64,000 nt of DNA from a virus (taxonomy: Duplodnaviria > Caudoviricetes). Both the position numbers and the translations under genes were made by a program. How positions within the stretch are numbered: the first letter of the stretch is position 1; every line of letters begins with the position of its first letter. Below the pieces are notes generated by a model. The model did not search any database and was not told the DNA's origin. It saw only the letters and a list, made by a program, of their open reading frames with translations. This document shows, piece by piece, positions 1 to 64,000 of this stretch. The stretch lies in the IMG/VR virus record IMGVR_UViG_3300013105_000005, positions 1 through 64,000 of that record, one strand, 5' to 3'.

Positions 1-40
1 CCCCTCCCCACCCCGCCCGCTCGAAACAGGAGAACGAAAA

Positions 41-265
41 ATGGCGCGCATTCACACAATACGCCCCTCATGCGGCATGGTTATCGCGAACTACGTTGAC
101 GATGAAATGTTTCACACTGATACGACCGCAGAGCAAGCCAAAGCCGATTTTATCGGCAGGGCAGATCGTACCATCAAAGACTTGCGGGAGAGATTGCATG
201 AGTGGGAGTTGATGCGGGAAGCGGCCAAGGGACTGACAGCGAGCGATTTTGAGCCGAGCCGCTAG
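41..265 (+). CDS. hypothetical phage protein
   Basis: AGGAG RBS upstream of ATG; first of a run of compact + strand ORFs. Confidence 0.55.
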   Translation: MARIHTIRPSCGMVIANYVDDEMFHTDTTAEQAKADFIGRADRTIKDLRERLHEWELMREAAKGLTASDFEPSR

Positions 266-311
266 CCCCACCCCCTCACGCATCTACAAGCGAGCAAACA
301 GGATAAAGCAA

Positions 312-761
312 ATGAAAGCCATCCGAGCCAACGAAGGACAGGCAGCCACCACCGCCTTTGAAGGGCGCACGTTCGCCCGCATATTCCCAATCACCCGCCG
401 AAGTGGACTGCACCTGTTCGAGCATGGGAAGATGAATTGGCAGCGTTACCGTATTGAGCATTGGGAGCACGATACCGCCAGCCAGTGCCGCATTTACGCG
501 CTGCTCCCCGATGACGAGCTGCTGGTGTACCGCGAGGACGCTTGGGTTGGTGGATACGAGCACCACCTGCGGGACACCATTCAAGGCTACCAGCATGACG
601 GGCCTTGGGTGGACGAACTGGAGGAGTATCGCAAGCAACTGAACGCCGCTATCGACGCCGAGATTGAACGGAAGAAAACCGAAAAGCTCCAGCATCTTTC
701 GGTGACCGATCAATCTGAAGCGGCAAAGCTCAGTCGTTTTGCGCGGGAGTTCTCGAAGTAA
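312..761 (+). CDS. hypothetical phage protein
   Basis: ORF 249..761; ATG at 312 preferred to avoid overlap; globular composition. Confidence 0.55.
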   Translation: MKAIRANEGQAATTAFEGRTFARIFPITRRSGLHLFEHGKMNWQRYRIEHWEHDTASQCRIYALLPDDELLVYREDAWVGGYEHHLRDTIQGYQHDGPWVDELEEYRKQLNAAIDAEIERKKTEKLQHLSVTDQSEAAKLSRFAREFSK

Positions 762-876
762 TCCCCGCCCCGTCGCGCGGCGCGAACTATGCGGCAGCGA
801 AGCGACCCACGTTGATTCGGCGGTGCCCGACCCGGACAACGCCACGCCGGGATGTATGGCGTATCGGCGAGAAAGG

Positions 877-1110
877 ATGAAGATGGCAATGGCAAAGAAG
901 AACACGACAGCAGGAACGAGGAAGTTTGAGTTTGAACTGACCAAGCGAATCGAATTAGTCAGGATCGTGACTATCGAAGCTGCTGATGAAGACGAGGCGG
1001 AACGCAAGGTGCAGAAGTTAATTGCGGACGGCTTAGACCGCGAAATCGAATGGAAAGCGCCGGCTGAATGGACTGACTCGAATGACGTGACCGATTATCA
1101 GCTTCGATGA
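877..1110 (+). CDS. hypothetical phage protein
   Basis: AAAGG RBS then ATG 877 in ORF 739..1110. Confidence 0.55.
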   Translation: MKMAMAKKNTTAGTRKFEFELTKRIELVRIVTIEAADEDEAERKVQKLIADGLDREIEWKAPAEWTDSNDVTDYQLR

Positions 1111-1154
1111 GTGAACTGCGGCCAATGCGGGGCGGACGTAACGAAGGAGAAGCA

Positions 1155-1475
1155 ATGACACACTACGACCACCTGTTGCCGCTGTCCCGCGAGATCATCA
1201 AAGGCTTGGCCGGTAAACCCGGCGTCCATTTCGCGGACAAGGAAATGGCGGCGAACTGGCTGGCGCAGAAGCTGGCGGGGATATTGCCCAACCCGAGCTT
1301 CTGCGGGCAGGAGAATAGGCTCGCAGCGTGTGCCCCCGACCTTCTCGCCGCCCTCAAGGGCATCATCGGCATCACCAAAGCCGCCGCGATGGAGCACGGC
1401 TACGGGCCGACGAACCAGGAGCGTATCAAGCGTGCCGAGGCGGCAATCGCCAAGGCGGAACAGGCGGGTGGGTGA
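1155..1475 (+). CDS. hypothetical phage protein (AAPDLLAAL-type motif)
   Basis: AAGGAG RBS; LAACAPDLLAALK motif common in phage early proteins. Confidence 0.65.
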   Translation: MTHYDHLLPLSREIIKGLAGKPGVHFADKEMAANWLAQKLAGILPNPSFCGQENRLAACAPDLLAALKGIIGITKAAAMEHGYGPTNQERIKRAEAAIAKAEQAGG

Positions 1476-1693
1476 TGCGCACCTACTCGGAAAACAACAA
1501 GGGCGTTCATCTTGATAGCCCGGTAGGCGATGGTCGAACGCTGTGCGGTGATGTAGAGGAAGGCGACGAACCATTGGGCATCGAGCCTGCCAATCCCACG
1601 AGTAAAACGACCGTCACTTGCCCCGACTGCATCCGCATCATCGCTTATTGCCGTGGCGTTAAAACTGGAAAAGCGGAACAGGAGCAACGATGA
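1475..1693 (+). CDS. hypothetical phage protein with CxxC
   Basis: TGATG coupling; TLCG...VTCPDC motif. Confidence 0.6.
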   Translation: MRTYSENNKGVHLDSPVGDGRTLCGDVEEGDEPLGIEPANPTSKTTVTCPDCIRIIAYCRGVKTGKAEQEQR

Positions 1694-1926
1694 CCACGAA
1701 AAAACGCCGTGAAGTTCCCGACAAAGCCGCCCTTGAGCGGCACAAGCAAGGCACGCTCGACTTGGCGATCCAGCGCGAGGACGCCATTCGCCAACGGCGC
1801 TAGGATGCGCGGGTGAAGCAGATCGCCATACTAATCGGATGGGATGGCACAATGTTTGAGCAGTATCGTGATATGCGCGACAAGCTCCTCGCCATCCTCC
1901 GCGATGTCGAGAGCAACGGGATTTAA
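1690..1926 (+). pseudogene. small phage gene interrupted by in-frame TAG at 1801-1803
   Basis: ATGA coupling at 1690, frame continues after TAG to TAA 1924-1926, next ATG at 1928. Confidence 0.45.
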
Positions 1927-1927
1927 C

Positions 1928-2320
1928 ATGGAAACACCCAACAAGAAACAAGAGAACGACATGCAGACCACTATCGAAAAGAAGCTCAAACTGCCGTGGG
2001 GCGGGAACTGCGCCGGAGCCTACACCCTATTCGGCAATGGGTTTTCCGCCGTTGTCGCGCCGGTTCTGCAATCATCCGCAGATAGCATCGGCGTTTCTTG
2101 GCGCACGGAGGTAACTGTGTCGGGCAGTGAAGGGATGAGACTGAGCGCCACGTATGTCGGGTGCTTGACGGATCGCGGCATGAGGATGGTGGAGACATTT
2201 TTGTTCGACAGCGCCTTGGGCATTCCCCACGCGCAAAAAGAATTGCGCAGACTGGCGAAGGGCAAGAAGGGATCGGCGGTTAAGACCAACAAGAAACAGA
2301 ATCGCAAGAGGCAACCATGA
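1928..2320 (+). CDS. hypothetical phage protein
   Basis: ORF 1844..2320, ATG 1928; ATGA coupling to next gene. Confidence 0.55.
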   Translation: METPNKKQENDMQTTIEKKLKLPWGGNCAGAYTLFGNGFSAVVAPVLQSSADSIGVSWRTEVTVSGSEGMRLSATYVGCLTDRGMRMVETFLFDSALGIPHAQKELRRLAKGKKGSAVKTNKKQNRKRQP

Positions 2321-2715
2321 CCAAGACCATTTGCATTAGAGGCATGACGCGCGAGCAGATCGTAGCCGCTGGCATAACCTACGTCGGCCGGAGCAATCCC
2401 CGGCGCAGGCTCTACGGTCATGTGCTCGCCAACCCCTTCAAGCATCCGCGCGACGGAACCGTTGCCGAATGCGTCGAAAAGTTCCGCCAGTACCTGCTGG
2501 CGCATCCGGCGTTGGTAATGGAAGCTAAGCGGCTCAAAGGACAAACGCTCGGCTGCTGGTGCGATCAGTCCGAGGGAAACCCCTGCCATGCCAAGGTGAT
2601 CGCTGAAATTGCCGATGCAGGCGACGTGGCGTTCCCCGATGAGGCGACGAAGCAACAGATGCGCAGCGAGCGGATACGGGACCGGCTGATGAAGTTCTAT
2701 CAACGAGGTCGGTAA
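2317..2715 (+). CDS. DUF4326-family protein
   Basis: YVGR...ANPF...LKGQTLGCWC...PCHAKVI signature. Confidence 0.85.
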   Translation: MTKTICIRGMTREQIVAAGITYVGRSNPRRRLYGHVLANPFKHPRDGTVAECVEKFRQYLLAHPALVMEAKRLKGQTLGCWCDQSEGNPCHAKVIAEIADAGDVAFPDEATKQQMRSERIRDRLMKFYQRGR

Positions 2716-2716
2716 C

Positions 2717-3010
2717 ATGACCACACCCAAATACACCCACGACAGCACCTGCTGCACATTCCTCGGCCGTACCACCCACGACGGCACGGAGTACGACCTG
2801 TACTACTGCAACAAGACTTTTAGCGGCGAGACGGTCATTTGCCGCGACGGCGATGACGGACCAAACTACAGGTCGGGCATCATCTTCGGCGAGCAGGGGC
2901 TTGAGCCGTGCGCTACTGCGCTGCGGCTGGCGCACGATCAGGGCTTGACCAAGAATCAGGCGCCCGAGCGGACTTCTCCGCCTGCACCCTCTACGATTCA
3001 CCGTGCCTGA
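2717..3010 (+). CDS. conserved hypothetical phage protein
   Basis: HDxxCCxFLG...DLYYC motif. Confidence 0.6.
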   Translation: MTTPKYTHDSTCCTFLGRTTHDGTEYDLYYCNKTFSGETVICRDGDDGPNYRSGIIFGEQGLEPCATALRLAHDQGLTKNQAPERTSPPAPSTIHRA

Positions 3011-3152
3011 TTATTTGTTGCATCTCCGCCCCCGCCCCGGCAACGTGCCCGCCGAGCTTCGGTTACGCGCGGTGCTGAAGGAGTTGCTGAGGCGGCACAG
3101 GATGCGGTGCGTTGAGGTGCGCGAAGTGAAAGCGAAGGAGTGGAAGCGATGA
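3003..3152 (+). CDS. small hypothetical protein (49 aa, MPDYLLHLRPRPGNVPAELRLRAVLKELLRR...)
   Basis: Translated by hand; GTG start overlapping previous stop, ATGA coupling to next gene. Confidence 0.55.
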   Translation: MPDYLLHLRPRPGNVPAELRLRAVLKELLRRHRMRCVEVREVKAKEWKR

Positions 3153-3271
3153 AGAAACTTACCCCGGCACCATGCGTTTCGGTTGCCGCCCTTGCCGCGT
3201 CGGCGGGTGGCGATGCGTGGGACAAGATTGCTGATCCTGATGCTTATATCCGAGGGATGCGGGGCGAGTGA
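3149..3271 (+). CDS. small hypothetical protein (40 aa)
   Basis: Translated by hand; AAGGAG RBS, ATGA coupling. Confidence 0.5.
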   Translation: MKKLTPAPCVSVAALAASAGGDAWDKIADPDAYIRGMRGE

Positions 3272-3325
3272 TTCTCTTCTCCCCGCTGCTGGCAATAGAC
3301 TGGCGGCGCAACGACCCCGGCTTAG

Positions 3326-3463
3326 TCAGCATGACAACACCAGCTTCTCAACGAATGAAGACCTATCAAGTTTTGCCGCCTTCGCCGCTCGGTTGAGGAT
3401 GCGCAGAGCCTTCGGGGATAGCTTCACCTGTATCCGCACCTTTCCAAGATTTGGTCTGCCCAT
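3326..3463 (-). CDS. ribbon-helix-helix (CopG/Arc-like) DNA-binding protein, 45 aa
   Basis: MGRPNLGKVRIQVKLSPKALRILNRAAKAAKLDRSSFVEKLVLSC: beta strand plus two helices, RS motif; below ORF-track cutoff. Confidence 0.7.
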   Translation of the reverse strand: MGRPNLGKVRIQVKLSPKALRILNRAAKAAKLDRSSFVEKLVLSC

Positions 3464-3469
3464 GGCAAA

Positions 3470-3522
3470 ATCATATCACGCACACGCTTGGACTTGCAAA
3501 CAGCGGAAACAGTGTGTACGAT
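3470..3522. promoter_or_regulatory. divergent sigma-70 promoters sharing palindromic -35 TTGCAA (3494-3499)
   Basis: +: TTGCAA-17-TACGAT(3517-3522)-6 nt-GTG; -: TTGCAA-18-TATGAT(3475-3470)-6 nt-ATG. Confidence 0.7.
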
Positions 3523-3528
3523 ACGTAC

Positions 3529-4710
3529 GTGTTCCGTTCGCATCGCATCCAACTTGATCCCACCGATAAGCAGCTCACTTATTTCGCTAAGGCGAGCGGA
3601 GTTGCGCGTCTTGCTTACAACTGGGGGCTTGCTGAATGGAAGAAACAATATGCGATCGGCGGAAAGCCTTCTGAGAGAAGCATCCGACGCTATTTCAACA
3701 GCATTAAGGATGATAAATTCCCGTTTGTCCGCGAAGTAACAAAATGCGCATCGGAAGCTGCGTTGAAGAATCTAGGGTACGCGTTCCAAAACTTTTTCAA
3801 TAGCAATGCAAAATACCCGTCCTTCAAGAAAAAGGGGCGGCGCGACGCTTTTGAAATTGATAACAGCCACTTAAAATTAGATGGATACAGAATACAAGTA
3901 CCAAAACTCGGATGGGTACGCATGCGCGAGCAACTTCGGTTATCTGGCAAGCTAATCTCCGCCACGATCAGCCGCACTGCCGATCACTGGTTTGTCAGCG
4001 TAACAGTTGAACTACCGGACCCGATACCGCCCAAGCATGAAGGCCCAGCCATCGGCATAGACTTCGGCTGTATCAACTTCGCAACTCTCAGTACGGGCGA
4101 AGTGATTGAGGGGCCAAAGCCGCACAAGCAAATGCTTAGTCGTCTGCGCCGCCTGAATAAGTCGTTACATCGGAAGAAACTCGGATCCCGCAACCGCAAC
4201 AGGGCTAGGCGCAAGCTTGCGAAACTTCACGCTCATATCGCAAATATTCGCTGTGACTTTCTGCACAAATTCACCACTGGTATCTGTCGCAATTTCTCTG
4301 TAATAGGCATTGAAGACTTAAATGTATTTGGCATGACAAAAACCACGCGCGCCAGATCGGTTATGGACCAAGCCCCTTACGAAATGCGGCGTCAGCTTGA
4401 ATACAAATCACCGATGACAGGTTCGGTGGTAAAGGCTGCGGATCGTTTCTATCCATCAAGTCGCCTGTGCAATGTGTGTGGCGTGAAGAATACGGGGTTG
4501 AAGTTGTCTGATCGTGAGTGGACATGCACTGAATGCGGCACCGTTCACGACCGGGACGACAATGCAAGTCAGAACCTAAAGAACATGGCCGTCGGTTCGA
4601 CGGTGACAGCCTGTGGAGTTGGAAGCTCTGGCGCGGGACCGAAACGCGCGAAACTGCCGACTGCGAAGCAGGAACCGAACGCTAGCGACTCCGTTGGGAT
4701 AGCTGGGTAG
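3529..4710 (+). CDS. tnpB: TnpB RNA-guided endonuclease (IS200/IS605-IS607 type)
   Basis: HRIQLDP...ARLAYNWGL N-terminus; RuvC GIDFG, IEDL, DRDDNA; CNVC/CTEC zinc finger; GTG 3529 start. Confidence 0.95.
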   Translation: MFRSHRIQLDPTDKQLTYFAKASGVARLAYNWGLAEWKKQYAIGGKPSERSIRRYFNSIKDDKFPFVREVTKCASEAALKNLGYAFQNFFNSNAKYPSFKKKGRRDAFEIDNSHLKLDGYRIQVPKLGWVRMREQLRLSGKLISATISRTADHWFVSVTVELPDPIPPKHEGPAIGIDFGCINFATLSTGEVIEGPKPHKQMLSRLRRLNKSLHRKKLGSRNRNRARRKLAKLHAHIANIRCDFLHKFTTGICRNFSVIGIEDLNVFGMTKTTRARSVMDQAPYEMRRQLEYKSPMTGSVVKAADRFYPSSRLCNVCGVKNTGLKLSDREWTCTECGTVHDRDDNASQNLKNMAVGSTVTACGVGSSGAGPKRAKLPTAKQEPNASDSVGIAG

Positions 4711-4723
4711 GTTTCGGAGAACA
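4570..4723 (+). ncRNA. putative TnpB omegaRNA/reRNA scaffold
   Basis: Overlaps tnpB 3' end and right end as in characterised TnpBs; hairpins such as GCCGTCGGTTCGACGGT; boundaries approximate. Confidence 0.55.
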
Positions 4724-4789
4724 GTAGTCCGCCTTCGGTACGGCACCACCACCACTCGCGTTTTAGGGTGTTTCCCTACGCATAATTGC

Positions 4790-4818
4790 TTGCACCCCAT
4801 CACTTGGCCCCGTAGAAT
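4790..4818 (+). promoter_or_regulatory. sigma-70 promoter
   Basis: TTGCAC-17-TAGAAT. Confidence 0.6.
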
Positions 4819-4939
4819 TACGCAACGGCTTACGAAGCCGCCACCGGCGCGGGCAACGCCGATTCGATGCACCATCTCAGGCAGCAAAGGGCGCGACGGT
4901 GCCGGTAAGCCACGGAGCGGCGCGCCGGAGGTTCCGCGC

Positions 4940-5824
4940 ATGGCGATCACGGTGTACGCGGCGTTACAGGCAGGCATCAAGGTCAAGGCGCCGAAGCCAC
5001 CATCCCCTTATCGTCGGCAGGTCGGTCTTGATGATGACCAAGTTGAAGAAAAAAAGGCGAATCTTCGCAACGACTGCCCCAGCGAATATTGGGTTGATAC
5101 GCACTTCCAGAAGCATTACGACTTCAGCCCCGACGGCGAGCGGATGGAATACCGAACCTTCCACCGGAAGGCATTCCCGCCCAAAGGGAGCACGATGTGC
5201 CGTTGCCGAAAGTGCCTGGCACAAGGTGAGAACGAGCCGGGCATCGCACCACTCACGCCGCCCGACTTCCATGTTGGCGAGGCGGTATGTGTAGATCATC
5301 TGCCGGATTACATCAACGAAGGATTCGGCCCGTCTCCATCCGGTCGCGCCATCGCCGAACTGGAATACCGCAACCTGAGGCTCGAAGAGACGCGTTTGCC
5401 ATCGGACACCACCAGCAGCCTACGACGGGAGATTCGGCGCTACCTTGACGGGAAAAGCCCTCTGGCGCGGAAGCTGGTTGGCAATGCCATCGAACGAGAG
5501 GCTCGCGAAATCTTTGCCACGACTCATGCCCTGCGGATCATCACGTTGCCGGAAGGGGTTGAACCGACAATCGCGCAGCGGCTGGTGTGCCTGCTGGCCG
5601 GCCGCACCCGCGAGCAATGGGTGAATCAGGAGTTTTACGCCGTTGTTCGCCGGGCATCGCGCCGCAATGGAATCAATGCTTTCTCTCTCGTCCGGCAGTT
5701 CATGGAGCATTGCTTTGCTGAACTGGCGATCGATGCCTGTTTTCCGCACGGCGTCAAAATAAAGGCATCGCACTTGGCGGCGCAGACTGACCTTATCCCG
5801 ATTTATTCGCGGATGCCTGCCTGA
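4940..5824 (+). CDS. hypothetical protein with CRCRKC putative Zn site
   Basis: GGAGG RBS before ATG 4940 in ORF 4790..5824. Confidence 0.6.
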   Translation: MAITVYAALQAGIKVKAPKPPSPYRRQVGLDDDQVEEKKANLRNDCPSEYWVDTHFQKHYDFSPDGERMEYRTFHRKAFPPKGSTMCRCRKCLAQGENEPGIAPLTPPDFHVGEAVCVDHLPDYINEGFGPSPSGRAIAELEYRNLRLEETRLPSDTTSSLRREIRRYLDGKSPLARKLVGNAIEREAREIFATTHALRIITLPEGVEPTIAQRLVCLLAGRTREQWVNQEFYAVVRRASRRNGINAFSLVRQFMEHCFAELAIDACFPHGVKIKASHLAAQTDLIPIYSRMPA

Positions 5825-5841
5825 AAAATCGGTTCCGTCCC

Positions 5842-6117
5842 GTGCCGTCCCCCTCCCGGTATAAGGTAGTGGAGGATATCGCTACCATGCTGTCTCTGCT
5901 GTCACCTCGACAACGCGAAGCATACGAGTTAAAGGCGCAGGGGATGACGCGCAACGAGGTAGCGGAAGTCATGGGTATTGAGCCATCCCGCGTAAAGAAT
6001 TTGTGGCAGGAAGGTCGCCGCAAAATTCGCCGCAAACACACCGAAATCACGCCACACGCTCAGCTTGAAAAGCCGCGATCAATTCGTCCAGCACAACTTA
6101 GTTCCTGCATCGTCTGA
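5842..6117 (+). CDS. sigma-70 region 4/LuxR-like HTH regulator (candidate late-gene regulator)
   Basis: LSPRQREAYELKAQGMTRNEVAEVMGIEPSRVKNL...GRRKI. Confidence 0.8.
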   Translation: MPSPSRYKVVEDIATMLSLLSPRQREAYELKAQGMTRNEVAEVMGIEPSRVKNLWQEGRRKIRRKHTEITPHAQLEKPRSIRPAQLSSCIV

Positions 6118-6259
6118 AAAGTCCCGTTTCGCCTGTAGCAGACCAGAAACGGTCCTCGCGTAATGGAACCTTCCCGGGGCTTTGAACCCCAGAGCCGCGC
6201 CGCGCATGGCGCATTCCCCTCCGCCCGGCGGAATCACCTCCGCCGGGTTTATAAAACAC

Positions 6260-6478
6260 ATGGCAACCGCTGAAACAGTCGCAAGACGCAAGGATCGCAA
6301 CGTCATGCGCTCGTCGCATGGCAAGTTCACACGTCAATCCCTCATGGCCCACCAGGCTAAGGTGTCAAAGCCGAAGGCGCATGTTGTGAAATTGCAGGAG
6401 AAAAACTGCCCATCGGAACAATGGGTAAAGTACGTCCCCTGCGCGATTCCTTTAGAAAACTACCGCGCACATTGGTAA
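6260..6478 (+). CDS. small basic hypothetical protein
   Basis: ATG 6260 in ORF 6182..6478. Confidence 0.45.
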   Translation: MATAETVARRKDRNVMRSSHGKFTRQSLMAHQAKVSKPKAHVVKLQEKNCPSEQWVKYVPCAIPLENYRAHW

Positions 6479-6496
6479 CGATGCTCGCATGGTGCT

Positions 6497-6705
6497 AGGG
6501 GCGGGCGGCTTGGGTCGTAGCTGACGGTCGCCCGCCCCTTCGGATTGCTCTAGCCCTGGTCGCGATAGAGCCAGCGCCTGAACCGGCAGGTGGGGTTTCG
6601 CCGATTCGCCGAAGAGAGCCGGAAACTCTCAACGCGGTAGGTGAAGACGTTGCACAGCGATGTACCTGTGCGTGACTTGATTCGGGTCCGGGGCTAGAGC
6701 AATCC
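6497..6705. ncRNA. putative structured ncRNA: hairpin plus six-arm multiloop closed by a perfect 15-bp stem
   Basis: GGATTGCTCTAGCCC (6542-6556) / GGGCTAGAGCAATCC (6691-6705); six consecutive internal hairpins; 13-bp hairpin 6497-6539. Confidence 0.6.
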
Positions 6706-6713
6706 CTTCGGTT

Positions 6714-7151
6714 ATGCAACGCCGTTCCTGCACACTCGCCGGCCCGCGCAAGCTGATGAAGTTCGACCAGACCGACGCGGCTCGGCAGACGCAACTTGCC
6801 GCGAAGGCTGCGGAGATACGCCGGCTGCTGGGAAATGGACAAGCCGAAGCGGAAGCGGGCACCGGCGGCGTAACGGGCCTCTTTCCCGTAAGCCGTCGCG
6901 TCGGAAGCACTGCCGTGCGCGACGGCTTTTCAAACATGACCGACCACCAGAAGAACATCGACCTCGATCGCCGCTTTGCCGAACTGGAAAAGCGCGTTGC
7001 TGAGTTGGAGAAGGGGAACTTCTGCAACCTGTCGTGGCCTTCCGGGGCCGTGACGTTCGGGGAAACCTGCTCATCGCTAACCGATTCAATCGCAAACGTC
7101 CCCACCGGCCTTTCCGGGGTCGTTGGGCAAGAAGAACGCGCCGGCGACTGA
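6714..7151 (+). CDS. hypothetical protein, coiled-coil segment
   Basis: ORF; FAELEKRVAELEK. Confidence 0.5.
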   Translation: MQRRSCTLAGPRKLMKFDQTDAARQTQLAAKAAEIRRLLGNGQAEAEAGTGGVTGLFPVSRRVGSTAVRDGFSNMTDHQKNIDLDRRFAELEKRVAELEKGNFCNLSWPSGAVTFGETCSSLTDSIANVPTGLSGVVGQEERAGD

Positions 7152-7328
7152 CCGCGAGTAAATCCGTGTGGCTGAGTCCTCGCCACAACCCGACCTCGCC
7201 CGCCGTGTCGCCGAACTCGAGCGCCGCATGGACGAAGCCGACAAGGCGCGCACGGAAGACGAGCGGACGATTCACACCCTGCGGAATCTGCTGATGCGCC
7301 ACCCGAAGGCACCGGAGCCGACGAAAGA

Positions 7329-7571
7329 ATGACCACCGGGGAAATTACATCCCTCGTCGTCGGCGTCGTCACCGGCACCCTTCCCGCCGTCGCCGCGTTT
7401 ATCCTGGCTTTACGCCACGGCTGGCAAATCTCCGATCTTCAGGGCACCGCCGACGCGCATACCGAGCAAATCGACAAGCTGAAGGACCACACGAAATGCA
7501 CGGACCTGCCGCCGTCGCACAAGCCGGCTAAGCGGCAGGCGCATCATAATTCGCACCTCAACGGCGGCTGA
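7329..7571 (+). CDS. small membrane protein (holin-like)
   Basis: N-terminal hydrophobic helix, short basic tail. Confidence 0.5.
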   Translation: MTTGEITSLVVGVVTGTLPAVAAFILALRHGWQISDLQGTADAHTEQIDKLKDHTKCTDLPPSHKPAKRQAHHNSHLNGG

Positions 7572-7803
7572 TGAAAAAGCAGAAAACGACAAAACCAAAA
7601 CGGCGCGACGTGCTAATCCCGCCGCCTCCGCCGAATGTGGAGATTCGCGAAGGATCAAGCGATATGCGCCCGCTTCCGCAAAATCTCCCTTGGCGGCTAA
7701 TCCGGGTAGATTGAATGCCCTGGCAAGTGATCGCGCTCCTGATTTTCTCTGCCGCCCTTTTGCTCATCTTCTTTATCGTCACGATTCTGGACGACGACAA
7801 CCC

Positions 7804-8535
7804 ATGAACCGCCTCATCCACATTCCCGCCATCGCCGTCACCGCCGCGCTGCTCGTCCCGTTCATGTGGGGGTGCCAGCCCACGCATACCGCCTCAGACC
7901 TCACGAACCACGGCCAGCGCGCGGGTGCCAAGCTCGCCGACATCAGTAGCGACATCATCGCCGCCAAGACCCACGCGGACTCCTACGGCAAGGCAATGCT
8001 CGATTCGGCGTCCGTCACCCTCGCATCGGTGCTGAAAGAGGACATGCCGGCGCTGGAAGCCGCTGGGGGATTGCTTGAGAAAGAACAGAAGGCGCACGCC
8101 GCCGACCTTGCGCGAGACAAGTGGATCGGCTGGAAGACACGGGCGATACTGACCACCATCCTCATCATCTTTATCGTGCTGTTCGTCATCCACTTCGGAA
8201 GCATCGGCCTGTCGATTTTCTTCCAGTTCAGCAATCCGCCGCTGGCTCTGGTCTTCGGAAACATCGCGCGCATCGTCAATCCGCCGGCCTGGGGCTTGTG
8301 GGTGCTCTCGCATTTCGAGCGGCAGTCTGCGGCTACTCAGGCGGCCGTCACCGGGACTGTGCCGGGTGTGACGCCGAAGCAGCAAGCCAGCCTCGTCGCC
8401 AAGATGCTGAAGGCGCGTGGGGGCGGGGCGAAAATGCCCGTGACAGCGCGAACAATCGCTACCAACGTCACGACGTTTACGCCGCCCGGAACCATTGGCA
8501 GTCCGATTTCGTTCGACGCGGGGAATGGACCGTGA
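7804..8535 (+). CDS. lipoprotein with additional TM segment (spanin-like candidate)
   Basis: Signal peptide ending MWGC, coiled region, TM TILIIFIVLFVIHFG. Confidence 0.55.
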   Translation: MNRLIHIPAIAVTAALLVPFMWGCQPTHTASDLTNHGQRAGAKLADISSDIIAAKTHADSYGKAMLDSASVTLASVLKEDMPALEAAGGLLEKEQKAHAADLARDKWIGWKTRAILTTILIIFIVLFVIHFGSIGLSIFFQFSNPPLALVFGNIARIVNPPAWGLWVLSHFERQSAATQAAVTGTVPGVTPKQQASLVAKMLKARGGGAKMPVTARTIATNVTTFTPPGTIGSPISFDAGNGP

Positions 8536-9017
8536 TCGGTTACAATCCGGCGATGACAAGCGAAGAAATTGAGAAGCTGGACGCGATTGCGTTGACGGTC
8601 GAGGCGCACCGAATCCTCGGCCTCACGATTGAGCGATACGAATCCAGTCCCGGTCACGGGCGCGATGGATGGCGGGAGTACACCAACTGGAGGGCCGTCT
8701 ACAAGGATGGTTCGGAATGGGGTCGCGTTTACTGCGACTGCGATTCTCCAACCACCGAATTGCTCGACAAGTTGAACGTCGAAAATCACTCCGCCTCATG
8801 GGATTCTGCCGCGATGCTTTTTGAACATGAGAGTTGGCCTTTGGAGTATCGGGTGACCTGCGACCCTATGGGCTTCCCGAAATTCAAAGTAGAGAATGCA
8901 AACTCCGGTCGCCTCGTTTCGGGAGGGGACGAATTAGCAGAAGTGATTACCCGCGCGTTTGTTGTTGCCAATCATTCGCTTGTGCCTGCTGGTGTTGCGC
9001 CCGCGCCTCCCGCGTAA
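8532..9017 (+). CDS. phage protein (ABA-sandwich-like)
   Basis: GTGA coupling; ASWDSAAMLFE...LAEVITRAFVVA pattern. Confidence 0.5.
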   Translation: MIGYNPAMTSEEIEKLDAIALTVEAHRILGLTIERYESSPGHGRDGWREYTNWRAVYKDGSEWGRVYCDCDSPTTELLDKLNVENHSASWDSAAMLFEHESWPLEYRVTCDPMGFPKFKVENANSGRLVSGGDELAEVITRAFVVANHSLVPAGVAPAPPA

Positions 9018-9203
9018 GCCACTCCGCGCATTCCAGCAGGTCCGCAATCGGCACATCCATCGTGCGGATGCCCTGCTCGACGACAACTATGCGGTCGCGC
9101 CGGTCGTAGTAGAAGACCGTCCCTTCGGCGGCGCGGAGTTTTTCCGGTTCGGGCATGGCAAGGGGCAAGCAAAAAACGTGCGCCAGTGATACAATTCGCA
9201 CGA

Positions 9204-9671
9204 ATGACCCACGAAGAACTATCCAAGCACGTCGCGGAGCAGGCTGGAAAATCTTGCTTGGCGCAGCATCAAACAGTAGCCAGTATGGCGCACGAGGATC
9301 GCGTCAAGCTGCTGACAGATCGAGGATGGAAGAAATACCGCGATGACGATGGCGAAATGGATGGAGTCTGGACGAACGATAAAGAATGGGGAGGCATTTC
9401 GATTGAATGGGCGACACAGATAGCACTACGACAAGTCGAAGCAGAAAAGAGGGAGAAGACAAAACGCATCAGCCGCATCTGCAACAAGTGTGGCAAACAG
9501 ATGTGCAATGAGTTGGGCGTTTACGGATTGGTCGATGCGGAAGTGAGTGGCGGGTACTACTCTGATCCCTTGTCGGATACCGTGACCTATCGCTTCTCGC
9601 TCTGCGAATCATGTCTGTGGGAATTGTTCAAGAGCTTCGGCAATCCGCCAGAGATTGAATCTTACCTGTAG
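9204..9671 (+). CDS. hypothetical protein with CxxC pairs
   Basis: TGnTACAAT 8 nt upstream of ATG; CNKC and CESC. Confidence 0.6.
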   Translation: MTHEELSKHVAEQAGKSCLAQHQTVASMAHEDRVKLLTDRGWKKYRDDDGEMDGVWTNDKEWGGISIEWATQIALRQVEAEKREKTKRISRICNKCGKQMCNELGVYGLVDAEVSGGYYSDPLSDTVTYRFSLCESCLWELFKSFGNPPEIESYL

Positions 9672-9946
9672 TGACCCGCGCCGCCGCCATCCTCGCGCTG
9701 CTGCTCTGCGGATGCCAGCCATTCGTCCAGCAAAGGGAATTCGAGAGAGCAATCGACTCGACGCGCGCAACGCTCAACGACAAAGACGAAAAGCTCGATA
9801 AGCGGCTCGACGACTTAGAGGGCTTCCGGGGCCAGTTCGACGCGCAACTCACCGTTATCAAAGGCATGTGTGGCTTAGCGGGCTTCGCGATCACAACGGC
9901 GCTGGTGGTGCTAGGACTTCGGCGCAACGGAACGAAAGGAACCTGA
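9671..9946 (+). CDS. lipoprotein/membrane protein
   Basis: LLLCGC lipobox, coiled coil, C-terminal TM. Confidence 0.6.
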   Translation: MTRAAAILALLLCGCQPFVQQREFERAIDSTRATLNDKDEKLDKRLDDLEGFRGQFDAQLTVIKGMCGLAGFAITTALVVLGLRRNGTKGT

Positions 9947-10182
9947 TGCTGCCTCTACTGTCCACCATCATCGTCGGAAACATCGGCAGTCTGATTATCT
10001 GGTTCGTCGCGATGGTCATCGTCTGCGCCATCGTCTACGCGATCATGCGGGCGCTGGAAGCGCCAGCATGGCTGTACAAAATCGCGCTGGTGGCTGGCCT
10101 CGTCCTGCTCCTGCTCATCGTCATTGATTTTCTTTGGGGCGGTGGAAGCGGGAGTGTGTCCAGCCCCGTCATTGTGCGTTAG
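9946..10182 (+). CDS. two-TM membrane protein (holin-like)
   Basis: TGATG coupling; two hydrophobic helices. Confidence 0.6.
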   Translation: MLPLLSTIIVGNIGSLIIWFVAMVIVCAIVYAIMRALEAPAWLYKIALVAGLVLLLLIVIDFLWGGGSGSVSSPVIVR

Positions 10183-10216
10183 CGACTTCCCAACAATTCC
10201 TTGAAAAAGAGGGAGC

Positions 10217-10693
10217 GTGATGATTGTTGCAACACTTTCCGAAGACGCGACAGCGATCATCAAATTCGGTGGGATCGTCACGGCGGTTGTCGTAATCGTG
10301 CGGGCGTGGCTTTGGATGAGCCAGATAACCAATTCGCTCCAGCGCATTTTTCACCTGCTGCCGACGATGGAACTGCTCCGCAAGCTGGAGCCGCTCGTTG
10401 ACGTGCTAACCGCCGAGTTTAGAAAGAACGGCGGAAGCACATTGGCGGACAAGGTAAACATACTTGCGAACGCAAGCACGATAGCGGCGGAGAAAGCCGA
10501 CAAGGCAGCGATCAAAGCTGAAGAGGCAAAAGCCGCCACGGAAAAACAGAATGAAGTGCTGGAGCATCAGGACCAGGTGATGAAGCATCAGGACGATGTG
10601 CTTGATAATCTGACGGGCAGCGTTGAGGAAATCAAAGGCAAGCTGAATCACCTTGCCTGTCAGACGAACGGTGGATGCCAGCCGCCAAAATAA
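10217..10693 (+). CDS. membrane-anchored coiled-coil protein
   Basis: N-terminal TM then heptad-rich region; GGGAG RBS. Confidence 0.6.
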   Translation: MMIVATLSEDATAIIKFGGIVTAVVVIVRAWLWMSQITNSLQRIFHLLPTMELLRKLEPLVDVLTAEFRKNGGSTLADKVNILANASTIAAEKADKAAIKAEEAKAATEKQNEVLEHQDQVMKHQDDVLDNLTGSVEEIKGKLNHLACQTNGGCQPPK

Positions 10694-10720
10694 AAAGACC
10701 GCCGGGATTAACCGGCGGCC
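10691..10720 (-). terminator. intrinsic terminator for the leftward RAMP-like/array transcript
   Basis: CCGCCGG-GATTAA-CCGGCGG hairpin followed by a T-run on the minus strand. Confidence 0.7.
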
Positions 10721-10815
10721 ACCTTGGATTGGAGGGCAGAGCACAGCTTCGCACCGCGCCGCATTGCCTGAGTAGGGCGCGCCCAGCGATGCATAGCAGC
10801 ACGTCGCTATGCAGC
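10721..10815 (-). repeat. 5-nt periodic array (NN-NGC)n, 19 units; candidate guide RNA
   Basis: 13 of 16 in-phase pentamers from 10736 to 10815 begin with GC on + (end in GC on -); lies between the RAMP-like stop codon and the terminator. Confidence 0.75.
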
Positions 10816-11247
10816 TAATTTCACAGCGTGTTCCTTCCACGACGTGACGACGAACTTTCCGAACGGCCCTTTTCTGCTCGGCCGGAAGTCGCCAAGCCCG
10901 ATCCGCTTTCCGGCAGCATCGACAATCTCGCGTAACAGCTTCGGCCCCATCATGTCGCTGTCCAGTTCAATCGTGAAGCTGATTTGCCAGTCATTGAACA
11001 CCGGACGATGGCAGGCGATGCGACCGCCGGTTGATGGAATGACGACACCACGCGAATCGACCGTCCACGGCTCTTTGTGAATCAGCGGCAGTTCAATGCC
11101 GACGATCCCAACGCAAGCCGGAATCAGCGATGTTTTCTGCGTCGTCACCTTCGACTTGCCAGCCTTGAAGAACGTTCCGGCGTCAATGATGCACCGAAAG
11201 AGATTGGGCGCGGGAATGACTTCGGTCTTTCCGTCCTTCGCGGACAA
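10807..11247 (-). CDS. Cas7/RAMP-like phage protein, probably 5'-truncated
   Basis: VIPAPNLFRCIIDAG helix motif, HRPVFNDWQISFTI, C-terminal G-rich loop IGLGDFRPSRKGPFGKF; in-frame TAG 15 codons upstream of the TTG start. Confidence 0.65.
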   Translation of the reverse strand: MSAKDGKTEVIPAPNLFRCIIDAGTFFKAGKSKVTTQKTSLIPACVGIVGIELPLIHKEPWTVDSRGVVIPSTGGRIACHRPVFNDWQISFTIELDSDMMGPKLLREIVDAAGKRIGLGDFRPSRKGPFGKFVVTSWKEHAVKLAA

Positions 11248-11259
11248 GTAAACCTTCTC

Positions 11260-11610
11260 GTGCGAACTCTTTTTCTGACAAACGTTCGTCGGCTACTTGA
11301 TGATCTCGCTAAGCGAGCAGGTCAATCATCGGCTGCACCCGCCGCTGCCGATCTTCTGTTTCTTATGCGCGATTATGCTCAAACATCGCCAGCCGATCCG
11401 GCCGTTGACGTAGTGATGGGTCTACACGATGCGCTTGCTGCTGATGACCGATGGGTAAATACAACCTCATCTCAGTACAGCGGTGCCTCTGCCGTGCTCG
11501 GGAGACTCCTTGAGCGCGCTAACCCGAATGAATCTCTCATCTCGACCTGCATTGAAGCACTTGAAAACCTCGGACTAGACACTACGCCATTTAGTGCTGT
11601 AGCGAGCTAA
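11260..11610 (+). pseudogene. C-terminal fragment of a helical protein (cargo), 5' end fused head-to-head to the RAMP-like gene
   Basis: Only the 3' part of ORF 11077..11610 looks coding; no RBS; lower GC. Confidence 0.4.
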
Positions 11611-11626
11611 TATCGGAGTTCCGCTC

Positions 11627-12517
11627 GTGGCGGGGAATCCACCGAAATACCTGCTTGATTCATCCGTTGTACGCAGTCTCTTTGCAAGCACAAACGAGAT
11701 GCGGGATTACCTTCGCCACCAACTCAGCGGCGGGAGATGCTATGTGCCGACGTTCGTGCGGATGGAGATACGGCGCAGCTTGATCGCTCCGATCGTAGAT
11801 TTCTACTTCTGCCTTATGGCCCCAAACCGCACCGGCATTGCTGATGCGATGGACCTTTGGAAAAACAAGTTTGCGAAGGGCCATCATATCGCAATTGAAA
11901 CTCTTGTCGCCGCGCTGTTCAGAACCCGAAAACTGGACTTAAATTCACTGCGAGATAAGAAGACGGCGCTTATTGAAATTGGCAGATATCTGCGAAATCT
12001 CGAACGAAAGTTACATGGTTTTGCCAACCCAAGCTTTAGCGATCCTGGACGAGACTCGACACGATGCGCTCGGGCTGAGATTGAGCTCAAAGCAGAGATG
12101 GAATCATTGACGCTGGATCTGCAAAAGTTCCTGGATGCTTTCAATGACACCACGACTTGCTTGAGTAAATGCAGAATCCGTGACTTCATCCTTAGCCGAT
12201 ACAGGCGGGAAGTAGATGCCTACATAACCGCAGCAGCCAAGCTTGCACCGATGCCTGATACAGCCAAGGGATTCGCCGGGGTAGCCAAAAAGCTCAGCGC
12301 CATCATAGAAAAGGGTGGCAAGAACTGCTCATGCAGGATGTGCGGAAGCATCGGTGACGCGATCATTGCGCTTGACGCACCACGCGACATGCAGTTGGAG
12401 CACACCGATTATTCTTTTGACCATCTCTGTCCGCCAATACACCAACCACACCGTTGGCATCAATCTGATTTAGCGCTCAATCGGCAAATAGAGGAGTCGG
12501 CCGCGGAAGGAGGTTGA
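11627..12517 (+). CDS. PIN-domain-like ribonuclease with insertion
   Basis: YLLDSSVV N-terminus; GDAIIAL and HTDYSFDHLC acidic motifs; GGAG RBS. Confidence 0.65.
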   Translation: MAGNPPKYLLDSSVVRSLFASTNEMRDYLRHQLSGGRCYVPTFVRMEIRRSLIAPIVDFYFCLMAPNRTGIADAMDLWKNKFAKGHHIAIETLVAALFRTRKLDLNSLRDKKTALIEIGRYLRNLERKLHGFANPSFSDPGRDSTRCARAEIELKAEMESLTLDLQKFLDAFNDTTTCLSKCRIRDFILSRYRREVDAYITAAAKLAPMPDTAKGFAGVAKKLSAIIEKGGKNCSCRMCGSIGDAIIALDAPRDMQLEHTDYSFDHLCPPIHQPHRWHQSDLALNRQIEESAAEGG

Positions 12518-13327
12518 TTACTCTTCCAAATTGATGCCCACCGCCTCAGCCAGCATGCAGGCTGCTCGATATGCCTCATCGTCGCCGTCCCCGTCGTTGC
12601 AGCGTGTGACGATCGGCGGCTCGGTGCCCGGGCGCAGCACCGCATGGAGTTCGGCTGTATCGTTCACACAAAAAAGCTTGACGATGTAGCCGAGCGATTC
12701 GACCTGGAGGATGATTGCCCGAGTTGTGACATCCAATGTGGGTGCTCTTTCCTTCGAAACTCTTGCCGGCTTCGGTTTTGTCTTTGTTGCTGTCTTTGTC
12801 TCTTTCTTTGGCTCATGCTGAGAACGTTTCTGGCGATTCCGTCCACTGATCCGAATCGACTTTCTCACCGGCATCGGAATCACTTTCATTACCGGCAAAC
12901 GGCCTGGCCGGCGCCGCTGCCGCTTACGTGCGGGGCGTCCTGGCTTCGGCTGCGACCGTCCCTGCACGTCCGGCTCTTCAACGGGCTTGCCGTGCTCATC
13001 GCCGTTGCCGGCCACGCTGCGAGCCGACCGCAGTTCCTCCATCACCCCCCACGTCTTGGCCCTACCGTCCTCGAACTGCATCGCGTGCTGGCCGACGCTC
13101 CGATGGATCACATAGGCGAACAACTCGCCCCGGCTGTTGGCGCTGAACCGGCGATAGAGCGTTTTAACGTAAACGTGAACGGTGTGCTTGCTGATGCCGA
13201 GCTTGTACGCAATCTGCTTCTCGGAATCTCCGCGTAACAGCATCGTGAGCGTTGCAATCAGTCGCGGTGAAAGATGTACGCCGTCGGCGGCGATGCTCGC
13301 CACCTGCTCGAATGCATCCATGCCCAA
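12518..13327 (-). CDS. LuxR-type HTH protein fused to an unrelated C-terminal domain
   Basis: LSPRLIATLTMLLRGDSEKQIAYKLGISKHTVHVYVKTLYRRF. Confidence 0.75.
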   Translation of the reverse strand: MGMDAFEQVASIAADGVHLSPRLIATLTMLLRGDSEKQIAYKLGISKHTVHVYVKTLYRRFSANSRGELFAYVIHRSVGQHAMQFEDGRAKTWGVMEELRSARSVAGNGDEHGKPVEEPDVQGRSQPKPGRPARKRQRRRPGRLPVMKVIPMPVRKSIRISGRNRQKRSQHEPKKETKTATKTKPKPARVSKERAPTLDVTTRAIILQVESLGYIVKLFCVNDTAELHAVLRPGTEPPIVTRCNDGDGDDEAYRAACMLAEAVGINLEE

Positions 13328-13450
13328 TACTCCCAGCCCCTTGCCGATATGTGGACTGCGCAGCCGCCATCCATGACAGCTTTTTCAGCGCAGCACCCAT
13401 TATCTATTACACGGCTTGCACGCCACGAGGGACATTTTTGCAAGAATTAC

Positions 13451-13606
13451 TCACGGCCGGGATTGCGGCGGCGTTTCCATCAACAGCTGATGCTCGGGCG
13501 ACTCCTGGCGGTATTGCTCGTGCTGGCGCTCAAGCCGGAGCCTCAGCGTGTGGTAGCCGCTGGTGATGACCACCATCGCCGCCAGCAGGACGATGAGACC
13601 CCACAT
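13451..13606 (-). CDS. small single-TM protein (51 aa, MWGLIVLLAAMVVITSGY...)
   Basis: Translated by hand; TGATG coupling with the integrase fragment. Confidence 0.55.
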   Translation of the reverse strand: MWGLIVLLAAMVVITSGYHTLRLRLERQHEQYRQESPEHQLLMETPPQSRP

Positions 13607-13899
13607 CAGCCGCGGATGCAATCGACTTCGTTGGTGACGGTGCCATCTGGCCTGCGGTAATAAGTCTCCGCGTGCTTCAGATAGGCGACCATCAGTTCAG
13701 CGACGGTCAGTTCCGACGGCGCAACCAGCGGCCGGCGATCGTTGGCCAGCCATTCGGAGATGAGCCTGTCGTACTGGGCGCGGCTGGCGCGGCTGCCGTG
13801 CGGGCCAAGGTAGTTTTCTTTGCCGTCGATGCAGACCACGGCCTGGCCCGAAGCCTTGTGCTTGCGATACGCGGGATTTCGATGCAACAATCGAGGCAT
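13606..13899 (-). pseudogene. int: tyrosine integrase N-terminal (arm-binding) fragment, no catalytic domain
   Basis: YRKHKASGQAVVCIDGKENYLGPHGS...YDRLISEWLA...LTVAELMVAYL, typical of planctomycete integrase N-termini; stops after 97 aa. Confidence 0.8.
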
Positions 13900-14017
13900 G
13901 TGGCGTCACTCCGGTAGCGCAAACCCGTATGTACGGGTTTGGACTCGGAATATAGCCATCACTCAGCGCACGATGCGCAGGGTTATAAGCAGCTTAAATC
14001 AAATGACTTGAGGGAAA

Positions 14018-14059
14018 TGGGCGATACAGGGCTCGAACCTGTGACCTCAGGTGTGTGAT
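14018..14059 (-). other. 3' half of tRNA-Val(CAC): attP-type attachment core
   Basis: Minus strand: loop ATCACAC, ACCTG, AGGTC, T-arm ACAGG-TTCGAGC-CCTGT, ATCGCCC-A; no 5' half; integrase directly downstream. Confidence 0.8.
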
Positions 14060-14203
14060 ACCGCAATCAGATACGTTTGTCTCCATTCGAGACAATTGTA
14101 TCTAGGCGGGTTTTGTTAAGCAAGAGAAAAATCTTTCGGCATGGAACCGCCTCCCAAGCCGCTGGCGAGCACGACGCCAAAGCCTGTCGTAGCACACGCC
14201 TAA

Positions 14204-14611
14204 ATGCTTGCCACCATCACCGACTCCCTGATTGTTGCCGCCGCACCGACCATCGCTGTACTTGCGTCCGCGTTCATCGGCAACGCGCTGGCCGAACGGC
14301 GCGCTAAAAAGCTGAAGCTGGAAGCCGAAGAACGGGCCAGGTACGCGGCGAGGGTCGCCAACGGTGTCGCCGAAGAAATGGCCAAGCAGGCGGCCCGGCG
14401 CGAAGACGCGGCCAAGCAGCGCGACGAGGCGGCGCAGAAGTCGCTACAGGTCGTACACAAGCTGGTGAACTCAAACCTGCTGGACGTGAAGCGCCGATTG
14501 TCCGAAGCCCTGACGCTGCGGGCAAACGAGCATCCCGATAATCTGGATTTGCAGGAGGATGCGCGGCTGGCACGTCTGGATTACGAATCACATTTGAAAT
14601 CGCAGGCATGA
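14204..14611 (+). CDS. membrane-anchored coiled-coil protein
   Basis: N-terminal hydrophobic helix, charged helical body. Confidence 0.6.
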   Translation: MLATITDSLIVAAAPTIAVLASAFIGNALAERRAKKLKLEAEERARYAARVANGVAEEMAKQAARREDAAKQRDEAAQKSLQVVHKLVNSNLLDVKRRLSEALTLRANEHPDNLDLQEDARLARLDYESHLKSQA

Positions 14612-14800
14612 TTACCGAAGCCCCGACACTCACCCCGCGCACTGTCACGGTTGACGAATGCCGCGCGTTGCTCGTCGAACTGGGCTGGTCGCGCCGCACG
14701 ATCCACCTGCTGTTGAGCGTTCCGCCGAAGCCAAAAGCGTTTGCGGCGGGCAGTTTCTAGTTGACGGTCAAGTAATCAAAGCAAAACCAACGAAAGGACC

Positions 14801-15082
14801 ATGATGGACCGGGATACTTATCTTCGGCAGGTGGAAAATGCAGCCATTGAAGGTGTGATCGCACGCGCGACCGCCTCTGATCGCCGCAAGTTCGTGGAGC
14901 GGGAAAACGGCAGGCGCGATGCAATGCGCAGCTTCCCGAACCATAAAGGCGGATATGCTGGATATCGCGGCGGAGCGGACAAGCCACCAGTTCCAGCATT
15001 GTCGCCTCGCGAACGGTTCCACAATCTCGTGGCGTTCATCGTGTCGAAACGGCGCAATTATCGCTTTCTCCAAACGGCATGA
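14801..15082 (+). CDS. hypothetical protein
   Basis: AAGGA RBS; coupled to next ORF. Confidence 0.55.
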   Translation: MMDRDTYLRQVENAAIEGVIARATASDRRKFVERENGRRDAMRSFPNHKGGYAGYRGGADKPPVPALSPRERFHNLVAFIVSKRRNYRFLQTA

Positions 15083-15360
15083 TGCAAAGCTCCCACCGAA
15101 GGCGTGCGGAAATGTTCGCCCCGTCCGAAGTCCTCCATGCAATCGGCTCACTTGACGATCACGGTCAGGTTGTGATTCGCGGCTACATAGAAGAACTCGA
15201 CGGCAAACTGCGACTCGCGGCTTCCCGCGAACTCGACGCGCGGGGCAAGGTCGTGCGGCTCAAAGACGCCATCAATCACGCAATCCAGAACACCCGAGGG
15301 CTTCCCCCGGACTGCCGGGTGCATTTGATGGACGCGGTGGAGGGGCTGACCAAGCCATGA
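15079..15360 (+). CDS. hypothetical protein
   Basis: ATGA coupling on both sides. Confidence 0.55.
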   Translation: MMQSSHRRRAEMFAPSEVLHAIGSLDDHGQVVIRGYIEELDGKLRLAASRELDARGKVVRLKDAINHAIQNTRGLPPDCRVHLMDAVEGLTKP

Positions 15361-15683
15361 CTATCGTCATCTACGAAATCCTGACCCAACTGATTATCTG
15401 GCTGGGGTTGATACGTAGCAGCCTATGCGAGCGCTCGTTAACGATGCAGCGGAAGCATCAGCGGACATTCTTCGCCAGCAACAACGAGATGGCGGAATGT
15501 TGTGACTGCGGACTTGTCCATGTCCACTACCCGCTTTTCGGCGAAGATGTGCGGGAAAAGCATTTCCGCATGGTGCCGCTGCGACCCAAAAGCTATCAGT
15601 ACAAAGCCCGCATTGGCTGTGCACCCGCATCGGCAAGCGTTGATCTATCGGGCGTTGATGCTTGGACGGGAAACCCAAAGTAA
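15357..15683 (+). CDS. hypothetical protein with CCDCG motif
   Basis: ORF; CCDCGLVH putative Zn ligands. Confidence 0.5.
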   Translation: MTIVIYEILTQLIIWLGLIRSSLCERSLTMQRKHQRTFFASNNEMAECCDCGLVHVHYPLFGEDVREKHFRMVPLRPKSYQYKARIGCAPASASVDLSGVDAWTGNPK

Positions 15684-15821
15684 ATGACCATCGGCCTCGG
15701 CATCATCGCGTTCTGCATCGCCTCCATCGGCTTCGGCGTCGGCTGGGTCTGCGGGCGCGGGATGAAGCGGGAAGCGGAATGGGAGCGGGCAGCGAGAGAA
15801 GAACTGGACGAAATGCCATGA
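15684..15821 (+). CDS. single-TM micropeptide (45 aa; FGVGWVCG)
   Basis: Translated by hand; abuts previous stop, ATGA coupling to next. Confidence 0.55.
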   Translation: MTIGLGIIAFCIASIGFGVGWVCGRGMKREAEWERAAREELDEMP

Positions 15822-15916
15822 GACTCCGCCACCTCAGCGTCGGCGACTGGTTCCTCTTCGCGGCGCTCACGCTGCTGTGCATCGCGATGGTGTGGGGCGG
15901 AATCGCGCGACTCTAA
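15818..15916 (+). CDS. single-TM micropeptide (32 aa)
   Basis: Translated by hand; ATGA coupling. Confidence 0.5.
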   Translation: MRLRHLSVGDWFLFAALTLLCIAMVWGGIARL

Positions 15917-15918
15917 CC

Positions 15919-16020
15919 ATGCTCGCCCTTCTCTCCATCATCGCCATCACCGCATCGACATCGTTCGCCGTCGGCTGGATTTGCGGCGTGCATACCGAAC
16001 GAAAGCACTGGCAGCGATAA
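15919..16020 (+). CDS. single-TM micropeptide (33 aa; FAVGWICG), paralog of 15684
   Basis: Translated by hand; shared FxVGWxCG motif. Confidence 0.5.
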   Translation: MLALLSIIAITASTSFAVGWICGVHTERKHWQR

Positions 16021-16083
16021 CCGAGCCTTCCTCCTTCGCCGCGCCAGTGCCGAGAAGCTGGCGCGGCACTTGAAACAAAACCC

Positions 16084-17166
16084 ATGACCCTCACCGACCT
16101 GCTCAACCAGACCGTCACCGACCCCGCCGCGCGCCAGAAGCTAGCCGATGCAATCGCAAAGGCGGGGGGCAAGCTGGATTACACGCTCGGCACGGTGGTT
16201 CCCGCTGGCGCTGACCTCGCGACCTACCTTGCCGCCGCCAAGCCAGGCGACGTACTGCTTCCCGCCAATCCCACGGCGGCATACACCTGTACCGCTGGCG
16301 TCCACCCCGCCGCGGATAACGTGACGCTCGCCTTCGGCGGCAACCCCGTGACCATCCTCCCCGGCGTGCCGGGTGTCACCGTTGCCATTACCCCGATGGG
16401 CGCGAACTTTTCCTTCGGCGGCATCACCATCGCAGCCATGCCACAGAACGATTCGCTGATGCGCTGCGCAGGACTCGCGCCAAACATCCACGATGTAACG
16501 GTTAATTGCCAAGTCAACGATGTACTGATTCTGGACAAGGCGCATGGGGCAAAGGTGAGCAACCTCGTCGCGACCGTGCCGCACGGCTCGCGGCTGATTT
16601 TCAACACCGGCTCCGATGACACGACGATTCTTGATCCAGTGTCGGTTGGTTCGCTCGGTGAGGACTGCATCCGCTTCGGACCCGCCAACGACGGGCACGT
16701 TCCCAGCGGCCACCACGTTATCCGCGTCAAGAGCCTCAAGACGCTCAAGCTGCCCAACAAGCAGCCTTCGACCATCTCCCTGCGGCGGGCAGGTGTCACT
16801 GCCAACGATTCGTTCGATATCAGCGGCGGCGAATGCGACGGCTGGATTCGCATGGGCGAGGAAGGCCACGGCGGGCCAACGGTCGCCAACGTGCTGATTC
16901 ACGATATCACCCTTGGCGTGGACCCGGCTGGCATCAACGCGATAGACGCGCATGCCGGAACCTTCGCGCTGGCGCGGGTCAAGTTCCTCATCCCCGACGC
17001 GAACCGCCGCGCGGTGGGATTCGCAACCACGTCCGGCTCGAAGATGACCTCCGCAGTCGATTGCATCCTGCAATGTCCGGCGGGTTCGACGTTCACTCCG
17101 AAAAAGCTGTGCAATGCGGGTGGGGTCGAGATTCCGGGGACGAACACGCAAGTGGTTCGCGCTTAA
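16084..17166 (+). CDS. right-handed beta-helix (pectin-lyase-like) virion/adhesin protein
   Basis: Repeating I/V-x-I-x-D/N beta patterns, G/T/V rich. Confidence 0.6.
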   Translation: MTLTDLLNQTVTDPAARQKLADAIAKAGGKLDYTLGTVVPAGADLATYLAAAKPGDVLLPANPTAAYTCTAGVHPAADNVTLAFGGNPVTILPGVPGVTVAITPMGANFSFGGITIAAMPQNDSLMRCAGLAPNIHDVTVNCQVNDVLILDKAHGAKVSNLVATVPHGSRLIFNTGSDDTTILDPVSVGSLGEDCIRFGPANDGHVPSGHHVIRVKSLKTLKLPNKQPSTISLRRAGVTANDSFDISGGECDGWIRMGEEGHGGPTVANVLIHDITLGVDPAGINAIDAHAGTFALARVKFLIPDANRRAVGFATTSGSKMTSAVDCILQCPAGSTFTPKKLCNAGGVEIPGTNTQVVRA

Positions 17167-17801
17167 TGCAGCGGCAGCTTCGCCGCGTGACGATCACCGT
17201 CGTCGCGGTGCCGGACGATCAGCTTCCGGCGGGTGTGCCGGTGCTCGATGAACTGGTGTTTTAACTATGCTCGACCTCAACCAACTCGACGCTGCTGTAA
17301 GCGATCCATCCAACGTCGCCCTTTCATCGGTGGACCTGGCGACCAAACTCTCCGCGCCGATCCTGACGCCCAAAAAGACCACCGTCACCAGTACGACGCT
17401 GGGCAACGACTGGGGCGTGACGGCGGCGATAGTCCCGTGGTTGGCTTGAAGTTCAACCACAACCATTGCCATTTGGTCACGCAGGGGAGCCAGGCACATT
17501 TCGACCACCTGCAAGTCATGGGCGGCGCATCCGTGATCGAATGCGACAGCAACATCTTCGACTGCGATTCGCCCCAGCGCGCCATTGGCGTTGACCCCAA
17601 GGCGACGGCGACCACCCCGACCAACAACACGATGCGGATGGTTCCCACCGGCGCAGCGCGCAAGAAGCTGATGATTAGCGGCTCAGGGGAAACTGACGGC
17701 ACCGGGCTTGTCGTGGCATGACCGCCCTCGCCCTCCTCGCCCCGCTCATCCGTGTTGCGCCGCGACGGGAAGATTTACCGGACAAATAAGGAGTTTTGTC
17801 A

Positions 17802-18464
17802 ATGACCCCTGCCCAACTGCAAACACTCAAAGCCGATCTGGCGGCGAACGTGAATACCGTCAGCATCGGTGGCACGCCCACCGCGATTAACGCGGTCCCG
17901 CACACAGCGGATAACGCGCAGGCGATCGCCGATTGGTACAACCTCGTCGCCGCGCCAGCCTACACGGTCTGGAACAACTCGGTTCCCATCAAGACGATTC
18001 GCGGTCTGGTGAACCTCGCCAATTACACGCCGTCCGATGCGGTTCCCGCGTCTGGCAGCACGGTTCAAATCACCAACGACCAGATGGTTTTCCAAAACCG
18101 GGCGTTGGCGTGTCAGCTTAAACAGGCGAATGCAATTTCGCTGATTCAGGGCGCGGACAGCGTTGATTGCTCACCGCTCCAATTCCGGCAGGATTGCAGT
18201 GATTGCATGACGGCGATTTCCAGCGGCACCGGTGGCGCGCCGCTGAATGCCGGGTGGGGAACATCGGCATCGCCCGGACCCGTGCGAACGGCCATGCAGC
18301 GAACGGCAACCAACGTCGAGAAGCTGTTTGCGGTGCAATCCACGCCAGCGCCCAATGCGGGCAACGTTGGCGCAGACCCTCGGGGCGGAATCACCAATCC
18401 CGACACACTTGTATTTGTCGGGACCATCTCCCTGACTGACGTGCAGAACGCCTGGAACTCCTAA
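17802..18464 (+). CDS. putative virion structural protein
   Basis: TAAGGAG RBS; A/T/N-rich composition. Confidence 0.55.
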   Translation: MTPAQLQTLKADLAANVNTVSIGGTPTAINAVPHTADNAQAIADWYNLVAAPAYTVWNNSVPIKTIRGLVNLANYTPSDAVPASGSTVQITNDQMVFQNRALACQLKQANAISLIQGADSVDCSPLQFRQDCSDCMTAISSGTGGAPLNAGWGTSASPGPVRTAMQRTATNVEKLFAVQSTPAPNAGNVGADPRGGITNPDTLVFVGTISLTDVQNAWNS

Positions 18465-18474
18465 GCCTTAACCC

Positions 18475-18972
18475 ATGAGCACCAGCCTTTATCAAACGCC
18501 CGGCACGCAAGCGGCGATCACGATCACGCTTGCCTCGCTGGCAACCAGCAGTTCGCTCACCGCCGGGCAGGCGTCAACCGTCGTCACGCCAAGCAACTGG
18601 GCCGATGCGCTGGTGAGTGGCGTCATCGAAACTGGTACCAGTCCGACCGGCGGCGAAATCGACGTGTACGTGTGGGCGCAGCAGGACGATACGCCGAATT
18701 ACCCCGACTCGATTACCGGGACCAATGCGGCCAAGTCATTCGCCAGCGCCAACGTGCGCGATGCGGCTTTGGTGCTGGCGCGGACCATCGCCTGCGATAC
18801 CACCAGCAATCAGGCATACCAAGTCAAAGCATTCTCCGTGGCCGCGCTATTCAGCGGCGTGCTTCCGAAACGCTGGGGCATCTGGGTCACACACAGCAGC
18901 GGCGTGAATCTCAACAGCACCGGCGCGAATCACGAGCTCGTCGTTCTTCCCTATACGTGGACGCAGGCCTGA
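18475..18972 (+). CDS. putative virion jelly-roll structural protein
   Basis: Beta-rich, T/S/A-rich. Confidence 0.55.
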   Translation: MSTSLYQTPGTQAAITITLASLATSSSLTAGQASTVVTPSNWADALVSGVIETGTSPTGGEIDVYVWAQQDDTPNYPDSITGTNAAKSFASANVRDAALVLARTIACDTTSNQAYQVKAFSVAALFSGVLPKRWGIWVTHSSGVNLNSTGANHELVVLPYTWTQA

Positions 18973-18975
18973 TAA

Positions 18976-19818
18976 ATGCTTCAGCAGCGGCTCAATCTTG
19001 GCAGTCCGGCAAATCGCTCGCATCCGCTCAATCGCGGGTTGGTTTCGTGGTATATGTCGCTGCCCGCTCAATCGCGCGGCCTGAACGTCAGAGACCTTTT
19101 TTCGCACAACCTTGGCACGCTCACAGCATCCGCTACGTGGACAAATCGGCATCAGGCGGGCGGGTATGGCTCTTGGACATTTGGCGCATCCGGCCAGCGC
19201 ATTGCGATTACCGAGAGCAATTCATCTCTACAATTTGCCGACACCCTTACCCTATCGGCTTGGGTACGACTCGATACAGGCACATCGTTCGCGCAGCCGT
19301 GCGGGTATTGCCAGCCGAGCGGCAGCACCGGAGGGTATGGCTTCTACATCCTGACCGGAATCAATTTCTTTTGCAGCGTCTACAACGGCTCATACTCGAC
19401 TTTCTCGACATTCACCGCAGATAGCAAGTGGCATCATATCGTCGGCACCTACAACCGGCTGGCGAGCGTGCTGGATATTTATGTCGATGGCGTTAAAGGT
19501 GTCGCTGGAATCGGCTCTTCGATCCCCGGCGCTTCGCTTAGCTATACATCCTGCATCCCCGCCATCAGCTCTCAGGGCGGCGGGTTCGCTTCGTGGCCCG
19601 GCGCTGTGGATGACGTTCGCTTCTACAATCGCTCACTTTCCGCCAGCGAAATCTGGGCACTCTACGACCAATCCCGCCGTGGCTACCCCGAGGCTTTGAA
19701 CTGGATTCGCACGCCGGGGATGCTGGCGCAGGCGGCGGGAGCACCAGCTTCGACCCTGTTCCGCCGCAGTCTTTATCGCCGCTCCGGTTCGCGGGGGGTG
19801 ATGAATGCCGCAGCTTAA
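18976..19818 (+). CDS. LamG-like/concanavalin A jelly-roll protein
   Basis: LTLSAWVR...KWHHIVGTYN...IYVDGV...GAVDDVRFYNRSLSASEIWALY. Confidence 0.85.
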   Translation: MLQQRLNLGSPANRSHPLNRGLVSWYMSLPAQSRGLNVRDLFSHNLGTLTASATWTNRHQAGGYGSWTFGASGQRIAITESNSSLQFADTLTLSAWVRLDTGTSFAQPCGYCQPSGSTGGYGFYILTGINFFCSVYNGSYSTFSTFTADSKWHHIVGTYNRLASVLDIYVDGVKGVAGIGSSIPGASLSYTSCIPAISSQGGGFASWPGAVDDVRFYNRSLSASEIWALYDQSRRGYPEALNWIRTPGMLAQAAGAPASTLFRRSLYRRSGSRGVMNAAA

Positions 19819-22738
19819 GCAATCTTCAACCGCGCAGCCGCTGGTTTTCCTGCTGGTATTGACCAGCGATCATATCAGCGGCGCGACCGGATTGACGCCG
19901 ACCGTCACCCTCAGCAAAAACGGTGGCGCGTTCGCCTCGCCGTCTGGGGCGGTGACTGAAATATCCGCGGGTTGGTACAAGGTTGCGGGCAACGCGACGG
20001 ATACGAACACGCTTGGACCGCTGCTCTTGCATGCGACTGGCACGGGCGCGGACCCAGTTGACCTGTATTATGATGTGGTGGCTTACGATCCGCAGGATGC
20101 AGTGGCCCTCGGCCTTTCGATGGTGCCGACGAACGTCAAGCAGATCAACGCGGTGGCCACAACAAGCGTTACCACCGTCAACGCCAATCAGGGCACGACC
20201 CAGCCGCTCAACTTCACGGACACAGGCGCATCGGCGCTGGTCAAGGGCGATGCGATTGACGTTGGCAGCGTGGCACAAACGGGCCGCGACCTTGGCGCAT
20301 CGGTGCTGCTCAGCGCGGGGACGGGGACGGGGCAACTGGACTTCACGAGCGGCGTGGTCAAGAGCAGCCTCGTGCAAATCCTGGGCACGGCACTCACCGA
20401 AACCGCAGGGCAAATCGCAGCCGCGTTCAAGAAATTCTTCAACATCGCCACTCCGGCGAGCACGATGGATCATTTGACGTTGCTGGATACGGTGACAACC
20501 TACACGGGGAACACGCCGCAGACCGGCGATGGGTATGCGATTGTCAACAGTGGCAGCTTTGGAAATTCGGCACTGCTATCTGTGATCCAGAACGTCCAAA
20601 ACAATACGTTCATCGCGACCTCGATCCCGTATACGTTGGAGCGCCCTGACAGCTCAAGCACTTCCATTTCGATCTCGATTGTTTTCTCGGATGAAACTGG
20701 TGCCGCAAAGAATCTGGATAGCGGAAGTCCGTCAATCACCCTGGTTAACGACGCCGGCACAGACCGCAGCGGACGGCTTGGATCAATCACTAACCCCGCG
20801 ACTGGCAAGTACGTCGTTGCCTATACGAATACCTCCACCGACACAATTGAGGGTCTGCATTGGGACATCACAGGCACTATCAACAGCAAGTTGCGGCGAA
20901 TGGTGGCGTACACGCAGATAGTCGATACAACTGCGGTCGATTTCACTAGCAGCGATCGAACGAACCTGAATTCTGTTCTTTCGACTGTGACTACAAATCT
21001 CGATACTAATGTGGGTAGCCGTGCCAGCCCGACGAACATCACCGGCGGCACGATTACGACCGTCACCAATCTGACCAATGCCCCGACCAATGGCGATTTC
21101 ACGGCGACAATGAAAACGTCGCTCAACGCGGCAACGCCTGTGGCTCGCGAGGCGATCAATTACAGCATCTGCTACGTGGATGCGACCAATGGCAATGACT
21201 CCAACGATGGCCTGACCTGGGCCAAAGCATTCAAGACTCTGAACGCGGCATTTCTCACGGCTGCCGTGAACTATGCTACCGTGGTACGGCTTGCCCCCGG
21301 CACTTATACCGTCGGCAACTGGTCGGACATGCCCGCTTATACGGGCATCACCTTGCAAGGTCCGCCCGACCGATCCGCAGTCCTCACCGGCAGCGTCAAC
21401 CTTGCCAACAACGGCGTGCTCTATCCGCAGGCGGGATGGGTACTGCGCGATGTGACTGTTACCAACACCAACGCTGGAAGCTCGGCCTCCCCGCTCAACA
21501 CGATCGCCATCTACATGACCGGCATCAACGATGTGACCTTCGAGCGGGTGACGATTGCCGCAACCGGAGGCGTCGGAATCTTTGCGAACAATTGCCAGCG
21601 ATTGAAGATGATTGATGTGCAGGCATCGGGGATGCAGAACGGAATGCGCCTTGTCGGCTGCAACGGCTGGTTGATTCGCCCGCGATGCACGGTCACTAAC
21701 GGCTGGAACGGCAGCATTCCGTTGAGTATCAACAACAGCGGGGCACAGAACACCGAGCGCGAAATGATGCTGGTGGAGAATGTGCAGGCCATCAACGAAA
21801 TCAACGTGCGCAATGCCACCACGGACGCGGCAACCCTGATTTACGGCGCCGAAGCATCCGGCTCAATGAACGTGCAATTCAGGGGTGGGCATATCCTGTG
21901 TCGGCGGCTGATTGCCCCAACCACGGGTACGGCGGATTGCCAGGGATTGATAGAGAGCGAAGGCGGCAAGATTACGCTGTCGGATGGTGTGCTGATTGAT
22001 GCTTATTCCATCGCGCCGGGGGCATCGACGTACGATATCAACACGGATGATAGCAGCGTGACGGATGGGCATGTGTATGCCGAGGTGGCCTATTTCACGA
22101 CGACAACCGGGAGCCGGGCGATTGAGTATGCGCCGACGAGTTTTAACCCCACGGCAAATTCCAGCGTCGCCACGACCCTTGCCCGCATCGGCACGCCGGC
22201 GGTGAGCGTGTCGGCGGATATCGCGACACGATTGGCCGCAAGTGCATACACCGCACCGGACAACGCGAATATCGGCGTTGCTGCGACTCAGGCGACCACG
22301 GCCGCGACCAATACGGGCACAATCCTCAACCGGCTTGGCGCGTGGACGGGCACGGGAATCAACAACGTGCTGGGCGCGTTCCGTGCTGCACTCAACAAGC
22401 TGGCGGGCCTGACTCCAACCGATCTGACAGCGGGCGGCGGCACGTTCGACAACACCGAAGATTCCCTCGAAGCGCAACACGATGCAGGCGCATCGGTCAC
22501 GGTCGCCGGGTACGCACCAGGTCAAGACCCGGCAACGCTGGTGCTCGACGTGGCGGCATCCGGCCACAACACGGCGGGAACAATCGGCGCAAAGATCAAC
22601 GCATCTGGCGCGTCGGGCGACCCGCTCGCGAACGACGTGCCTGGAGCTTATGCGCCGGGGACCGCAGGCTACAAGATTGGCCATTCGTCGGACGTGGTAG
22701 AGATCATTCAGCGCAACGAAGTAATCGAGCAAACGTAA
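19805..22738 (+). CDS. large multidomain spike/fibre protein with beta-helix
   Basis: YVDATNGNDSNDGLTWAKAFKT beta-helix cap, Ig-like segments, T/A-rich repeats. Confidence 0.7.
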   Translation: MPQLKQSSTAQPLVFLLVLTSDHISGATGLTPTVTLSKNGGAFASPSGAVTEISAGWYKVAGNATDTNTLGPLLLHATGTGADPVDLYYDVVAYDPQDAVALGLSMVPTNVKQINAVATTSVTTVNANQGTTQPLNFTDTGASALVKGDAIDVGSVAQTGRDLGASVLLSAGTGTGQLDFTSGVVKSSLVQILGTALTETAGQIAAAFKKFFNIATPASTMDHLTLLDTVTTYTGNTPQTGDGYAIVNSGSFGNSALLSVIQNVQNNTFIATSIPYTLERPDSSSTSISISIVFSDETGAAKNLDSGSPSITLVNDAGTDRSGRLGSITNPATGKYVVAYTNTSTDTIEGLHWDITGTINSKLRRMVAYTQIVDTTAVDFTSSDRTNLNSVLSTVTTNLDTNVGSRASPTNITGGTITTVTNLTNAPTNGDFTATMKTSLNAATPVAREAINYSICYVDATNGNDSNDGLTWAKAFKTLNAAFLTAAVNYATVVRLAPGTYTVGNWSDMPAYTGITLQGPPDRSAVLTGSVNLANNGVLYPQAGWVLRDVTVTNTNAGSSASPLNTIAIYMTGINDVTFERVTIAATGGVGIFANNCQRLKMIDVQASGMQNGMRLVGCNGWLIRPRCTVTNGWNGSIPLSINNSGAQNTEREMMLVENVQAINEINVRNATTDAATLIYGAEASGSMNVQFRGGHILCRRLIAPTTGTADCQGLIESEGGKITLSDGVLIDAYSIAPGASTYDINTDDSSVTDGHVYAEVAYFTTTTGSRAIEYAPTSFNPTANSSVATTLARIGTPAVSVSADIATRLAASAYTAPDNANIGVAATQATTAATNTGTILNRLGAWTGTGINNVLGAFRAALNKLAGLTPTDLTAGGGTFDNTEDSLEAQHDAGASVTVAGYAPGQDPATLVLDVAASGHNTAGTIGAKINASGASGDPLANDVPGAYAPGTAGYKIGHSSDVVEIIQRNEVIEQT

Positions 22739-23476
22739 GTGGCGACAGCTACCCTTACATTCCCAAGCCCCTTCCCGACTTCGGTCACGCTAACGGCGCT
22801 GACCCGTACCGACACCGGCGCGACAGTCTCTGGAAGCGTCACGCCCAACGGCAATGGCGTCTACACCATCAGCGTCACAGAGCCTGCCGCCGGTCTGGTC
22901 TATGCCTTCTCGCTGTCTGTGACGTGGGCCGATGGCAGTACAGCCTTCCCTTCTGGAACGATACAGGGGACCGCACCACTCGCTGGCATCTACGGCGACC
23001 TGTCAGATATCGACGCAGAGATGGGTGAATTCAATCGCGGCGTTGCCGCTGATCCCGACCAGAGCGGTTCGACTCAGATCATTACCCAACACGAGCAAAA
23101 GGCGATTAACTTTGCCGACGCCTTTATCAACACGCGATTGTCCAACGCTGGCATGCCTACGCCGATGACGACCAATCTCGATATTCTGCGCATCATCTTC
23201 GGCAAGTTGGGTGCATGGCAGCTTTATCGCATTCGCGGCTTGCAGGACGGCGACAAGGGCGACGACAAATTCGCCGAAAAATACAACTGGGCTGAGCGAG
23301 AGTTGATGCGGCTGATTCGCGCCGCATTCATCAACGGAACGATCGGCAGCACCGGTATTCCGCAGTCAATCGCTCCGACGGTCGATGTGTACGGCAACCC
23401 GCTGGTGACCACGCTTACACCGCTGCCGCGTCAGTTGTTCCCGCTGGGATGGAATGCGTGGGGATTCGCTTGGTAG
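22739..23476 (+). CDS. Mu gp36-like (DUF1320) head-tail adaptor with N-terminal Ig-like extension
   Basis: AINFADAFINTRL...LRIIFGKLGAWQLY...KYNWAERELMRL. Confidence 0.6.
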   Translation: MATATLTFPSPFPTSVTLTALTRTDTGATVSGSVTPNGNGVYTISVTEPAAGLVYAFSLSVTWADGSTAFPSGTIQGTAPLAGIYGDLSDIDAEMGEFNRGVAADPDQSGSTQIITQHEQKAINFADAFINTRLSNAGMPTPMTTNLDILRIIFGKLGAWQLYRIRGLQDGDKGDDKFAEKYNWAERELMRLIRAAFINGTIGSTGIPQSIAPTVDVYGNPLVTTLTPLPRQLFPLGWNAWGFAW

Positions 23477-23488
23477 TAAGGCTGTCAT

Positions 23489-24061
23489 GTGGCAAAGCAA
23501 AAGAACAAAGGTGGAAGACCGCGCAAGGAAATACCGGAAGCGGTACGCAAGATCATTCTTGGCTTGATAGGTGCGGGCGACAGCGATAATCGAGTCCAGA
23601 AAATTACCCACGTACAGCCTCGTGAATGGAAGCGTCTTGCGGCAGAGAACGAGGGTTTTGCAGAGCTATTAGATAGGGCCGAGGAACAACGTGACGGTGG
23701 ACTCGCGAATACACTTCGCGAGTCGATGATTAACCAGATTAAAAAGGGTCATCCGTGGTGGGCCAAACTGGCTATCCACAATTACAACGTCTTGCTCAAA
23801 GACCCGGACGTAATCGGGGCTGCGAAGGTCAAGAAGTTACTCGAACAAGCCAAGCAGCATGATGACCCATCCGCCTACGTTGAAACTAACCCGTCGCTGG
23901 CTGCCGTTGCGTTTCCACCCGGAGCAATGCCGTCTGGAGGAATCGGACGCCCGATTCAAAATAGTCCCAGCGGGACGGCGCAGCGGGAAAACGGAAATAG
24001 CCAAGCGGATGCTGGTAAAAAAGCTTTGGGAGATGAAAACCACGAGCCGCCCGTGGAGTGA
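23489..24061 (+). CDS. terS: terminase small subunit (putative)
   Basis: GGRPRK plus N-terminal HTH; directly upstream of terL. Confidence 0.6.
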   Translation: MAKQKNKGGRPRKEIPEAVRKIILGLIGAGDSDNRVQKITHVQPREWKRLAAENEGFAELLDRAEEQRDGGLANTLRESMINQIKKGHPWWAKLAIHNYNVLLKDPDVIGAAKVKKLLEQAKQHDDPSAYVETNPSLAAVAFPPGAMPSGGIGRPIQNSPSGTAQRENGNSQADAGKKALGDENHEPPVE

Positions 24062-25172
24062 TCCGCGATACTTTGCAGCAGCGCCGACGCGAGATCAGGC
24101 CAAGCGAATCTTCTGGAGCGATCTAAAGCGATTGGTGCCGCCGTATTGGAAACTCTCCACCTGCGAAACAGACCTGCGCATCACAACCAAATGGGGTGCG
24201 GAACTTTGGGTAGTCGGCCTCGACAAAGCCGAGCGCGTCGAGGGTACGCCGTGGGATGGATGCGTGATAGACGAGTTGGCCAACTGCAAGTCGGGAATTT
24301 GGGATGCCAACATTCGCCCCGCGCTGTCAGACCGGAAGGGATGGGCCTGGCTGATTGGCGTGCCGGATTTCGACGGGCCAAGTCAGGTTGAGTACGCTCG
24401 AATGTACGACATGGCACGCACTGGCCAAGACCCGGAATGGGCTGGTTTTAATTGGGGATCGGCCGACATTCTCCCGGCGTCTGAGGTGGAATCGGCTCGT
24501 CGCACGATGGATGCAACTCTGTTTGACCAGGAGTTCGGCGGAGTCTTTGTAAAACCCGGTGGCTTAGCATTCATGGACTTTGATTCGGCAACCCACGTGC
24601 GCGACGATATCGCAACCTACGATCCGAGTCTCCCGCTGTGCTGGTCACTGGATTTCAACGTAGACCCGTTCTGCACTGGCGTCATTCAGCATCACCAAGG
24701 CAAAGTGCGTGTAATCGCCGAAGTCATTACCCGCGACAGCAGCACGCCGGTCATGGTCAATGCCTTCCTCGAACGGGCGCAGCACGAGGGTTGGAACCTG
24801 CGGGACCTGAGAATATACGGTGATGCAACCGGCAACGCCCGTGATACAACCAGCGGAGAATCGGACTGGGCAATCGTACGGCGAATGCTCCGTGAGTACG
24901 AGCCAAAGTACAAGGTTCCCGTTTCTCCGTGGCCAATTAAGGATACGCTCAATAGTGTGCGCGCAAAGCTGAAGAATGCCGCTGGGGAAGTAAGCCTCTG
25001 GATCAATTCGTCTTGCCGCCAGCTCATCGCAGACTTCGGAAACCTTTTGTGGCCGTCCGATCTTTCCGAAGGTCATTGCGTGGCGTGGCTGCGATATTTC
25101 TCGCAATGGGAATATCCGGTTCGCGTGATTCATCGTGCCCCTCTGTTCGGCGGCTCCGCACTCGCCAGTTAA
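23859..25172 (+). CDS. terL: terminase large subunit
   Basis: AGRRSGKT Walker A, YFAAAPT, CVIDE Walker B, LDFN and GDATG nuclease motifs. Confidence 0.92.
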   Translation: MMTHPPTLKLTRRWLPLRFHPEQCRLEESDARFKIVPAGRRSGKTEIAKRMLVKKLWEMKTTSRPWSDPRYFAAAPTRDQAKRIFWSDLKRLVPPYWKLSTCETDLRITTKWGAELWVVGLDKAERVEGTPWDGCVIDELANCKSGIWDANIRPALSDRKGWAWLIGVPDFDGPSQVEYARMYDMARTGQDPEWAGFNWGSADILPASEVESARRTMDATLFDQEFGGVFVKPGGLAFMDFDSATHVRDDIATYDPSLPLCWSLDFNVDPFCTGVIQHHQGKVRVIAEVITRDSSTPVMVNAFLERAQHEGWNLRDLRIYGDATGNARDTTSGESDWAIVRRMLREYEPKYKVPVSPWPIKDTLNSVRAKLKNAAGEVSLWINSSCRQLIADFGNLLWPSDLSEGHCVAWLRYFSQWEYPVRVIHRAPLFGGSALAS

Positions 25173-25175
25173 TCC

Positions 25176-26720
25176 ATGTCCTCGTTTAGTTGGTACAACC
25201 CGCTCACCTGGGGCTACGGCTGGATAAACGCCGCCGCCACGGTAGACCAGCCTGCGCCACAGTCACCCGTCAAGCAGGGCGAGTCCGACCCGCTCAAGAG
25301 GACGCCCTACTACTTCGGCGCTGGCGGCGTCGGGGTGCTCGGTCAGTTCCCGCCGTACGTCGATGCACCGCCTCTGACGGACAACACGATGCGGGCCATG
25401 TCGATGCATTCGACACTCGCATTCCTGTTTGCAAACATCGTTAAGCCGATCAGTGCATCGACCTATACCGTCGAGGTCAACCCGGCGATGGCCGAAAAAC
25501 CGGGCATGGCCGAGAAACTGGAGAAGCGCAAGAAGTATATCGAGGCGGCATTCAAGCCGATTACAATGGGGGCGATTCGCTCGGCATGCCGCGCTCTGCA
25601 ATTTGGCCGCTGGACACAGGAGAGTATTTTCGATCGGGTCGATGGCTTCACCGTGCCGGTTCGCTTCAAGAGCTTTCTTCCGTGGGAAGTGCAGTTGCTT
25701 CGCGATCCCTACAACGACTTTGCCGGTGTCCGCTACCAAGGGACCGAGCGCGATGCGCGGTACATCTACCATCACGTCAATGACCCTGAGATGGACCCGA
25801 TCTTCGGCTACTCGCGGCACGGTAACGTCCTGCCGGAGTGGTGGCACAAGTTGCAGGATGCCGTTGAGCTTTCGCGATTGAGCAAAAAGGCCGCAAGCAT
25901 CGTCCCGATCGTCAAAGGTCCGAGCGGCAAACGCCCCGACGTAGATGGTTCGATGAAAGACGGGCTGACCATCTGTAAGGGCATTGCCGCCGCATTGTCG
26001 CGAGGCGAACCTGTCTACATGCCGCAGTATCTGTTCGAGGAAGAGGGCATTAATCCGAGCAATGCGGACATCACCAAGTTCACCGCCTTCGACATCGACA
26101 CGGTTGACCTAGGGGAACAGGGACCGGCGATGATGGCGCTGTTGGAGAAGATGGCATACGAGGACGTGTCATTCTCTCGCGGCTGGCACCAGCCCGAGCG
26201 TGCCAGCATGGAAGGCCAGCACGGCACGAAGGCTGAGGCGGGCGTACATAAAGCGGGGAGCACGGAAGATTCAGAGACGGTCTTCCGTGATATCATCGAC
26301 TCATTCAATCGCGGCCCGCTTGACCAGACGCTGATTGCCAACGACGGACCCGAGGCAAAAGGATCAATCTTCTTCAAGGCCGCTCAGCTTCAAGACCCCG
26401 ACAAAGCGTTCAAGCAGGATCTGCTCAAGGCGGGCATCACGAATGCGAACGCCGCACCGGAGATTCTGGCGAGCATCGACCAGCGGAAACTCATGGATGA
26501 AGCGGAATTGCCGCTGAAGTCAGAGGAGGACGCGGACGCCGCGCTCGAGGAAATCCAGCAGAAGAACGAGGCGCAACAACAGCAGAAGCTTGAGGCGATG
26601 AGGCGGGCGAATGGGAACGGATCTCCCAACGGCAAGAAGCCAGCGATAGCCGCATCGGCGGACGGGCGTTACACTGCGCTGGCGAGCAGGCTGGCGCGGT
26701 ATCTGGACGATGACGAATGA
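25176..26720 (+). CDS. portal protein (Mu gp29/DUF935-like)
   Basis: Position after terL; ALQFGRWTQE, DPIFGYSR, GTKAEAGVH patterns. Confidence 0.75.
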   Translation: MSSFSWYNPLTWGYGWINAAATVDQPAPQSPVKQGESDPLKRTPYYFGAGGVGVLGQFPPYVDAPPLTDNTMRAMSMHSTLAFLFANIVKPISASTYTVEVNPAMAEKPGMAEKLEKRKKYIEAAFKPITMGAIRSACRALQFGRWTQESIFDRVDGFTVPVRFKSFLPWEVQLLRDPYNDFAGVRYQGTERDARYIYHHVNDPEMDPIFGYSRHGNVLPEWWHKLQDAVELSRLSKKAASIVPIVKGPSGKRPDVDGSMKDGLTICKGIAAALSRGEPVYMPQYLFEEEGINPSNADITKFTAFDIDTVDLGEQGPAMMALLEKMAYEDVSFSRGWHQPERASMEGQHGTKAEAGVHKAGSTEDSETVFRDIIDSFNRGPLDQTLIANDGPEAKGSIFFKAAQLQDPDKAFKQDLLKAGITNANAAPEILASIDQRKLMDEAELPLKSEEDADAALEEIQQKNEAQQQQKLEAMRRANGNGSPNGKKPAIAASADGRYTALASRLARYLDDDE

Positions 26721-26959
26721 ACCAAAAAATAGAACCAACCTTGCGAGGACGTACCCGCGACGATCTGGTTGCTGAGTGCGCACGGATTCTCAGTTGTGAT
26801 TCATGGGATGATAATTCCGTGATGAACGCCGCCGAACGCTTGGCAGACTTGTTGCGCGAGATTTCTGGCAACACTGGACAAGTTCGCGACGGCGAAACCA
26901 GCGACGAACGCAAGCAGCGTGTTTGGCAAATAGCCGTACAACACGGTCAACAGATATGA
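26717..26959 (+). CDS. hypothetical protein
   Basis: ATGA coupling. Confidence 0.5.
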   Translation: MNQKIEPTLRGRTRDDLVAECARILSCDSWDDNSVMNAAERLADLLREISGNTGQVRDGETSDERKQRVWQIAVQHGQQI

Positions 26960-27339
26960 CGCACGCGACCAAGCCACGCAACGAACGCGCACGCGGCACC
27001 ACCGATGAGAATATAGTCGCACTGGTCGAGTCGGCGCGCCGTTTTGTTCACGCCGCCGATGAGTTCATGCCGGAATGCCGTGAAGCGGTTGGCGAGTATC
27101 TTTCGGAACTGATTGACGACGTTGACCATCTTGGGGACGCATTAGAAGCGAGCGAACACGCTATCACCGCAACAGAAATGTCGGACCAGCAGAGAAAAGA
27201 AGATGCACTGCAAATTCTTAAAACAGCCATTCAGCAAATAGAAACTTTGCGGTGCGCAGCAAACGTCTCAGGATATCCCAAAGACGGCGATACAGAACTA
27301 TTTCATTTTTACGATGTTGAGTTGTCGCCAGCAAAATGA
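26956..27339 (+). CDS. hypothetical protein
   Basis: ATGA coupling on both sides. Confidence 0.5.
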   Translation: MTHATKPRNERARGTTDENIVALVESARRFVHAADEFMPECREAVGEYLSELIDDVDHLGDALEASEHAITATEMSDQQRKEDALQILKTAIQQIETLRCAANVSGYPKDGDTELFHFYDVELSPAK

Positions 27340-28172
27340 CCCCCGCCGAACAATTCAACCGCGTTGAACGCGAACGCCGTCAGCGTGAAGCCGAGCTATT
27401 GGCGTTGCTGCTGCTACTGACCACTGGGGCACGTCGCTACGCCGCCAGCGCCATTCGCCACGGTCTGTCACCGACCGAAGCGATTACCCGGCACGTCATG
27501 GGACACGCGCCGCTTGACCTGCGTGGGGCGGCAAGGCCAATCGCCAAGGCCATGCTCGAAGCACACAGCAACGCCGTGAGTCGGGTGGAAAAGCTAGTGA
27601 ATGTGGAATTAAAGTTCTCTCCTGCCGCAGAGCAGCAATTCGTCCGGTACTACGCCAATGCCGCGCAGGAGTACGCCGCGACCATCAACCGCCAATTGGT
27701 CAAGGCTGTCGCTGAAGCACAGCGAATCGGTATCGCCGAAGGGCATAACGTCGTTGAGCAGGTGCGCGATCTTCGCGATGCGTTTGACGCGGCGGGGATG
27801 AGTCCTGACCACCCGCACCGGCTGGATGGGATTGCAACTAAGGCGGTGCTTGAAGCGGATGGAGGAGGGACGGCAGCGGCGATTGAAGAGCCAGAAGCGA
27901 AAGAGCAAATCACGGCATTGACGCATTACTCAGTGATTGACCCTGGCACAACGAAAATCTGCCGGGCGAGGAAGGGAATCACGCTACCGCCAGACGCGGA
28001 GTATTGGACCCGGAATTATCCTATGCTTCACGAAGGATGCAGGTCCGCTGTGCTTCCGAGAATTGGTGCTGTGAAGTTCAAGGAACCGCCTGAGATCCTG
28101 CCCGCGCCGACGCCCGGCTTTGGTGTTGCGCCGTGGGTCACTGGTCTGACGCGGGGGCCGCTGGCGGCATAG
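27336..28172 (+). CDS. head morphogenesis protein (Mu gpF/SPP1 gp7-like)
   Basis: YSVIDPGTTKICRAR...PMLHEGCRS motif. Confidence 0.8.
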   Translation: MTPAEQFNRVERERRQREAELLALLLLLTTGARRYAASAIRHGLSPTEAITRHVMGHAPLDLRGAARPIAKAMLEAHSNAVSRVEKLVNVELKFSPAAEQQFVRYYANAAQEYAATINRQLVKAVAEAQRIGIAEGHNVVEQVRDLRDAFDAAGMSPDHPHRLDGIATKAVLEADGGGTAAAIEEPEAKEQITALTHYSVIDPGTTKICRARKGITLPPDAEYWTRNYPMLHEGCRSAVLPRIGAVKFKEPPEILPAPTPGFGVAPWVTGLTRGPLAA

Positions 28173-28173
28173 G

Positions 28174-28473
28174 TTATGGGCGCAGCCAGGGGGGAGCGCA
28201 TTCAAGCGAATGGCGAATCCTCCACTGCTTAAACGCCTCCCTGCATTCTTCCGCCGAATGCGTCTTCCCCGGACATGCTGGACAGGTCCAGTCAACGAAC
28301 GAGCCGGAGAGAGCATCAGCAAGATAATTGTATTCCCTGCCGCACGGGCATTTGATGATGCAGGTGTATTTGGCTTCTGGGACTTTGTGCCCGGTTTCTT
28401 TGAGCACCGCCCGCATATCTTCGACTGGCGTGGCAGTCGTTGCATCGCGCCATCCGGTCGATCCTGCGACCAA
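28174..28473 (-). CDS. small Zn-ribbon protein (moron)
   Basis: CPCG and CPAC motifs; start uncertain. Confidence 0.45.
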   Translation of the reverse strand: MVAGSTGWRDATTATPVEDMRAVLKETGHKVPEAKYTCIIKCPCGREYNYLADALSGSFVDWTCPACPGKTHSAEECREAFKQWRIRHSLECAPPWLRP

Positions 28474-28569
28474 TGAACTTGGAGCTACTGCCCTTTGCGG
28501 AGGCTGGACCCATTCGACGCGAATTTCGCGAATTGATTTGGCATTCCCGCATTCTACGGCAGATTTGTC

Positions 28570-28830
28570 TCAGGTCACAGGCTGCATAGTGTCAGCCCGA
28601 TATGTGTAGGTCATTCCTGTCGGCAGCATGATTGAAACCTCAGACGCATGCGAGCGATCCCATTGCCCGGTGATGCATCTTGCACATTGTTCGCACAGCT
28701 TCACTTTCAAGCCATCCAAATCTGTCGCGCACGTTGCTTTGTTGAAGCACCTGTGGCCGACAGGATCGCCGCCGATGTGTCTGTTTTGGTCGATTAGTGC
28801 ATCGCAGAGGAGTAGGACAATCGTTTCCAT
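28570..28830 (-). CDS. leaderless moron protein, Cys/His-rich (86 aa)
   Basis: TGTGGTAGAAT-6 nt-ATG; CxxC motifs. Confidence 0.6.
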   Translation of the reverse strand: METIVLLLCDALIDQNRHIGGDPVGHRCFNKATCATDLDGLKVKLCEQCARCITGQWDRSHASEVSIMLPTGMTYTYRADTMQPVT

Positions 28831-28860
28831 CCGCGCATTCTACCACAACGCGCGTGAGTT

Positions 28861-28950
28861 TTACGGCTCAAGATGTTTCCGCTCGGCCAACAGCCAGAAG
28901 AAGAATACGACGCAGACAATCAGTCCAAAGATAATCGGTACGTAGTCCAT
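28861..28950 (-). CDS. leaderless single-TM micropeptide (29 aa, MDYVPIIFGLIVCVVFFFWLLAERKHLEP)
   Basis: Translated by hand; TGTGGTAGAAT-6 nt-ATG. Confidence 0.65.
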   Translation of the reverse strand: MDYVPIIFGLIVCVVFFFWLLAERKHLEP

Positions 28951-28971
28951 CCTCACATTCTACCACAAGCC

Positions 28972-31086
28972 ATGTCAATAAAACTCAACACCGCCCTATA
29001 CCATCGCGCTCTCGGCGCAGCTCATGCCGGAAGCGTCACGCACGACGAGTGGTCCGCGCCGAAGAATCGCACCGCAGGCAACTCGATTGCCCATGACGAA
29101 TCACAGAAGGGCAACGCCGACGAGTACGCCTACCCGATCTTCGCTGAGGGCGGGAAGTTGTCGGCCAAGGGTGTCGGTTCGGCGCTGGCCTACGCGAAGA
29201 AGAATAACGCGGCGGCACTGGTTGGTCCGCTGGAGAAGATTAGCGCAGCTATCAAGATGCATTCGATTGCCGCCAGCGCCGATCCAGTGCTGTCGCTTGA
29301 CGCACACCGGTACGCCTCAACACAAATCGACATGCCCGAGGAGATTGCGGAGAAGGTCCGCAGCTTCGGCAAGAGCATCGCGCAGGACGATCTTGACGAG
29401 GAGGGCGTTGAGAAAAACCCTCACGTCACGGTTAAGTACGGCCTGCACTCCGATTCTCCGAAGGCGGTGAAAAGTGCAATCGAAGGTGAAATGCCGGTTC
29501 GGTTTGCCTTAGGCACCACGCATTACTTTCCAGCCAATGAAAAGCGGCAAAGCGATGCGTTGGTCGCGCAGGTTCACAGTCCCGATCTTCATCGCCTCAA
29601 TCAGTTAATCGCAGGTGCGGCCCCACACGTTGACACGCATTCCGACTACATGCCTCATGCGACCATCGCATACCTCAAGCCGGGCCGTGGGGAAAAGTAC
29701 GCGTATCGACACGACCTGTCCGGCATTGAAGGCATGACCGATACCGTTTCGCACTCCTCCGCTGATGGCAAGCAAACCAAAATCAAACTGACCGGGACAA
29801 CGCGGAACGCCAAGAAGATGGCTCTTTCTGCCGCCATTTTCTCGCTCTCGACTCCCGAGGCAAGGCCCATCCTCACGCTGGGCATTGCCTCGCCCAAGGA
29901 CATCGACGGCCACCCCGTCTACGCCCGCCGCAAGGAAATCGCCCGCGCAGGTCACTACGTGCATCGTGGCCAGAAAGACTCTGATGGAAACTGGCGCGAG
30001 TTCGATATCACCCCAGACCGCATGAGGCTGTGGGCTGATGCCTTCCAGAAGCGCAAGGCCGCTGGCATCCGCCCGTTCGTCCCCGAGCGCCACGTCGAGA
30101 GCGCAGCCGACGCCCGCGCAAACATGGGCTATGTCGATGACCTGCAAATCGAGGGGGATTCGCTCTATGCCACGATGCATCTGATTGGCGAGGACGCGCT
30201 TGCCGCAGCCGCACGCAATGACGTGAGCATTTACGTTATTGGTGATGCCACTGATGCCAATGGCGAAAAGTACGATGAGTGTATCGAGCATGTCTGCCTG
30301 ACAGCCAACCCGGTAATTCCCAATCTTCAACCCTTTGTGCAGATCGCCGCATCCGCAGACCGCCCGGCGATTTCTGCGCCTGTCTATGTCCTGGCGGTCG
30401 AACCCAACCCCACCGCGGCCCCGAGCCGCAGGAGCTTTAAAATGACAGATGCACTTGCACAACAGGTGCGCGCTAAGCTCGGCTTTGGTGCCGAGGTGCC
30501 CGATGACCAGCTTGACGACAAAGCCGCCGAAAAGGCGCTGGCGTTGTCCGCCGAAGTCCCGACGCTCACTGGCAAGGTGACAACCTTGACCACCGAGCGC
30601 GACGCGCTGGCGACGGAACGCGACACCCTCAAGAGCGAGCTTGCCACGGCCAAGACCAAGGCGGAGGAAGCCAACAATAAGGTGCTGCAACTGTCGGCGG
30701 ATGCGCCGAACACCACCGACCCGCTGGCTATCGCGCTCATTACCCGGTCCTTTAAGACCGATCGCGAGCGCGTCATCGAATCCGGCGTTATCAGCGAAGC
30801 CGGGATGAAGGAAGTGGACGCGCTGATGTTCAGCGAGGGCAAGCCAACGCGCACGGCGCTGGCGCTTTCCGCCGGCGGCGTTGACCCGTTCTATTCCCGC
30901 CTCTGCGACATCATCCGCCGGAACCCTGGCATCAAGACCAACAACGGCGTGCCGCGCGGTACGACGGAAGCCGAGCGGCTGGCGCTCGCTGCTGATCCCA
31001 CCAAGCGGGAAGAGGATAAGGTTGACCCGGTGGCGCTGGCCGAAATGCGCCGCTATGCACACCTCCCCACTCCCGCCGCCAAGTAA
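28972..31086 (+). CDS. Mu gpI-like prohead protease/scaffold fused to a 2H phosphoesterase domain
   Basis: PHVT and PHAT motifs; protease ERH...GYV...DVS...HVCLTANP; C-terminal coiled scaffold; start at ATG 28972. Confidence 0.8.
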   Translation: MSIKLNTALYHRALGAAHAGSVTHDEWSAPKNRTAGNSIAHDESQKGNADEYAYPIFAEGGKLSAKGVGSALAYAKKNNAAALVGPLEKISAAIKMHSIAASADPVLSLDAHRYASTQIDMPEEIAEKVRSFGKSIAQDDLDEEGVEKNPHVTVKYGLHSDSPKAVKSAIEGEMPVRFALGTTHYFPANEKRQSDALVAQVHSPDLHRLNQLIAGAAPHVDTHSDYMPHATIAYLKPGRGEKYAYRHDLSGIEGMTDTVSHSSADGKQTKIKLTGTTRNAKKMALSAAIFSLSTPEARPILTLGIASPKDIDGHPVYARRKEIARAGHYVHRGQKDSDGNWREFDITPDRMRLWADAFQKRKAAGIRPFVPERHVESAADARANMGYVDDLQIEGDSLYATMHLIGEDALAAAARNDVSIYVIGDATDANGEKYDECIEHVCLTANPVIPNLQPFVQIAASADRPAISAPVYVLAVEPNPTAAPSRRSFKMTDALAQQVRAKLGFGAEVPDDQLDDKAAEKALALSAEVPTLTGKVTTLTTERDALATERDTLKSELATAKTKAEEANNKVLQLSADAPNTTDPLAIALITRSFKTDRERVIESGVISEAGMKEVDALMFSEGKPTRTALALSAGGVDPFYSRLCDIIRRNPGIKTNNGVPRGTTEAERLALAADPTKREEDKVDPVALAEMRRYAHLPTPAAK

Positions 31087-31175
31087 GTCACCTCACGCAA
31101 CCAGCGTTGGAATTCAACCGGCTGCATAAGCCGCGAAGATTTCACATTCCCTGAAATTTCTACAGGAGCTTTACA

Positions 31176-32234
31176 ATGATCGCTCAAGAATTCCGTTTCG
31201 ACCCCGGCCAAATCTTGCAGCCGGCGCTTCCCTCTCCGCTGAACCGGCTGGAGCCGGCGGCGTTCGGGGCTTCCCTGACCATTGCCAAGGGTCAGGCGCT
31301 CGCCCAGAAGACCAGTGATGCCAAGCTGTACCCCCTGAACCTTGCGGCCACCGACGGCACGCAGATTTTCGTGGGTTTCAGCCAATATCCGGTTGTCACC
31401 GATGCCAGCGGCAACGTGCAATACTTTTTCAGTGGCACGGCCACCGGCATCAATTTCTTCGCGCCGCCGACGCAATCCGCTGGCATCTACACCGGCGGCA
31501 TCTTCGACCCGCGCGACCTGATTACGGCCACCGCAGGAACCGCCGTCGCTGAAGTCGATACGATCACTCCGACCAACCCGACCACTGGCGACATCTATTC
31601 CGTCACCACCCCAAACGGCGACGGCGTTGAAGTGACCGTGGGTGCCACGCAGACGGCCACCGCGACCGTTACGCTGCTGGCGAATGCCTGGAACGCCAAC
31701 CCCGTGCTGAAGGCCCTGGCGACCACCAGCGGCACTTCTACGCTCATCCTGACAGCGGTGACGCCCGGCGTGGCACTGGGCCTGAAAGCCGCCTCTGTCG
31801 GTACTGGCACTGTTGCTTTGGTCATCACGACCGCGGCTGTCGCACTGGCTCAAGGTGAGGTGGATACCTTCACCGCAACCAACCCGACGACCGGCGACGT
31901 GTATACGATCACCGCAACCCTGCCGAACGGCACGACCAAAGCAATCAGCGCAACGGTCGGCGCGACTCAGACAGCCACGGCTATTGATGCCCTGCTCATC
32001 GCGGCATGGAACGCAGACCCAGCCGCTGCGGCGATCGCCACGGCTTCGGGAACGACCACGCTGATTCTGACGGCACCTGCGGGCGCTACGCTCAATCTCG
32101 CGGGTACGGTTGTCGGCACGGGCACGATCGCCAAAGTCGTGACGACCCCGGCGACGGGCCGCAAGCTGTCGGATATCTTGCCCGGTTGCCCTGGCGCTCG
32201 TGTGCTGTCAAGTGGCTTCTGGGAGCTGCCCTGA
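31176..32234 (+). CDS. head decoration protein with two inserted tandem ~100-aa domains
   Basis: Between scaffold and capsid; repeats EVDT.T.TNPTTGD.Y. Confidence 0.65.
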   Translation: MIAQEFRFDPGQILQPALPSPLNRLEPAAFGASLTIAKGQALAQKTSDAKLYPLNLAATDGTQIFVGFSQYPVVTDASGNVQYFFSGTATGINFFAPPTQSAGIYTGGIFDPRDLITATAGTAVAEVDTITPTNPTTGDIYSVTTPNGDGVEVTVGATQTATATVTLLANAWNANPVLKALATTSGTSTLILTAVTPGVALGLKAASVGTGTVALVITTAAVALAQGEVDTFTATNPTTGDVYTITATLPNGTTKAISATVGATQTATAIDALLIAAWNADPAAAAIATASGTTTLILTAPAGATLNLAGTVVGTGTIAKVVTTPATGRKLSDILPGCPGARVLSSGFWELP

Positions 32235-32417
32235 CCTCTAGCCGCTTCGTTCCTTCACCAAAATTACCAAATCTCAGAACTGTCGGGCCGGGAAAGCTAC
32301 CCGAGCGGGTCGCGTCACCACGCGCGACCCCGCCCGCCTTTCATTCCATCTTCCGTGGTGATTCTCGCTTGGTGGTGAGCGTCTTTCGTGCCGCGTTGCG
32401 GCCGGGAGATCCCTCAA

Positions 32418-33488
32418 ATGTTGAATCTTGTTTATCCGTCTGCCGCAACGATGAAAGAAATCGACGCCGATCTCACCGTGCGCTCGCGCGCCAATCGGCT
32501 TGGTTTTCAGCTCTTCCCCGTCGAAGAGGAGACCACGTTCCAGGTCCGCTGGATTCAGAAGGACAACTATTACGGCCTAATGGCCATGCGCGGAATCGAC
32601 GGCGCGCCGCCAAAGGTCCAGCGCGTCGGAGAAAACTCGTTTGTCTACGAGCCGGGTGTCTACGGTGAGAATGTCGTCATCACCGAGCGCGAACTGCTCA
32701 TGCGATCTGTCCCCAATCGACCGGATATCCCGATTCCCGTCACCGATCTTGTGACCGAAGCGCAGATGCAGCTTACTCAGCGCAAGGATGATCGCGTTGA
32801 GGCCAATGTGTTCTCTCTGCTTTCGACCGGGACACTTTCAATTCCCCTCCCCGGTCCTAACGGCGTCATCGCCTACAAAGACGCCTACACCTTCCAGACC
32901 ATCACCGCTTCCGTGCCATGGGCGACGGCGGCAACGGCCACTCCGTTGCTTAACTTCCAACAGGCGCAGCAGCTTCAGATTGGTCACGGCGTTGATTTTG
33001 GTGCAGCGGCCACGGCGTACATGAATCAGTTCACGGCGAATCTGTTGCTCAACAACGCAAACGCCTCTGACTTCGGAGGCCGCCGCAATCAGTTTGGCGC
33101 GACGATCAATGACCTGGCCGCGTTCAACAACTACTTCGCGGGCCAGAACCTGCCGAAGATTCAGGTGTACGATCAGGGCTACCAGCCCAACCCGATCAGC
33201 GGCCCAATCACCACGCCGTCTTCGCAGTTCATCAAGTTCATTCCCGACCACACCGTCATCATTGTTGGTCGTCGCCCTGGCAATACGCCCGTTGGCGCGT
33301 TCAAGCAGACGCTCCAAGCGATGCAGCCCGGCGCAGCGCCTTCGCCCGGCGCATACAGCTTCATTAAGGACTACGCGCGCGGTATCAATGCGCCGCTCGA
33401 AGTCCCGCCGAAGTTGGAAGTCCACGAAGGGTTCAATGGGGGATTGGTCATGTACTACCAAAATAGCGTAATCGTGATGACCGTGTGA
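32418..33488 (+). CDS. major capsid protein (lambda gpE-like)
   Basis: LFP start, W..A.A.PL motif, Y..MN..T..LL.N, position after decoration gene. Confidence 0.85.
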   Translation: MLNLVYPSAATMKEIDADLTVRSRANRLGFQLFPVEEETTFQVRWIQKDNYYGLMAMRGIDGAPPKVQRVGENSFVYEPGVYGENVVITERELLMRSVPNRPDIPIPVTDLVTEAQMQLTQRKDDRVEANVFSLLSTGTLSIPLPGPNGVIAYKDAYTFQTITASVPWATAATATPLLNFQQAQQLQIGHGVDFGAAATAYMNQFTANLLLNNANASDFGGRRNQFGATINDLAAFNNYFAGQNLPKIQVYDQGYQPNPISGPITTPSSQFIKFIPDHTVIIVGRRPGNTPVGAFKQTLQAMQPGAAPSPGAYSFIKDYARGINAPLEVPPKLEVHEGFNGGLVMYYQNSVIVMTV

Positions 33489-33546
33489 CGCACGCGATGG
33501 TACATCGCTGCTCATTTCCGATTTATTTCTTTAGGAGCATTCCCAC

Positions 33547-33969
33547 ATGCCAGAACCAGAAAAAGAAAAGAAGGTCCAGGCCCGCAATCGCAAGTTCCGC
33601 GTCATTAAGGGTCAAGTCGGCCCATGGCGATACGATACTCCCGGCGGCACAGTTTTCGACGAAGACACCTTCAAGCGGCTCAACCCCGAGCCGAAGGAAG
33701 GGGCCGACAAAGAAGGCTATCACGATGCCTTGCTTGGCCGGCTCATCGTGCTGGAGGTCATCCGCGAGGTGCCGGATACCGAGAAGACGACGCCGACGCC
33801 AATCGGCCCCGGCGGCGAGAAGGGCCACAGCGCAGGCACCATCGCCGACAGCGCGAAGGCGGTCATCGACCAGCGAGCGGCGATTGCGCAGTCCGTGGCC
33901 GCGCGCCCAGCGGAAGGCGAGCCTCAGGCCGCGCCGCGCCCCGAAGTGAAGCAGGGCGGCCAAACGTAA
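33547..33969 (+). CDS. hypothetical head-associated protein
   Basis: AGGAG RBS, follows capsid. Confidence 0.6.
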   Translation: MPEPEKEKKVQARNRKFRVIKGQVGPWRYDTPGGTVFDEDTFKRLNPEPKEGADKEGYHDALLGRLIVLEVIREVPDTEKTTPTPIGPGGEKGHSAGTIADSAKAVIDQRAAIAQSVAARPAEGEPQAAPRPEVKQGGQT

Positions 33970-34041
33970 ACCCTGGCATCCCCTCCGGCGCGGTTGCATG
34001 TCCCCGCGTGCGCCGCGCCGGAACTTGCCTCAGTATTTGTC

Positions 34042-34302
34042 TTAGCGGTTTTTACGCAATGCCCATTGCCCAAAGGTATCCTTCAAAGTCTCGATGACAA
34101 TCTCTCTTGGCGCGAGTTCTTTTATATATATTTCCGGATGACTGCGCTGGGCATGCACAACCGCCAACACTTCGTATAGGCTCTGATTGAGCTTGCCGTA
34201 TTCGATTTCCATCCACTCTCCCACTCGCGGCATTTGTTCAAATTGAAGAGTCAGGGGCTTCAGAATTTCATGCCTGCGAACTACGAAAATGCGTGTGTCC
34301 AT
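34042..34302 (-). CDS. leaderless moron protein (86 aa)
   Basis: TTGACG...TGnTACAAT-6 nt-ATG; lower GC; counter-oriented. Confidence 0.65.
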   Translation of the reverse strand: MDTRIFVVRRHEILKPLTLQFEQMPRVGEWMEIEYGKLNQSLYEVLAVVHAQRSHPEIYIKELAPREIVIETLKDTFGQWALRKNR

Positions 34303-34391
34303 CCCTGAATTGTAACATGCGTATCCGATTCCGCGTCAATTCACGGGGGTTTACGCGCCCACGCTTCACCATCAATTAAAGGAACTATCCC

Positions 34392-34889
34392 ATGACAATT
34401 GTCGATGCATCTTCGCAGACACAGATCGTTGTCCACGACAGCAAGAGCGGCGGCATTTCCACCAAAAGCGGCTCGCTGATTTATACCAAGCAGAACACCT
34501 ACACCCAAGGCAGTGGCAACAATCAGATTGGCATTCAGTTCAACGACGAGCGCACTCTATCTGCTGGCGCGAATGAGGTTTTGGATTTCAGCGGCACGAT
34601 GTTGCAGGACGATTTCGGCAACAACATTGCCCTGACCAAAATCAAAGAATTGCTGATTGAAAACGAGTCGCTTACCGGAACGCTTTCGGTTGGCGGCGGC
34701 ACATCGAATTTGGTTTTGGATGTTGACCATGCGACCGTTACCAATGTGATTCAGCCGGGCGGAAGGATGCACATCGTCAACCCGCTGGCCGGATGGACCG
34801 TCACGGCTACAACCGGCGACTTGCTGAAAATCACCAACGGCGACGGCTCTAACGCCACAACCTACAAGATCGTTGTCCTGGGCATCTAA
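34392..34889 (+). CDS. virion structural protein
   Basis: AAGGA RBS; beta-rich. Confidence 0.6.
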   Translation: MTIVDASSQTQIVVHDSKSGGISTKSGSLIYTKQNTYTQGSGNNQIGIQFNDERTLSAGANEVLDFSGTMLQDDFGNNIALTKIKELLIENESLTGTLSVGGGTSNLVLDVDHATVTNVIQPGGRMHIVNPLAGWTVTATTGDLLKITNGDGSNATTYKIVVLGI

Positions 34890-34919
34890 GCCAGTTCTCA
34901 CTGAGAACCGGAGTAAAAC

Positions 34920-35834
34920 ATGGGCACATTGAATTGGGTTGGCGGCTCTGGCTCCCAGTCGTGGGCTACCGCAGCAAATTGGGACACGGCGGCGGTTCCC
35001 GTCACTGGCGACGATGTTTACATTGCGCAGGGCAACAGCGATATCAACTCTGGACTTGCGCAGTCTGGCGTTACACTCAATAGCCTTAACATCCTTCCTG
35101 GATTCAGCGGCACCATCGGCTCGACCGGCAACAGCGGCGATTCGCTGGCGATCGGTGCGACCAATGTTTACGTCAACAGCCAGAGCGGGCGAACCAAGCT
35201 GGATTTCGGCTCCGTTACCCACACGACAACCGTCGTGAGCACGGGCGGTTCAAGTGACACGAACCTTGAAGCCTTCCGAATTCGCGGCGGCACCAATACC
35301 AGCAAACTCTATGTTGTCGGGAACAATCAGACGGCCGTAGGCGTGGCCACTACTCGCGCGGGCATTACTGCTACGCTGAGCGAGTGGGACGTACGCGGGG
35401 GCACCGTGAATCTTGGCGCTGGACTCACTTGCGCCACCGGGAAACAATCCGGCGGCACCGTGACGCTGGGCGGATCAGCAACGACGATCACTCAGACCGG
35501 CAGCGGCACGCTGATTCATCAGGGAAGCGGCACCATCACAACCCTGACGGCAACAGGTACTGTGATTGAAAACAGCAGGCCGGCGGCAGGAACTGATGTA
35601 ATTGGCACGTTGACGACTGGTCCGGGTGCGACGGTCGATTTCTCGCAGAACCCCGCACCTTGCACGCTCACCAACGCTCCGATACTCGGCAAGGGCACTA
35701 ACTTTCTGGCGTTCATGCCGAATCAGGTGGCCTTGCATGCGGCTTCACTGACCATCAAGGGCCAGCAGTGCGGACTGAGCGACCTGACCATTAACGTCGG
35801 CTCACAGGTGCAGGCGACGATTACGAATTGGTGA
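34920..35834 (+). CDS. virion protein with beta-helix/autotransporter-like repeats
   Basis: WVGG...W.TAANW...VP...DDV cap; G/T-rich repeats. Confidence 0.65.
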   Translation: MGTLNWVGGSGSQSWATAANWDTAAVPVTGDDVYIAQGNSDINSGLAQSGVTLNSLNILPGFSGTIGSTGNSGDSLAIGATNVYVNSQSGRTKLDFGSVTHTTTVVSTGGSSDTNLEAFRIRGGTNTSKLYVVGNNQTAVGVATTRAGITATLSEWDVRGGTVNLGAGLTCATGKQSGGTVTLGGSATTITQTGSGTLIHQGSGTITTLTATGTVIENSRPAAGTDVIGTLTTGPGATVDFSQNPAPCTLTNAPILGKGTNFLAFMPNQVALHAASLTIKGQQCGLSDLTINVGSQVQATITNW

Positions 35835-35838
35835 TGAA

Positions 35839-36075
35839 ATGAAAGAAATTCCCGCCTCAGAATGGGACAAGCCACCATTTGTTGCCGCTACAGATCACAC
35901 TCTTCCGCCGGGCAGCAGGGTCTTTGTTGATGGCGAAGACGTTACGAATCGTGCGCAGGTCTGCCATCCGGTGCAAGGATGGGTGCGGGCTTACGTGATG
36001 GAAGGTGACCGAATTGCCGTTCCGATAAGGATGGTTGTCTTAGTCGGGAACATTGAAATCCGCCCTGGTGAGTAA
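35839..36075 (+). CDS. hypothetical protein
   Basis: RVFVDGEDVT motif. Confidence 0.5.
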   Translation: MKEIPASEWDKPPFVAATDHTLPPGSRVFVDGEDVTNRAQVCHPVQGWVRAYVMEGDRIAVPIRMVVLVGNIEIRPGE

Positions 36076-36078
36076 CTG

Positions 36079-36615
36079 ATGACGGACTACATCACCCAAG
36101 GCTCATCCGCGATCTGGGCGCTGCTGACGGCCCCAAATTCGTTCTTCGCGAACAACGTAAAATCTGGCAATCGCCTCAGCTTCATTTCCGGCAAGCCGTT
36201 CCCCGAGAAGACCAATCGGCAGGCTGGCGACTACCCGGAAGCAAAGCTACGTGCTGCATCATGGCAGAGCCAAGGATTCACCGGCACCAACTCGCAGAAG
36301 ACGTTCGGCAATACCGCGCCGGGCGTCAACCTCAATTTCGATTTTGTCATTGAGAAAAGCGTCACCTACGAATTGACGCTCACTTACTCGAACGTCGATG
36401 AGGTTCTTCCTGGCCAACTCGAAACCGCCGTGGAATCGGCGTTGCTGAATGGCGGCATCAATCTGGGTCTGGCCAAGGTGAAGACCTGGGGGCCGCTGTC
36501 GGGTCGCTACGAGCAAAAGTACACGGACACCGCCGGAAAACATCTATCACTCGTTCAAACCATTTTTATCCCCGTCCTTTTTCGCTTACATCGCGCCGAC
36601 GTGCTTGGCGCATAA
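36079..36615 (+). CDS. putative tail completion/terminator protein
   Basis: Size and position in neck region. Confidence 0.45.
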   Translation: MTDYITQGSSAIWALLTAPNSFFANNVKSGNRLSFISGKPFPEKTNRQAGDYPEAKLRAASWQSQGFTGTNSQKTFGNTAPGVNLNFDFVIEKSVTYELTLTYSNVDEVLPGQLETAVESALLNGGINLGLAKVKTWGPLSGRYEQKYTDTAGKHLSLVQTIFIPVLFRLHRADVLGA

Positions 36616-36627
36616 AGGAGCCTCGTC

Positions 36628-36978
36628 ATGGCAGAGCAAGATCGCCCGAAAATCATCGCGCCGGTGTCGGCGGGTTTCACGATGGTGCATTGGTTTTATA
36701 TGTACGAATTGCCGGATGGTACGAAGCACATCATGCGCCTCACTGGCGTCGAAAACCGCGAGCTGGTCCTTCAGCACGCCGAGCAGATGCACAAGCACGC
36801 CGGCGGCAAGACGATAGAGCTTCGACGATTGAAGGACGATTCGGAAATCCACGAGGCGGCACAGAAGCTCGCCGAAGATCCCAAGTGGTATCCCGTCAAC
36901 GAGCAGACGCTCAAGGCTCTCAATAACGCTGGCGTGATGGGCGAGCAGCTTATCGTTCCCGCTGGCCAGACGGCTTAA
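36628..36978 (+). CDS. hypothetical protein
   Basis: AAGGAG RBS. Confidence 0.55.
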   Translation: MAEQDRPKIIAPVSAGFTMVHWFYMYELPDGTKHIMRLTGVENRELVLQHAEQMHKHAGGKTIELRRLKDDSEIHEAAQKLAEDPKWYPVNEQTLKALNNAGVMGEQLIVPAGQTA

Positions 36979-37379
36979 TGACGCCAGAAGAGAAAATCCG
37001 CGACATCACATTCGGCGTGCTGCATCAATTTGCGTCGGACGTGATGGACGATCTACACCAGAAGCTGGACAACGCATACCCGCCAGCAAGTAAACCGGGA
37101 GAAGTCCCTCGCCGACGCAGCGGCGAATTGCAGGAGGGGATTGATTATCTCATCACGCAAGAGGGGTCGCTGATTGTCCTCACGATCATCTCTTCCGCAC
37201 CGCACTCGGCGTACCTCGAATTTGGAACCGACCGCATGAGCAAGCGGCCCTTCATGCTGCCGGCGTTGCAGTCGTGGACGCCGGAACTGATTCGCAGGCT
37301 TCAAGCCGCGTTCTCCGGTCCTTCCCCTGTTGTATCGCCCGCCGGGGCGATCATTCCTTTCACTAACATTGCCGCCTAA
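36978..37379 (+). CDS. HK97 gp10-like tail component
   Basis: SKPGEVPRRRSGELQEGI...HSAYLEFGT..M..RPF..PAL. Confidence 0.8.
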   Translation: MTPEEKIRDITFGVLHQFASDVMDDLHQKLDNAYPPASKPGEVPRRRSGELQEGIDYLITQEGSLIVLTIISSAPHSAYLEFGTDRMSKRPFMLPALQSWTPELIRRLQAAFSGPSPVVSPAGAIIPFTNIAA

Positions 37380-37403
37380 AGCGGCCCAATCAGGAGCAAT
37401 ACA

Positions 37404-37811
37404 ATGGCACTCGCGCTTTTAGACGGCACCGATGCGACCATCGACATCCAACTCAACTCCGTGTCCTACAAGGGCATCATGGGTCAGTGGGTGGCGCGCA
37501 TGGGTCGCGAGTTTTTCGAGCAGACGACTTTCGCTAGTGGCGGTTGGAGGTCACGTGTACCGGGGCTCAAGCAAGTTACTGGAAGCATGGCCGGATTCAA
37601 CAGCAAAGGGTCGGCGGCGTCCGACCCGCTCGCGCTGTTCGCCAATCAGACGCCGTATGCGGGCGTCTTCACTTCGACGACCGGATGCACGCTCACGGGA
37701 ACCTTCCATGAGCAGAGCGATAGCGTCTCGGAGATCGCGGCTGGCGTCTCTGGCCGAGCAATTGACTTTGAGAGCTACGGCGCTGTTACGAGTGCATGGG
37801 TAATCGCCTAA
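37404..37811 (+). CDS. tail tube protein
   Basis: W...GG.FEQTTF...WRSRVPGLK..TGS pattern; upstream of chaperone and tape measure. Confidence 0.7.
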   Translation: MALALLDGTDATIDIQLNSVSYKGIMGQWVARMGREFFEQTTFASGGWRSRVPGLKQVTGSMAGFNSKGSAASDPLALFANQTPYAGVFTSTTGCTLTGTFHEQSDSVSEIAAGVSGRAIDFESYGAVTSAWVIA

Positions 37812-37824
37812 TCAGGAGAACAAC

Positions 37825-38346
37825 GTGAATTTTCTGGAAGCGTTCGAAGCTCCAATCGTGGAGAAAATCGGCGGGGTGGCTGTAAGTTTCCCCGTCCTGT
37901 CGATTGATGACTACGCGCCGTGGGTCGCGGAGATCGCGGCGGCGCGCAAGCAGGTGGCCAAAGCATCCATCCCCCGCGCCATTGACCCGCAGACCAAGCT
38001 GCCAACGCTGCTGAACCCTACGGCGCAGTGGAGCATTAACCAGCGCATCGAGAATATCGAATGCGGTCTCGAAGATGTGGCCGAGAAGGTTTGGACGCTG
38101 GCGGGCGCTCGTCGCGTGCTGACGATGAGCCTCGCGAAAGCGGGTCTTTCCGAAGAGGACCAAAAGCAGGTGTTGGCTCGGATTAAGCCGGTGAGGTTGC
38201 ACGCCCTGGCCGTCGAGGTATCGGGACTGTTTGAGGCCAAGCCAGAAGCGGAGAAGGCTGACGCCAAGCCAGCGGAGGGCCAGCCCGACCCAAACTCCAA
38301 CTTGCCGGCGGTCAACCAGCAACCCACCGGCGCAACTGGCTCTTAG
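37825..38346 (+). CDS. tail assembly chaperone (gpG-like)
   Basis: Between tube and tape measure; carries slippery site. Confidence 0.7.
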   Translation: MNFLEAFEAPIVEKIGGVAVSFPVLSIDDYAPWVAEIAAARKQVAKASIPRAIDPQTKLPTLLNPTAQWSINQRIENIECGLEDVAEKVWTLAGARRVLTMSLAKAGLSEEDQKQVLARIKPVRLHALAVEVSGLFEAKPEAEKADAKPAEGQPDPNSNLPAVNQQPTGATGS

Positions 38347-38504
38347 ACCTGATGCTGGTGCATCGCTATAGCGGCAGGGATGGCCGCAAGATGAGTTGGA
38401 TCGTGTTCCAAGGCGTCCTCGGTCGTATCCAGAAGCTGCGGCGGATGGAAGCGGGCAAGATGCCCAGCGACCGGGAGAGGTTGATGGATAAGTTCGTCGG
38501 CTAG
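38289..38504 (+). CDS. -1 frameshift extension of tail assembly chaperone (gpGT-like)
   Basis: In-frame C_CCA_AAC heptamer 38289-38295; -1 frame open to TAG 38502-38504. Confidence 0.65.
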   Translation, partial: PKLQLAGGQPATHRRNWLLDLMLVHRYSGRDGRKMSWIVFQGVLGRIQKLRRMEAGKMPSDRERLMDKFVG

Positions 38505-39184
38505 ACACCATCGATCTTGAGGATACGCGAAAACTCCTCTGGCATACTGGCATGCTTTCGACAATTGCAACTGCGGCAGGAAGGAACGAGATTAGCTACA
38601 CAGTGCTTTCCCCCTTTGGCGAGCGGAATCTTGTGGTCAACATGCCGAAGTCTGCGCGGCACAGGACGACCGCACCAATGGCAAAGGATAACGGATGATT
38701 CTCGTACCCAGAGATAGAAATCTGCGATAGACTTGGGATCGCCAACTGTCCGGATTTTTATTCGGCGATGACGATTGATGACGTTCAGCAAGAACTTGGC
38801 GTAGTTTTTCCGGTACCATTCGCGATGGCGGACCTTTATCTTGTCGGCATGCAATCGCCATTTCTTTAATCCTTGAAGCCTGTACTTTTCTGGATTCCTC
38901 TTTCGGTCTAGTCGTCGCTCACGATTATATTTACCTCTTTCGCGATAGTACCGATCCCGCATGCGTTGTAGTTTTTGAGGTCGGTTTTCTGCATGCCGTT
39001 TTCTCCAATCGGATTTATGCGCATCGTAATATTGCTTGTGTCGTAGCTGAATCACCTCCTTGTTTTTGCGGTACATTTTTCGGTGAAGCTTTTGTAAATA
39101 TCGCTTCCGGTGTGGATCGTTTCTCCGCTTCGCTTCATAGGCTTGGTGATACGCCTTCCGCTTTTCTGGGTCTTTGTGTGGCAT
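38501..39184 (-). CDS. HNH endonuclease with long basic N-terminal helical repeats
   Basis: CHWC...HVDHKIPLAKGGKHCVANLVPSCRSCNCRK; ATG 39184. Confidence 0.9.
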   Translation of the reverse strand: MPHKDPEKRKAYHQAYEAKRRNDPHRKRYLQKLHRKMYRKNKEVIQLRHKQYYDAHKSDWRKRHAENRPQKLQRMRDRYYRERGKYNRERRLDRKRNPEKYRLQGLKKWRLHADKIKVRHREWYRKNYAKFLLNVINRHRRIKIRTVGDPKSIADFYLWVRESSVILCHWCGRPVPRRLRHVDHKIPLAKGGKHCVANLVPSCRSCNCRKHASMPEEFSRILKIDGV

Positions 39185-39192
39185 AGTGAATC

Positions 39193-39555
39193 TCAAGCTA
39201 CCAGCAACCCCGCGCATTTCCGGCACAAACCAACGCCCGTACCTTCAGGAATCAGAATCCCAGTCTTGCACTTGACGCAGCAGGTGTCGATGTATCCCGC
39301 TGGAACGGATGGATGACGCCGTTCCAACTCGGCTTGAGCCTCATCAATCATCACCTGCGGGTTATCGAATGCAGTCGGTTGCGGATCGGCGATAATCTGC
39401 CGGAGAATCTCATCGGTCACGTTGCGGAATCCAGGGTACTTCAGCGGCGGCTCGTTCTGTCCGCACCGCGTCAGTTCCTCTTGGCGGTCAATCTCGTCGT
39501 AAAACGCCTCAAGGTCCAGTTGCTCCAACGACGGAATGGGTGTAAAAGCTGACAT
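39193..39555 (-). CDS. hypothetical protein with C-terminal Zn ribbon
   Basis: GGAGG RBS; CVKC...CRKC. Confidence 0.6.
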   Translation of the reverse strand: MSAFTPIPSLEQLDLEAFYDEIDRQEELTRCGQNEPPLKYPGFRNVTDEILRQIIADPQPTAFDNPQVMIDEAQAELERRHPSVPAGYIDTCCVKCKTGILIPEGTGVGLCRKCAGLLVA

Positions 39556-39711
39556 GCTTAAGCCTCCGAAATAGGTTTAGGCCACGCCGTCGGGTGTACC
39601 ACCACCGCGACGGCATTTCTTTAACTGACGTATATCATACGTAAAATATCTTCGCTTGCAAGCGCAAAATTTTAAGATTGCACGGAATCTTACGTAAGCT
39701 ATACTTGTGGC

Positions 39712-39909
39712 ATGCCACGGCCACGAAAACTGGACAGATCGCTCTACACCGCTACGATGCATCGACCACTCTTGGAGCGGCTTGACCTATTCGCCGAAAG
39801 AAACGGGCAGACAAGATCGGCTGCGATTGAAGATGCGGTATCGTGTTACTTGGAGCGGGAAGAGGCTAAGCAAAGCGGAAACATCAAAAGACGTGTAGCG
39901 CGTCAATAG
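39712..39909 (+). CDS. ribbon-helix-helix (CopG-like) regulator, leaderless
   Basis: LLERLDLFAERNGQTRSAAIEDAV; TTGCAC-16-TATACT-6 nt-ATG. Confidence 0.75.
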   Translation: MPRPRKLDRSLYTATMHRPLLERLDLFAERNGQTRSAAIEDAVSCYLEREEAKQSGNIKRRVARQ

Positions 39910-40058
39910 CGAGATTCTTTGGGTCCAGATGGGGATTTAATCGAATCATCCGATTTTCTGGTTGCTGCATCCCTCACGCCATCTCGGACCGCCAGACGAA
40001 CAACGAAATACCCCAGTACCACGGCAATAGCCAATTCCACAAAGAATTCTGGCGTCAT
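39903..40058 (-). CDS. single-TM micropeptide (51 aa, MTPEFFVELAIAVVLGYFVVRLAVRDG...)
   Basis: Translated by hand; TTGACG-17-TAACTT-8 nt-ATG. Confidence 0.6.
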   Translation of the reverse strand: MTPEFFVELAIAVVLGYFVVRLAVRDGVRDAATRKSDDSIKSPSGPKESRY

Positions 40059-40100
40059 GGAAGTTCAAGTTAGCCCCCCAGCCACCTCGCGTCAATCAAA

Positions 40101-42539
40101 ATGAGTGCAGCCACCCCAGCAGGTGCCGTCAGCATCGCGTTTCAACCGGAAACCTCAACGGTTGACGCTTACTTAGAAAATCTGCGCAAAGGCGTAGATG
40201 TCCCCCTGCGCGCCAAGTGGATCGGACCCAGCGGAGAACCTACGCCACCAGCTTCGGCGCAAGTATCCACGCCTGCGCCAACTACCTTTTCTTCGGCGCG
40301 TGACAATTACGTTGGTCCTTCTGGCACTGGCTCATTCACCGGCCCAGCGGGATTGGCGTTTACGGCGGGACAAGGATTTTCGGTTGAACCGGAATCGCCA
40401 GAGGATCGAGCGGCCACCAAAACCATCGGGCCAATTCCGCCGAAGGTTGAGCCATCGCGTGCCGTATTGGACCTCGGCTCTGCCTTGACCGTAGCCGAGC
40501 AAAAAGCGCGTTCCATGAAAGAGGCGGCGGCGGGGCCAATCGACGTTGCCGGCGTAAACGAGTCTTCATCGCACGAAGGAGTGAGTCTGGCCTCTTCAGT
40601 TGGCGCGGTGCCGCCAGCATTGACCGCAGCGGCAGACCGAATGTTGCGCGCTGCAGAGCAGATGGAACGCGCCGCTGGATTGCAGGAACGATCATCGCAG
40701 CGGCGGGAATCTTCTTACACGCCAGAGCAGAGAGAGCAGCAAGTTGTTTCGGCGCGGTTGCAGCGGAGAGCAGCCCGCGACCTGGGCATCAGCAGCGCGG
40801 AAGCAACCGCACTTGGCATTCCCGAATCGGAGAAAGAAGAGGAGGAGGGGGCAGAGCCAATTGCTCGACCGCGTGGCCGTGGCGGCATGCCGTTCATGCT
40901 TCCACGAGGTCCGCGTTCGATATTCGCTCAAGGCGGCAGGGCACTTAGCCGTCGCTTCGGCGGGGCCGGCGCATTCGCCGCTGCCTATGTGGGCTATGAA
41001 GCTTATCAGGGCGCAAATGAACTGGTAACCGAATACAACCAGCGGCGCGTTGCCCAATTGACGGGACAAAATATTTTTCAGCAGGCCGGAAGAATCCGCG
41101 AAGAAGCATCGGACTTGCGTGGTGGGAATCTGGTCAACTTCGGCATCACGCGGAGCATGGAGTTTATCAGCGACCAGCTTGGATCTGCTGGCGTGAATGC
41201 TCCTGAGTTTCTTACCCGCGCCCGTTCCGCCGAAAGTTATTACGCCAGTATTGAACGCGCGGGAGGCGAGCGAGATTTCCTGCATGCCAGCCGCCGCGAA
41301 GAAGTTTTGCGCAACCGAGCGATCCGCGAGGCTGGTGAGGTCAACCCATTTGCTCGCGAACGCCTGAATATCCAGACACAGGCCGTCGAAGCCACGCAAG
41401 GCATAAGCGAGCGGTACAACGCTGAATTACTCAAGTACAACGACGTGAACGATCCGCAACAGCGGATGCGTGACGAACTTGAAAAAGAAAGAGCGGAAGC
41501 GCTAAAGCGAAACGATGACTTGTATCAGGCGCGCCTGCGCGGACAGCAACGCGACGAATCCGCCCAATATCGCGCCCAAGCCTACACCAGCCGGGGCCAG
41601 ACCATCGCCAATGCCGCCCGATTGCGTGGCGACGTGCAAGGCGCATTATCCGCCGAAGCTTTCGGCGCTTACCAATCCTTCCGAGCCACCGAAGCCCAGC
41701 GGTACGATCTGACTACACCAGAGGGCAGTCGCGCACGCGATACCGCCCTCGAAAACCTCGCATCGAACTACAACACACAGGGCCAGCTTGCGCGGCAATC
41801 CGAGCAATCCCAGCGCATCAGCATGGCCGGCGAAAGCGAATCGCTTGGCTTTGCCATTGCCCGCCGTCCGTTGCAGGCGCAGATTGCCGCGATCCAGTCG
41901 CAGACCCAAGCAGCCATCAACGAGGAGCACCGTCCCGAATTTGTGCAGCGGATTTTTGAGGAGGGAGAACAGCGCAAGCAACTGGCGGCGCAGGAATACA
42001 ACGACCGCCAGCAGATGCAGCTTTTCTCCCTGCGCTCACAAACTGAACGATTCAATATCGAAGCGGGCCTGACGCCACAATCGCAGGGCCAGACCTTGCC
42101 GACGCGGCGCGTCTTGGAAGAGATTCAGGACATTACTTCAGGCACCGAAGCCGAGCGCCGACTGCTGGTGATTGAAGGCGCACCGGATGATCTATTGCAT
42201 GCCAATGCGCAACGCGGACGCGCCCAGCTTGCGGCATTTCGCTCGCGCCTGACCGAATCTCAACGCGGCACCGAGATTGACCCCTTCGCACAATCGGCGA
42301 CGGGCATCGGAACTTTGGATATCGGCAGCATCCAAAAAAGGATTGCGGCGGCGTTCAAAGATGTAAGCCGCGAGGATCGCAATCCTGGCGACAACGCGAG
42401 TATTTCAAATTCCGGCGGCGCTGGCGCAAACGTCGGGCAAAACGTACAGCAAATTCAGCAGGTTCTGGCGCAAAGTCTTCAAGTTCAGCAGCAGCTTTAC
42501 GATCTCTGGCGAGGGCTTGGCCCCGTCGTTTCCGCATAG
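40101..42539 (+). CDS. tape measure protein
   Basis: 812 aa, helical A/Q/R/E-rich, position after chaperone. Confidence 0.75.
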   Translation: MSAATPAGAVSIAFQPETSTVDAYLENLRKGVDVPLRAKWIGPSGEPTPPASAQVSTPAPTTFSSARDNYVGPSGTGSFTGPAGLAFTAGQGFSVEPESPEDRAATKTIGPIPPKVEPSRAVLDLGSALTVAEQKARSMKEAAAGPIDVAGVNESSSHEGVSLASSVGAVPPALTAAADRMLRAAEQMERAAGLQERSSQRRESSYTPEQREQQVVSARLQRRAARDLGISSAEATALGIPESEKEEEEGAEPIARPRGRGGMPFMLPRGPRSIFAQGGRALSRRFGGAGAFAAAYVGYEAYQGANELVTEYNQRRVAQLTGQNIFQQAGRIREEASDLRGGNLVNFGITRSMEFISDQLGSAGVNAPEFLTRARSAESYYASIERAGGERDFLHASRREEVLRNRAIREAGEVNPFARERLNIQTQAVEATQGISERYNAELLKYNDVNDPQQRMRDELEKERAEALKRNDDLYQARLRGQQRDESAQYRAQAYTSRGQTIANAARLRGDVQGALSAEAFGAYQSFRATEAQRYDLTTPEGSRARDTALENLASNYNTQGQLARQSEQSQRISMAGESESLGFAIARRPLQAQIAAIQSQTQAAINEEHRPEFVQRIFEEGEQRKQLAAQEYNDRQQMQLFSLRSQTERFNIEAGLTPQSQGQTLPTRRVLEEIQDITSGTEAERRLLVIEGAPDDLLHANAQRGRAQLAAFRSRLTESQRGTEIDPFAQSATGIGTLDIGSIQKRIAAAFKDVSREDRNPGDNASISNSGGAGANVGQNVQQIQQVLAQSLQVQQQLYDLWRGLGPVVSA

Positions 42540-42566
42540 CCGCGCTCCCTTCACCCAAAAACTAAA

Positions 42567-43457
42567 ATGGCCACAGCCGTAGCGGACATCGTTCATCCCG
42601 CCGCTTACATCGAGCAGCACGTTGAAATCGGCAACGTCGTTTATCAGGCTACGCGCGTGTTCAGCGTTACCGGCCTTTCGGCAGACGGGCCGGCCAATAC
42701 GCTGCAATCCCGCGCCCAGCGCACCGCCGGAATCCCGAAAGTTGGCGATGCCCACCCCGATTCGGTGCCCGCGTCATTTGGCTGCGTCGTGCGCGGCATT
42801 CGTACCCAGCCCATCCCGCAGAGTGATGATGCGTGTTACGTCTATGTGGACTACTGGACGGTCATCCCGCAGTTTCAAGGCGGCGTCGGCATCATCTCGA
42901 TAGAGCGCGATACAAATTTGTCCTTTGAGACTGGCGATCGTCACTACGGAAGCGGCCAGCAAATCCTTATCAACCCGCCGCGAAACAAAGGCGGTACGAA
43001 AACGCTGGCCGGCTCGCCTGTCCCTGGCTCTCGCTCGTTTGGCCTGCCACTGCGCCGCATGATCATTCGCGCCGCAGTAGTGCCGCAGAATCTTGCATCC
43101 ATCGAAGTGCAGGTTGGCACCGTTAACGGCGACAGCACCTGGTTTGGGCTTCAGCGCGGATACTGGAGATTCGACAGCTTCCGTGATGTGTATCAACTCG
43201 GCACCGGCAACATCGTCGTTGAAGCGGAATTTTTGACCCGCAATACCCGCAACTGGCACACCTTCACGGTTCGCACCAGCGAAATCAACGGGGAGATTAT
43301 TGCTGTGAATACGCAGGACATGACCGCCGCCATGCAAGCCTCTTACGTCTATGGCATCCAGCAATTTCCTGGCATAACGGTTGTCGGGGATTACCCTGCG
43401 GTCACCTTTGGACCCGGCGGGTTGTTCGGCATCAGCAAGAATCCATTCCTTCCCTAA
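42567..43457 (+). CDS. distal tail/hub protein (putative)
   Basis: Follows tape measure; P..GD.HP motif. Confidence 0.55.
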   Translation: MATAVADIVHPAAYIEQHVEIGNVVYQATRVFSVTGLSADGPANTLQSRAQRTAGIPKVGDAHPDSVPASFGCVVRGIRTQPIPQSDDACYVYVDYWTVIPQFQGGVGIISIERDTNLSFETGDRHYGSGQQILINPPRNKGGTKTLAGSPVPGSRSFGLPLRRMIIRAAVVPQNLASIEVQVGTVNGDSTWFGLQRGYWRFDSFRDVYQLGTGNIVVEAEFLTRNTRNWHTFTVRTSEINGEIIAVNTQDMTAAMQASYVYGIQQFPGITVVGDYPAVTFGPGGLFGISKNPFLP

Positions 43458-44197
43458 TGGCCGAAGTCTCTCTTAAATCCCTAACCGATTGGCCTACCGG
43501 CAAAAATGTTTTGCCGAAGGGTTCGCACTTGCAGGAGAGCGTCGATGCCCTGCGCGAGATCGCCAACGCCAGCGGCTATGACCTGCGCCACCACCGCAAG
43601 ACCATCACCGCCGATTGGAAGCTCGGCAAGATCGTCGCCGCTGGCCCAAACAATGAAGCCGACTACGACGACGAGCGCTATTGGATAGAGCTGCAAGCCA
43701 TCTCCGACGCCGACCCCACCGACACGCTGCAAGTCGAGGTAGACGACTCCGAACCGTACGTTGACAACAGCGGAAATCCCAAGCCGATCATCACCGCGAC
43801 AAACCTTTTCGAGTTTCTTGACAGCTCGCACCAACTCGCCACCGATCGCCTCGTTTGGGTGAAAGGAAAACTCGACCTCGGCCAGCCGCAGCAAATCCAC
43901 TGGCAATTCGAGGCAAGCCCGCCGCGCCCATTCTTCGTGGTCCTCGTCACAGACGGCGGTGCCAACGCTGCCACGCCGACGGGCGTAGCCACCTACACCT
44001 ATACCGCCAAGACGCCCGACTCCCTTGTGGTCATCGCCACCGGGCTTAGTCCCGTGAATAGCTTCAACCCATCCACGAACCGAGAGCAAGGTGTCTTGAC
44101 TGGCCCGGCGACGTGCGGGGAATTGCGGCGCAATCCAGACGGATCATATTCCATCATCTCCTGCAACGAGCGCCGCGCCCTGATTCTCTGCCCGTGA
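43457..44197 (+). CDS. tail tip protein (putative)
   Basis: TAATG coupling; position. Confidence 0.5.
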   Translation: MAEVSLKSLTDWPTGKNVLPKGSHLQESVDALREIANASGYDLRHHRKTITADWKLGKIVAAGPNNEADYDDERYWIELQAISDADPTDTLQVEVDDSEPYVDNSGNPKPIITATNLFEFLDSSHQLATDRLVWVKGKLDLGQPQQIHWQFEASPPRPFFVVLVTDGGANAATPTGVATYTYTAKTPDSLVVIATGLSPVNSFNPSTNREQGVLTGPATCGELRRNPDGSYSIISCNERRALILCP

Positions 44198-44967
44198 CCG
44201 CCTTCCCCTCCATCTACATCCCGCGCCGTCCGCGCATCCTCACTGCCGCCGAGTATGCCGCCAGCAAGCTCCGTCAGGCCGGCAACGCGGCGCTGGACAA
44301 GGCCAAGCGACTTCGCGCCAGCCTCGGCACCCTCATGGCCCAAGGCGGCTTTGCGGGCGCTGGCGGGGAGTACGTCAATGCTGGCGGTGCGATCGTCGGC
44401 GACACGGCGAACTGCGGGGCGTGCCCGTGCGGGAGCGGGAGCGGCGGTTGCCCCGATGGCTGCGCGTTGCCCTTCGGGTTTCTTTTGACGTTCGCTGGGG
44501 GCGACGCAACGGGTGGATGCGATTCGAGCAACACGTTCGCCTACGCCGGCTCGATGGATGGTGTATCGCTATGTGTCAACGCGCTTGGCACCATCATGGG
44601 CGTGGCCGGATGTGACGGAGCGCCATGCTGCTACGCATTTTGTGACGCAGTTCCTTTCTATTTGACGGGATGTGGACTTGGTGGGGTCGGCGGAGCCCCG
44701 ACCGGAAACAACCGTTTCAATTTAGTACTTAGGCGAGTTGTCGGAGGCTGGCGGATCAACTTTTATCCCGGTTGCAGCGCTTGTATTGGAGCAACTGGCT
44801 TCGGACAGTTTTGGTCCGATTGGTCCAGCGTCGATTATTCGATGTTTGTTGCATCGGATTGCACGAGTACTTGCACTCTCAGTCTTCCTGCGTTGACATT
44901 TGCTCCGACCGACGGTTCGGTTTTGGCGACTGCCGCCACAGTCACGATCACGCCGGGGGGATGCTGA
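44194..44967 (+). CDS. Cys-rich tail-tip protein (17 Cys)
   Basis: GTGA coupling; CGACPC...GCPDGC, CC clusters. Confidence 0.6.
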   Translation: MTAFPSIYIPRRPRILTAAEYAASKLRQAGNAALDKAKRLRASLGTLMAQGGFAGAGGEYVNAGGAIVGDTANCGACPCGSGSGGCPDGCALPFGFLLTFAGGDATGGCDSSNTFAYAGSMDGVSLCVNALGTIMGVAGCDGAPCCYAFCDAVPFYLTGCGLGGVGGAPTGNNRFNLVLRRVVGGWRINFYPGCSACIGATGFGQFWSDWSSVDYSMFVASDCTSTCTLSLPALTFAPTDGSVLATAATVTITPGGC

Positions 44968-46460
44968 TGCTTGCCAAGCCGATTGAGATTTGCCACCACT
45001 GCTATCTGCATCAATTCCGCCCCGCCGAATCGAAGATAGTTTGCCTCGCCACGCCCGCCGAAAACAATATCGTCACCCAATCCCGCCTCGGCTGCCCCCA
45101 CGGCCTGCACACCCATCCCCTCCCCCAGCACACCACCCCGCCCGCCGAACTATCCCTTCCCGGCGAATCCGATACCGACCGCCTCTTCCGCGCCGCCTGG
45201 CGCACCCTTCACCGCCGCCCCGGCACGCTCCCCGAAGACTTCGACCGCGAAGCCGAGCGGCGATGGCTGGCGTTCCTGCCACTGAACATCCCCAAGAAAT
45301 GCGGCTGCAAGGTGACGCCCGCCACAGTGATGCAAGCGGCCAAGGTGGGCGCTGCGCGGGCCTGGTGGGCATGGGCGCTCGAGCAATTCCCCATCGACCT
45401 GACTTCGCGGCGGACCTATCACGATTCGCTCTGCCGAATCCACAACGCCAAGAACGCGGAACTGGACAAGCCGCAACTGACGCCGGCCCATTCGGCGCGG
45501 GTTCATGGATGCCTGCATCTGTTTGACCCGGAAGAAATCGCCGAAGACGTGGAGCAAACCGGGCCTGTCGGCGTGTACCTCAATGCCGATTGGGGGCTTG
45601 GCGATGCAGTGTGCCTTACGGCTTCGCTGAGGGACGCTGCGGCGGCATACCCCTCTGAGTACGAGTTTTTCCTTTCGACGCCCTATGGTGACGTATTCCG
45701 CAATCTGCCGGGGGTCTACGTGGGAACCAAGGCGGCGGGGGAGCGATTGCCAGAGATACGGTCGCGGCTGAACGGGCCGCACCACGGAGAGATACACCTG
45801 ATTGACTTCCTGCGCGATAAGCTGTCGGCCATCCTGGGGCGGAAGATCCCGCCGGGACCGCAGAAGCCGCACCTGGTGCTCGGGCAGGACGAGACGATTT
45901 CCCCGCCGGTCGCCGGTCGGTATTGGGTGCTGAGTTGCGGGCATCGCGTCGATATCACCGCGAAAAGCTGGCCGGCGGAGAACTGGCAGGCCGTCATCAG
46001 TGCCCTACCCGACGTGCAATTTGTCCGCGTAGGTCAGACCTGCAAATGGGACGTACAGCCGCCGCTATCGGGCATCGCCGCCGACCTGACCGGGAAGACC
46101 AGCATCCGCGATCTTATCCGGCTCATCGGACACCCCAACTGCATCGGCGTGCTTGGCGGTGAGTCTTCCGCCATTCACATTGCCGCTGGATTCGGGAAGC
46201 GCATGGTCTGTATTGCCGGCGACAGGATGCTCAAGGCGGCGGTGTGCTATGAAGGGGAAGATTACCTGGGCGACAACGGCTTTGCCTGTACCGGATGCGT
46301 CAAGTATCGCGTGAAGCCGCTGGCCATCCCCGACGATCAGTGGCCGCACCATGACAGGAGTCTGTGCGTGCTGCCGTTGGAACGTGGATTCGCGTCCTGC
46401 ATGGAAGCGGTTAAGCCAGCCGACGTAATTGCCCGTATTGCGAGTGCCCCGCATGGATGA
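44967..46460 (+). CDS. fusion: Cys motif, Erv1/Alr-like thiol-oxidase segment, GT9-family glycosyltransferase
   Basis: TGATG start; PIDLTSR...LCRIHNAKNAELDKPQL; GLGDAV, KSWPAENW, DLTGKTSIRDL, ESSAIHIAA. Confidence 0.75.
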   Translation: MLAKPIEICHHCYLHQFRPAESKIVCLATPAENNIVTQSRLGCPHGLHTHPLPQHTTPPAELSLPGESDTDRLFRAAWRTLHRRPGTLPEDFDREAERRWLAFLPLNIPKKCGCKVTPATVMQAAKVGAARAWWAWALEQFPIDLTSRRTYHDSLCRIHNAKNAELDKPQLTPAHSARVHGCLHLFDPEEIAEDVEQTGPVGVYLNADWGLGDAVCLTASLRDAAAAYPSEYEFFLSTPYGDVFRNLPGVYVGTKAAGERLPEIRSRLNGPHHGEIHLIDFLRDKLSAILGRKIPPGPQKPHLVLGQDETISPPVAGRYWVLSCGHRVDITAKSWPAENWQAVISALPDVQFVRVGQTCKWDVQPPLSGIAADLTGKTSIRDLIRLIGHPNCIGVLGGESSAIHIAAGFGKRMVCIAGDRMLKAAVCYEGEDYLGDNGFACTGCVKYRVKPLAIPDDQWPHHDRSLCVLPLERGFASCMEAVKPADVIARIASAPHG

Positions 46461-47067
46461 AATTTCAATAGACCCCGCAGGCGTTCAGATCGTCGAACCT
46501 GTCGCACGCGATGGGAACGTATCGGAATCTGAATTGAGGATTCTCTCCAAGCTGGCACAGGGCAGAGAGTCTTTGTTGGAAATCGGCACATTTGACGGAC
46601 GCACCACCGTTAATCTCGCCATCCATTGCGCGCCGCATGGTCGCGTATGGACGCTGGACCTTCCCGCTGGGCAGACGCCCGTATTTACATCGCACCCCGC
46701 AGACCTGAATTACATCCATGCGGAGAAGCCGCCCCGATGGCTGAAGTACCAGGATGCGGCCATGAAGATCACTGCGCTGGCCGGCGATTCCGCGTCCTAC
46801 GACTTCGGCACCCTGAGATTCGACTTCATTTTCGTTGACGGCTGCCACGCCGCCGATTGCGTCAGGAGCGACACCTACCGAATGCTTTCCTTAATTCTTC
46901 CGGGCGGCATTTGTCTGTGGCACGATTACGGGGGATGCTTCCGCAGCGTCACGGGCGTTCTGGATGATATGGCCCGGTTCCTGCCGATGAGGCGCATTGA
47001 GGGAACGTCGCTGGTGGTGTACCAGTGCCGCCACAATCCCGATTGGAACGCATTGGCTTCCCCCTGA
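46453..47067 (+). CDS. class I SAM-dependent methyltransferase (Methyltransf_24-like)
   Basis: LLEIGTFDGRTT, FDFIFVDGCH, GGICLWHDY. Confidence 0.85.
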   Translation: MDEISIDPAGVQIVEPVARDGNVSESELRILSKLAQGRESLLEIGTFDGRTTVNLAIHCAPHGRVWTLDLPAGQTPVFTSHPADLNYIHAEKPPRWLKYQDAAMKITALAGDSASYDFGTLRFDFIFVDGCHAADCVRSDTYRMLSLILPGGICLWHDYGGCFRSVTGVLDDMARFLPMRRIEGTSLVVYQCRHNPDWNALASP

Positions 47068-47390
47068 GCCCCGGAATGTCCTCTACGCGATCCACGTACA
47101 TATGCCCGCACCGCCACGCCGTATCGAACGATGATCGCCACGCGGCAATGTAGCCGTAGCGTCCGACGGCGTAGCCCAGCGCGAAGCCACGATACTTGAT
47201 GCCAAGCGGCGTGACGCTTATCACGGGTTCTCCTTCATCTTGAACGACTCCCGCCACTCGACACGCTTCCGCAGCTCCGCATTCTCCGCGCGCAGGTGGC
47301 GGACTTCGACGATGAGCAAGCACGCCTGAAAAGAGTAGGGGTCGCTCTTGCACTGTAGCCGCATTTCCAGTTCCTCCAGTTCCGCATCGG

Positions 47391-47840
47391 TCAGGTCCGG
47401 CATGGTGACTCCTTCGCGATATAGATTAGTGCGGCGCGACATATCGCCAGTGGTAATGTTTCCCCGTCTAAAACTTCCCCGCCAAAATCGCAGGCCCAGA
47501 AGTTCGGCTCCAACTTGTCGAACTGGATGAACACGGAGTACCCCCTCTTCATCATCGCCTCCACAACGCCGAACGCCGCGGCTATGTCGCTCGACACCTT
47601 CGGCGCTTCCACCCACCCACTGAATGTCCAGTCCTTAAACCTTTCGGACTCGTCAGGCCATCCGGCAAACGGTCCGTGTGTGCCGTCTTCTACGGACGGA
47701 TGATTCGGTGGAACCAGCGAGCACGCCTTAGCCTGCTTGTACAGCCACCAGCGCCAGCCGCAGACGTGGACGAGCACGCGGGCGTCAAGCTCGCGCCCGG
47801 CTGGCATGGCTTCGATTTGGGCGGGGGTGAGGTCGGTCAT
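47391..47840 (-). CDS. phage ABA-sandwich-like protein
   Basis: AGRELDARV...SSDIAAAFGVVE...LPLAICRAAL. Confidence 0.7.
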   Translation of the reverse strand: MTDLTPAQIEAMPAGRELDARVLVHVCGWRWWLYKQAKACSLVPPNHPSVEDGTHGPFAGWPDESERFKDWTFSGWVEAPKVSSDIAAAFGVVEAMMKRGYSVFIQFDKLEPNFWACDFGGEVLDGETLPLAICRAALIYIAKESPCRT

Positions 47841-48075
47841 CGTGTTCCTTTTTCCGCTGCCAGCCCCGGATTCAAGATCACCAGATTCCGGCACGCATGA
47901 ACGAACTGCTCGCGCGACATCAACCCATCGCGCCATTCCAGCGTCAGTTGCATCAGCGTCGCGTTCCCGCTCCGCACTGCCTTCGCCGGGTCAATCCCAG
48001 CTTCGCGCATCGCGGCGATGGCAATGTCCGCCACTCGGTTGCGGATTTCGATGGTCTGTCTGGGCAGGCGTTCGG

Positions 48076-48291
48076 TCATGCTATCAATCCCAACTGCGCC
48101 AGCCGCAGTGTCATCCGCTCTGGCTCAACCTGATACTTCTGCGCCAGCGTGCGCACCATGTCCTCGAACCCGATCTTTGCGCCACGGTATTCTGCCACGT
48201 CGGCGCGCAAGAAGTTCTCAGGCATCAGCAGGCACATCGCGAAGTAATTAGCTTCGCGGTCCTGATCGGTTGTGTCGATTTCGTCGCTCAC
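48076..48291 (-). CDS. small ImmA/IrrE-like C-terminal fragment
   Basis: DREANYFAMCLLMP...LAQKYQV...RL..LG; no HEXXH. Confidence 0.55.
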   Translation of the reverse strand: MSDEIDTTDQDREANYFAMCLLMPENFLRADVAEYRGAKIGFEDMVRTLAQKYQVEPERMTLRLAQLGLIA

Positions 48292-48469
48292 GCCGCCTCT
48301 TTCCTTTTCCGAATCTTCTTCGCATCAAGCCGCGTCAGTTGAAACTTGTCGGTCGCTCTCCACTCCCACAGCGGCACCGGCGCGAGAGGCGGAAGGGTGC
48401 CGCCTTGCGCTAGGTACATCGCCCGTTCGGGAGGGCTGAGCGTTCGGAGGATGCGGGCGATTTCTGGGG

Positions 48470-48811
48470 TCACTTTGGCATCACGGTATTGACCGAAAAA
48501 TCTGCGGCGTCTTTGCGTTTTGCCAGCGCGATATCCAGCCTGCCGCCGATTCGGCACCCTTCGGCCTTGTGCGGCGAATCCGGGTCTGCGGGAATTCCTG
48601 CTTCGTCCAGCCGCTGATGCACGTAGGCTTTGAACTTGGAGAGCGCATCGACGCTCACGCGCAGATCGGCAATCTGCGCATCCCGCCACGCCAATTCTGC
48701 GGCAATCTCCGACTTCCCGAACAGGTTCTCGGTGGTCATGTGGTCGAGGTGGCGCATGTAGTGACCGGACAGTCGGTCGCTTTCGATATCGCGCTGGGCG
48801 TAGATTTTCAT
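48470..48811 (-). CDS. conserved hypothetical phage protein
   Basis: MTTENLFGKSEIAAELAWRD; FKAYVHQRLDEAGIP. Confidence 0.6.
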   Translation of the reverse strand: MKIYAQRDIESDRLSGHYMRHLDHMTTENLFGKSEIAAELAWRDAQIADLRVSVDALSKFKAYVHQRLDEAGIPADPDSPHKAEGCRIGGRLDIALAKRKDAADFSVNTVMPK

Positions 48812-49080
48812 CGTGTCCTCATTTCATAATGATTTCTGCACGCCTTCTTTGCTGCCGATAGGGACATTGCCGGTTCCCCAGCGATCGCTGTATTGCGCCC
48901 ATCGTCGCTGGCCCAGTGCCACCCATTTGCGCGGGGAAGCCGAAACACAGTGCCCCTGACACTATTAACCACGACATATTGAAAGCCGTGATTCCCGTTT
49001 GCCATTTGGGCGCGACGCCATCCATCCACTGAAGTCATGGCTCGAAATATTTCCGCGTTTATCTTTGCGTTCTTTTTCAT
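48808..49080 (-). CDS. hypothetical protein
   Basis: ATGA coupling. Confidence 0.5.
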   Translation of the reverse strand: MKKNAKINAEIFRAMTSVDGWRRAQMANGNHGFQYVVVNSVRGTVFRLPRANGWHWASDDGRNTAIAGEPAMSLSAAKKACRNHYEMRTR

Positions 49081-49123
49081 GCTGCCTCCAGGGCTTCAAC
49101 GTCGCGTTGTGCGTATTGCTTCA

Positions 49124-49456
49124 TTAGCCGATCATCCTTTCCACAATGGGGTCGATGTATCCGCGAAGCTGCGACCAGCCGCGCTCGCGCAGGCGAATTG
49201 CCTCTGCGGTCGTCAGATTTCGCACCTTGTTGTAAGGCTCATAACACACAAACGAATGGCCGCACTTCCTGCAAAACCCGAGTCTTGCCCTGCGATCTGG
49301 TTCATCCGACAGAACATAATTTTCAACTTGGTGTCGTGGTTTGGCGGCGTGCCTGTCGATAAACTGATGCCCGCAGGCGCACTTGCTCCCCGGCTCCGTC
49401 CTTCGGCAGCCGACGATGCGTTCGAGTTCGGCGAGGGCTAGTTGCGAGGGGGTCAT
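49124..49456 (-). CDS. hypothetical Zn-binding protein
   Basis: CACG and CRKC motifs. Confidence 0.5.
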   Translation of the reverse strand: MTPSQLALAELERIVGCRRTEPGSKCACGHQFIDRHAAKPRHQVENYVLSDEPDRRARLGFCRKCGHSFVCYEPYNKVRNLTTAEAIRLRERGWSQLRGYIDPIVERMIG

Positions 49457-49703
49457 AAAATATCCACGATGACAGGCATCCGACTTCTATCAGCGCGTCT
49501 CACGACGTGGCCTGGCGTGACCTTAGCAATGCCTTTTAGAGCCTAATCGCGGGGATCGCCGACCCGCATTATCGCCCGAGTGTGCATTGCCGTTTCGGCT
49601 TTGTCTTTAGAGCTTGCCGCCGAGTCACCAACGGTCGAAGGAAGGCCGATGCCCACTTCATTGCCGTGGTCGAGCGGGGCTAAACCTGTCATCGTGTTTT
49701 GGT

Positions 49704-49895
49704 TCATGTCACATCCTTAAATCGTTCGTCCTTCGGCTTCCCCTCGACCAGCTTCGACGGAAGGCACAGGTTCACGAGTTTTGATCCGCTGGCGATGCGG
49801 TACTCAATCGCCGCCTCTCCGTAAATCCACGTACCGTCCGGCAGGCATTTGGCCTGCGATAAAAGACGGCGTTCGGCTCGTTCAAGCTCAGTCAT
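49704..49895 (-). CDS. small protein, paralog of 49888..50016
   Basis: LPDGTWIYG motif. Confidence 0.55.
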   Translation of the reverse strand: MTELERAERRLLSQAKCLPDGTWIYGEAAIEYRIASGSKLVNLCLPSKLVEGKPKDERFKDVT

Positions 49896-50016
49896 CTGTT
49901 ACATCCTTAAATTGTGTCCGCCACGCCATCGCGGCCGCGCCGTAGAGCCAGGTGCCGTCGGGGAGCAGCACGGCTTGCATGAGGAGGCGCGATGTACATC
50001 TCTCACTTTCAGTCAC
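49888..50016 (-). CDS. small protein (42 aa), paralog of 49704..49895
   Basis: Translated by hand; LPDGTWLYG motif; AAAGGA RBS. Confidence 0.5.
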   Translation of the reverse strand: MTESERCTSRLLMQAVLLPDGTWLYGAAAMAWRTQFKDVTDD

Positions 50017-50413
50017 AGGTCACTTATCCTTTCTTCCCCTAAAGCATCGAAGGGGAAAGACTCTCACATCTACAAGTACGCCACACCCAACACTTCCTTC
50101 GCGCTGATCCAGACTCTTACAAACTCGCGAGAACCGCTCGCTTGACGCACCGACCCCGCTGAAAGCGAAGTCGATGCGACAATACATATGCCGCCGGGAG
50201 GTGATTTATTGGTTTCGCAGTTACTCCCGGTTTCACCCGTCAACTGCGCTGCGGTTCGTGTAGCCGTCTGGATCGTCGTCACCTTCACGGCATCCGCAGT
50301 ACGCCCGCTTCAACCACTTCGCGTACAGGCGGGTTGCTGCCCTCGTGCCTCAGCACTGTTTGATCGCGGCGCATTCGTGGCGAGAACGTGGCGCGCCGCT
50401 GATTGGGAGATTG

Positions 50414-51397
50414 TCAGACGGTTGGCAATCTCCTTTCGGTTTTCACTCTTTCCGCCAGACGCTTTCGCGCTCTGGCAATCCATGCCCAGTTGATAAGCGG
50501 CGCGGCCATCAACTCCGCCAAGAGCCGTGCCATGTCGCCGCCCTTGTTTTTCCACTCGCGCAAATCCTTGTCGGGCTTCGGCGTCAACATGAATTTGGCT
50601 TTCCCGGCTTCCGGCAAGATCGCCTCGGCCAGTTCCACTGCGCCCTCGATGCCCGGCCAGTATGGCGTCCCGTTGGGCATGTACTTCGTGCGGTCGTTGT
50701 CGGCGACCACGATTACGATTTGCTTGGGAAGCTCGTGCAACAGTTCCTTGGCGTACCCAGATCCCGCCTTGTTGCTCGGGCGCCCGACGGCCATCAGGCC
50801 GAAGTCGTAGGCCGTCATGGCGTCGGTCAGACCCTCAGGGAGCATCAGGAGCCAGGGCATCGGATCGTCGCTCACTTCGGCGGGAATTGGCTTGGGGTCG
50901 TAATCGCCGGGGATGAACAAACCAAGCTGCGAACCGGGCACGCACCATTTCTTGCCGGCACCGTCGCGCAGATGAATGCCGATGATATTTCGTTTGCCAT
51001 CGTACATCGGGAATGACCACGCCCCGCGTTCGGTGTCCCAGCCCACTCCGTACGCTTTCAGTGCCTTGACCGACACGCCCAGCGAAGTCGCAAACTTCGT
51101 TAGCCGTTGCGGGTTTACCGCCGTCTTGTGCGATTTAAGGATGGATGCGATTTCCGATTTGGTCAGGCGCGCCCGTTGCGCCTTGGCTTTCAGCTTGTCG
51201 GCCTTGCCGGTTTTCGCCGATGAATGCAGGTAGGCTATCGAGCCGTCTTTCTGCTTGATCGGGCGATCTGATATCGCTCTCATGCACTTGATGATTAGGC
51301 CATCCGCCGATGCGGTACACCATCCGCCCTTGTGTCCGCAGGCCGGGCACTCGCCTTTGATTTCGCACCACTTCGCAGCCGGGGGAGTAATGGTCAT
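50414..51397 (-). CDS. DNA primase (Zn finger plus TOPRIM)
   Basis: CPACGHKGGWC; PEGLTDAMTA; ADND; KDLREW. Confidence 0.8.
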   Translation of the reverse strand: MTITPPAAKWCEIKGECPACGHKGGWCTASADGLIIKCMRAISDRPIKQKDGSIAYLHSSAKTGKADKLKAKAQRARLTKSEIASILKSHKTAVNPQRLTKFATSLGVSVKALKAYGVGWDTERGAWSFPMYDGKRNIIGIHLRDGAGKKWCVPGSQLGLFIPGDYDPKPIPAEVSDDPMPWLLMLPEGLTDAMTAYDFGLMAVGRPSNKAGSGYAKELLHELPKQIVIVVADNDRTKYMPNGTPYWPGIEGAVELAEAILPEAGKAKFMLTPKPDKDLREWKNKGGDMARLLAELMAAPLINWAWIARARKRLAERVKTERRLPTV

Positions 51398-54123
51398 GCT
51401 GCACCTGCAACTTCCTTGGCGCTTTCGATGGCGCGGCTGGCGGCATCGAAGTTCATCAATGAAATGGTTTCGGCTGAATACCCCAGGTAACGGAGATACT
51501 TGGCCTGCCCCGTCGTACAGCGTTCAGACTTAAGCTTTTCGATTACTGCCGATGCTTGGCGCTTGCTGAATGCGCCGGCGGCTTCACGCTTCACGCCCAG
51601 TTTCACCAGCAACTCAACCTGCTTATCACTCGACCCGCCCGACGTGGCGGCGAACTTCCGCGCCGGCCCGATATCGTGCGGGTCCATCGCGTTAATTTCT
51701 GTCATGTCGTAGCTGGTGGTAGCGACCAACGCGGCGCGCCGTGCGGCTTCGGCGTTTCGCTTCTTCGCTTCCTCGGCAAGCAGTTGCTCGTATTCTTCCT
51801 GCTCGCGCATCGCTTTGACTTGGCGCTCTTCGTCAATCTCAAGTTCCGCCTGCTGTAACGCCGCTTCTACATCGACGGCTTCCTGCTGCGCCAGCAGCTT
51901 GGCCCGCTCGATAACCTGATCGTCGTAGCGTTCATCGCCAAGAATATCGGCGGTCGAAATGAGCTTGTGCCGCCCGGCGTTGCCGACGAAATCCAAAATC
52001 TCACAATTCGAAACTAAGAGACCCTCGACAGTGAAGCGATGGCGGGGTCCGGCGTTAATGATGTCGAATACGCGAGCTTTCCTTTGTATGGGCCTCGCGG
52101 ACGGTGATTCCGAATAATCTGCTCGAAAGATATTCCGCGACCGAGAAGTCTCCTCAAGTGATCGTCCGAGAATCCAGCAAAGGGAAACATCAGTCTGAAT
52201 CTGTGAATCATTGGAGTGATGCGCTTCCCGCGTTGGTTGTTGCACTGGATGGTCCTTGTGGCCCATCGCAGGTTCCCAGGCTCGTAGTGCCTGTTGTTGT
52301 CGATCCGATCGATTTGCATATTGCGGCGCAGGCCGAGATTTACTTGAATCCAAATTGCCATTTCGAGCGGGGAGGCGAAGCGAAATTGAATGCCTCTGCC
52401 CCCGTAATGCGCAAAAACATCCGAGTTTGGATTCACGCATCGATTCTTCGCCAGATTGCATCGCCGGATTAGCCACGGCGGAGCGTTCTGTGGACTGCCG
52501 CATTTGCGACACCCCGCAGTATTTTTTTTCAAGCTTTGTATCTCTTTCAGTTCCTCTTTCCCGCAGAACGTGCATCTTGTCAGCAGAAATGCGCGGGTCG
52601 ATTTCCGTACAATGTTTCCGTTCACAACGATCAGCTTCCCGCACCGCCTGCCCTCCCACTCCGGTAACACAGATGGGAATTTGTTGGGCGGCACACTCCC
52701 CAAACGTCTTCCGCATTTTAAGTGGGGACGATTTACCGGTCTGGTCATAGACGTATACCTCGTGGTCGGGAGTTGCGGTCAATCCCGCGTAATCAATTAC
52801 CCCTTGTTTGCCACGAAATATACTACCACCACAAGATACAAATTCAATCCCATCCCATACAAGCATCTTGTCTGTCACGAATTCGATAGGAACCAATCCG
52901 ACGTTAGTTAAGACTCTTTGTCCCTCAGCGATGCAACTGGGTTTTTGGCTTGATGCGATGAGCGAGCGACGACCGGATGCTTCGGCGATATCCCCAAGCC
53001 GATGCGCAATGGAATCTTGCGGTCGCGTACCACGTCCGGCCATCTGCGCATACAAAGCGCGGCTCTTGGTCGGACGAGCCATAACGACAAGCTCGATGCC
53101 AGGATCATCGAAGCCTTCGGTAGCCACGCCAACATTAACAAGAATGGAAAATCTGTTTTTTGCGTAGTCCGCGAGCATGTCCCGGCGAGTCTGCTTGGCG
53201 GTTTCGCCGCAGACGAACCGCGCGCACCCGTCCACCCAACGATTGAAGATTTCCGCCAGCCGCTCAGCCTGCGCCACCGACACGGTGAACACCAGCGTCT
53301 TGCGCATCTTGCGCCCGGCCATCATCGCGGCGAGTTTTTCCTGCCGTTTATCATCGTCCTTCAACGCCGCAAGAGATCCCGGTTCAAGATTGGCGGCGCG
53401 TTCGATGGTCGCATGGGCGACAGGATGCAGCGACGATTCAAACTCCATGACGGCGGCAAGGTCCGCCTGATTCAAGTCATTACCAACGGTGCGGCACTTG
53501 CTGAAATCCAAGCCAGCCACAGCGACCGAAAACTGTCGAACTGGAACAAGCCAGCCATCGCGGATCGCGGAATGCAGGTCGTAATTGAAGGCAACAGTAT
53601 CAAAGACGCTGCCAAGTCCTTCCCCGTCGCCACGATCGCCAGTCGCCGTCACACCCAAAACGCGAAGATCGGGATTGGTGCGGAAGTGGTCAACCACTCG
53701 CCGGTAACTTGCGGCAACCGAATGATGAGCTTCGTCGATGACCAGCAGCGCGAAGTCGTTGGGATTGAATCGGTGCATGCGCTTGCCATCGTCCAACGAT
53801 GCGTTTTGCGTCTGCACTGACGAGATGATGAAGTTTGCCGCCCAGGGCGAATGCTCCGGAAGTGTTGCCCACTGCGAGGCCATTTCGATATCGACGCCCT
53901 CGCCGGTGACGGCCTTGATCTTGTCGGCGGCTTGGTAAATCAGTTCCTCGCGATGCGCCAGTACCAGCACGCGGCCACGCGATGAAAACTCTTTGGCGAC
54001 GTGGGCAAACACTACCGTCTTGCCGGTGCCCGTCGGCAAGGTCACGATTGTTGATATGCGCCCGCCAGCAAACTCACGATGCACGGCGTCATAGGCGGAC
54101 TGCTGGTAAGGTCGTAGTTTCAT
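51394..54123 (-). CDS. SF2 DEAD/DEAH-like helicase containing an intein
   Basis: LPTGTGKT, IDEAHH, GVTATG, EGFD, QMAGRGTR, LDFVGN. Confidence 0.92.
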   Translation of the reverse strand: MKLRPYQQSAYDAVHREFAGGRISTIVTLPTGTGKTVVFAHVAKEFSSRGRVLVLAHREELIYQAADKIKAVTGEGVDIEMASQWATLPEHSPWAANFIISSVQTQNASLDDGKRMHRFNPNDFALLVIDEAHHSVAASYRRVVDHFRTNPDLRVLGVTATGDRGDGEGLGSVFDTVAFNYDLHSAIRDGWLVPVRQFSVAVAGLDFSKCRTVGNDLNQADLAAVMEFESSLHPVAHATIERAANLEPGSLAALKDDDKRQEKLAAMMAGRKMRKTLVFTVSVAQAERLAEIFNRWVDGCARFVCGETAKQTRRDMLADYAKNRFSILVNVGVATEGFDDPGIELVVMARPTKSRALYAQMAGRGTRPQDSIAHRLGDIAEASGRRSLIASSQKPSCIAEGQRVLTNVGLVPIEFVTDKMLVWDGIEFVSCGGSIFRGKQGVIDYAGLTATPDHEVYVYDQTGKSSPLKMRKTFGECAAQQIPICVTGVGGQAVREADRCERKHCTEIDPRISADKMHVLRERGTERDTKLEKKYCGVSQMRQSTERSAVANPAMQSGEESMRESKLGCFCALRGQRHSISLRLPARNGNLDSSKSRPAPQYANRSDRQQQALRAWEPAMGHKDHPVQQPTREAHHSNDSQIQTDVSLCWILGRSLEETSRSRNIFRADYSESPSARPIQRKARVFDIINAGPRHRFTVEGLLVSNCEILDFVGNAGRHKLISTADILGDERYDDQVIERAKLLAQQEAVDVEAALQQAELEIDEERQVKAMREQEEYEQLLAEEAKKRNAEAARRAALVATTSYDMTEINAMDPHDIGPARKFAATSGGSSDKQVELLVKLGVKREAAGAFSKRQASAVIEKLKSERCTTGQAKYLRYLGYSAETISLMNFDAASRAIESAKEVAGAA
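52006..52935 (-). mobile_element. 310-aa intein (C1...SN|C)
   Basis: CIAEGQRVLT block A, TPDHEV block B, VFDI...FTVEGLLVSN block F/G, +1 Cys. Confidence 0.88.
52014..52748 (-). CDS. HNH homing endonuclease overprinted inside the intein in an alternative frame
   Basis: RCVNPN...YGGRGI...IDRIDNNRHYEPGNLRWAT...NNQR; GAGGT RBS 8 nt upstream. Confidence 0.85.
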   Translation of the reverse strand: MTRPVNRPHLKCGRRLGSVPPNKFPSVLPEWEGRRCGKLIVVNGNIVRKSTRAFLLTRCTFCGKEELKEIQSLKKNTAGCRKCGSPQNAPPWLIRRCNLAKNRCVNPNSDVFAHYGGRGIQFRFASPLEMAIWIQVNLGLRRNMQIDRIDNNRHYEPGNLRWATRTIQCNNQRGKRITPMIHRFRLMFPFAGFSDDHLRRLLGRGISFEQIIRNHRPRGPYKGKLAYSTSLTPDPAIASLSRVS

Positions 54124-55100
54124 GCCGCCCCCTTGCTCGTGCGCATCTCACGCGGCGCGCTGGTGTAGATGGATTCGCAGACCCAGCCCAGCCCCTTGCA
54201 GGCATTGCATTCTTCGCGCTTCGTCGCCTTGCCCTTGCAGTACGGGCAGACCGCGTGCGGCTTGCCGAATCGCACCGCTTCGTATGCGTTATGTACGTCG
54301 GCCTCGAACTGCTGTAGCCGGATGTAGCTGGCGGGAGCGCCGAGATTCTTGATGACTGATTTGACCCGGCGCAGGTCATTCATCGCTTGCTTGAAAACAT
54401 CGCTGGAAGCGAACGCTTCGCGGATGTTGGCGCGATCGGGAAGTGGCTGGTCCAGCATGTCCACTGGCGGCGGTGCCGCTTTCTCGTCGTCTTTGCCATC
54501 AAGAATTTCCTTCGCCTTTTTTGGATTGGTGTCAACTACCTTGGCGGCTTTGATAACCCGATTCTTCGGCGGCGCCTTACCAGCGATGGCTTTATCCCCA
54601 ATTTCCTTGTCAATCTTTTTTACCTTTTCGACCGCTTCGGCAAATTCACCGTCCCTGCGAATCGTCCTTTCTGTCACGCCAAATTCTTCGGCAAGTTTCT
54701 GCGAAGTTTTCAAGTGGACATTTTGTCCACTTGAACTTTTGTCTCTTGCCCCGCCATGCCCTTTACTTGTCTGGTTGTAAATTGAACCCCTGATAATACT
54801 GGCCTGATCCGGCGACAGATTGCGCCGCCCAAGTTGGGTTTTCTTCACCCATATTTCGGCATCATTCCGTTCTGTGAAACTGATTTCCTTGACCCGATAT
54901 CCGATCCCCAGGCGGTCCCCGATTTCCTTCCGGTTGTGGCCGTCCAGAAGGATTCGCTTTTCCTTCCAAACAATCAATGGCGACAGGATTTCCTTGTCGG
55001 CCTTAATATTTTCTTCCAGTGTTGCTCGCTCGTCATCGGTGAGCGGCGGTATCATCGACCGGATATCAACGTCGATGATGATGTTGTCTTCCTTGCCCAT
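54120..55100 (-). CDS. ParB-like N-domain phage protein with C-terminal Zn finger
   Basis: PPLTDDE...LEENI...LLDGHNR...QLGRRNL; CPYC...CNAC. Confidence 0.75.
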   Translation of the reverse strand: MGKEDNIIIDVDIRSMIPPLTDDERATLEENIKADKEILSPLIVWKEKRILLDGHNRKEIGDRLGIGYRVKEISFTERNDAEIWVKKTQLGRRNLSPDQASIIRGSIYNQTSKGHGGARDKSSSGQNVHLKTSQKLAEEFGVTERTIRRDGEFAEAVEKVKKIDKEIGDKAIAGKAPPKNRVIKAAKVVDTNPKKAKEILDGKDDEKAAPPPVDMLDQPLPDRANIREAFASSDVFKQAMNDLRRVKSVIKNLGAPASYIRLQQFEADVHNAYEAVRFGKPHAVCPYCKGKATKREECNACKGLGWVCESIYTSAPREMRTSKGAA

Positions 55101-55814
55101 AACCCGCGCTCCGTCCCGTAGACTTCCTTCCCCCGCCGCGCCATCCCCAACTCACGCCGCGCCTTCCTCAAAAATGTTCACCGCACCGGAGTTTTGGCCT
55201 ACTGCTATGGCGCTCGCGCCGGTCGCCAGCCTAGCTCCATCGTCGGATCAAACCTGCGAACGGCGCTATCCGACGTGTGCGATGAACAGTTCATCGCCTC
55301 ACCTTGGCCTTCCGCGCCACCCGTCCCGCGCCGCCGCACTGGTAGCACGACACCCACGCGCGGCACACATTCACCCAGCCGCTTCCCCGGCACCTCGGAC
55401 ATTTCGCAAGGGCGGGTGGTTTTGTCGCCGTCATGCTCCGCCCTCCAACTGAATCAGCGTTTCCGAATCGCAGTAGATCGTCCCTTCGTGCCCTTCCTCG
55501 CACTTCCACGTATCGCCGCAGTAGGCGTACGGCGGCATTTGCCCTTCGCCGATATCCCCGGTGTCCTGCTGCGAGCACGCCGTCAGGATTTGCACCGGGA
55601 AGCCGCACATGGGGCATTCGTCGTGCGGGTAATCCAGCCACTGCGGGGATGGTTTGGCTGAAGTCATTTGCATCCTCAATTCGTCGTCCACAACACCACC
55701 GCGTTCACATCCATCCCACCGTCCGAGTCTCCAATCGGCCCGCTCCACGTCGTTTTCGGTTCGTACTTCTCAACGCTGATTGCCCCGCCGTCCGGGTCGC
55801 TTGTCCGGCGACGG

Positions 55815-56840
55815 TCATGCGGTTGCTCCGGTTGCGATAAAATCAAACAGTGGTGAATCTGATTCGCCCTTGAGACAATGCGAACTGAACCAAACGCGCT
55901 CCCTGCTCCGGTTCAACTGCGCCTGTGTTTCATCGTCGGCAGTAACCGAATATCCCCCGGCGGTTTTCCACTCATGGACCGCCCAATCGTCTGGCATGAC
56001 GTGCTGGCCTTCGTACCCGCAAAGTGCAATTCGCATCAGCGGGTTTGCGCCGTTGCTGATTGCCCATTCGCGCACGGCGGACGCAATTCCGGTGCAGCGG
56101 TTTCCGCCGACGGCGTAATCAAGCTCTCCCTCACCGTAGGGCGGATCGAGCAACACGCCGGTCATGCCGTGGCGGAAGGTGATGCTTGGCGTCAGTACGC
56201 GCGTCCAATCACCGCAGGCCACGCGAACACGACGGAGCCGGTCGGATAGATCGTGAAGGTAGGCGGCAACACCCTTCCCCGCGTCGCCCAGGTGCGGGAG
56301 TTTCCTATTGACACCCTTCCCCGCGTCGCCCAGGTGCGGGAGTTGGCGATTGATGCCCTGTCCCGCGTTGCGCAGTTCCCAGCCGTTTTCGGTGACGCGC
56401 CATGGTCCTTCTCCTGAACACCACCCCGAACCGATCCAAGCACACGCGCCCCATACCCACCATCCGGCAATCTTGGCGTCGTAGCCTTCTGGCTCAACCA
56501 GCAACTTCCCCAGCTTCTTCGCGCCATCGGTGATGAGCCAGAAGTGGCGGGACTCGAGGTCGCATTCATTCACCGGCCAATCAGCATGAGCCGCAACGGA
56601 GTCCGGGTCAGCTTGGACCGCGCGCCAGAAGTTGCAGATGAATCGGTCGGCGTCGTTGACGGTTTCAATCTTCGGCTCATGCGGCCGCGCCAGCAGGACA
56701 GCGAGCGATCCGCAGAACGGGTCAACAAAGTTGTCAACGTCGCCGAACCGCCGCCAGATTTCTTCCGCGACCCGGCTCTTTCCGCCGAAGTACGGGTATG
56801 GAGATTTCAGTGGCGATGCTGGTGCAGCTTCGGCTCTCAT
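55815..56840 (-). CDS. D12-class DNA adenine methyltransferase
   Basis: YFGGKS, DPFCGS, LDPPY; ATGA-coupled start at 56840. Confidence 0.88.
   Translation of the reverse strand: MRAEAAPASPLKSPYPYFGGKSRVAEEIWRRFGDVDNFVDPFCGSLAVLLARPHEPKIETVNDADRFICNFWRAVQADPDSVAAHADWPVNECDLESRHFWLITDGAKKLGKLLVEPEGYDAKIAGWWVWGACAWIGSGWCSGEGPWRVTENGWELRNAGQGINRQLPHLGDAGKGVNRKLPHLGDAGKGVAAYLHDLSDRLRRVRVACGDWTRVLTPSITFRHGMTGVLLDPPYGEGELDYAVGGNRCTGIASAVREWAISNGANPLMRIALCGYEGQHVMPDDWAVHEWKTAGGYSVTADDETQAQLNRSRERVWFSSHCLKGESDSPLFDFIATGATA
56269..56344. repeat. 42-nt period tandem repeat in methylase (LPHLGDAGKGV twice)
   Basis: Identical 34-nt copies at 56269 and 56311. Confidence 0.85.
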
Positions 56841-57082
56841 GCCTTCCTCTTGTTCCAGACGGCCAACGCCTTCTCTTCCGCCTCCGCCGACGTGTTCCCG
56901 CAAATGCTCTCGGTCCTGATGCCGCACTTGCTGCATTTGACGCAGGCAACGAAATCGCCGTCGCGAGGTGGCCTATCTCTGTGCTGCCGTTGCATGAACT
57001 GTTGCGGGAGCGGCGCAACCACAACCTGCGCTTTCTCTCCGCAATGGGCACATGGTTTTGCTTTGTTCATGGCACTTCCCAA
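56837..57082 (-). CDS. Lar-like Zn-ribbon protein
   Basis: KPCAHCG...CSKCG...A...WNKR. Confidence 0.65.
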   Translation of the reverse strand: MGSAMNKAKPCAHCGEKAQVVVAPLPQQFMQRQHRDRPPRDGDFVACVKCSKCGIRTESICGNTSAEAEEKALAVWNKRKA

Positions 57083-57120
57083 CCGCGCTCCCCGCCGCGA
57101 AGCGGAAAAGCGAGTGCGTA

Positions 57121-57150
57121 AAAAGGGCCGCCCTGCCCCGGCAAGGGCGG
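57121..57150 (-). terminator. intrinsic terminator (minus strand)
   Basis: CCGCCCT...AGGGCGG hairpin followed by TTTT on minus. Confidence 0.5.
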
Positions 57151-57877
57151 TTGTAGGCGGCGGCTAAGAAGACTTATGGTTGACAGGCGGCAAGTGGTGC
57201 CGCTAAGAAGGGGATTGATGCGAGCGTCTTCTTAGCGGTAGTGCTCGCGTCACACGGGTCCGTTCCGGTATTTGCCGTACCGGGCGGACCTTCTGTTTTT
57301 TGCTGATGGTGGGATACCATAAACTGCCTCATCTGCAATATCCTTTCTGCATAAAAAGCGTCATTTTCCCCCGCGTTTCTATAACTTCCGCGCCACACTA
57401 CAATTACGCTGCAAAATTTATTTGTTAGGGTGTTCATACAGAATGTCGTGAGCCTGCTCGGTTGTTGCGGGCGCGATTTCAGCATCAAGGCAAGCCTCTC
57501 TGCCAACCATCGTCGTCTGGAATTTTTCAGGACTACCGCCGCGACTTACCATGTAGCCGCGCGTCACCAAATGTCGGCAGCTTGCCAGCGCCGGACCGGA
57601 AGCGGTGCGCGGCTCCATGACGTAGTTGCCGAGAAGATTCAGTTGGAACTTGTTGAGTGGTTTAGCTTTCATTTTTGCTCCATCTCCCTTTCCGCGCGTT
57701 CCGCCGCCGCTTTCGTCGGGTGAACGCTGGATGCAAGGCATCTCCTGCTTCCGCCTCGCTCATCGGTGAAGGTGACATCGACATATGCGGACCCGATCTT
57801 GCCGTCCGGCGTGATGTACGCCTTGGCGATGCGCGCCGGTCGCGGGGTGCTGCCGTGTTCGATGACGTAGACGGCGC

Positions 57878-58759
57878 TCATCGCACACCCCCGGCCGCGT
57901 AGTTGCACCACACCACCTCAGTCATGCGCCGCTTTGAATCCCCGCCAGCGGCGTTGTTCGGCAACTCGAATGCGTACCGCTGCCACTTAGCCAACCGCTC
58001 GCGATACAAATCGCAGTCGTAGCCGCTGATGACCACATAGCCCTTGCATGCCAAGCAAGCGTCGAGGAATTCCTCGTGGTCCTGCCGACTCATTTCGTGC
58101 TGGTAAACGTCCGGCGTGGATCGCGTCTCGTGCATGTAAGGAGGGTCGCAGTAAAAGAGCGTGTCCTTCCCATCCTGCGTGCGCAGGCATTCGACGGCGG
58201 GACGGTTCAAGATGACGACGCGGGACAGTCGGGCATGTACTTCTGGTAAGCCGTCTATTGCATTCCACCAGGCGGAGGGCAACTCGTTCATGTTGCGCCG
58301 CGTGCGGGTCTTGGCGAGCGTGGTGAAGTCCTTGAAAGTCGCGGCGCGCGATTGACGGCAGAGAATTAAGAAGTTGATTGCGCGGCAAACGGCCTCGCCG
58401 CCCCTGCCTACTCGCTGGGCTTCAACAAAAAGTTCTTCAGAACAGGGAGTTGCTTGCGCCGTCCGCAGAAACATCGGGAACAGCACCGGATCGGCGAGCA
58501 CGCGCCAGAAGTTAATCAGGTCGCCATTTAGGTCGTTGACGACTTCGCTAGCGCCGACCGGGTTCTTTGCCAGCAGGACAGCGCCGCCGCCGAAGAACGG
58601 TTCAACGTAATGAATGTGCGGCGGGAACAGGGCAATCAGGCGATCGGCAAGGTAAGTCTTGCCGCCGTGCCACTTGAGAGGGGGGTTAAGTGTTTGCGTC
58701 ATGGTTGTAGCCTTGGCGTGGGCGGCTCCGGTGGTGGTTTGGGAGGGGGAAGTGGTCAT
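57878..58759 (-). CDS. dam: Dam-like D12-class DNA adenine methyltransferase
   Basis: KWHGGK, YVEPFFGGG, YCDPPY. Confidence 0.9.
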   Translation of the reverse strand: MTTSPSQTTTGAAHAKATTMTQTLNPPLKWHGGKTYLADRLIALFPPHIHYVEPFFGGGAVLLAKNPVGASEVVNDLNGDLINFWRVLADPVLFPMFLRTAQATPCSEELFVEAQRVGRGGEAVCRAINFLILCRQSRAATFKDFTTLAKTRTRRNMNELPSAWWNAIDGLPEVHARLSRVVILNRPAVECLRTQDGKDTLFYCDPPYMHETRSTPDVYQHEMSRQDHEEFLDACLACKGYVVISGYDCDLYRERLAKWQRYAFELPNNAAGGDSKRRMTEVVWCNYAAGGVR

Positions 58760-59136
58760 TCGCGATTCTCCCTCGTCATTGGCGGCGGACCCTTTTGCCA
58801 CTTACACGGCGGCGGCGGAGCCAAAATCCGATAGCTCGCGCACCCCCAGCAAATCTCCGTCGGCCACGATCCGTACGATGCCGGGATGCGCGGGCCGGGG
58901 GTGCGCAGATTGGCGGGGTGGCGGCAGGGTTTATCGTCGCTCTGTTCCGCCAGTTGGCTCAGCAGGTCTTGCGTCCGCTTCACCGGACAGTCGCGGTAGA
59001 AGACTGCGCCGCCGTTGTTGCCGATGTAGACGCCGACGTATCCGGTCGAGGCGCAGTGCTTGGCGACAAGCTGCATCGCATCGAAGACGTGCGGTGGGGT
59101 GCGCTGGGGTGGTGATGTGATTGTCTTTGGGTTCAT
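58756..59136 (-). CDS. hypothetical protein
   Basis: ATGA coupling on both sides. Confidence 0.5.
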   Translation of the reverse strand: MNPKTITSPPQRTPPHVFDAMQLVAKHCASTGYVGVYIGNNGGAVFYRDCPVKRTQDLLSQLAEQSDDKPCRHPANLRTPGPRIPASYGSWPTEICWGCASYRILAPPPPCKWQKGPPPMTRENRE

Positions 59137-59338
59137 GCCGTCTTCCCTTTAATCTGCCGCGCCCAATAATCCCGGCTCTTCTTCGTACATCGCAAGCAAC
59201 TCCGGCAATTCACGTTGCCGCGCTTCGTGATAACCGCGAAGTGCTCAAGGCTGTCGAATAGCCTGCCGCAGTGCGAACGGATCGGGCCGAAGGACGGCGG
59301 GAACAACCCGTCAGAATGAAGGATGCGTTTGCGTTTTC

Positions 59339-59803
59339 TCATGGTGATACCCTCCCGCATTCCGCGACCTTCTCCGAAGCGGCCGCAATCACAACCTCGG
59401 CGCGCGGGTTGTGCTTATCCTCATCGCGGTAGGCATGAATCTCGGTAATCTGTCGGTCGTCCGCGTAGGTGATGCCTCGCAGCGCGTCGATGAGTACCTT
59501 GAGGCTGTTGTCGAGATCCCCGCGCTTCGCTGGGCGGAATAGGCACACGCTGAGCGATACATTGCCGGTGAACTGGGGGGCACACGCCTGTCGCGCGATC
59601 AGACCCGCTTGCTGAATGAACATGGCCGCCTCTTTCGAGCGGTATGTCCTGCCGCGCGCGTGCCGCCAGTAGAGGTTCGCCGTCGGCGGGTATGGGAGCG
59701 TCAGTCGAATTGGCTCAAGGTCGCTGCGCCCGGCGAGCGGCGCGGGGCGATTGCCTTGTTCGAGCTGGGAGAGCCAGGCGCCACGGGGCATCTTTATCGG
59801 CAT
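59339..59803 (-). CDS. rusA: RusA-like Holliday junction resolvase
   Basis: PYPPTANLYW...DLDNSLKVLIDAL...DDRQI. Confidence 0.9.
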   Translation of the reverse strand: MPIKMPRGAWLSQLEQGNRPAPLAGRSDLEPIRLTLPYPPTANLYWRHARGRTYRSKEAAMFIQQAGLIARQACAPQFTGNVSLSVCLFRPAKRGDLDNSLKVLIDALRGITYADDRQITEIHAYRDEDKHNPRAEVVIAAASEKVAECGRVSP

Positions 59804-60061
59804 GGCGTTTCCCCCTTCGCTGCCTCAGCGGCAATCTTCTGCCTGAGTTTCGCCAGTTCCCATGCCAGCTTTTCGGGGTCAGCCATGATGGCGCGGAGTT
59901 GGTCGAGTTCGTCCAGCAGCGATGGCAAATAGATTTCTGAAAGGTTGCCAATCAAACTGGTTACAGATTCCATGTGACGGCTATGACCCAACCTTATCGC
60001 GTTGCGCCATTGTTCTAATGCTTCCCGCAACTCAGCCACGGGGTCGGGGGTGGGGTTACTA

Positions 60062-60313
60062 TTAGACAAGGGAACCTCCGCGCTTTTTGAGTGCCCGTTC
60101 GCCTTCCGTGCTGATCTTTTCTTTCAGCATCGTCCGGGATTTTCTGCACGCACTTTCCATCACGTCCGGCATCACGTAGCCATCGCGAATTCCGATCAAC
60201 ATGGATGCTTCCGCCTGGCGCAGGGTGAAGATTAGCTCGTCAACGTCACGTCGCGCGATGATGGAGAACATGGCGCTGTGGTGGCGGCAGAGGGGGCAAT
60301 TGCAGGTGCTCAC
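60062..60313 (-). CDS. hypothetical protein
   Basis: Coupled ORF; CNCPLC. Confidence 0.45.
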   Translation of the reverse strand: MSTCNCPLCRHHSAMFSIIARRDVDELIFTLRQAEASMLIGIRDGYVMPDVMESACRKSRTMLKEKISTEGERALKKRGGSLV

Positions 60314-60876
60314 GTTCTCCCCCTTTCCGAGCCGGCGGCAAGGGGAAGGGGAGAGGCGAATAACGCCGCCTGCATCCCTTTCGCCGGTTGCGCCGCCGGC
60401 ATCAGCTCCGGGCGCTGTCCGACCGCGATCAATCCAGCCTGCGTCTTACCGATGTACTCCCAGCCCGCTTTGAGATAGCAGCGACCGGGGGTTTCTTTCG
60501 CCTTCGTCTTTTCGGTGTCGATGAAACTGACGATGCCAACGTGCGCGGAGATTTCCGCAGCCCACACCTTCGGAACGTCCGGCCACTCGTAGCGCGTCGC
60601 GGCGACGGCTTCGGTGATGAGTTGACTGCTCAATCCCGCGCCAACGTTGCGGAAGGCGCTGCACACCCATGCACCCGCCCATTCGTGTTTCGTGTATTCC
60701 GCAAATGGCCAGGACGTGACCCAATAAGCCCGCACCTTGCGACGACGGATCGCGCGGAGCACGATGCAGCGACCGGGCGGAACGAACTGCGGGGTGCCGG
60801 GCTTCTGGCGGCTGTAGTGCGCGTCAGCGAGCGGGAGGACGGACTTGCCGGCGCGGTGGGAGAGGGTCCAAGTCAT
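60310..60876 (-). CDS. conserved phage protein, possibly GNAT/Mom-like
   Basis: LADAHYSRQKPG...PPGR...SAFRN...LSSQLI...PGRCYLKAGW; TGATG start at 60876. Confidence 0.55.
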   Translation of the reverse strand: MTWTLSHRAGKSVLPLADAHYSRQKPGTPQFVPPGRCIVLRAIRRRKVRAYWVTSWPFAEYTKHEWAGAWVCSAFRNVGAGLSSQLITEAVAATRYEWPDVPKVWAAEISAHVGIVSFIDTEKTKAKETPGRCYLKAGWEYIGKTQAGLIAVGQRPELMPAAQPAKGMQAALFASPLPLAAGSERGRT

Positions 60877-61925
60877 CACGCCACCCCTTCCGGCGCGCAG
60901 TTCTCGGCGGCACTTTTCTTTCGCTTGACTTTGGTCAGAGAGTCGTTGTTGTATCTCGGCATCAACAGGTCGATGAACTTGCGTTCGAGTTCCTCCAATT
61001 GATCGGGGCGGCATGGAAACAGGAACGCGCTGTCGAACTTTTTGAACTTCTCCCCGCAGTGGGTGCCGATGCGTCCCCCGACACACGTTGATTGGCCGAC
61101 GTAGACCACTTCTTTGCCGTCGCAGAGAAAGTAGACGCCAGATAGGAAAGAACTGTGCAGAGAAATCCGTCGCAGGCCGTCAATGTCCCTGATACTTTGC
61201 GGAGCCGCGATGTACGCTGGCTCAAGATCGGCGTGAGGCAGAACATTGACCTCGATTCGGCTGGCAACGTCCAAGCCGCCGTGCTTTTCGCTGAACTGGA
61301 TAGCCCATCTTTTAACGTCTTTGATTCTGAACCATGCCGAAGTACTGCCGGGGAATGTGTGGTACGGAATGATCTTGGCCGCTATCCAGTTCTCCACCAA
61401 CTCCACGGGCACGCCAATGGCCTGCGCTGCGCCGGTCGTATCTACAAACTCCGGTTCGATTCTCCGCGACAGGTCGGTGTAGAACTCTGAGATTGCCGCC
61501 GCTGCATCTTCCAGTCCGGTGACGTACGCCATGCACGTACCGGATTCGAGCGCCACGTCAGCGGCAGAGCAAAGCTTGCCGGGTTGACGACGCCAGCGGC
61601 CTTGCGCCAACTCAAATTTTGAAGTGAATCCATCGGCGTAGCGAACGGCCAGGATCACACTGCTGGAATCGGTTTCAACTCTGACGGAGATTGCCGACTC
61701 GATGCGCTTATGCCAACCGATGAAGGTGTCGCAGGCATAAGCGAGCGTGTCGAGAGCATCGCGAAGGAATTCCGAAGTCACCAGCTTGCCGGGTTCCGCG
61801 TGCTTGATCGCATCGCGGATTGTTTGGACGTGGGCAACCAATTGCGCATCAATCGCGCCGAAGGTTGCGGTGTAGGCCCAACGCGCAGTGGCCAATTCTT
61901 GCCCGTTCAGTTTCCGGTCGCTCAT
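60876..61925 (-). CDS. fusion of HTH DNA-binding and GIY-YIG nuclease domains
   Basis: TTGAAQAIGVPVELVENW; GVYFLCDGKEVVYVGQS...RIGTH...LERKFI...PRYN. Confidence 0.75.
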   Translation of the reverse strand: MSDRKLNGQELATARWAYTATFGAIDAQLVAHVQTIRDAIKHAEPGKLVTSEFLRDALDTLAYACDTFIGWHKRIESAISVRVETDSSSVILAVRYADGFTSKFELAQGRWRRQPGKLCSAADVALESGTCMAYVTGLEDAAAAISEFYTDLSRRIEPEFVDTTGAAQAIGVPVELVENWIAAKIIPYHTFPGSTSAWFRIKDVKRWAIQFSEKHGGLDVASRIEVNVLPHADLEPAYIAAPQSIRDIDGLRRISLHSSFLSGVYFLCDGKEVVYVGQSTCVGGRIGTHCGEKFKKFDSAFLFPCRPDQLEELERKFIDLLMPRYNNDSLTKVKRKKSAAENCAPEGVA

Positions 61926-62158
61926 CTTCCCTCCTTTGGCGAGTAACCCGCGCGGTAACACGGGTATGGGGTACGTTGGGTTACGCTGGCGCCGAAGTGG
62001 ATTAGCGCAGGGATGATGTTTGCTGATGTAAGTGCAGCATTTAACAGCAACTTATGGATTGCTGGCGATAACGCGCATAAAAAAAGCCGTCCCGGGCAAG
62101 GCGGGCGCGTACCCTGTTTTTTTGTATCGCCAAGCCAGATTTGTACGATGTTTCGCCC

Positions 62159-63430
62159 ATGAGTACCACGCCAGTAACACCAACCGCCGCCGAAATCGTC
62201 TTCATGCGCGAGAGCGGCCTGCACTGGCACAAGCGCGGCGGCTGGGCGCGAAAGTTCCCCGGGGACCGCAACCGGACCTACTTTGGCCGTGTTTCGCCAG
62301 GGGAAGCACTCAAGCTCCATGCCGCCGAAGAACTGCGACGGCAGAAGGGCGAGCCAGAGCTTGCGCCAAACAACCTGAGTATCGGACAGGCGGTCAACCT
62401 GTTTCTGGCCAGCCTTGACCAGCGATACGCCGACGGAACGATCGGCGCTTCGCAACGAGCCCGCTATGGACAGGAGATGGAATTCCTCGTCAGCGCCAAG
62501 TCCAAAGACGGTAACACCATCATCGGCAGGCACCGCAGGCTTTCCGACTTCTGCCAACTGTACGCACCGGACACGCTCTTTCGTCCGCTGCGCGCCGCTG
62601 CGGTCGCCCGCGGCATCATCGCAGGAGAAAAAAGCATCGTGCAGATTCGCACGTTCTTCGACTGGTGCAGCACTGTGCGCCGCTTCATCCCGCCGGCATT
62701 CTTTGCCGATGCGTTTGACGCACCCGGGGAACGTGAAAAGCGCATCGCTCGCAAGTCCGAGCGAAAAGCCCGGGGCACTGCCTACTGGACCCCGGAACAG
62801 GTTCGGGAAATTATTGAAGCGGCCCGGGCGACCAATGTTCACCGCTACGCCCAGGTGCTGCTGACGCTCAACAGCGGCATGGGCGCAACTGACCTTTCCA
62901 ACCTTGAGGACGTTGATATCGACTGGGGCCGATGCTGCATTCAGACGGATCGCAGCAAGACGATGGTTCCCCGGGTCGTGCCCCTGTGGGACATCACCGT
63001 CGAAGCGATGCGGCGGAGCCGAGCGGCGCGGCCGATTCCGGCTGACGCCAAATGGGCTGATCGGTTCTTTCTGACTTCCCGGGGCAGGCCGCTGGTGGAA
63101 GATTTGGGCATGGACGAAAAGCGGAAGCGGCACCGAAGGACAGACAGCTTGAAGAATTGGTTCTACCGTCTTCTCAACGCGCCGGATCGGGTTCACTGGA
63201 AGAACAAAGCGGTACGGCTGCGCCACCTGAAGCGATGGCGGGGCGGTTGGTATACCTTGCGAGCGGTGTTTGCCACGTTGGCCCGGGGACATGCTGGCGA
63301 TCCCAACCTTGATGCGATTGTTATGGGGCAGAAGCTGGACCGCGCCATCTTGGAGGGATACCTCCGTGGCGACGTTCTCCAAAAGCTCTTGCCTGTTGTG
63401 AATCATGTTCGTAGCCAACTCGGAATTTAG
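62159..63430 (+). CDS. tyrosine recombinase with atypical catalytic boxes
   Basis: LLTLNSGMGATDL, RSKT, YTLRAVFAT, MGQ, EGY. Confidence 0.8.
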   Translation: MSTTPVTPTAAEIVFMRESGLHWHKRGGWARKFPGDRNRTYFGRVSPGEALKLHAAEELRRQKGEPELAPNNLSIGQAVNLFLASLDQRYADGTIGASQRARYGQEMEFLVSAKSKDGNTIIGRHRRLSDFCQLYAPDTLFRPLRAAAVARGIIAGEKSIVQIRTFFDWCSTVRRFIPPAFFADAFDAPGEREKRIARKSERKARGTAYWTPEQVREIIEAARATNVHRYAQVLLTLNSGMGATDLSNLEDVDIDWGRCCIQTDRSKTMVPRVVPLWDITVEAMRRSRAARPIPADAKWADRFFLTSRGRPLVEDLGMDEKRKRHRRTDSLKNWFYRLLNAPDRVHWKNKAVRLRHLKRWRGGWYTLRAVFATLARGHAGDPNLDAIVMGQKLDRAILEGYLRGDVLQKLLPVVNHVRSQLGI

Positions 63431-63627
63431 CGCCTCAGCAGATCGTCAACCTTGCAACCGAGCACCTTCGCCACGCGAACGGCGGTTTCGAGCGACACGC
63501 TCTTTCGCAGTCCTTTTTCCAGACGCCACCAAACCTGCGGCTGGGTCATTCTCGCCCGCTTGGCCGCATCTCTCTGCGTCATCTTGAGCGCCAGTCTGCG
63601 ACGTTTAATCTCTCTGCCGTTCAACAT
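63427..63627 (-). CDS. XRE/Cro-family HTH regulator
   Basis: IKRRRLALKMTQRDAAKRA...VSLETAVRVAKVLGCKVDDL. Confidence 0.9.
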   Translation of the reverse strand: MLNGREIKRRRLALKMTQRDAAKRARMTQPQVWWRLEKGLRKSVSLETAVRVAKVLGCKVDDLLRR

Positions 63628-63660
63628 TGTAGTATACCGCCTTGGTATATCAAGTTCAAA

Positions 63661-63951
63661 TCACACATATTTTGGCGCTGCGTCCAATTCCTTCCGCAAC
63701 TGCGCCGACGAAATGCGGCGCTGGCGTTTGGGTGATTCCTTCGCAGCGAACGGTTCCCGGGCATCCGGAAGAGACTCCAAGTACGTCTTGAGGCTGCTTT
63801 CCAGAACATATAGGCGCGGGAGCTTTCCCTTGCCCCGAATCACCTGCCGGCGCGCTTCCAACGATCCGCGACGTATGAGCAGGAGCACGTCATGGGTGCC
63901 GATGCCCAGGGTCGTGGCGACGGACGAGGTTGGAATAAGGCGGTCGTTCAT
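63661..63951 (-). CDS. excisionase-like/HTH DNA-binding protein
   Basis: TSSVATTLGIGTHDVLLLIRRGSLEA...ESSLKTYL. Confidence 0.7.
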   Translation of the reverse strand: MNDRLIPTSSVATTLGIGTHDVLLLIRRGSLEARRQVIRGKGKLPRLYVLESSLKTYLESLPDAREPFAAKESPKRQRRISSAQLRKELDAAPKYV

Positions 63952-64000
63952 GCTTCATCCGCGGTGAACAGGTCGGGATGTTGCCTTTGCGTTTCCATCA

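Follow-up and report, generated by a model that had tools for sequence, protein, structure and literature searches.

A damaged VIPR locus in a 76-kb phage, with a 5′-truncated vipr gene and a guide RNA gene predicted to be structurally intact

VIPR systems combine a small Cas7-like protein, Vipr, a minimal RAMP with an RRM core, a thumb and a glycine-rich loop, with a guide RNA (vrRNA) composed of five-base repeats; types I–VII are distinguished, and the system of Escherichia phage SUSP1, classified as type II, comprises Vipr, vap1 and four vrRNAs (bioRxiv 10.64898/2026.04.26.720920 and.720927; PDB 36pp). In the published mechanism, each pentamer is occupied by one protomer, whose thumb and G-loop hold the flipped-out triplet; the NN pairs are matched to DNA, skipping every third base, and transcription is silenced (bioRxiv 10.64898/2026.04.26.720920 and.720927). 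The vrRNA consensus is GGY/NN or one of the forms NNNGG, YNNNG and NNNNG, in arrays of at least 4 and typically 9–16 pentamers (bioRxiv 10.64898/2026.04.26.720920). In VIPR-null phages of Enterobacteriaceae, solo vrRNAs persist after a clean vipr–vap1 deletion, given as 1,114 bp in the Results of the corresponding preprint and as a largest breakpoint class of 1,421–1,423 bp in its Methods; a vrRNA is defined there as solo when no Vipr tblastn match (1e-10) lies within 20 kb (bioRxiv 10.64898/2026.10.15.759431). Preprints of 2026 already cover the VIPR system, its alternative repeat types and phages in which vipr was lost but the guides were kept.

The locus described here lies in a 64,000-nt stretch of viral DNA (hereafter, the window), corresponding to positions 1 to 64,000 of IMG/VR record IMGVR_UViG_3300013105_000005. 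The complete record is a 76,375-bp virus with direct terminal repeats, rated complete, and its host lineage is probably Planctomycetota. An earlier note, made from the window sequence alone, had proposed a Cas7/RAMP-like gene followed by a five-base periodic array and a terminator, and had named VIPR as the likely parallel; that system is in print as the note described it. The locus is a damaged member of the known VIPR family and does not represent a new kind of system. We consider it likely that it is the VIPR locus of a complete 76-kb phage that was disabled by a rearrangement. No interspaced repeat array of the CRISPR type was found in the window, and a single RAMP-like match is present. 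The core of the locus, all on the minus strand, consists of the following features.

10807..11247, minus strand: vipr remnant of 146 aa with a TTG start, matching residues ~54–199 of full-length Vipr relatives
11248..11285, minus strand: right junction zone, in which four extra in-frame codons (KVY-L, to 11259) still match relatives
10736..10815, minus strand: vrRNA repeat tract of 16 pentamers of the form NN-N-G-C, 13 of which end in GC and one in GT
10721..10735, minus strand: last units CCTCC AATCC AAGGT, in which AATCCAAGG at 10730–10722 is the conserved array end of the nearest relatives
10687..10720, minus strand: stem-loop (10720–10697, 9 bp, 8 of them G-C) and T-run (10696–10687)

The 146-aa ORF contains a glycine-rich loop, IGLGDFRPSRKGPFGKF, and its TTG start is preceded at 5 nt by a Shine-Dalgarno-like GAAGG. 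Searches of Pfam and NCBIfam yielded nothing useful for this ORF, with no Pfam match, and PHROGs returned phrog_4652, a family of unknown function, with an E-value of 1e-12 over profile positions 133–190 of 194 only. PDB chain 36pp_D, labeled 'SUSP1 Vipr protein', was matched with an E-value of 1.7e-6 by the single sequence and 1.1e-8 by a nine-sequence profile, and an hhalign comparison of a 40-sequence profile with the SUSP1 protein (from NC_028808) gave a probability of 97%. In the alignment, the thumb arginine R138 of SUSP1 corresponds to R81 of the window protein, and the G-loop residues D177/W178/R179 correspond to D120/F121/R122; all four window residues are invariant in 40 homologs. 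The AlphaFold2 (AF2) model of P0002, the nearest full-length relative (84% identical; pLDDT 80, pTM 0.77), matches chains of Csm3, type VII Cas7, Cmr4 and Cas7-11 with Foldseek E-values of ~1e-6. Given the 36pp_D match, the retained triplet-holding residues and the Cas7/Csm3 fold of the full-length relative, the protein is a genuine homolog of Vipr and its gene is vipr as described in bioRxiv 10.64898/2026.04.26.720920. The Cas7/RAMP likeness that the earlier note had seen in the glycine-rich loop is thereby supported by both a homologous structure and the fold comparison it had proposed. The family comprises 1734 matches, typically ~197 aa in length, distributed over IMG/VR virus contigs and genomes of Planctomycetota, Victivallales, Magnetococcales, Desulfovibrionaceae and others.

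Downstream of the gene, the minus-strand pentamers starting at 10815 read as the earlier note had listed them. From 10815 to 10736, 13 of 16 end in GC in a single phase. When in-phase GC dinucleotides were counted over 16 units across the whole window, this value, at 10736, was the sole maximum for period 5, with counts of at most 9 outside the tract, and the other periods from 3 to 9 reached at most 11; in 200 simulated 64-kb sequences (first-order Markov), the maximum was 7–10 and never exceeded 10. The start of the tract is formed by the last two codons of vipr and its stop codon, likewise in several relatives (Ala-Ala-stop codons). The hairpin and T-run that the earlier note had placed directly after the array were called independently as a minus-strand terminator, with a 9-bp stem at 10720–10697 and a T-run extending to 10687, and relatives carry a hairpin of different sequence at the same place. 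This element would serve as the intrinsic terminator and 3′ tail of the vrRNA. Because the nearest relatives have the same AATCCAAGG tail and terminator hairpin, the periodic tract at 10736–10815 is, judged by its sequence, a structurally intact vrRNA gene of 16–19 NN-N-G-C units. Rfam contained no known RNA matching the tract, and the predicted folds of the repeat tract are unconserved between relatives, the terminal hairpin alone being conserved.

Among the published vrRNA consensus forms, the array falls under YNNNG (C-NNN-G), with 16 units followed by 3 in the tail. The variant triplet proposed earlier is a relaxation of the first G, giving N-G-C, and belongs to a form that the VIPR preprint already lists. 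G occupies the first triplet position in 3 of 19 units, the lowest share in the terminator-tailed group, as compared with 31/75 in the four nearest relatives (p 0.06) and 73/155 in eight relatives (p 0.013). Judged from these counts, the guide may be drifting, or the low share may be just variation.

Homologous loci display the periodicity that the earlier note had expected downstream of the gene. Of 83 homolog loci, 50 have a stretch in which at least 8 of 10 consecutive pentamers are xGY units (G, then C or T, at pentamer positions 4–5) no farther than 200 nt from the vipr stop codon; this holds for 14 of 361 control windows taken from these loci. These arrays contain 10–52 units (median 15) with the composition N, N, G in 62%, G in 92%, and C in 80% or T in 15%, a pattern that follows the published GGY/NN grammar and favors C over T. 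In the nearest relatives, the array ends in (A/C)(A/C)TCCAAGG, followed by a perfect G+C-rich hairpin of locus-specific sequence and a T-run. The combination of this tail with a hairpin of varying sequence is common to L086–L089, L091 and L100, and L088 contains two array–tail–hairpin units in tandem. In this terminator-tailed group, the first G is present in 36–73% of units and position 4 is sometimes C. A different arrangement was observed at L003:4402-4840, and similarly in L009, L010, L044 and L047, where the array ends in GGCAAGGCAAGG, only a few bases ahead of a RusA-like gene (VIELELPYPPS...). In those subclades, the last array units would double as the ribosome-binding site of the RusA-like gene, and vipr is located within a phage replication/recombination module.

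The four nearest relatives (L086–L089, 78–81% identity) carry a 56-aa RHH gene upstream of vipr (L086:5672-5845 and L088:683-853), an arrangement restricted to these 4 of 148 loci; a homolog of this gene is absent from the window phage. In L086 and L088, the spacer between the RHH gene and vipr holds a second pentamer array ending in AAGG, followed by TCGGCACGGG. The RHH gene is a candidate accessory gene and autoregulator of the subclade. The intact module, represented by these four relatives, consists of a promoter/operator, the RHH gene, an upstream vrRNA, vipr, and a downstream vrRNA with a terminator hairpin. Such intact relatives most likely act by the published mechanism, with one Vipr protomer on each pentamer, every third base of the DNA skipped and transcription silenced.

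Compared with this layout, the window gene lacks its 5′ part, as the earlier note had suspected when it placed a loss of about 50 N-terminal residues near 11260–11290. The window protein aligns to full-length relatives (~197 aa) from column 54 only. When the nearest relative was compared with the complete phage genome, a single match was obtained, covering residues 51–199 at 10810–11259 (E 2e-84), and the PHROG profile likewise matched once in the whole phage genome. The first 50–53 vipr residues are absent from both the ORF and the whole phage genome, and no second vipr part was detected there. Homology to relatives is lost upstream of ~11260–11285, and no in-frame start codon precedes the remnant before the next upstream stop.

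The missing part corresponds in the P0002 model to a strand at residues 4–13 and helices at 24–31 and 45–50, that is, RRM core strand 1 and part of the helical bundle (its first two helices). By position, it includes the counterparts of SUSP1 H17 and K33; H17 aligns by eye with the nearly invariant N20 of the relatives (ITGTRPFLSH vs IEGTTPLICN). In SUSP1, H17 reads the first G and the K33A substitution abolishes silencing (VIPR structural preprint). The last strand, the partner of strand 1 in the full-length model, does not form in the model of the 146-aa fragment, and the Foldseek E-value to Csm3 changes from 1e-6 for the full-length model to 1e-2 for the fragment. Among the matches listed, all 120 homologs besides the window's own are longer (163–252 aa, most 187–200). 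The fragment is very probably inactive and would by itself be unable to carry out the published guide mechanism. Of 80 columns conserved to at least 90%, the remaining frame deviates at 4, within the range of 0–5 for intact homologs. As the remaining ORF shows no decay, the event that truncated it was probably recent.

The decay suspected by the earlier note is explained by a 2.8-kb replacement, which occupies the interval between the surviving promoter region and the vipr remnant and contains or adjoins the following features.

14060..14135, minus strand: promoter/operator region of the VIPR module, with TACAAT followed by the inverted repeat GTCTC...GGAGAC (core 14100–14073)
11260..14059, no strand assigned: replacement segment of 2.8 kb, between the promoter/operator and the vipr remnant
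14059–14014, minus strand: 3′ half of a tRNA-Val(CAC), 46 nt, at the left junction, where homology to relatives ends near 14060
13899–13606, minus strand: ORF of 97 aa, beside the tRNA fragment
13327–12518, minus strand: GerE/LuxR-type HTH gene
11627–12517, plus strand: PIN-like gene of 296 aa, unassigned in Pfam; ~130 residues of the predicted protein structure overlap PIN/VapC-type domains
within 11260..14059, plus strand: a small ORF

The TACAAT and GTCTC...GGAGAC motif has a single copy in the phage, which lies 2.8 kb from the remnant on its upstream side and points the same way. L086 and L088 share the motif, followed there by the RHH gene, the upstream vrRNA and vipr; the inverted repeat may be the RHH operator. 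DNA homology of the phage to relatives is confined to vipr and a 43-nt piece of the promoter region, and no close relative of the whole phage was found. Two tandem copies of 42 nt, 93% identical, are present at 56269–56352 and are unrelated to the VIPR locus.

At the left junction, 14059–14014 resembles the 3′ half of tRNA-Val(CAC) genes from genomes of the phylum of L002, with 93% identity over 42 nt; ARAGORN detected no whole tRNA at 14014–14059. The fragment is probably an att site, and it hints at the host lineage. The adjacent 97-aa ORF (13606–13899) has no Pfam or PHROG match and may resemble the N-terminus of a tyrosine integrase. The next gene follows too closely for a catalytic domain to fit in between, so this ORF, too, may be a truncated gene. 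The 296-aa protein has relatives of ~290 aa in Cyanobacteriota and Planctomycetota, and its gene and the GerE/LuxR-type gene (12518–13327) converge at their stop codons with no spacer. On the simplest reading, a foreign 2.8-kb segment tied to the att-like tRNA fragment replaced the RHH gene, the upstream vrRNA and ~50 vipr codons. What remains is a 146-aa Vipr fragment with the thumb arginine and the glycine-rich loop, together with the vrRNA gene. Transcription of the guide is uncertain because two plus-strand genes now separate the old promoter from the remnant, and the 10500–11800 stretch of the minus strand yielded no sigma-70-like promoter.

The earlier note had further suggested that the guide is aimed at competing phages, and for this part no supporting result was obtained. 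Targets were sought by reading the NN pairs with one base skipped, in searches that are much less sensitive than the profile searches of the VIPR preprints. In the phage's own genome and ~150 related loci (0.97 Mb, vipr genes included), no match exceeded those of shuffled guides at skips of 0–2, and a skip of 3 recovered the array itself alone. Three exact 8-unit seeds were searched against IMG/VR and gave matches at chance level, with 23 for units 10–17, none extending past the seed, and 7 for units 6–13, again with no extension. The seed of units 3–10 produced two candidates. L178 agrees with units 3–12 without a mismatch, but the matched pairs fall on codon positions 2 and 3 of a minus-strand ORF. 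In L179, units 2–10 match and the skipped base is the wobble position, but the 74-aa ORF concerned is doubtful. The two were rejected as targets, each covering only about half of the guide (9–10 of 19 units). The 401 genomes searched from the phylum of L002 contained no match over 15 units, even when up to 3 mismatches were allowed.

A further periodic array is located outside the window, on the minus strand at genome positions 72577–72640 (L180 ~1578–1641). It is an unbroken run of 11 NN-GG-H pentamers in a 70-nt gap after a 180-aa ORF; GCAAGG and the start codon (ATG) of a 79-aa ORF come next. Its run score is 11, and no run in 30 simulated genomes scored above 6. In 5 of the 11 units the triplet ends in A, an uncommon feature among vrRNAs. 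This array may be a second, orphan guide. Searches with it found no target and no relatives, and its 180-aa neighbor has no IMG/VR relatives. An NNGGN tract on the minus strand at 55110–55149, just upstream of the ORF at 54120–55100, scored at the level of the simulations and is probably due to chance.

We give an even chance to the reading that the locus is a recent functionless remnant. Because the fragment is very probably inactive alone, the guide could act only with full-length Vipr from another phage or a prophage, or never. By analogy with the solo vrRNAs reported for satellites and VIPR-null phages, the guide might be a de facto solo vrRNA that is loaded on the full-length Vipr of a co-infecting phage or a same-clade prophage and redirects or titrates the rival complex, which we regard as possible although rather doubtful. 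The array register, the AATCCAAGG tail and the terminator hairpin are intact as in the relatives, other phages are documented to have kept solo vrRNAs after losing vipr, with an action shown for some of these RNAs (bioRxiv 10.64898/2026.10.15.759431), and a second GG-periodic array occurs elsewhere in the same phage. Against this, no target was found in the phage, the ~150 loci with their vipr genes, the IMG/VR searches with 8-unit seeds or the 401 genomes; the promoter search over 10500–11800 of the minus strand was negative; few units have G as the first triplet base; and, if the truncation is recent, an intact guide is uninformative about selection.

A function of the 146-aa protein itself, translated from its TTG and forming guide-bound filaments or acting as a capping or poisoning subunit against the Vipr of rivals, appears quite unlikely. 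Its frame is open, conserved sites carry no more changes than in intact homologs, GAAGG stands 5 nt before the TTG, and the thumb and G-loop residues are kept; however, RRM strand 1 and two bundle helices are missing together with the counterparts of H17 and K33, the last strand is lost in the model, and the 120 other homologs listed are all longer. Likewise unlikely is a combination of the two roles, a protein-plus-RNA anti-VIPR module in which the guide is a counter-weapon loaded onto a rival's Vipr and the fragment caps or poisons the rival's filaments. If true, it would place an anti-VIPR module outside the enterobacterial phages in which solo guides were described, perhaps with the 72.6-kb array included. 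That the truncation is an assembly artefact, with the contig chimeric at ~11260 and/or 14060 and the real locus intact, is very improbable: the record is a metagenome-derived virus contig, yet it has direct terminal repeats and is rated complete, it contains no second copy of any vipr part, and the position of the promoter motif, 2.8 kb upstream with its orientation preserved, is more readily explained by a genuine insertion or replacement than by sequences joined at random.

Read as a VIPR locus disabled by rearrangement, the region adds an example from a lineage distant from the characterized E. coli and Pseudomonas systems. Its comparison with the nearest relatives defines a subclade layout of operator, RHH gene, vrRNA, vipr and a vrRNA with a terminator-hairpin tail and a relaxed first G. 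With vipr partly lost and the guide whole, the locus could help date the origin of solo guides, and the natural N-terminal deletion offers a handle on the contribution of strand 1 and the helical bundle.

Among known systems, the Cas7-family RAMPs of class 1 CRISPR (Csm3, Cmr4 and type VII Cas7) share their fold with the full-length relative (Foldseek E 1e-6, TM ~0.5) and also oligomerize on a guide RNA with fixed periodicity; the window differs from them in having no CRISPR array or other cas genes, a period of 5 nt instead of 6 nt, and an identity of only ~10%. The SUSP1 system resembles the window locus in its RAMP fold, thumb arginine, D-(W/F)-R G-loop, tandem pentamer guide beside the gene and constant 3′ tail, and it is likewise phage-borne without cas genes or a CRISPR array. 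The proteins, however, share ~34% identity over the C-terminal third only, the window triplet is N-G-C (the listed YNNNG alternative) instead of G-G-Y, and the window tail is AATCCAAGG with a terminator hairpin, whereas that of SUSP1 is a pseudoknot. In the nearest relatives, the partner is the upstream 56-aa RHH gene and not vap1; in the window phage this gene is missing and vipr is 5′-truncated. The VIPR-null phages have, like the window phage, lost a working vipr and its partner gene while keeping a vrRNA at the old locus, whereas here two thirds of vipr remain, 2.8 kb of foreign DNA stands in place of the lost part, and the phage belongs to another host lineage. By the published definition the window guide is not solo, as the vipr remnant lies directly upstream, and it is orphaned functionally only. 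Specific to this locus are the upstream-RHH subclade, the terminator-hairpin tails, the relaxed first G, the partial, replacement-type loss of vipr and the different host lineage.

Follow-up and report, generated by a model that had tools for sequence, protein, structure and literature searches.

How can a phage helicase gene hold an insertion of 310 codons without a stop in the helicase frame and, within the same nucleotides, a complete nuclease gene in a second frame? The question is raised by one locus in the window, by which we mean the whole stretch of 64,000 nucleotides of viral DNA that was analysed. The insertion sits in the replicative SF2 helicase gene of a complete 76-kb phage genome. 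We consider the element to be, in all probability, a mobile two-frame intein, in which the helicase frame is read through and a separate nuclease gene lies in the +1 frame beneath the intein linker. The parts of the locus are the following.

51394..54123, minus strand: SF2 DNA helicase precursor of 909 aa, intein included (ResIII, DEAD, Helicase_C; phrog_16).
52936..54123, minus strand: N-extein, helicase aa 1-396, ending ..SSQKPS (alignment to intein-free homologs).
52006..52935, minus strand: predicted class-1 intein of 310 codons in the helicase frame, Cys1...Ser309-Asn310 with a +1 Cys (sequence; conserved residues; Foldseek).
52657..52935, minus strand: Hint N-terminal lobe, intein aa 1-93, blocks A and B (AlphaFold pLDDT about 97, beta strands; consensus).
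52096..52656, minus strand: in-frame 'linker', intein aa 94-280, stop-free, lacking a consensus and predicted to be disordered.
52006..52095, minus strand: Hint C-terminal lobe, intein aa 281-310, blocks F and G, ..RVFDIINAGPRHRFTVEGLLVSN (pLDDT, consensus).
51394..52005, minus strand: C-extein, helicase aa 707-909 and stop, starting CEILDFVGNAGRH (alignment to intein-free homologs).
52014..52748, minus strand: putative HNH-like homing endonuclease gene, 244 aa and TAG, +1 relative to the helicase (phrog_374, phrog_3377, homologs, model).
52757..52761, minus strand: Shine-Dalgarno-like GAGGT, 8 nt before the nuclease ATG (sequence; relatives).
52500..52574, minus strand: Cys4 zinc-ribbon of the nuclease, C59/C62/C80/C83, inside the N-terminal beta-barrel domain (homologs, Zn_ribbon, model).
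52224..52487, minus strand: nuclease core, aa 88-175, with the YGGRGI and IDRIDNNRHYEPGNLRW motifs and a beta-beta-alpha unit at aa 145-171 (invariant residues, model).

The identity of the host gene is clear. Pfam searches of the helicase ORF returned ResIII (7.8e-29) together with DEAD and Helicase_C, and the PHROG search returned phrog_16 'DNA helicase' (1.2e-79). Homologs that lack the intein are 550-620 aa long and read ..KPSCEI(L/V)DFVGN.. across the junction, with a gap of 309-310 residues opposite the intein, which is flanked in the window by ..QKPS upstream and CEILDF downstream. The empty site is precise, and it falls in a conserved segment of the helicase. The earlier note had placed an open intein of 310 codons at 52006-52935. 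This is borne out, since the reading frame runs from Cys1 (TGC, 52933-52935) to Asn310 (AAT, 52006-52008) without a stop.

The second frame lies one nucleotide downstream of the helicase frame. It begins with an ATG at 52746-52748 and ends with a TAG at 52014-52016, 8 nt short of the end of the intein. Its product matches several PHROG 'HNH endonuclease' families (phrog_374 at 2.4e-23, phrog_3377 at 1e-18, also 2081 and 4578). More than 5,000 relatives are present in the databases, and the nearest, of about 250 aa, share 40-57% identity across 95% of the length. All 24 residues that are invariant across 34 homologs are retained in the window. These include the four cysteines C59, C62, C80 and C83, which give a weak Zn_ribbon match and are accompanied by strands at 39-69 in the structural model (pLDDT 84), and in the core Y115, G116, R118, G119, D147, R148, Y155, G158 and N159. 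The modelled core comprises a strand at 145-148, a strand at 160-163 and a helix at 165-171. With VIA-align the best match to a nuclease is the HNH restriction enzyme PacI, a weak one (Z 3.7, rmsd 3.2 over 74 residues); weak matches to SH3/Tudor-like barrels have Z 4-5. Foldseek found no meaningful PDB match for the nuclease model, and the nuclease profile had no match among PDB sequences. Pfam HNH models did not match the family, apart from HNH_3 at E 0.21 in one of 34 members, and NCBIfam found no HNH domain in the nuclease frame. The position of the usual catalytic histidine of the first strand is occupied by arginine (D147-R148, hence D-R and not D-H); H154 is about 90% conserved in the 34 homologs. 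The position and the one-nucleotide shift of the gene described in the earlier note stand. The name HNH is a weak assignment, taken from the names of PHROG families and from a fold match that is itself weak. From the ESM Atlas came viral 'hypothetical' clusters only, a minority of which carry NUMOD or I-HmuI-like domains; we regard this as a lead and not as evidence.

The locus of the window does not stand alone. It is one of a large family of elements that sit in SF2 helicases and family A DNA polymerases; the same +1 offset was found in 122 related loci (109 unique) from phages and prophages of many phyla, although these loci are mutually related, so that counts and p-values over them, here and below, do not stand for independent events. 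In 122/122 loci the frame of the Hint parts precedes that of the nuclease by one nucleotide, within an unbroken host ORF of 700-1300 aa. Relatives that look split or broken are rare (L001, L011, L060), and two of these, L011 and L060, are visibly broken.

The open helicase frame is not a matter of chance. When the nuclease ORF was shuffled synonymously, 10.2 helicase-frame stops were expected against 0 observed, and none of 100,000 shuffles reached zero (P<1e-5). Fifteen stops stand in the third frame. Host-frame stops in homologs, which the earlier note had named as evidence against dual coding, were looked for in the 109 unique inteins and not found: the expectation was 1,247 over 29,229 codons, and the count was 0. 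Both the shuffles and these family-wide counts rule out chance openness. In 29 free-standing relatives the corresponding frame is interrupted by 6.2 stops per 100 codons. The way in which stops are avoided can be read from the codons. Sixty codons of the nuclease ORF begin with AA, AG or GA, and 0/60 are preceded by a codon ending in T, compared with 44/184 of the remaining codons. The host frame is thus selected only against stop codons, in that a T-ending codon never stands before an AA, AG or GA codon.

How the nuclease would be translated is suggested by its start region. The GAGGT at 52757-52761 is formed by the H-E-V codons of the intein block B (P-D-H-E-V); the earlier note had read it so, and the sequence agrees. 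The start position of the window, together with GAGGT or GAGGTG, is common to about 12 relatives. The start most frequent in the family lies about 14 codons further upstream; the window does not have it, because Tyr49 is encoded by TAC, not TAT, and a TGA follows. Across the family, 103/109 loci keep an ATG in the short stretch that precedes the conserved core; about 53 would be expected, and the third frame has 52. A Shine-Dalgarno core precedes the first ATG in 37/107 loci, against a background of 12.7% (p 5e-9). The enrichment of start codons and of these motifs favours separate translation of the nuclease. It might instead be made by a programmed +1 frameshift, which would yield a fusion of N-extein, Hint N lobe and nuclease or, after a second shift, a canonical in-frame intein. 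Both frames do lie on one mRNA with the nuclease frame at +1, five loci (L062, L074, L098, L104, L121) have a nuclease frame that is open upstream of the intein start, and the strict Shine-Dalgarno core, present in 35% of loci, is missing in the other 65%. However, starts and Shine-Dalgarno cores are enriched as described, and most loci, the window included, have a nuclease-frame stop shortly before the start, within the Hint N lobe. Moreover, the host frame stays open without any shift, and no conserved slippery site was noticed, albeit without a dedicated search. We therefore regard frameshifting as improbable, and separate translation of the nuclease as the preferred reading.

The earlier note had proposed to look for frame-specific selection. 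For the nuclease frame the amino-acid identity comes to 0.80, for the host frame to 0.50, and the differences follow the codon positions of the nuclease in the order 3 >> 1 > 2 (0.44, 0.17 and 0.10 at 15-30% divergence). From such patterns it follows that only the nuclease frame is under purifying selection. A double-frameshifted relic was rejected on the same codon-position and identity statistics. One could still imagine that the +1 ORF of the window itself is a recently inactivated relic, the frame being open because the helicase is essential and the element being inherited only vertically. The homing-cycle model has endonucleases decaying once they are fixed, a few relatives (L011, L060) have visibly decayed, and the window has lost the commonest start of the family. 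Against this, the ORF is intact with its complement of invariant residues and has its own ATG and GAGGT, at a start position that is not private to the window, and the pattern of substitutions across the family is that of purifying selection. A dead nuclease is therefore unlikely.

The other half of the element is the intein. Here Pfam and NCBIfam were of no help. Their sequence models did not detect the Hint domain of the window intein, nor any domain in its in-frame middle, so that the intein and the nuclease were both identified through PHROGs and structure, Pfam and NCBIfam having found neither. In the AlphaFold model of the host frame the two lobes have a pLDDT of about 97, with 89-96 given for the C-terminal lobe, whose family consensus is QTxRxVWDILNAGPxxRFTVxGLLVHN. 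Every top Foldseek match of this model is an intein or a Hedgehog Hint domain, with a prob of about 1 and a best E of 1.5e-3. Between the lobes lie 187 aa with pLDDT <55 and no secondary structure, in agreement with the view of the earlier note that the middle has no recognisable domain. C1, T55, H58 and N310 are invariant in 58 related inteins, and the T-x-x-H of block B is present, as T-P-D-H in the window. C1 was found in 122/122 loci and a Cys or Ser at +1 in 119/122, the other three not being resolved by ungapped extrapolation. The same 119 loci end in HN followed by C (94), SN followed by C (19), HN followed by S (5) or AN followed by C (1). The S-N end of the window intein, in place of the usual H-N, had been pointed out before and is correct; the 19 loci show that it recurs. 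Protein splicing is possible in inteins without the penultimate histidine. The conserved catalytic residues and the fold thus argue for a class-1 intein, and splicing is predicted from them.

It has also to be considered that the insert does not splice and is a tolerated surface loop of the helicase with a nuclease gene nested in it, as ShiLan is in phage methylases. Out-of-frame HNH insertions without splicing domains exist (PMC11855218), and the window intein does lack the penultimate histidine. Yet the insert lies within a conserved helicase segment, the Hint lobes are modelled at a pLDDT of about 97 and match solved inteins, and C1, the Thr and His of block B, the terminal Asn and the +1 Cys or Ser are conserved throughout the family. 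We give this explanation very little credence and keep to a splicing intein. An assembly artefact, by which a normal HNH intein with its nuclease in frame would seem frameshifted owing to indels, has practically no chance of being right, and the comparison of loci refutes it. A single assembly might in principle show this picture after two compensating indels, but the same offset recurs in 122 independent assemblies, isolate genomes and complete chromosomes included, and zero host-frame stops are not attainable by chance.

Taken together, the repeated +1 arrangement, selection in the nuclease frame, maintained starts and Shine-Dalgarno motifs and the precise empty site support the dual-coded layout that the earlier note had proposed. 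Its statement that both frames must stay open over about 730 nt is right as far as host-frame stops go, but the double constraint was overstated. The folded parts of the two proteins hardly overlap, and hence little more than freedom from stops is asked of the host frame. The preferred mechanism would then run as follows. The helicase frame would be translated straight across the intein, and the Hint lobes (aa 1-93 and 281-310) would fold together about the disordered linker. To judge from conserved catalytic residues and fold, they would splice the helicase between KPS and CEILDF. The nuclease would be translated separately from its ATG and the Shine-Dalgarno motif in the block-B codons, as the maintained starts and motifs suggest. 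By analogy, it would presumably cut intein-free helicase alleles, and repair would copy the whole element in.

The two-frame arrangement is old and common to the helicase-borne and the DNA-polymerase-borne lineages. Junctions vary among the loci, and many insertion sites were considered; this was set aside, as Pfam found only two extein families, SF2 helicase and family A polymerase, among the loci tested. The variety of junctions is probably mostly divergence of the same two sites. In a quick IQ-TREE run, in which four loci had no host-gene class, the helicase-borne and PolA-borne nucleases separate, with about one switch of host gene. It is conceivable, though we hold it only tentatively, that the two-frame design, far from being a rare accident, is the stable ancestral architecture of a large endonuclease family, which would go back to one capture of a free-standing nuclease gene by a mini-intein followed by a long spread through helicase and polymerase genes of phages from many phyla. 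If so, the 'splicing first' route to bifunctional inteins and fractured genes would have a living example here, and the design would point to a class of overlapping genes that annotation pipelines systematically miss.

Nuclease genes of this kind are hidden in coding sequences annotated as 'helicase' or 'DNA polymerase', those of isolated Streptococcus and Gardnerella phages included; cultivable carriers with the element in PolA are, for example, Streptococcus prophage Javan255 and Gardnerella phage vB_Gva_AB1. Such sharing of DNA is cheap, with one frame holding a fold and the other only avoiding stops and staying disordered. If the nuclease does start from signals in the block-B codons, its expression would be governed by host-gene translation, to which it might even be coupled. 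The arrangement bears on how inteins acquire endonucleases and on the possible origin of split inteins, and a small Hint domain that tolerates a disordered loop of 187 residues may interest intein engineers. With over 100 diverged loci, and free-standing controls to match, the family offers a large and clean data set for a layout that is still described as rare in the literature.

Inteins whose homing endonuclease is out of frame have been described before (bioRxiv 10.1101/2025.01.02.630785; 10.64898/2026.09.14.751524). As in those cases, the window has a complete same-strand ORF between the splicing blocks and an open host frame. A close parallel is formed by actinophage inteins with an EndoVII-like nuclease, where a same-strand gene in another frame likewise lies between the splicing blocks and the in-frame middle has no recognisable structure; their authors propose that a free-standing endonuclease gene invaded an intein. 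In contrast, the window carries a PHROG-374 HNH-like nuclease in +1 instead of an EndoVII-like one in 'frame 3', and the extein is an SF2 helicase instead of terminase, capsid, polymerase or thymidylate synthase. The actinophage sample is small, compared with more than 100 loci from many phyla with zero host-frame stops here.

A dnaX intein with an out-of-frame LAGLIDADG endonuclease was reportedly first proposed by Gorbalenya in 1998. In the cyanobacterial dnaX intein (Phillips, DeSimone & Gogarten, bioRxiv 10.64898/2026.09.14.751524) a disordered linker also overlies a well-folded endonuclease in another frame, with frame-dependent selection and a putative Shine-Dalgarno motif before the internal start, both of which recur in the window family. 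There, a LAGLIDADG enzyme is encoded by a +2 ORF in a cellular gene of one phylum, whereas the window family has an HNH-like enzyme at +1 in phage genes of many phyla. ShiLan (Arsenault, Gosselin & Gogarten 2025, PMC11855218) shares with the window a hidden HNH gene in a shifted frame, an insertion that is open in the host (methylase) frame and an HNH stop codon in the last few bases of the insertion. However, ShiLan lacks a splicing domain and is presumed to be retained as a protein loop, while the window element has complete Hint lobes with conserved splicing residues.

In fractured genes, where the halves of a split intein flank a free-standing endonuclease gene (Dassa et al. 2009, PMC2677866), splicing and endonuclease functions likewise come from one locus as separate products. 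Their host gene is cut into two ORFs with an intein half each, whereas in the window it is one continuous ORF of 909 aa overlapped by the endonuclease gene. An intein with an HNH domain from 1997, cited in 10.1101/2025.01.02.630785, combines intein and HNH-type nuclease as the window does, with the nuclease as a domain of the intein polypeptide and not as a separate ORF in another frame. Thus, the kind of layout is already known, and the earlier work of the Gogarten laboratory from 2025-26 concerns either other nucleases or insertions without an intein.

The phage genome is complete, uncultivated and 76,375 bp long with direct terminal repeats, and the window represents most of the record. The source MAGs of the nearest named helicase and intein relatives suggest a host of the phylum Planctomycetota. 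The helicase locus lies within a replication module, between a primase-like and a ParB-like gene. The features are as follows.

51394-54123, minus strand: SF2 helicase open reading frame, 909 aa (Pfam ResIII, DEAD and Helicase_C; phrog_16)
52006-52935, minus strand: intein insertion, helicase residues 397-706
52748 (ATG) to 52014 (TAG), minus strand: nested nuclease open reading frame, 244 aa, +1 nt relative to the helicase frame
50414-51397: primase-like gene
54120-55100: ParB-like gene
55815-56936: DNA methyltransferase-like gene
23859-25172: terminase large subunit gene

An earlier note had placed a helicase intein here with an HNH endonuclease overprinted in a second frame, and its coordinates for the intein, the nested frame and a GAGGT motif were all correct. 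The intein starts with CIAEGQRVLT, contains GLTATPDHEV and ends with RHRFTVEGLLVSN, followed by CEILDF. Intein-free homologs (550-620 aa; exteins 50-58% identical) read KPSCEI(L/V)DFVGN at this site and leave a clean 309-310 residue gap in the alignment, thus the insertion is precise and its +1 Cys belongs to the site itself. AlphaFold models the host-frame intein with a pLDDT of about 97 for residues 1-93 and 89-96 for residues 281-310, and all top Foldseek matches of this model are inteins or Hedgehog Hint domains. Residues 94-280 have pLDDT values below 55 and no secondary structure. Host-frame alignments likewise show a strong consensus confined to ~90 residues at the start and ~28 at the end. 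Other inteins occur at other sites in the same helicase family. Those of the related helicases P0126 and P0161 are canonical, with LAGLIDADG-type endonuclease domains (Pfam Hom_end, Hom_end_hint, LAGLIDADG_3), and that of P0122 matches Pfam intein/Hint-type domains (PF07591, Intein_splicing).

The nested frame is a true homolog of nucleases from phages. It matches PHROG families named HNH endonuclease (phrog_374, E 2.4e-23; also 3377, 2081 and 4578) and has thousands of database relatives, the nearest being ~250 aa long and 40-57% identical across 95% of the length. It retains 24/24 residues that are invariant among 34 homologs. The label HNH held less well. It is backed by the PHROG names; Pfam HNH models gave no match and no solved structure matches by sequence. 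In the predicted structure a beta barrel holding an invariant Cys4 ribbon forms the N-terminal part, the core includes a beta-beta-alpha element (145-171), and helices follow at the C-terminus. Its best fold match among nucleases, the HNH restriction enzyme PacI, is weak (Z 3.7), and an Arg stands where the first-strand His is usual. We therefore call the nuclease HNH-like.

A helicase-frame stop can arise only where a nuclease codon with T as its last base precedes one beginning with AA, AG or GA. In the window nuclease a T-ending codon precedes none of the 60 codons of this kind, versus 44 of 184 other positions. Synonymous shuffles predict 10.2 helicase-frame stops, and not one of 100,000 shuffles was free of them; the third frame has 15. 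The open host frame is thus a product of selection, not chance.

A set of 159 related loci was drawn from IMG/VR and GTDB genomes. The nuclease has Hint N and C matches on either side in 127, of which 122 place the Hint parts exactly 1 nt upstream of the nuclease frame within an unbroken host ORF of 700-1300 aa. The earlier note would have given up its dual-coded reading if homologs had stops in the intein frame; 109 unique inteins have 0 in 29,229 nuclease codons, versus 1,247 expected from synonymous shuffles. The equivalent relative frame of 29 free-standing relatives, without Hint flanks, contains 6.2 stops per 100 codons. Together with the +1 layout this stop avoidance supports two-frame coding, and the comparative evidence for such an element is unusually strong. 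The intein termini of the 122 loci (slash, intein end) are C...HN/C in 94, SN/C in 19, HN/S in 5 and AN/C in 1, with 3 unreadable by ungapped extrapolation. The S-N end noted in the window is therefore a recurrent variant and no oddity.

Codon alignments guided by the nuclease revealed which frame selection acts on. At 15-30% divergence, pairwise differences per nuclease codon position were 0.44 at position 3, 0.17 at position 1 and 0.10 at position 2, and amino-acid identity was 0.80 in the nuclease frame versus 0.50 in the host frame, a pattern of purifying selection on the nuclease frame. The nuclease model has a mean pLDDT of 84 and is low in the first ~20 residues and parts of the last ~25. 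These ends coincide with the Hint lobes, thus the folded parts of both proteins share hardly any DNA. Hint blocks B, F and G, read in the other frame, largely account for the conserved tails at both ends of the nuclease family. The nuclease stop, formed by the Leu-Val codons of block G, falls 8 nt short of the intein end in the majority of loci.

Five loci depart from the +1 layout through indels or rearrangements. Among individual relatives, L001, the closest long one, is a phage-like scaffold of 28.7 kb in which the same intein occupies the same helicase site, with a 54% identical nuclease likewise at +1. The intein frame stays open over the nuclease, and a frame change of 1 nt that falls between blocks A and B breaks the host gene; owing to this change gene callers give three genes at 3819-6331 (helicase-N, nuclease, helicase-C). 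This is either a truly broken or 'fractured' copy or an assembly indel. In L060 (2640-3650) and L011 (2780-3700) one indel in the overlap disrupts both frames together, and in L060 the Hint N lobe runs on in frame into the nuclease's C-terminal half; both look like decaying or misassembled copies. In each of L111 (2490-4054) and L081 (2523-4657) a single nuclease gene is surrounded by two Hint match sets that differ in frame; these loci may be tandem or rearranged inteins. L076 (2757-3971) has a helicase intein of 405 aa with a nuclease open frame of 345 codons; upstream, at 1090-1515, lies another, weak nuclease match.

In 103 of 109 loci the short open stretch ahead of the conserved nuclease core (median 41 codons) contains an ATG, versus ~53 expected from composition and 52 in the third frame, and the first ATG is preceded by a strict SD core in 37 of 107 versus a background of 12.7%; the loci are related, so these counts are not independent events. 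Two starts recur. At intein codon 48 the ATG is formed by Tyr-TAT and the next G, often after AGGAGGT from x-Glu-Val codons. At codon 62, the type of the window, it is preceded by GAGGT from His-Glu-Val, in the window 8 nt 5' of the ATG. These sequence patterns favour independent initiation of the nuclease over frameshifting.

The exteins of the unique loci are SF2 helicases (62), family A DNA polymerases (43) or unclassified (4). A quick maximum-likelihood nuclease tree sets polymerase-borne and helicase-borne copies apart with about one change, so the overlap is older than the helicase/polymerase switch. Carriers include prophages or contigs placed in Planctomycetota, Pseudomonadota, Bacteroidota, Acidobacteriota, Chloroflexota, Bacillota, Actinomycetota and others. 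In the isolated phages Streptococcus Javan255, 113 and 101 and Gardnerella vB_Gva_AB1 the nuclease lies unannotated inside one 'DNA polymerase' CDS. In the isolated or prophage genomes MK448719.1 (Javan255) and MW387018.1 (vB_Gva_AB1) this CDS is named 'DNA polymerase (I)', and intein and nuclease are both unannotated.

Splicing, separate translation and homing of the window element are putative. In 1998 Gorbalenya reportedly proposed endonuclease genes placed out of frame or antisense in inteins. Our literature search turned up no report of an intein overprinted with an HNH-like gene. Actinophage inteins carry an endonuclease VII-like gene in 'frame 3' (10.1101/2025.01.02.630785), a cyanobacterial dnaX intein has a LAGLIDADG gene in the +2 frame (10.64898/2026.09.14.751524), and ShiLan has an out-of-frame HNH in an insertion that is no intein (PMC11855218). 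The layout described here is already known in kind; unlike in the recently described inteins with out-of-frame endonucleases, the nuclease family, the frame and the helicase extein are new.
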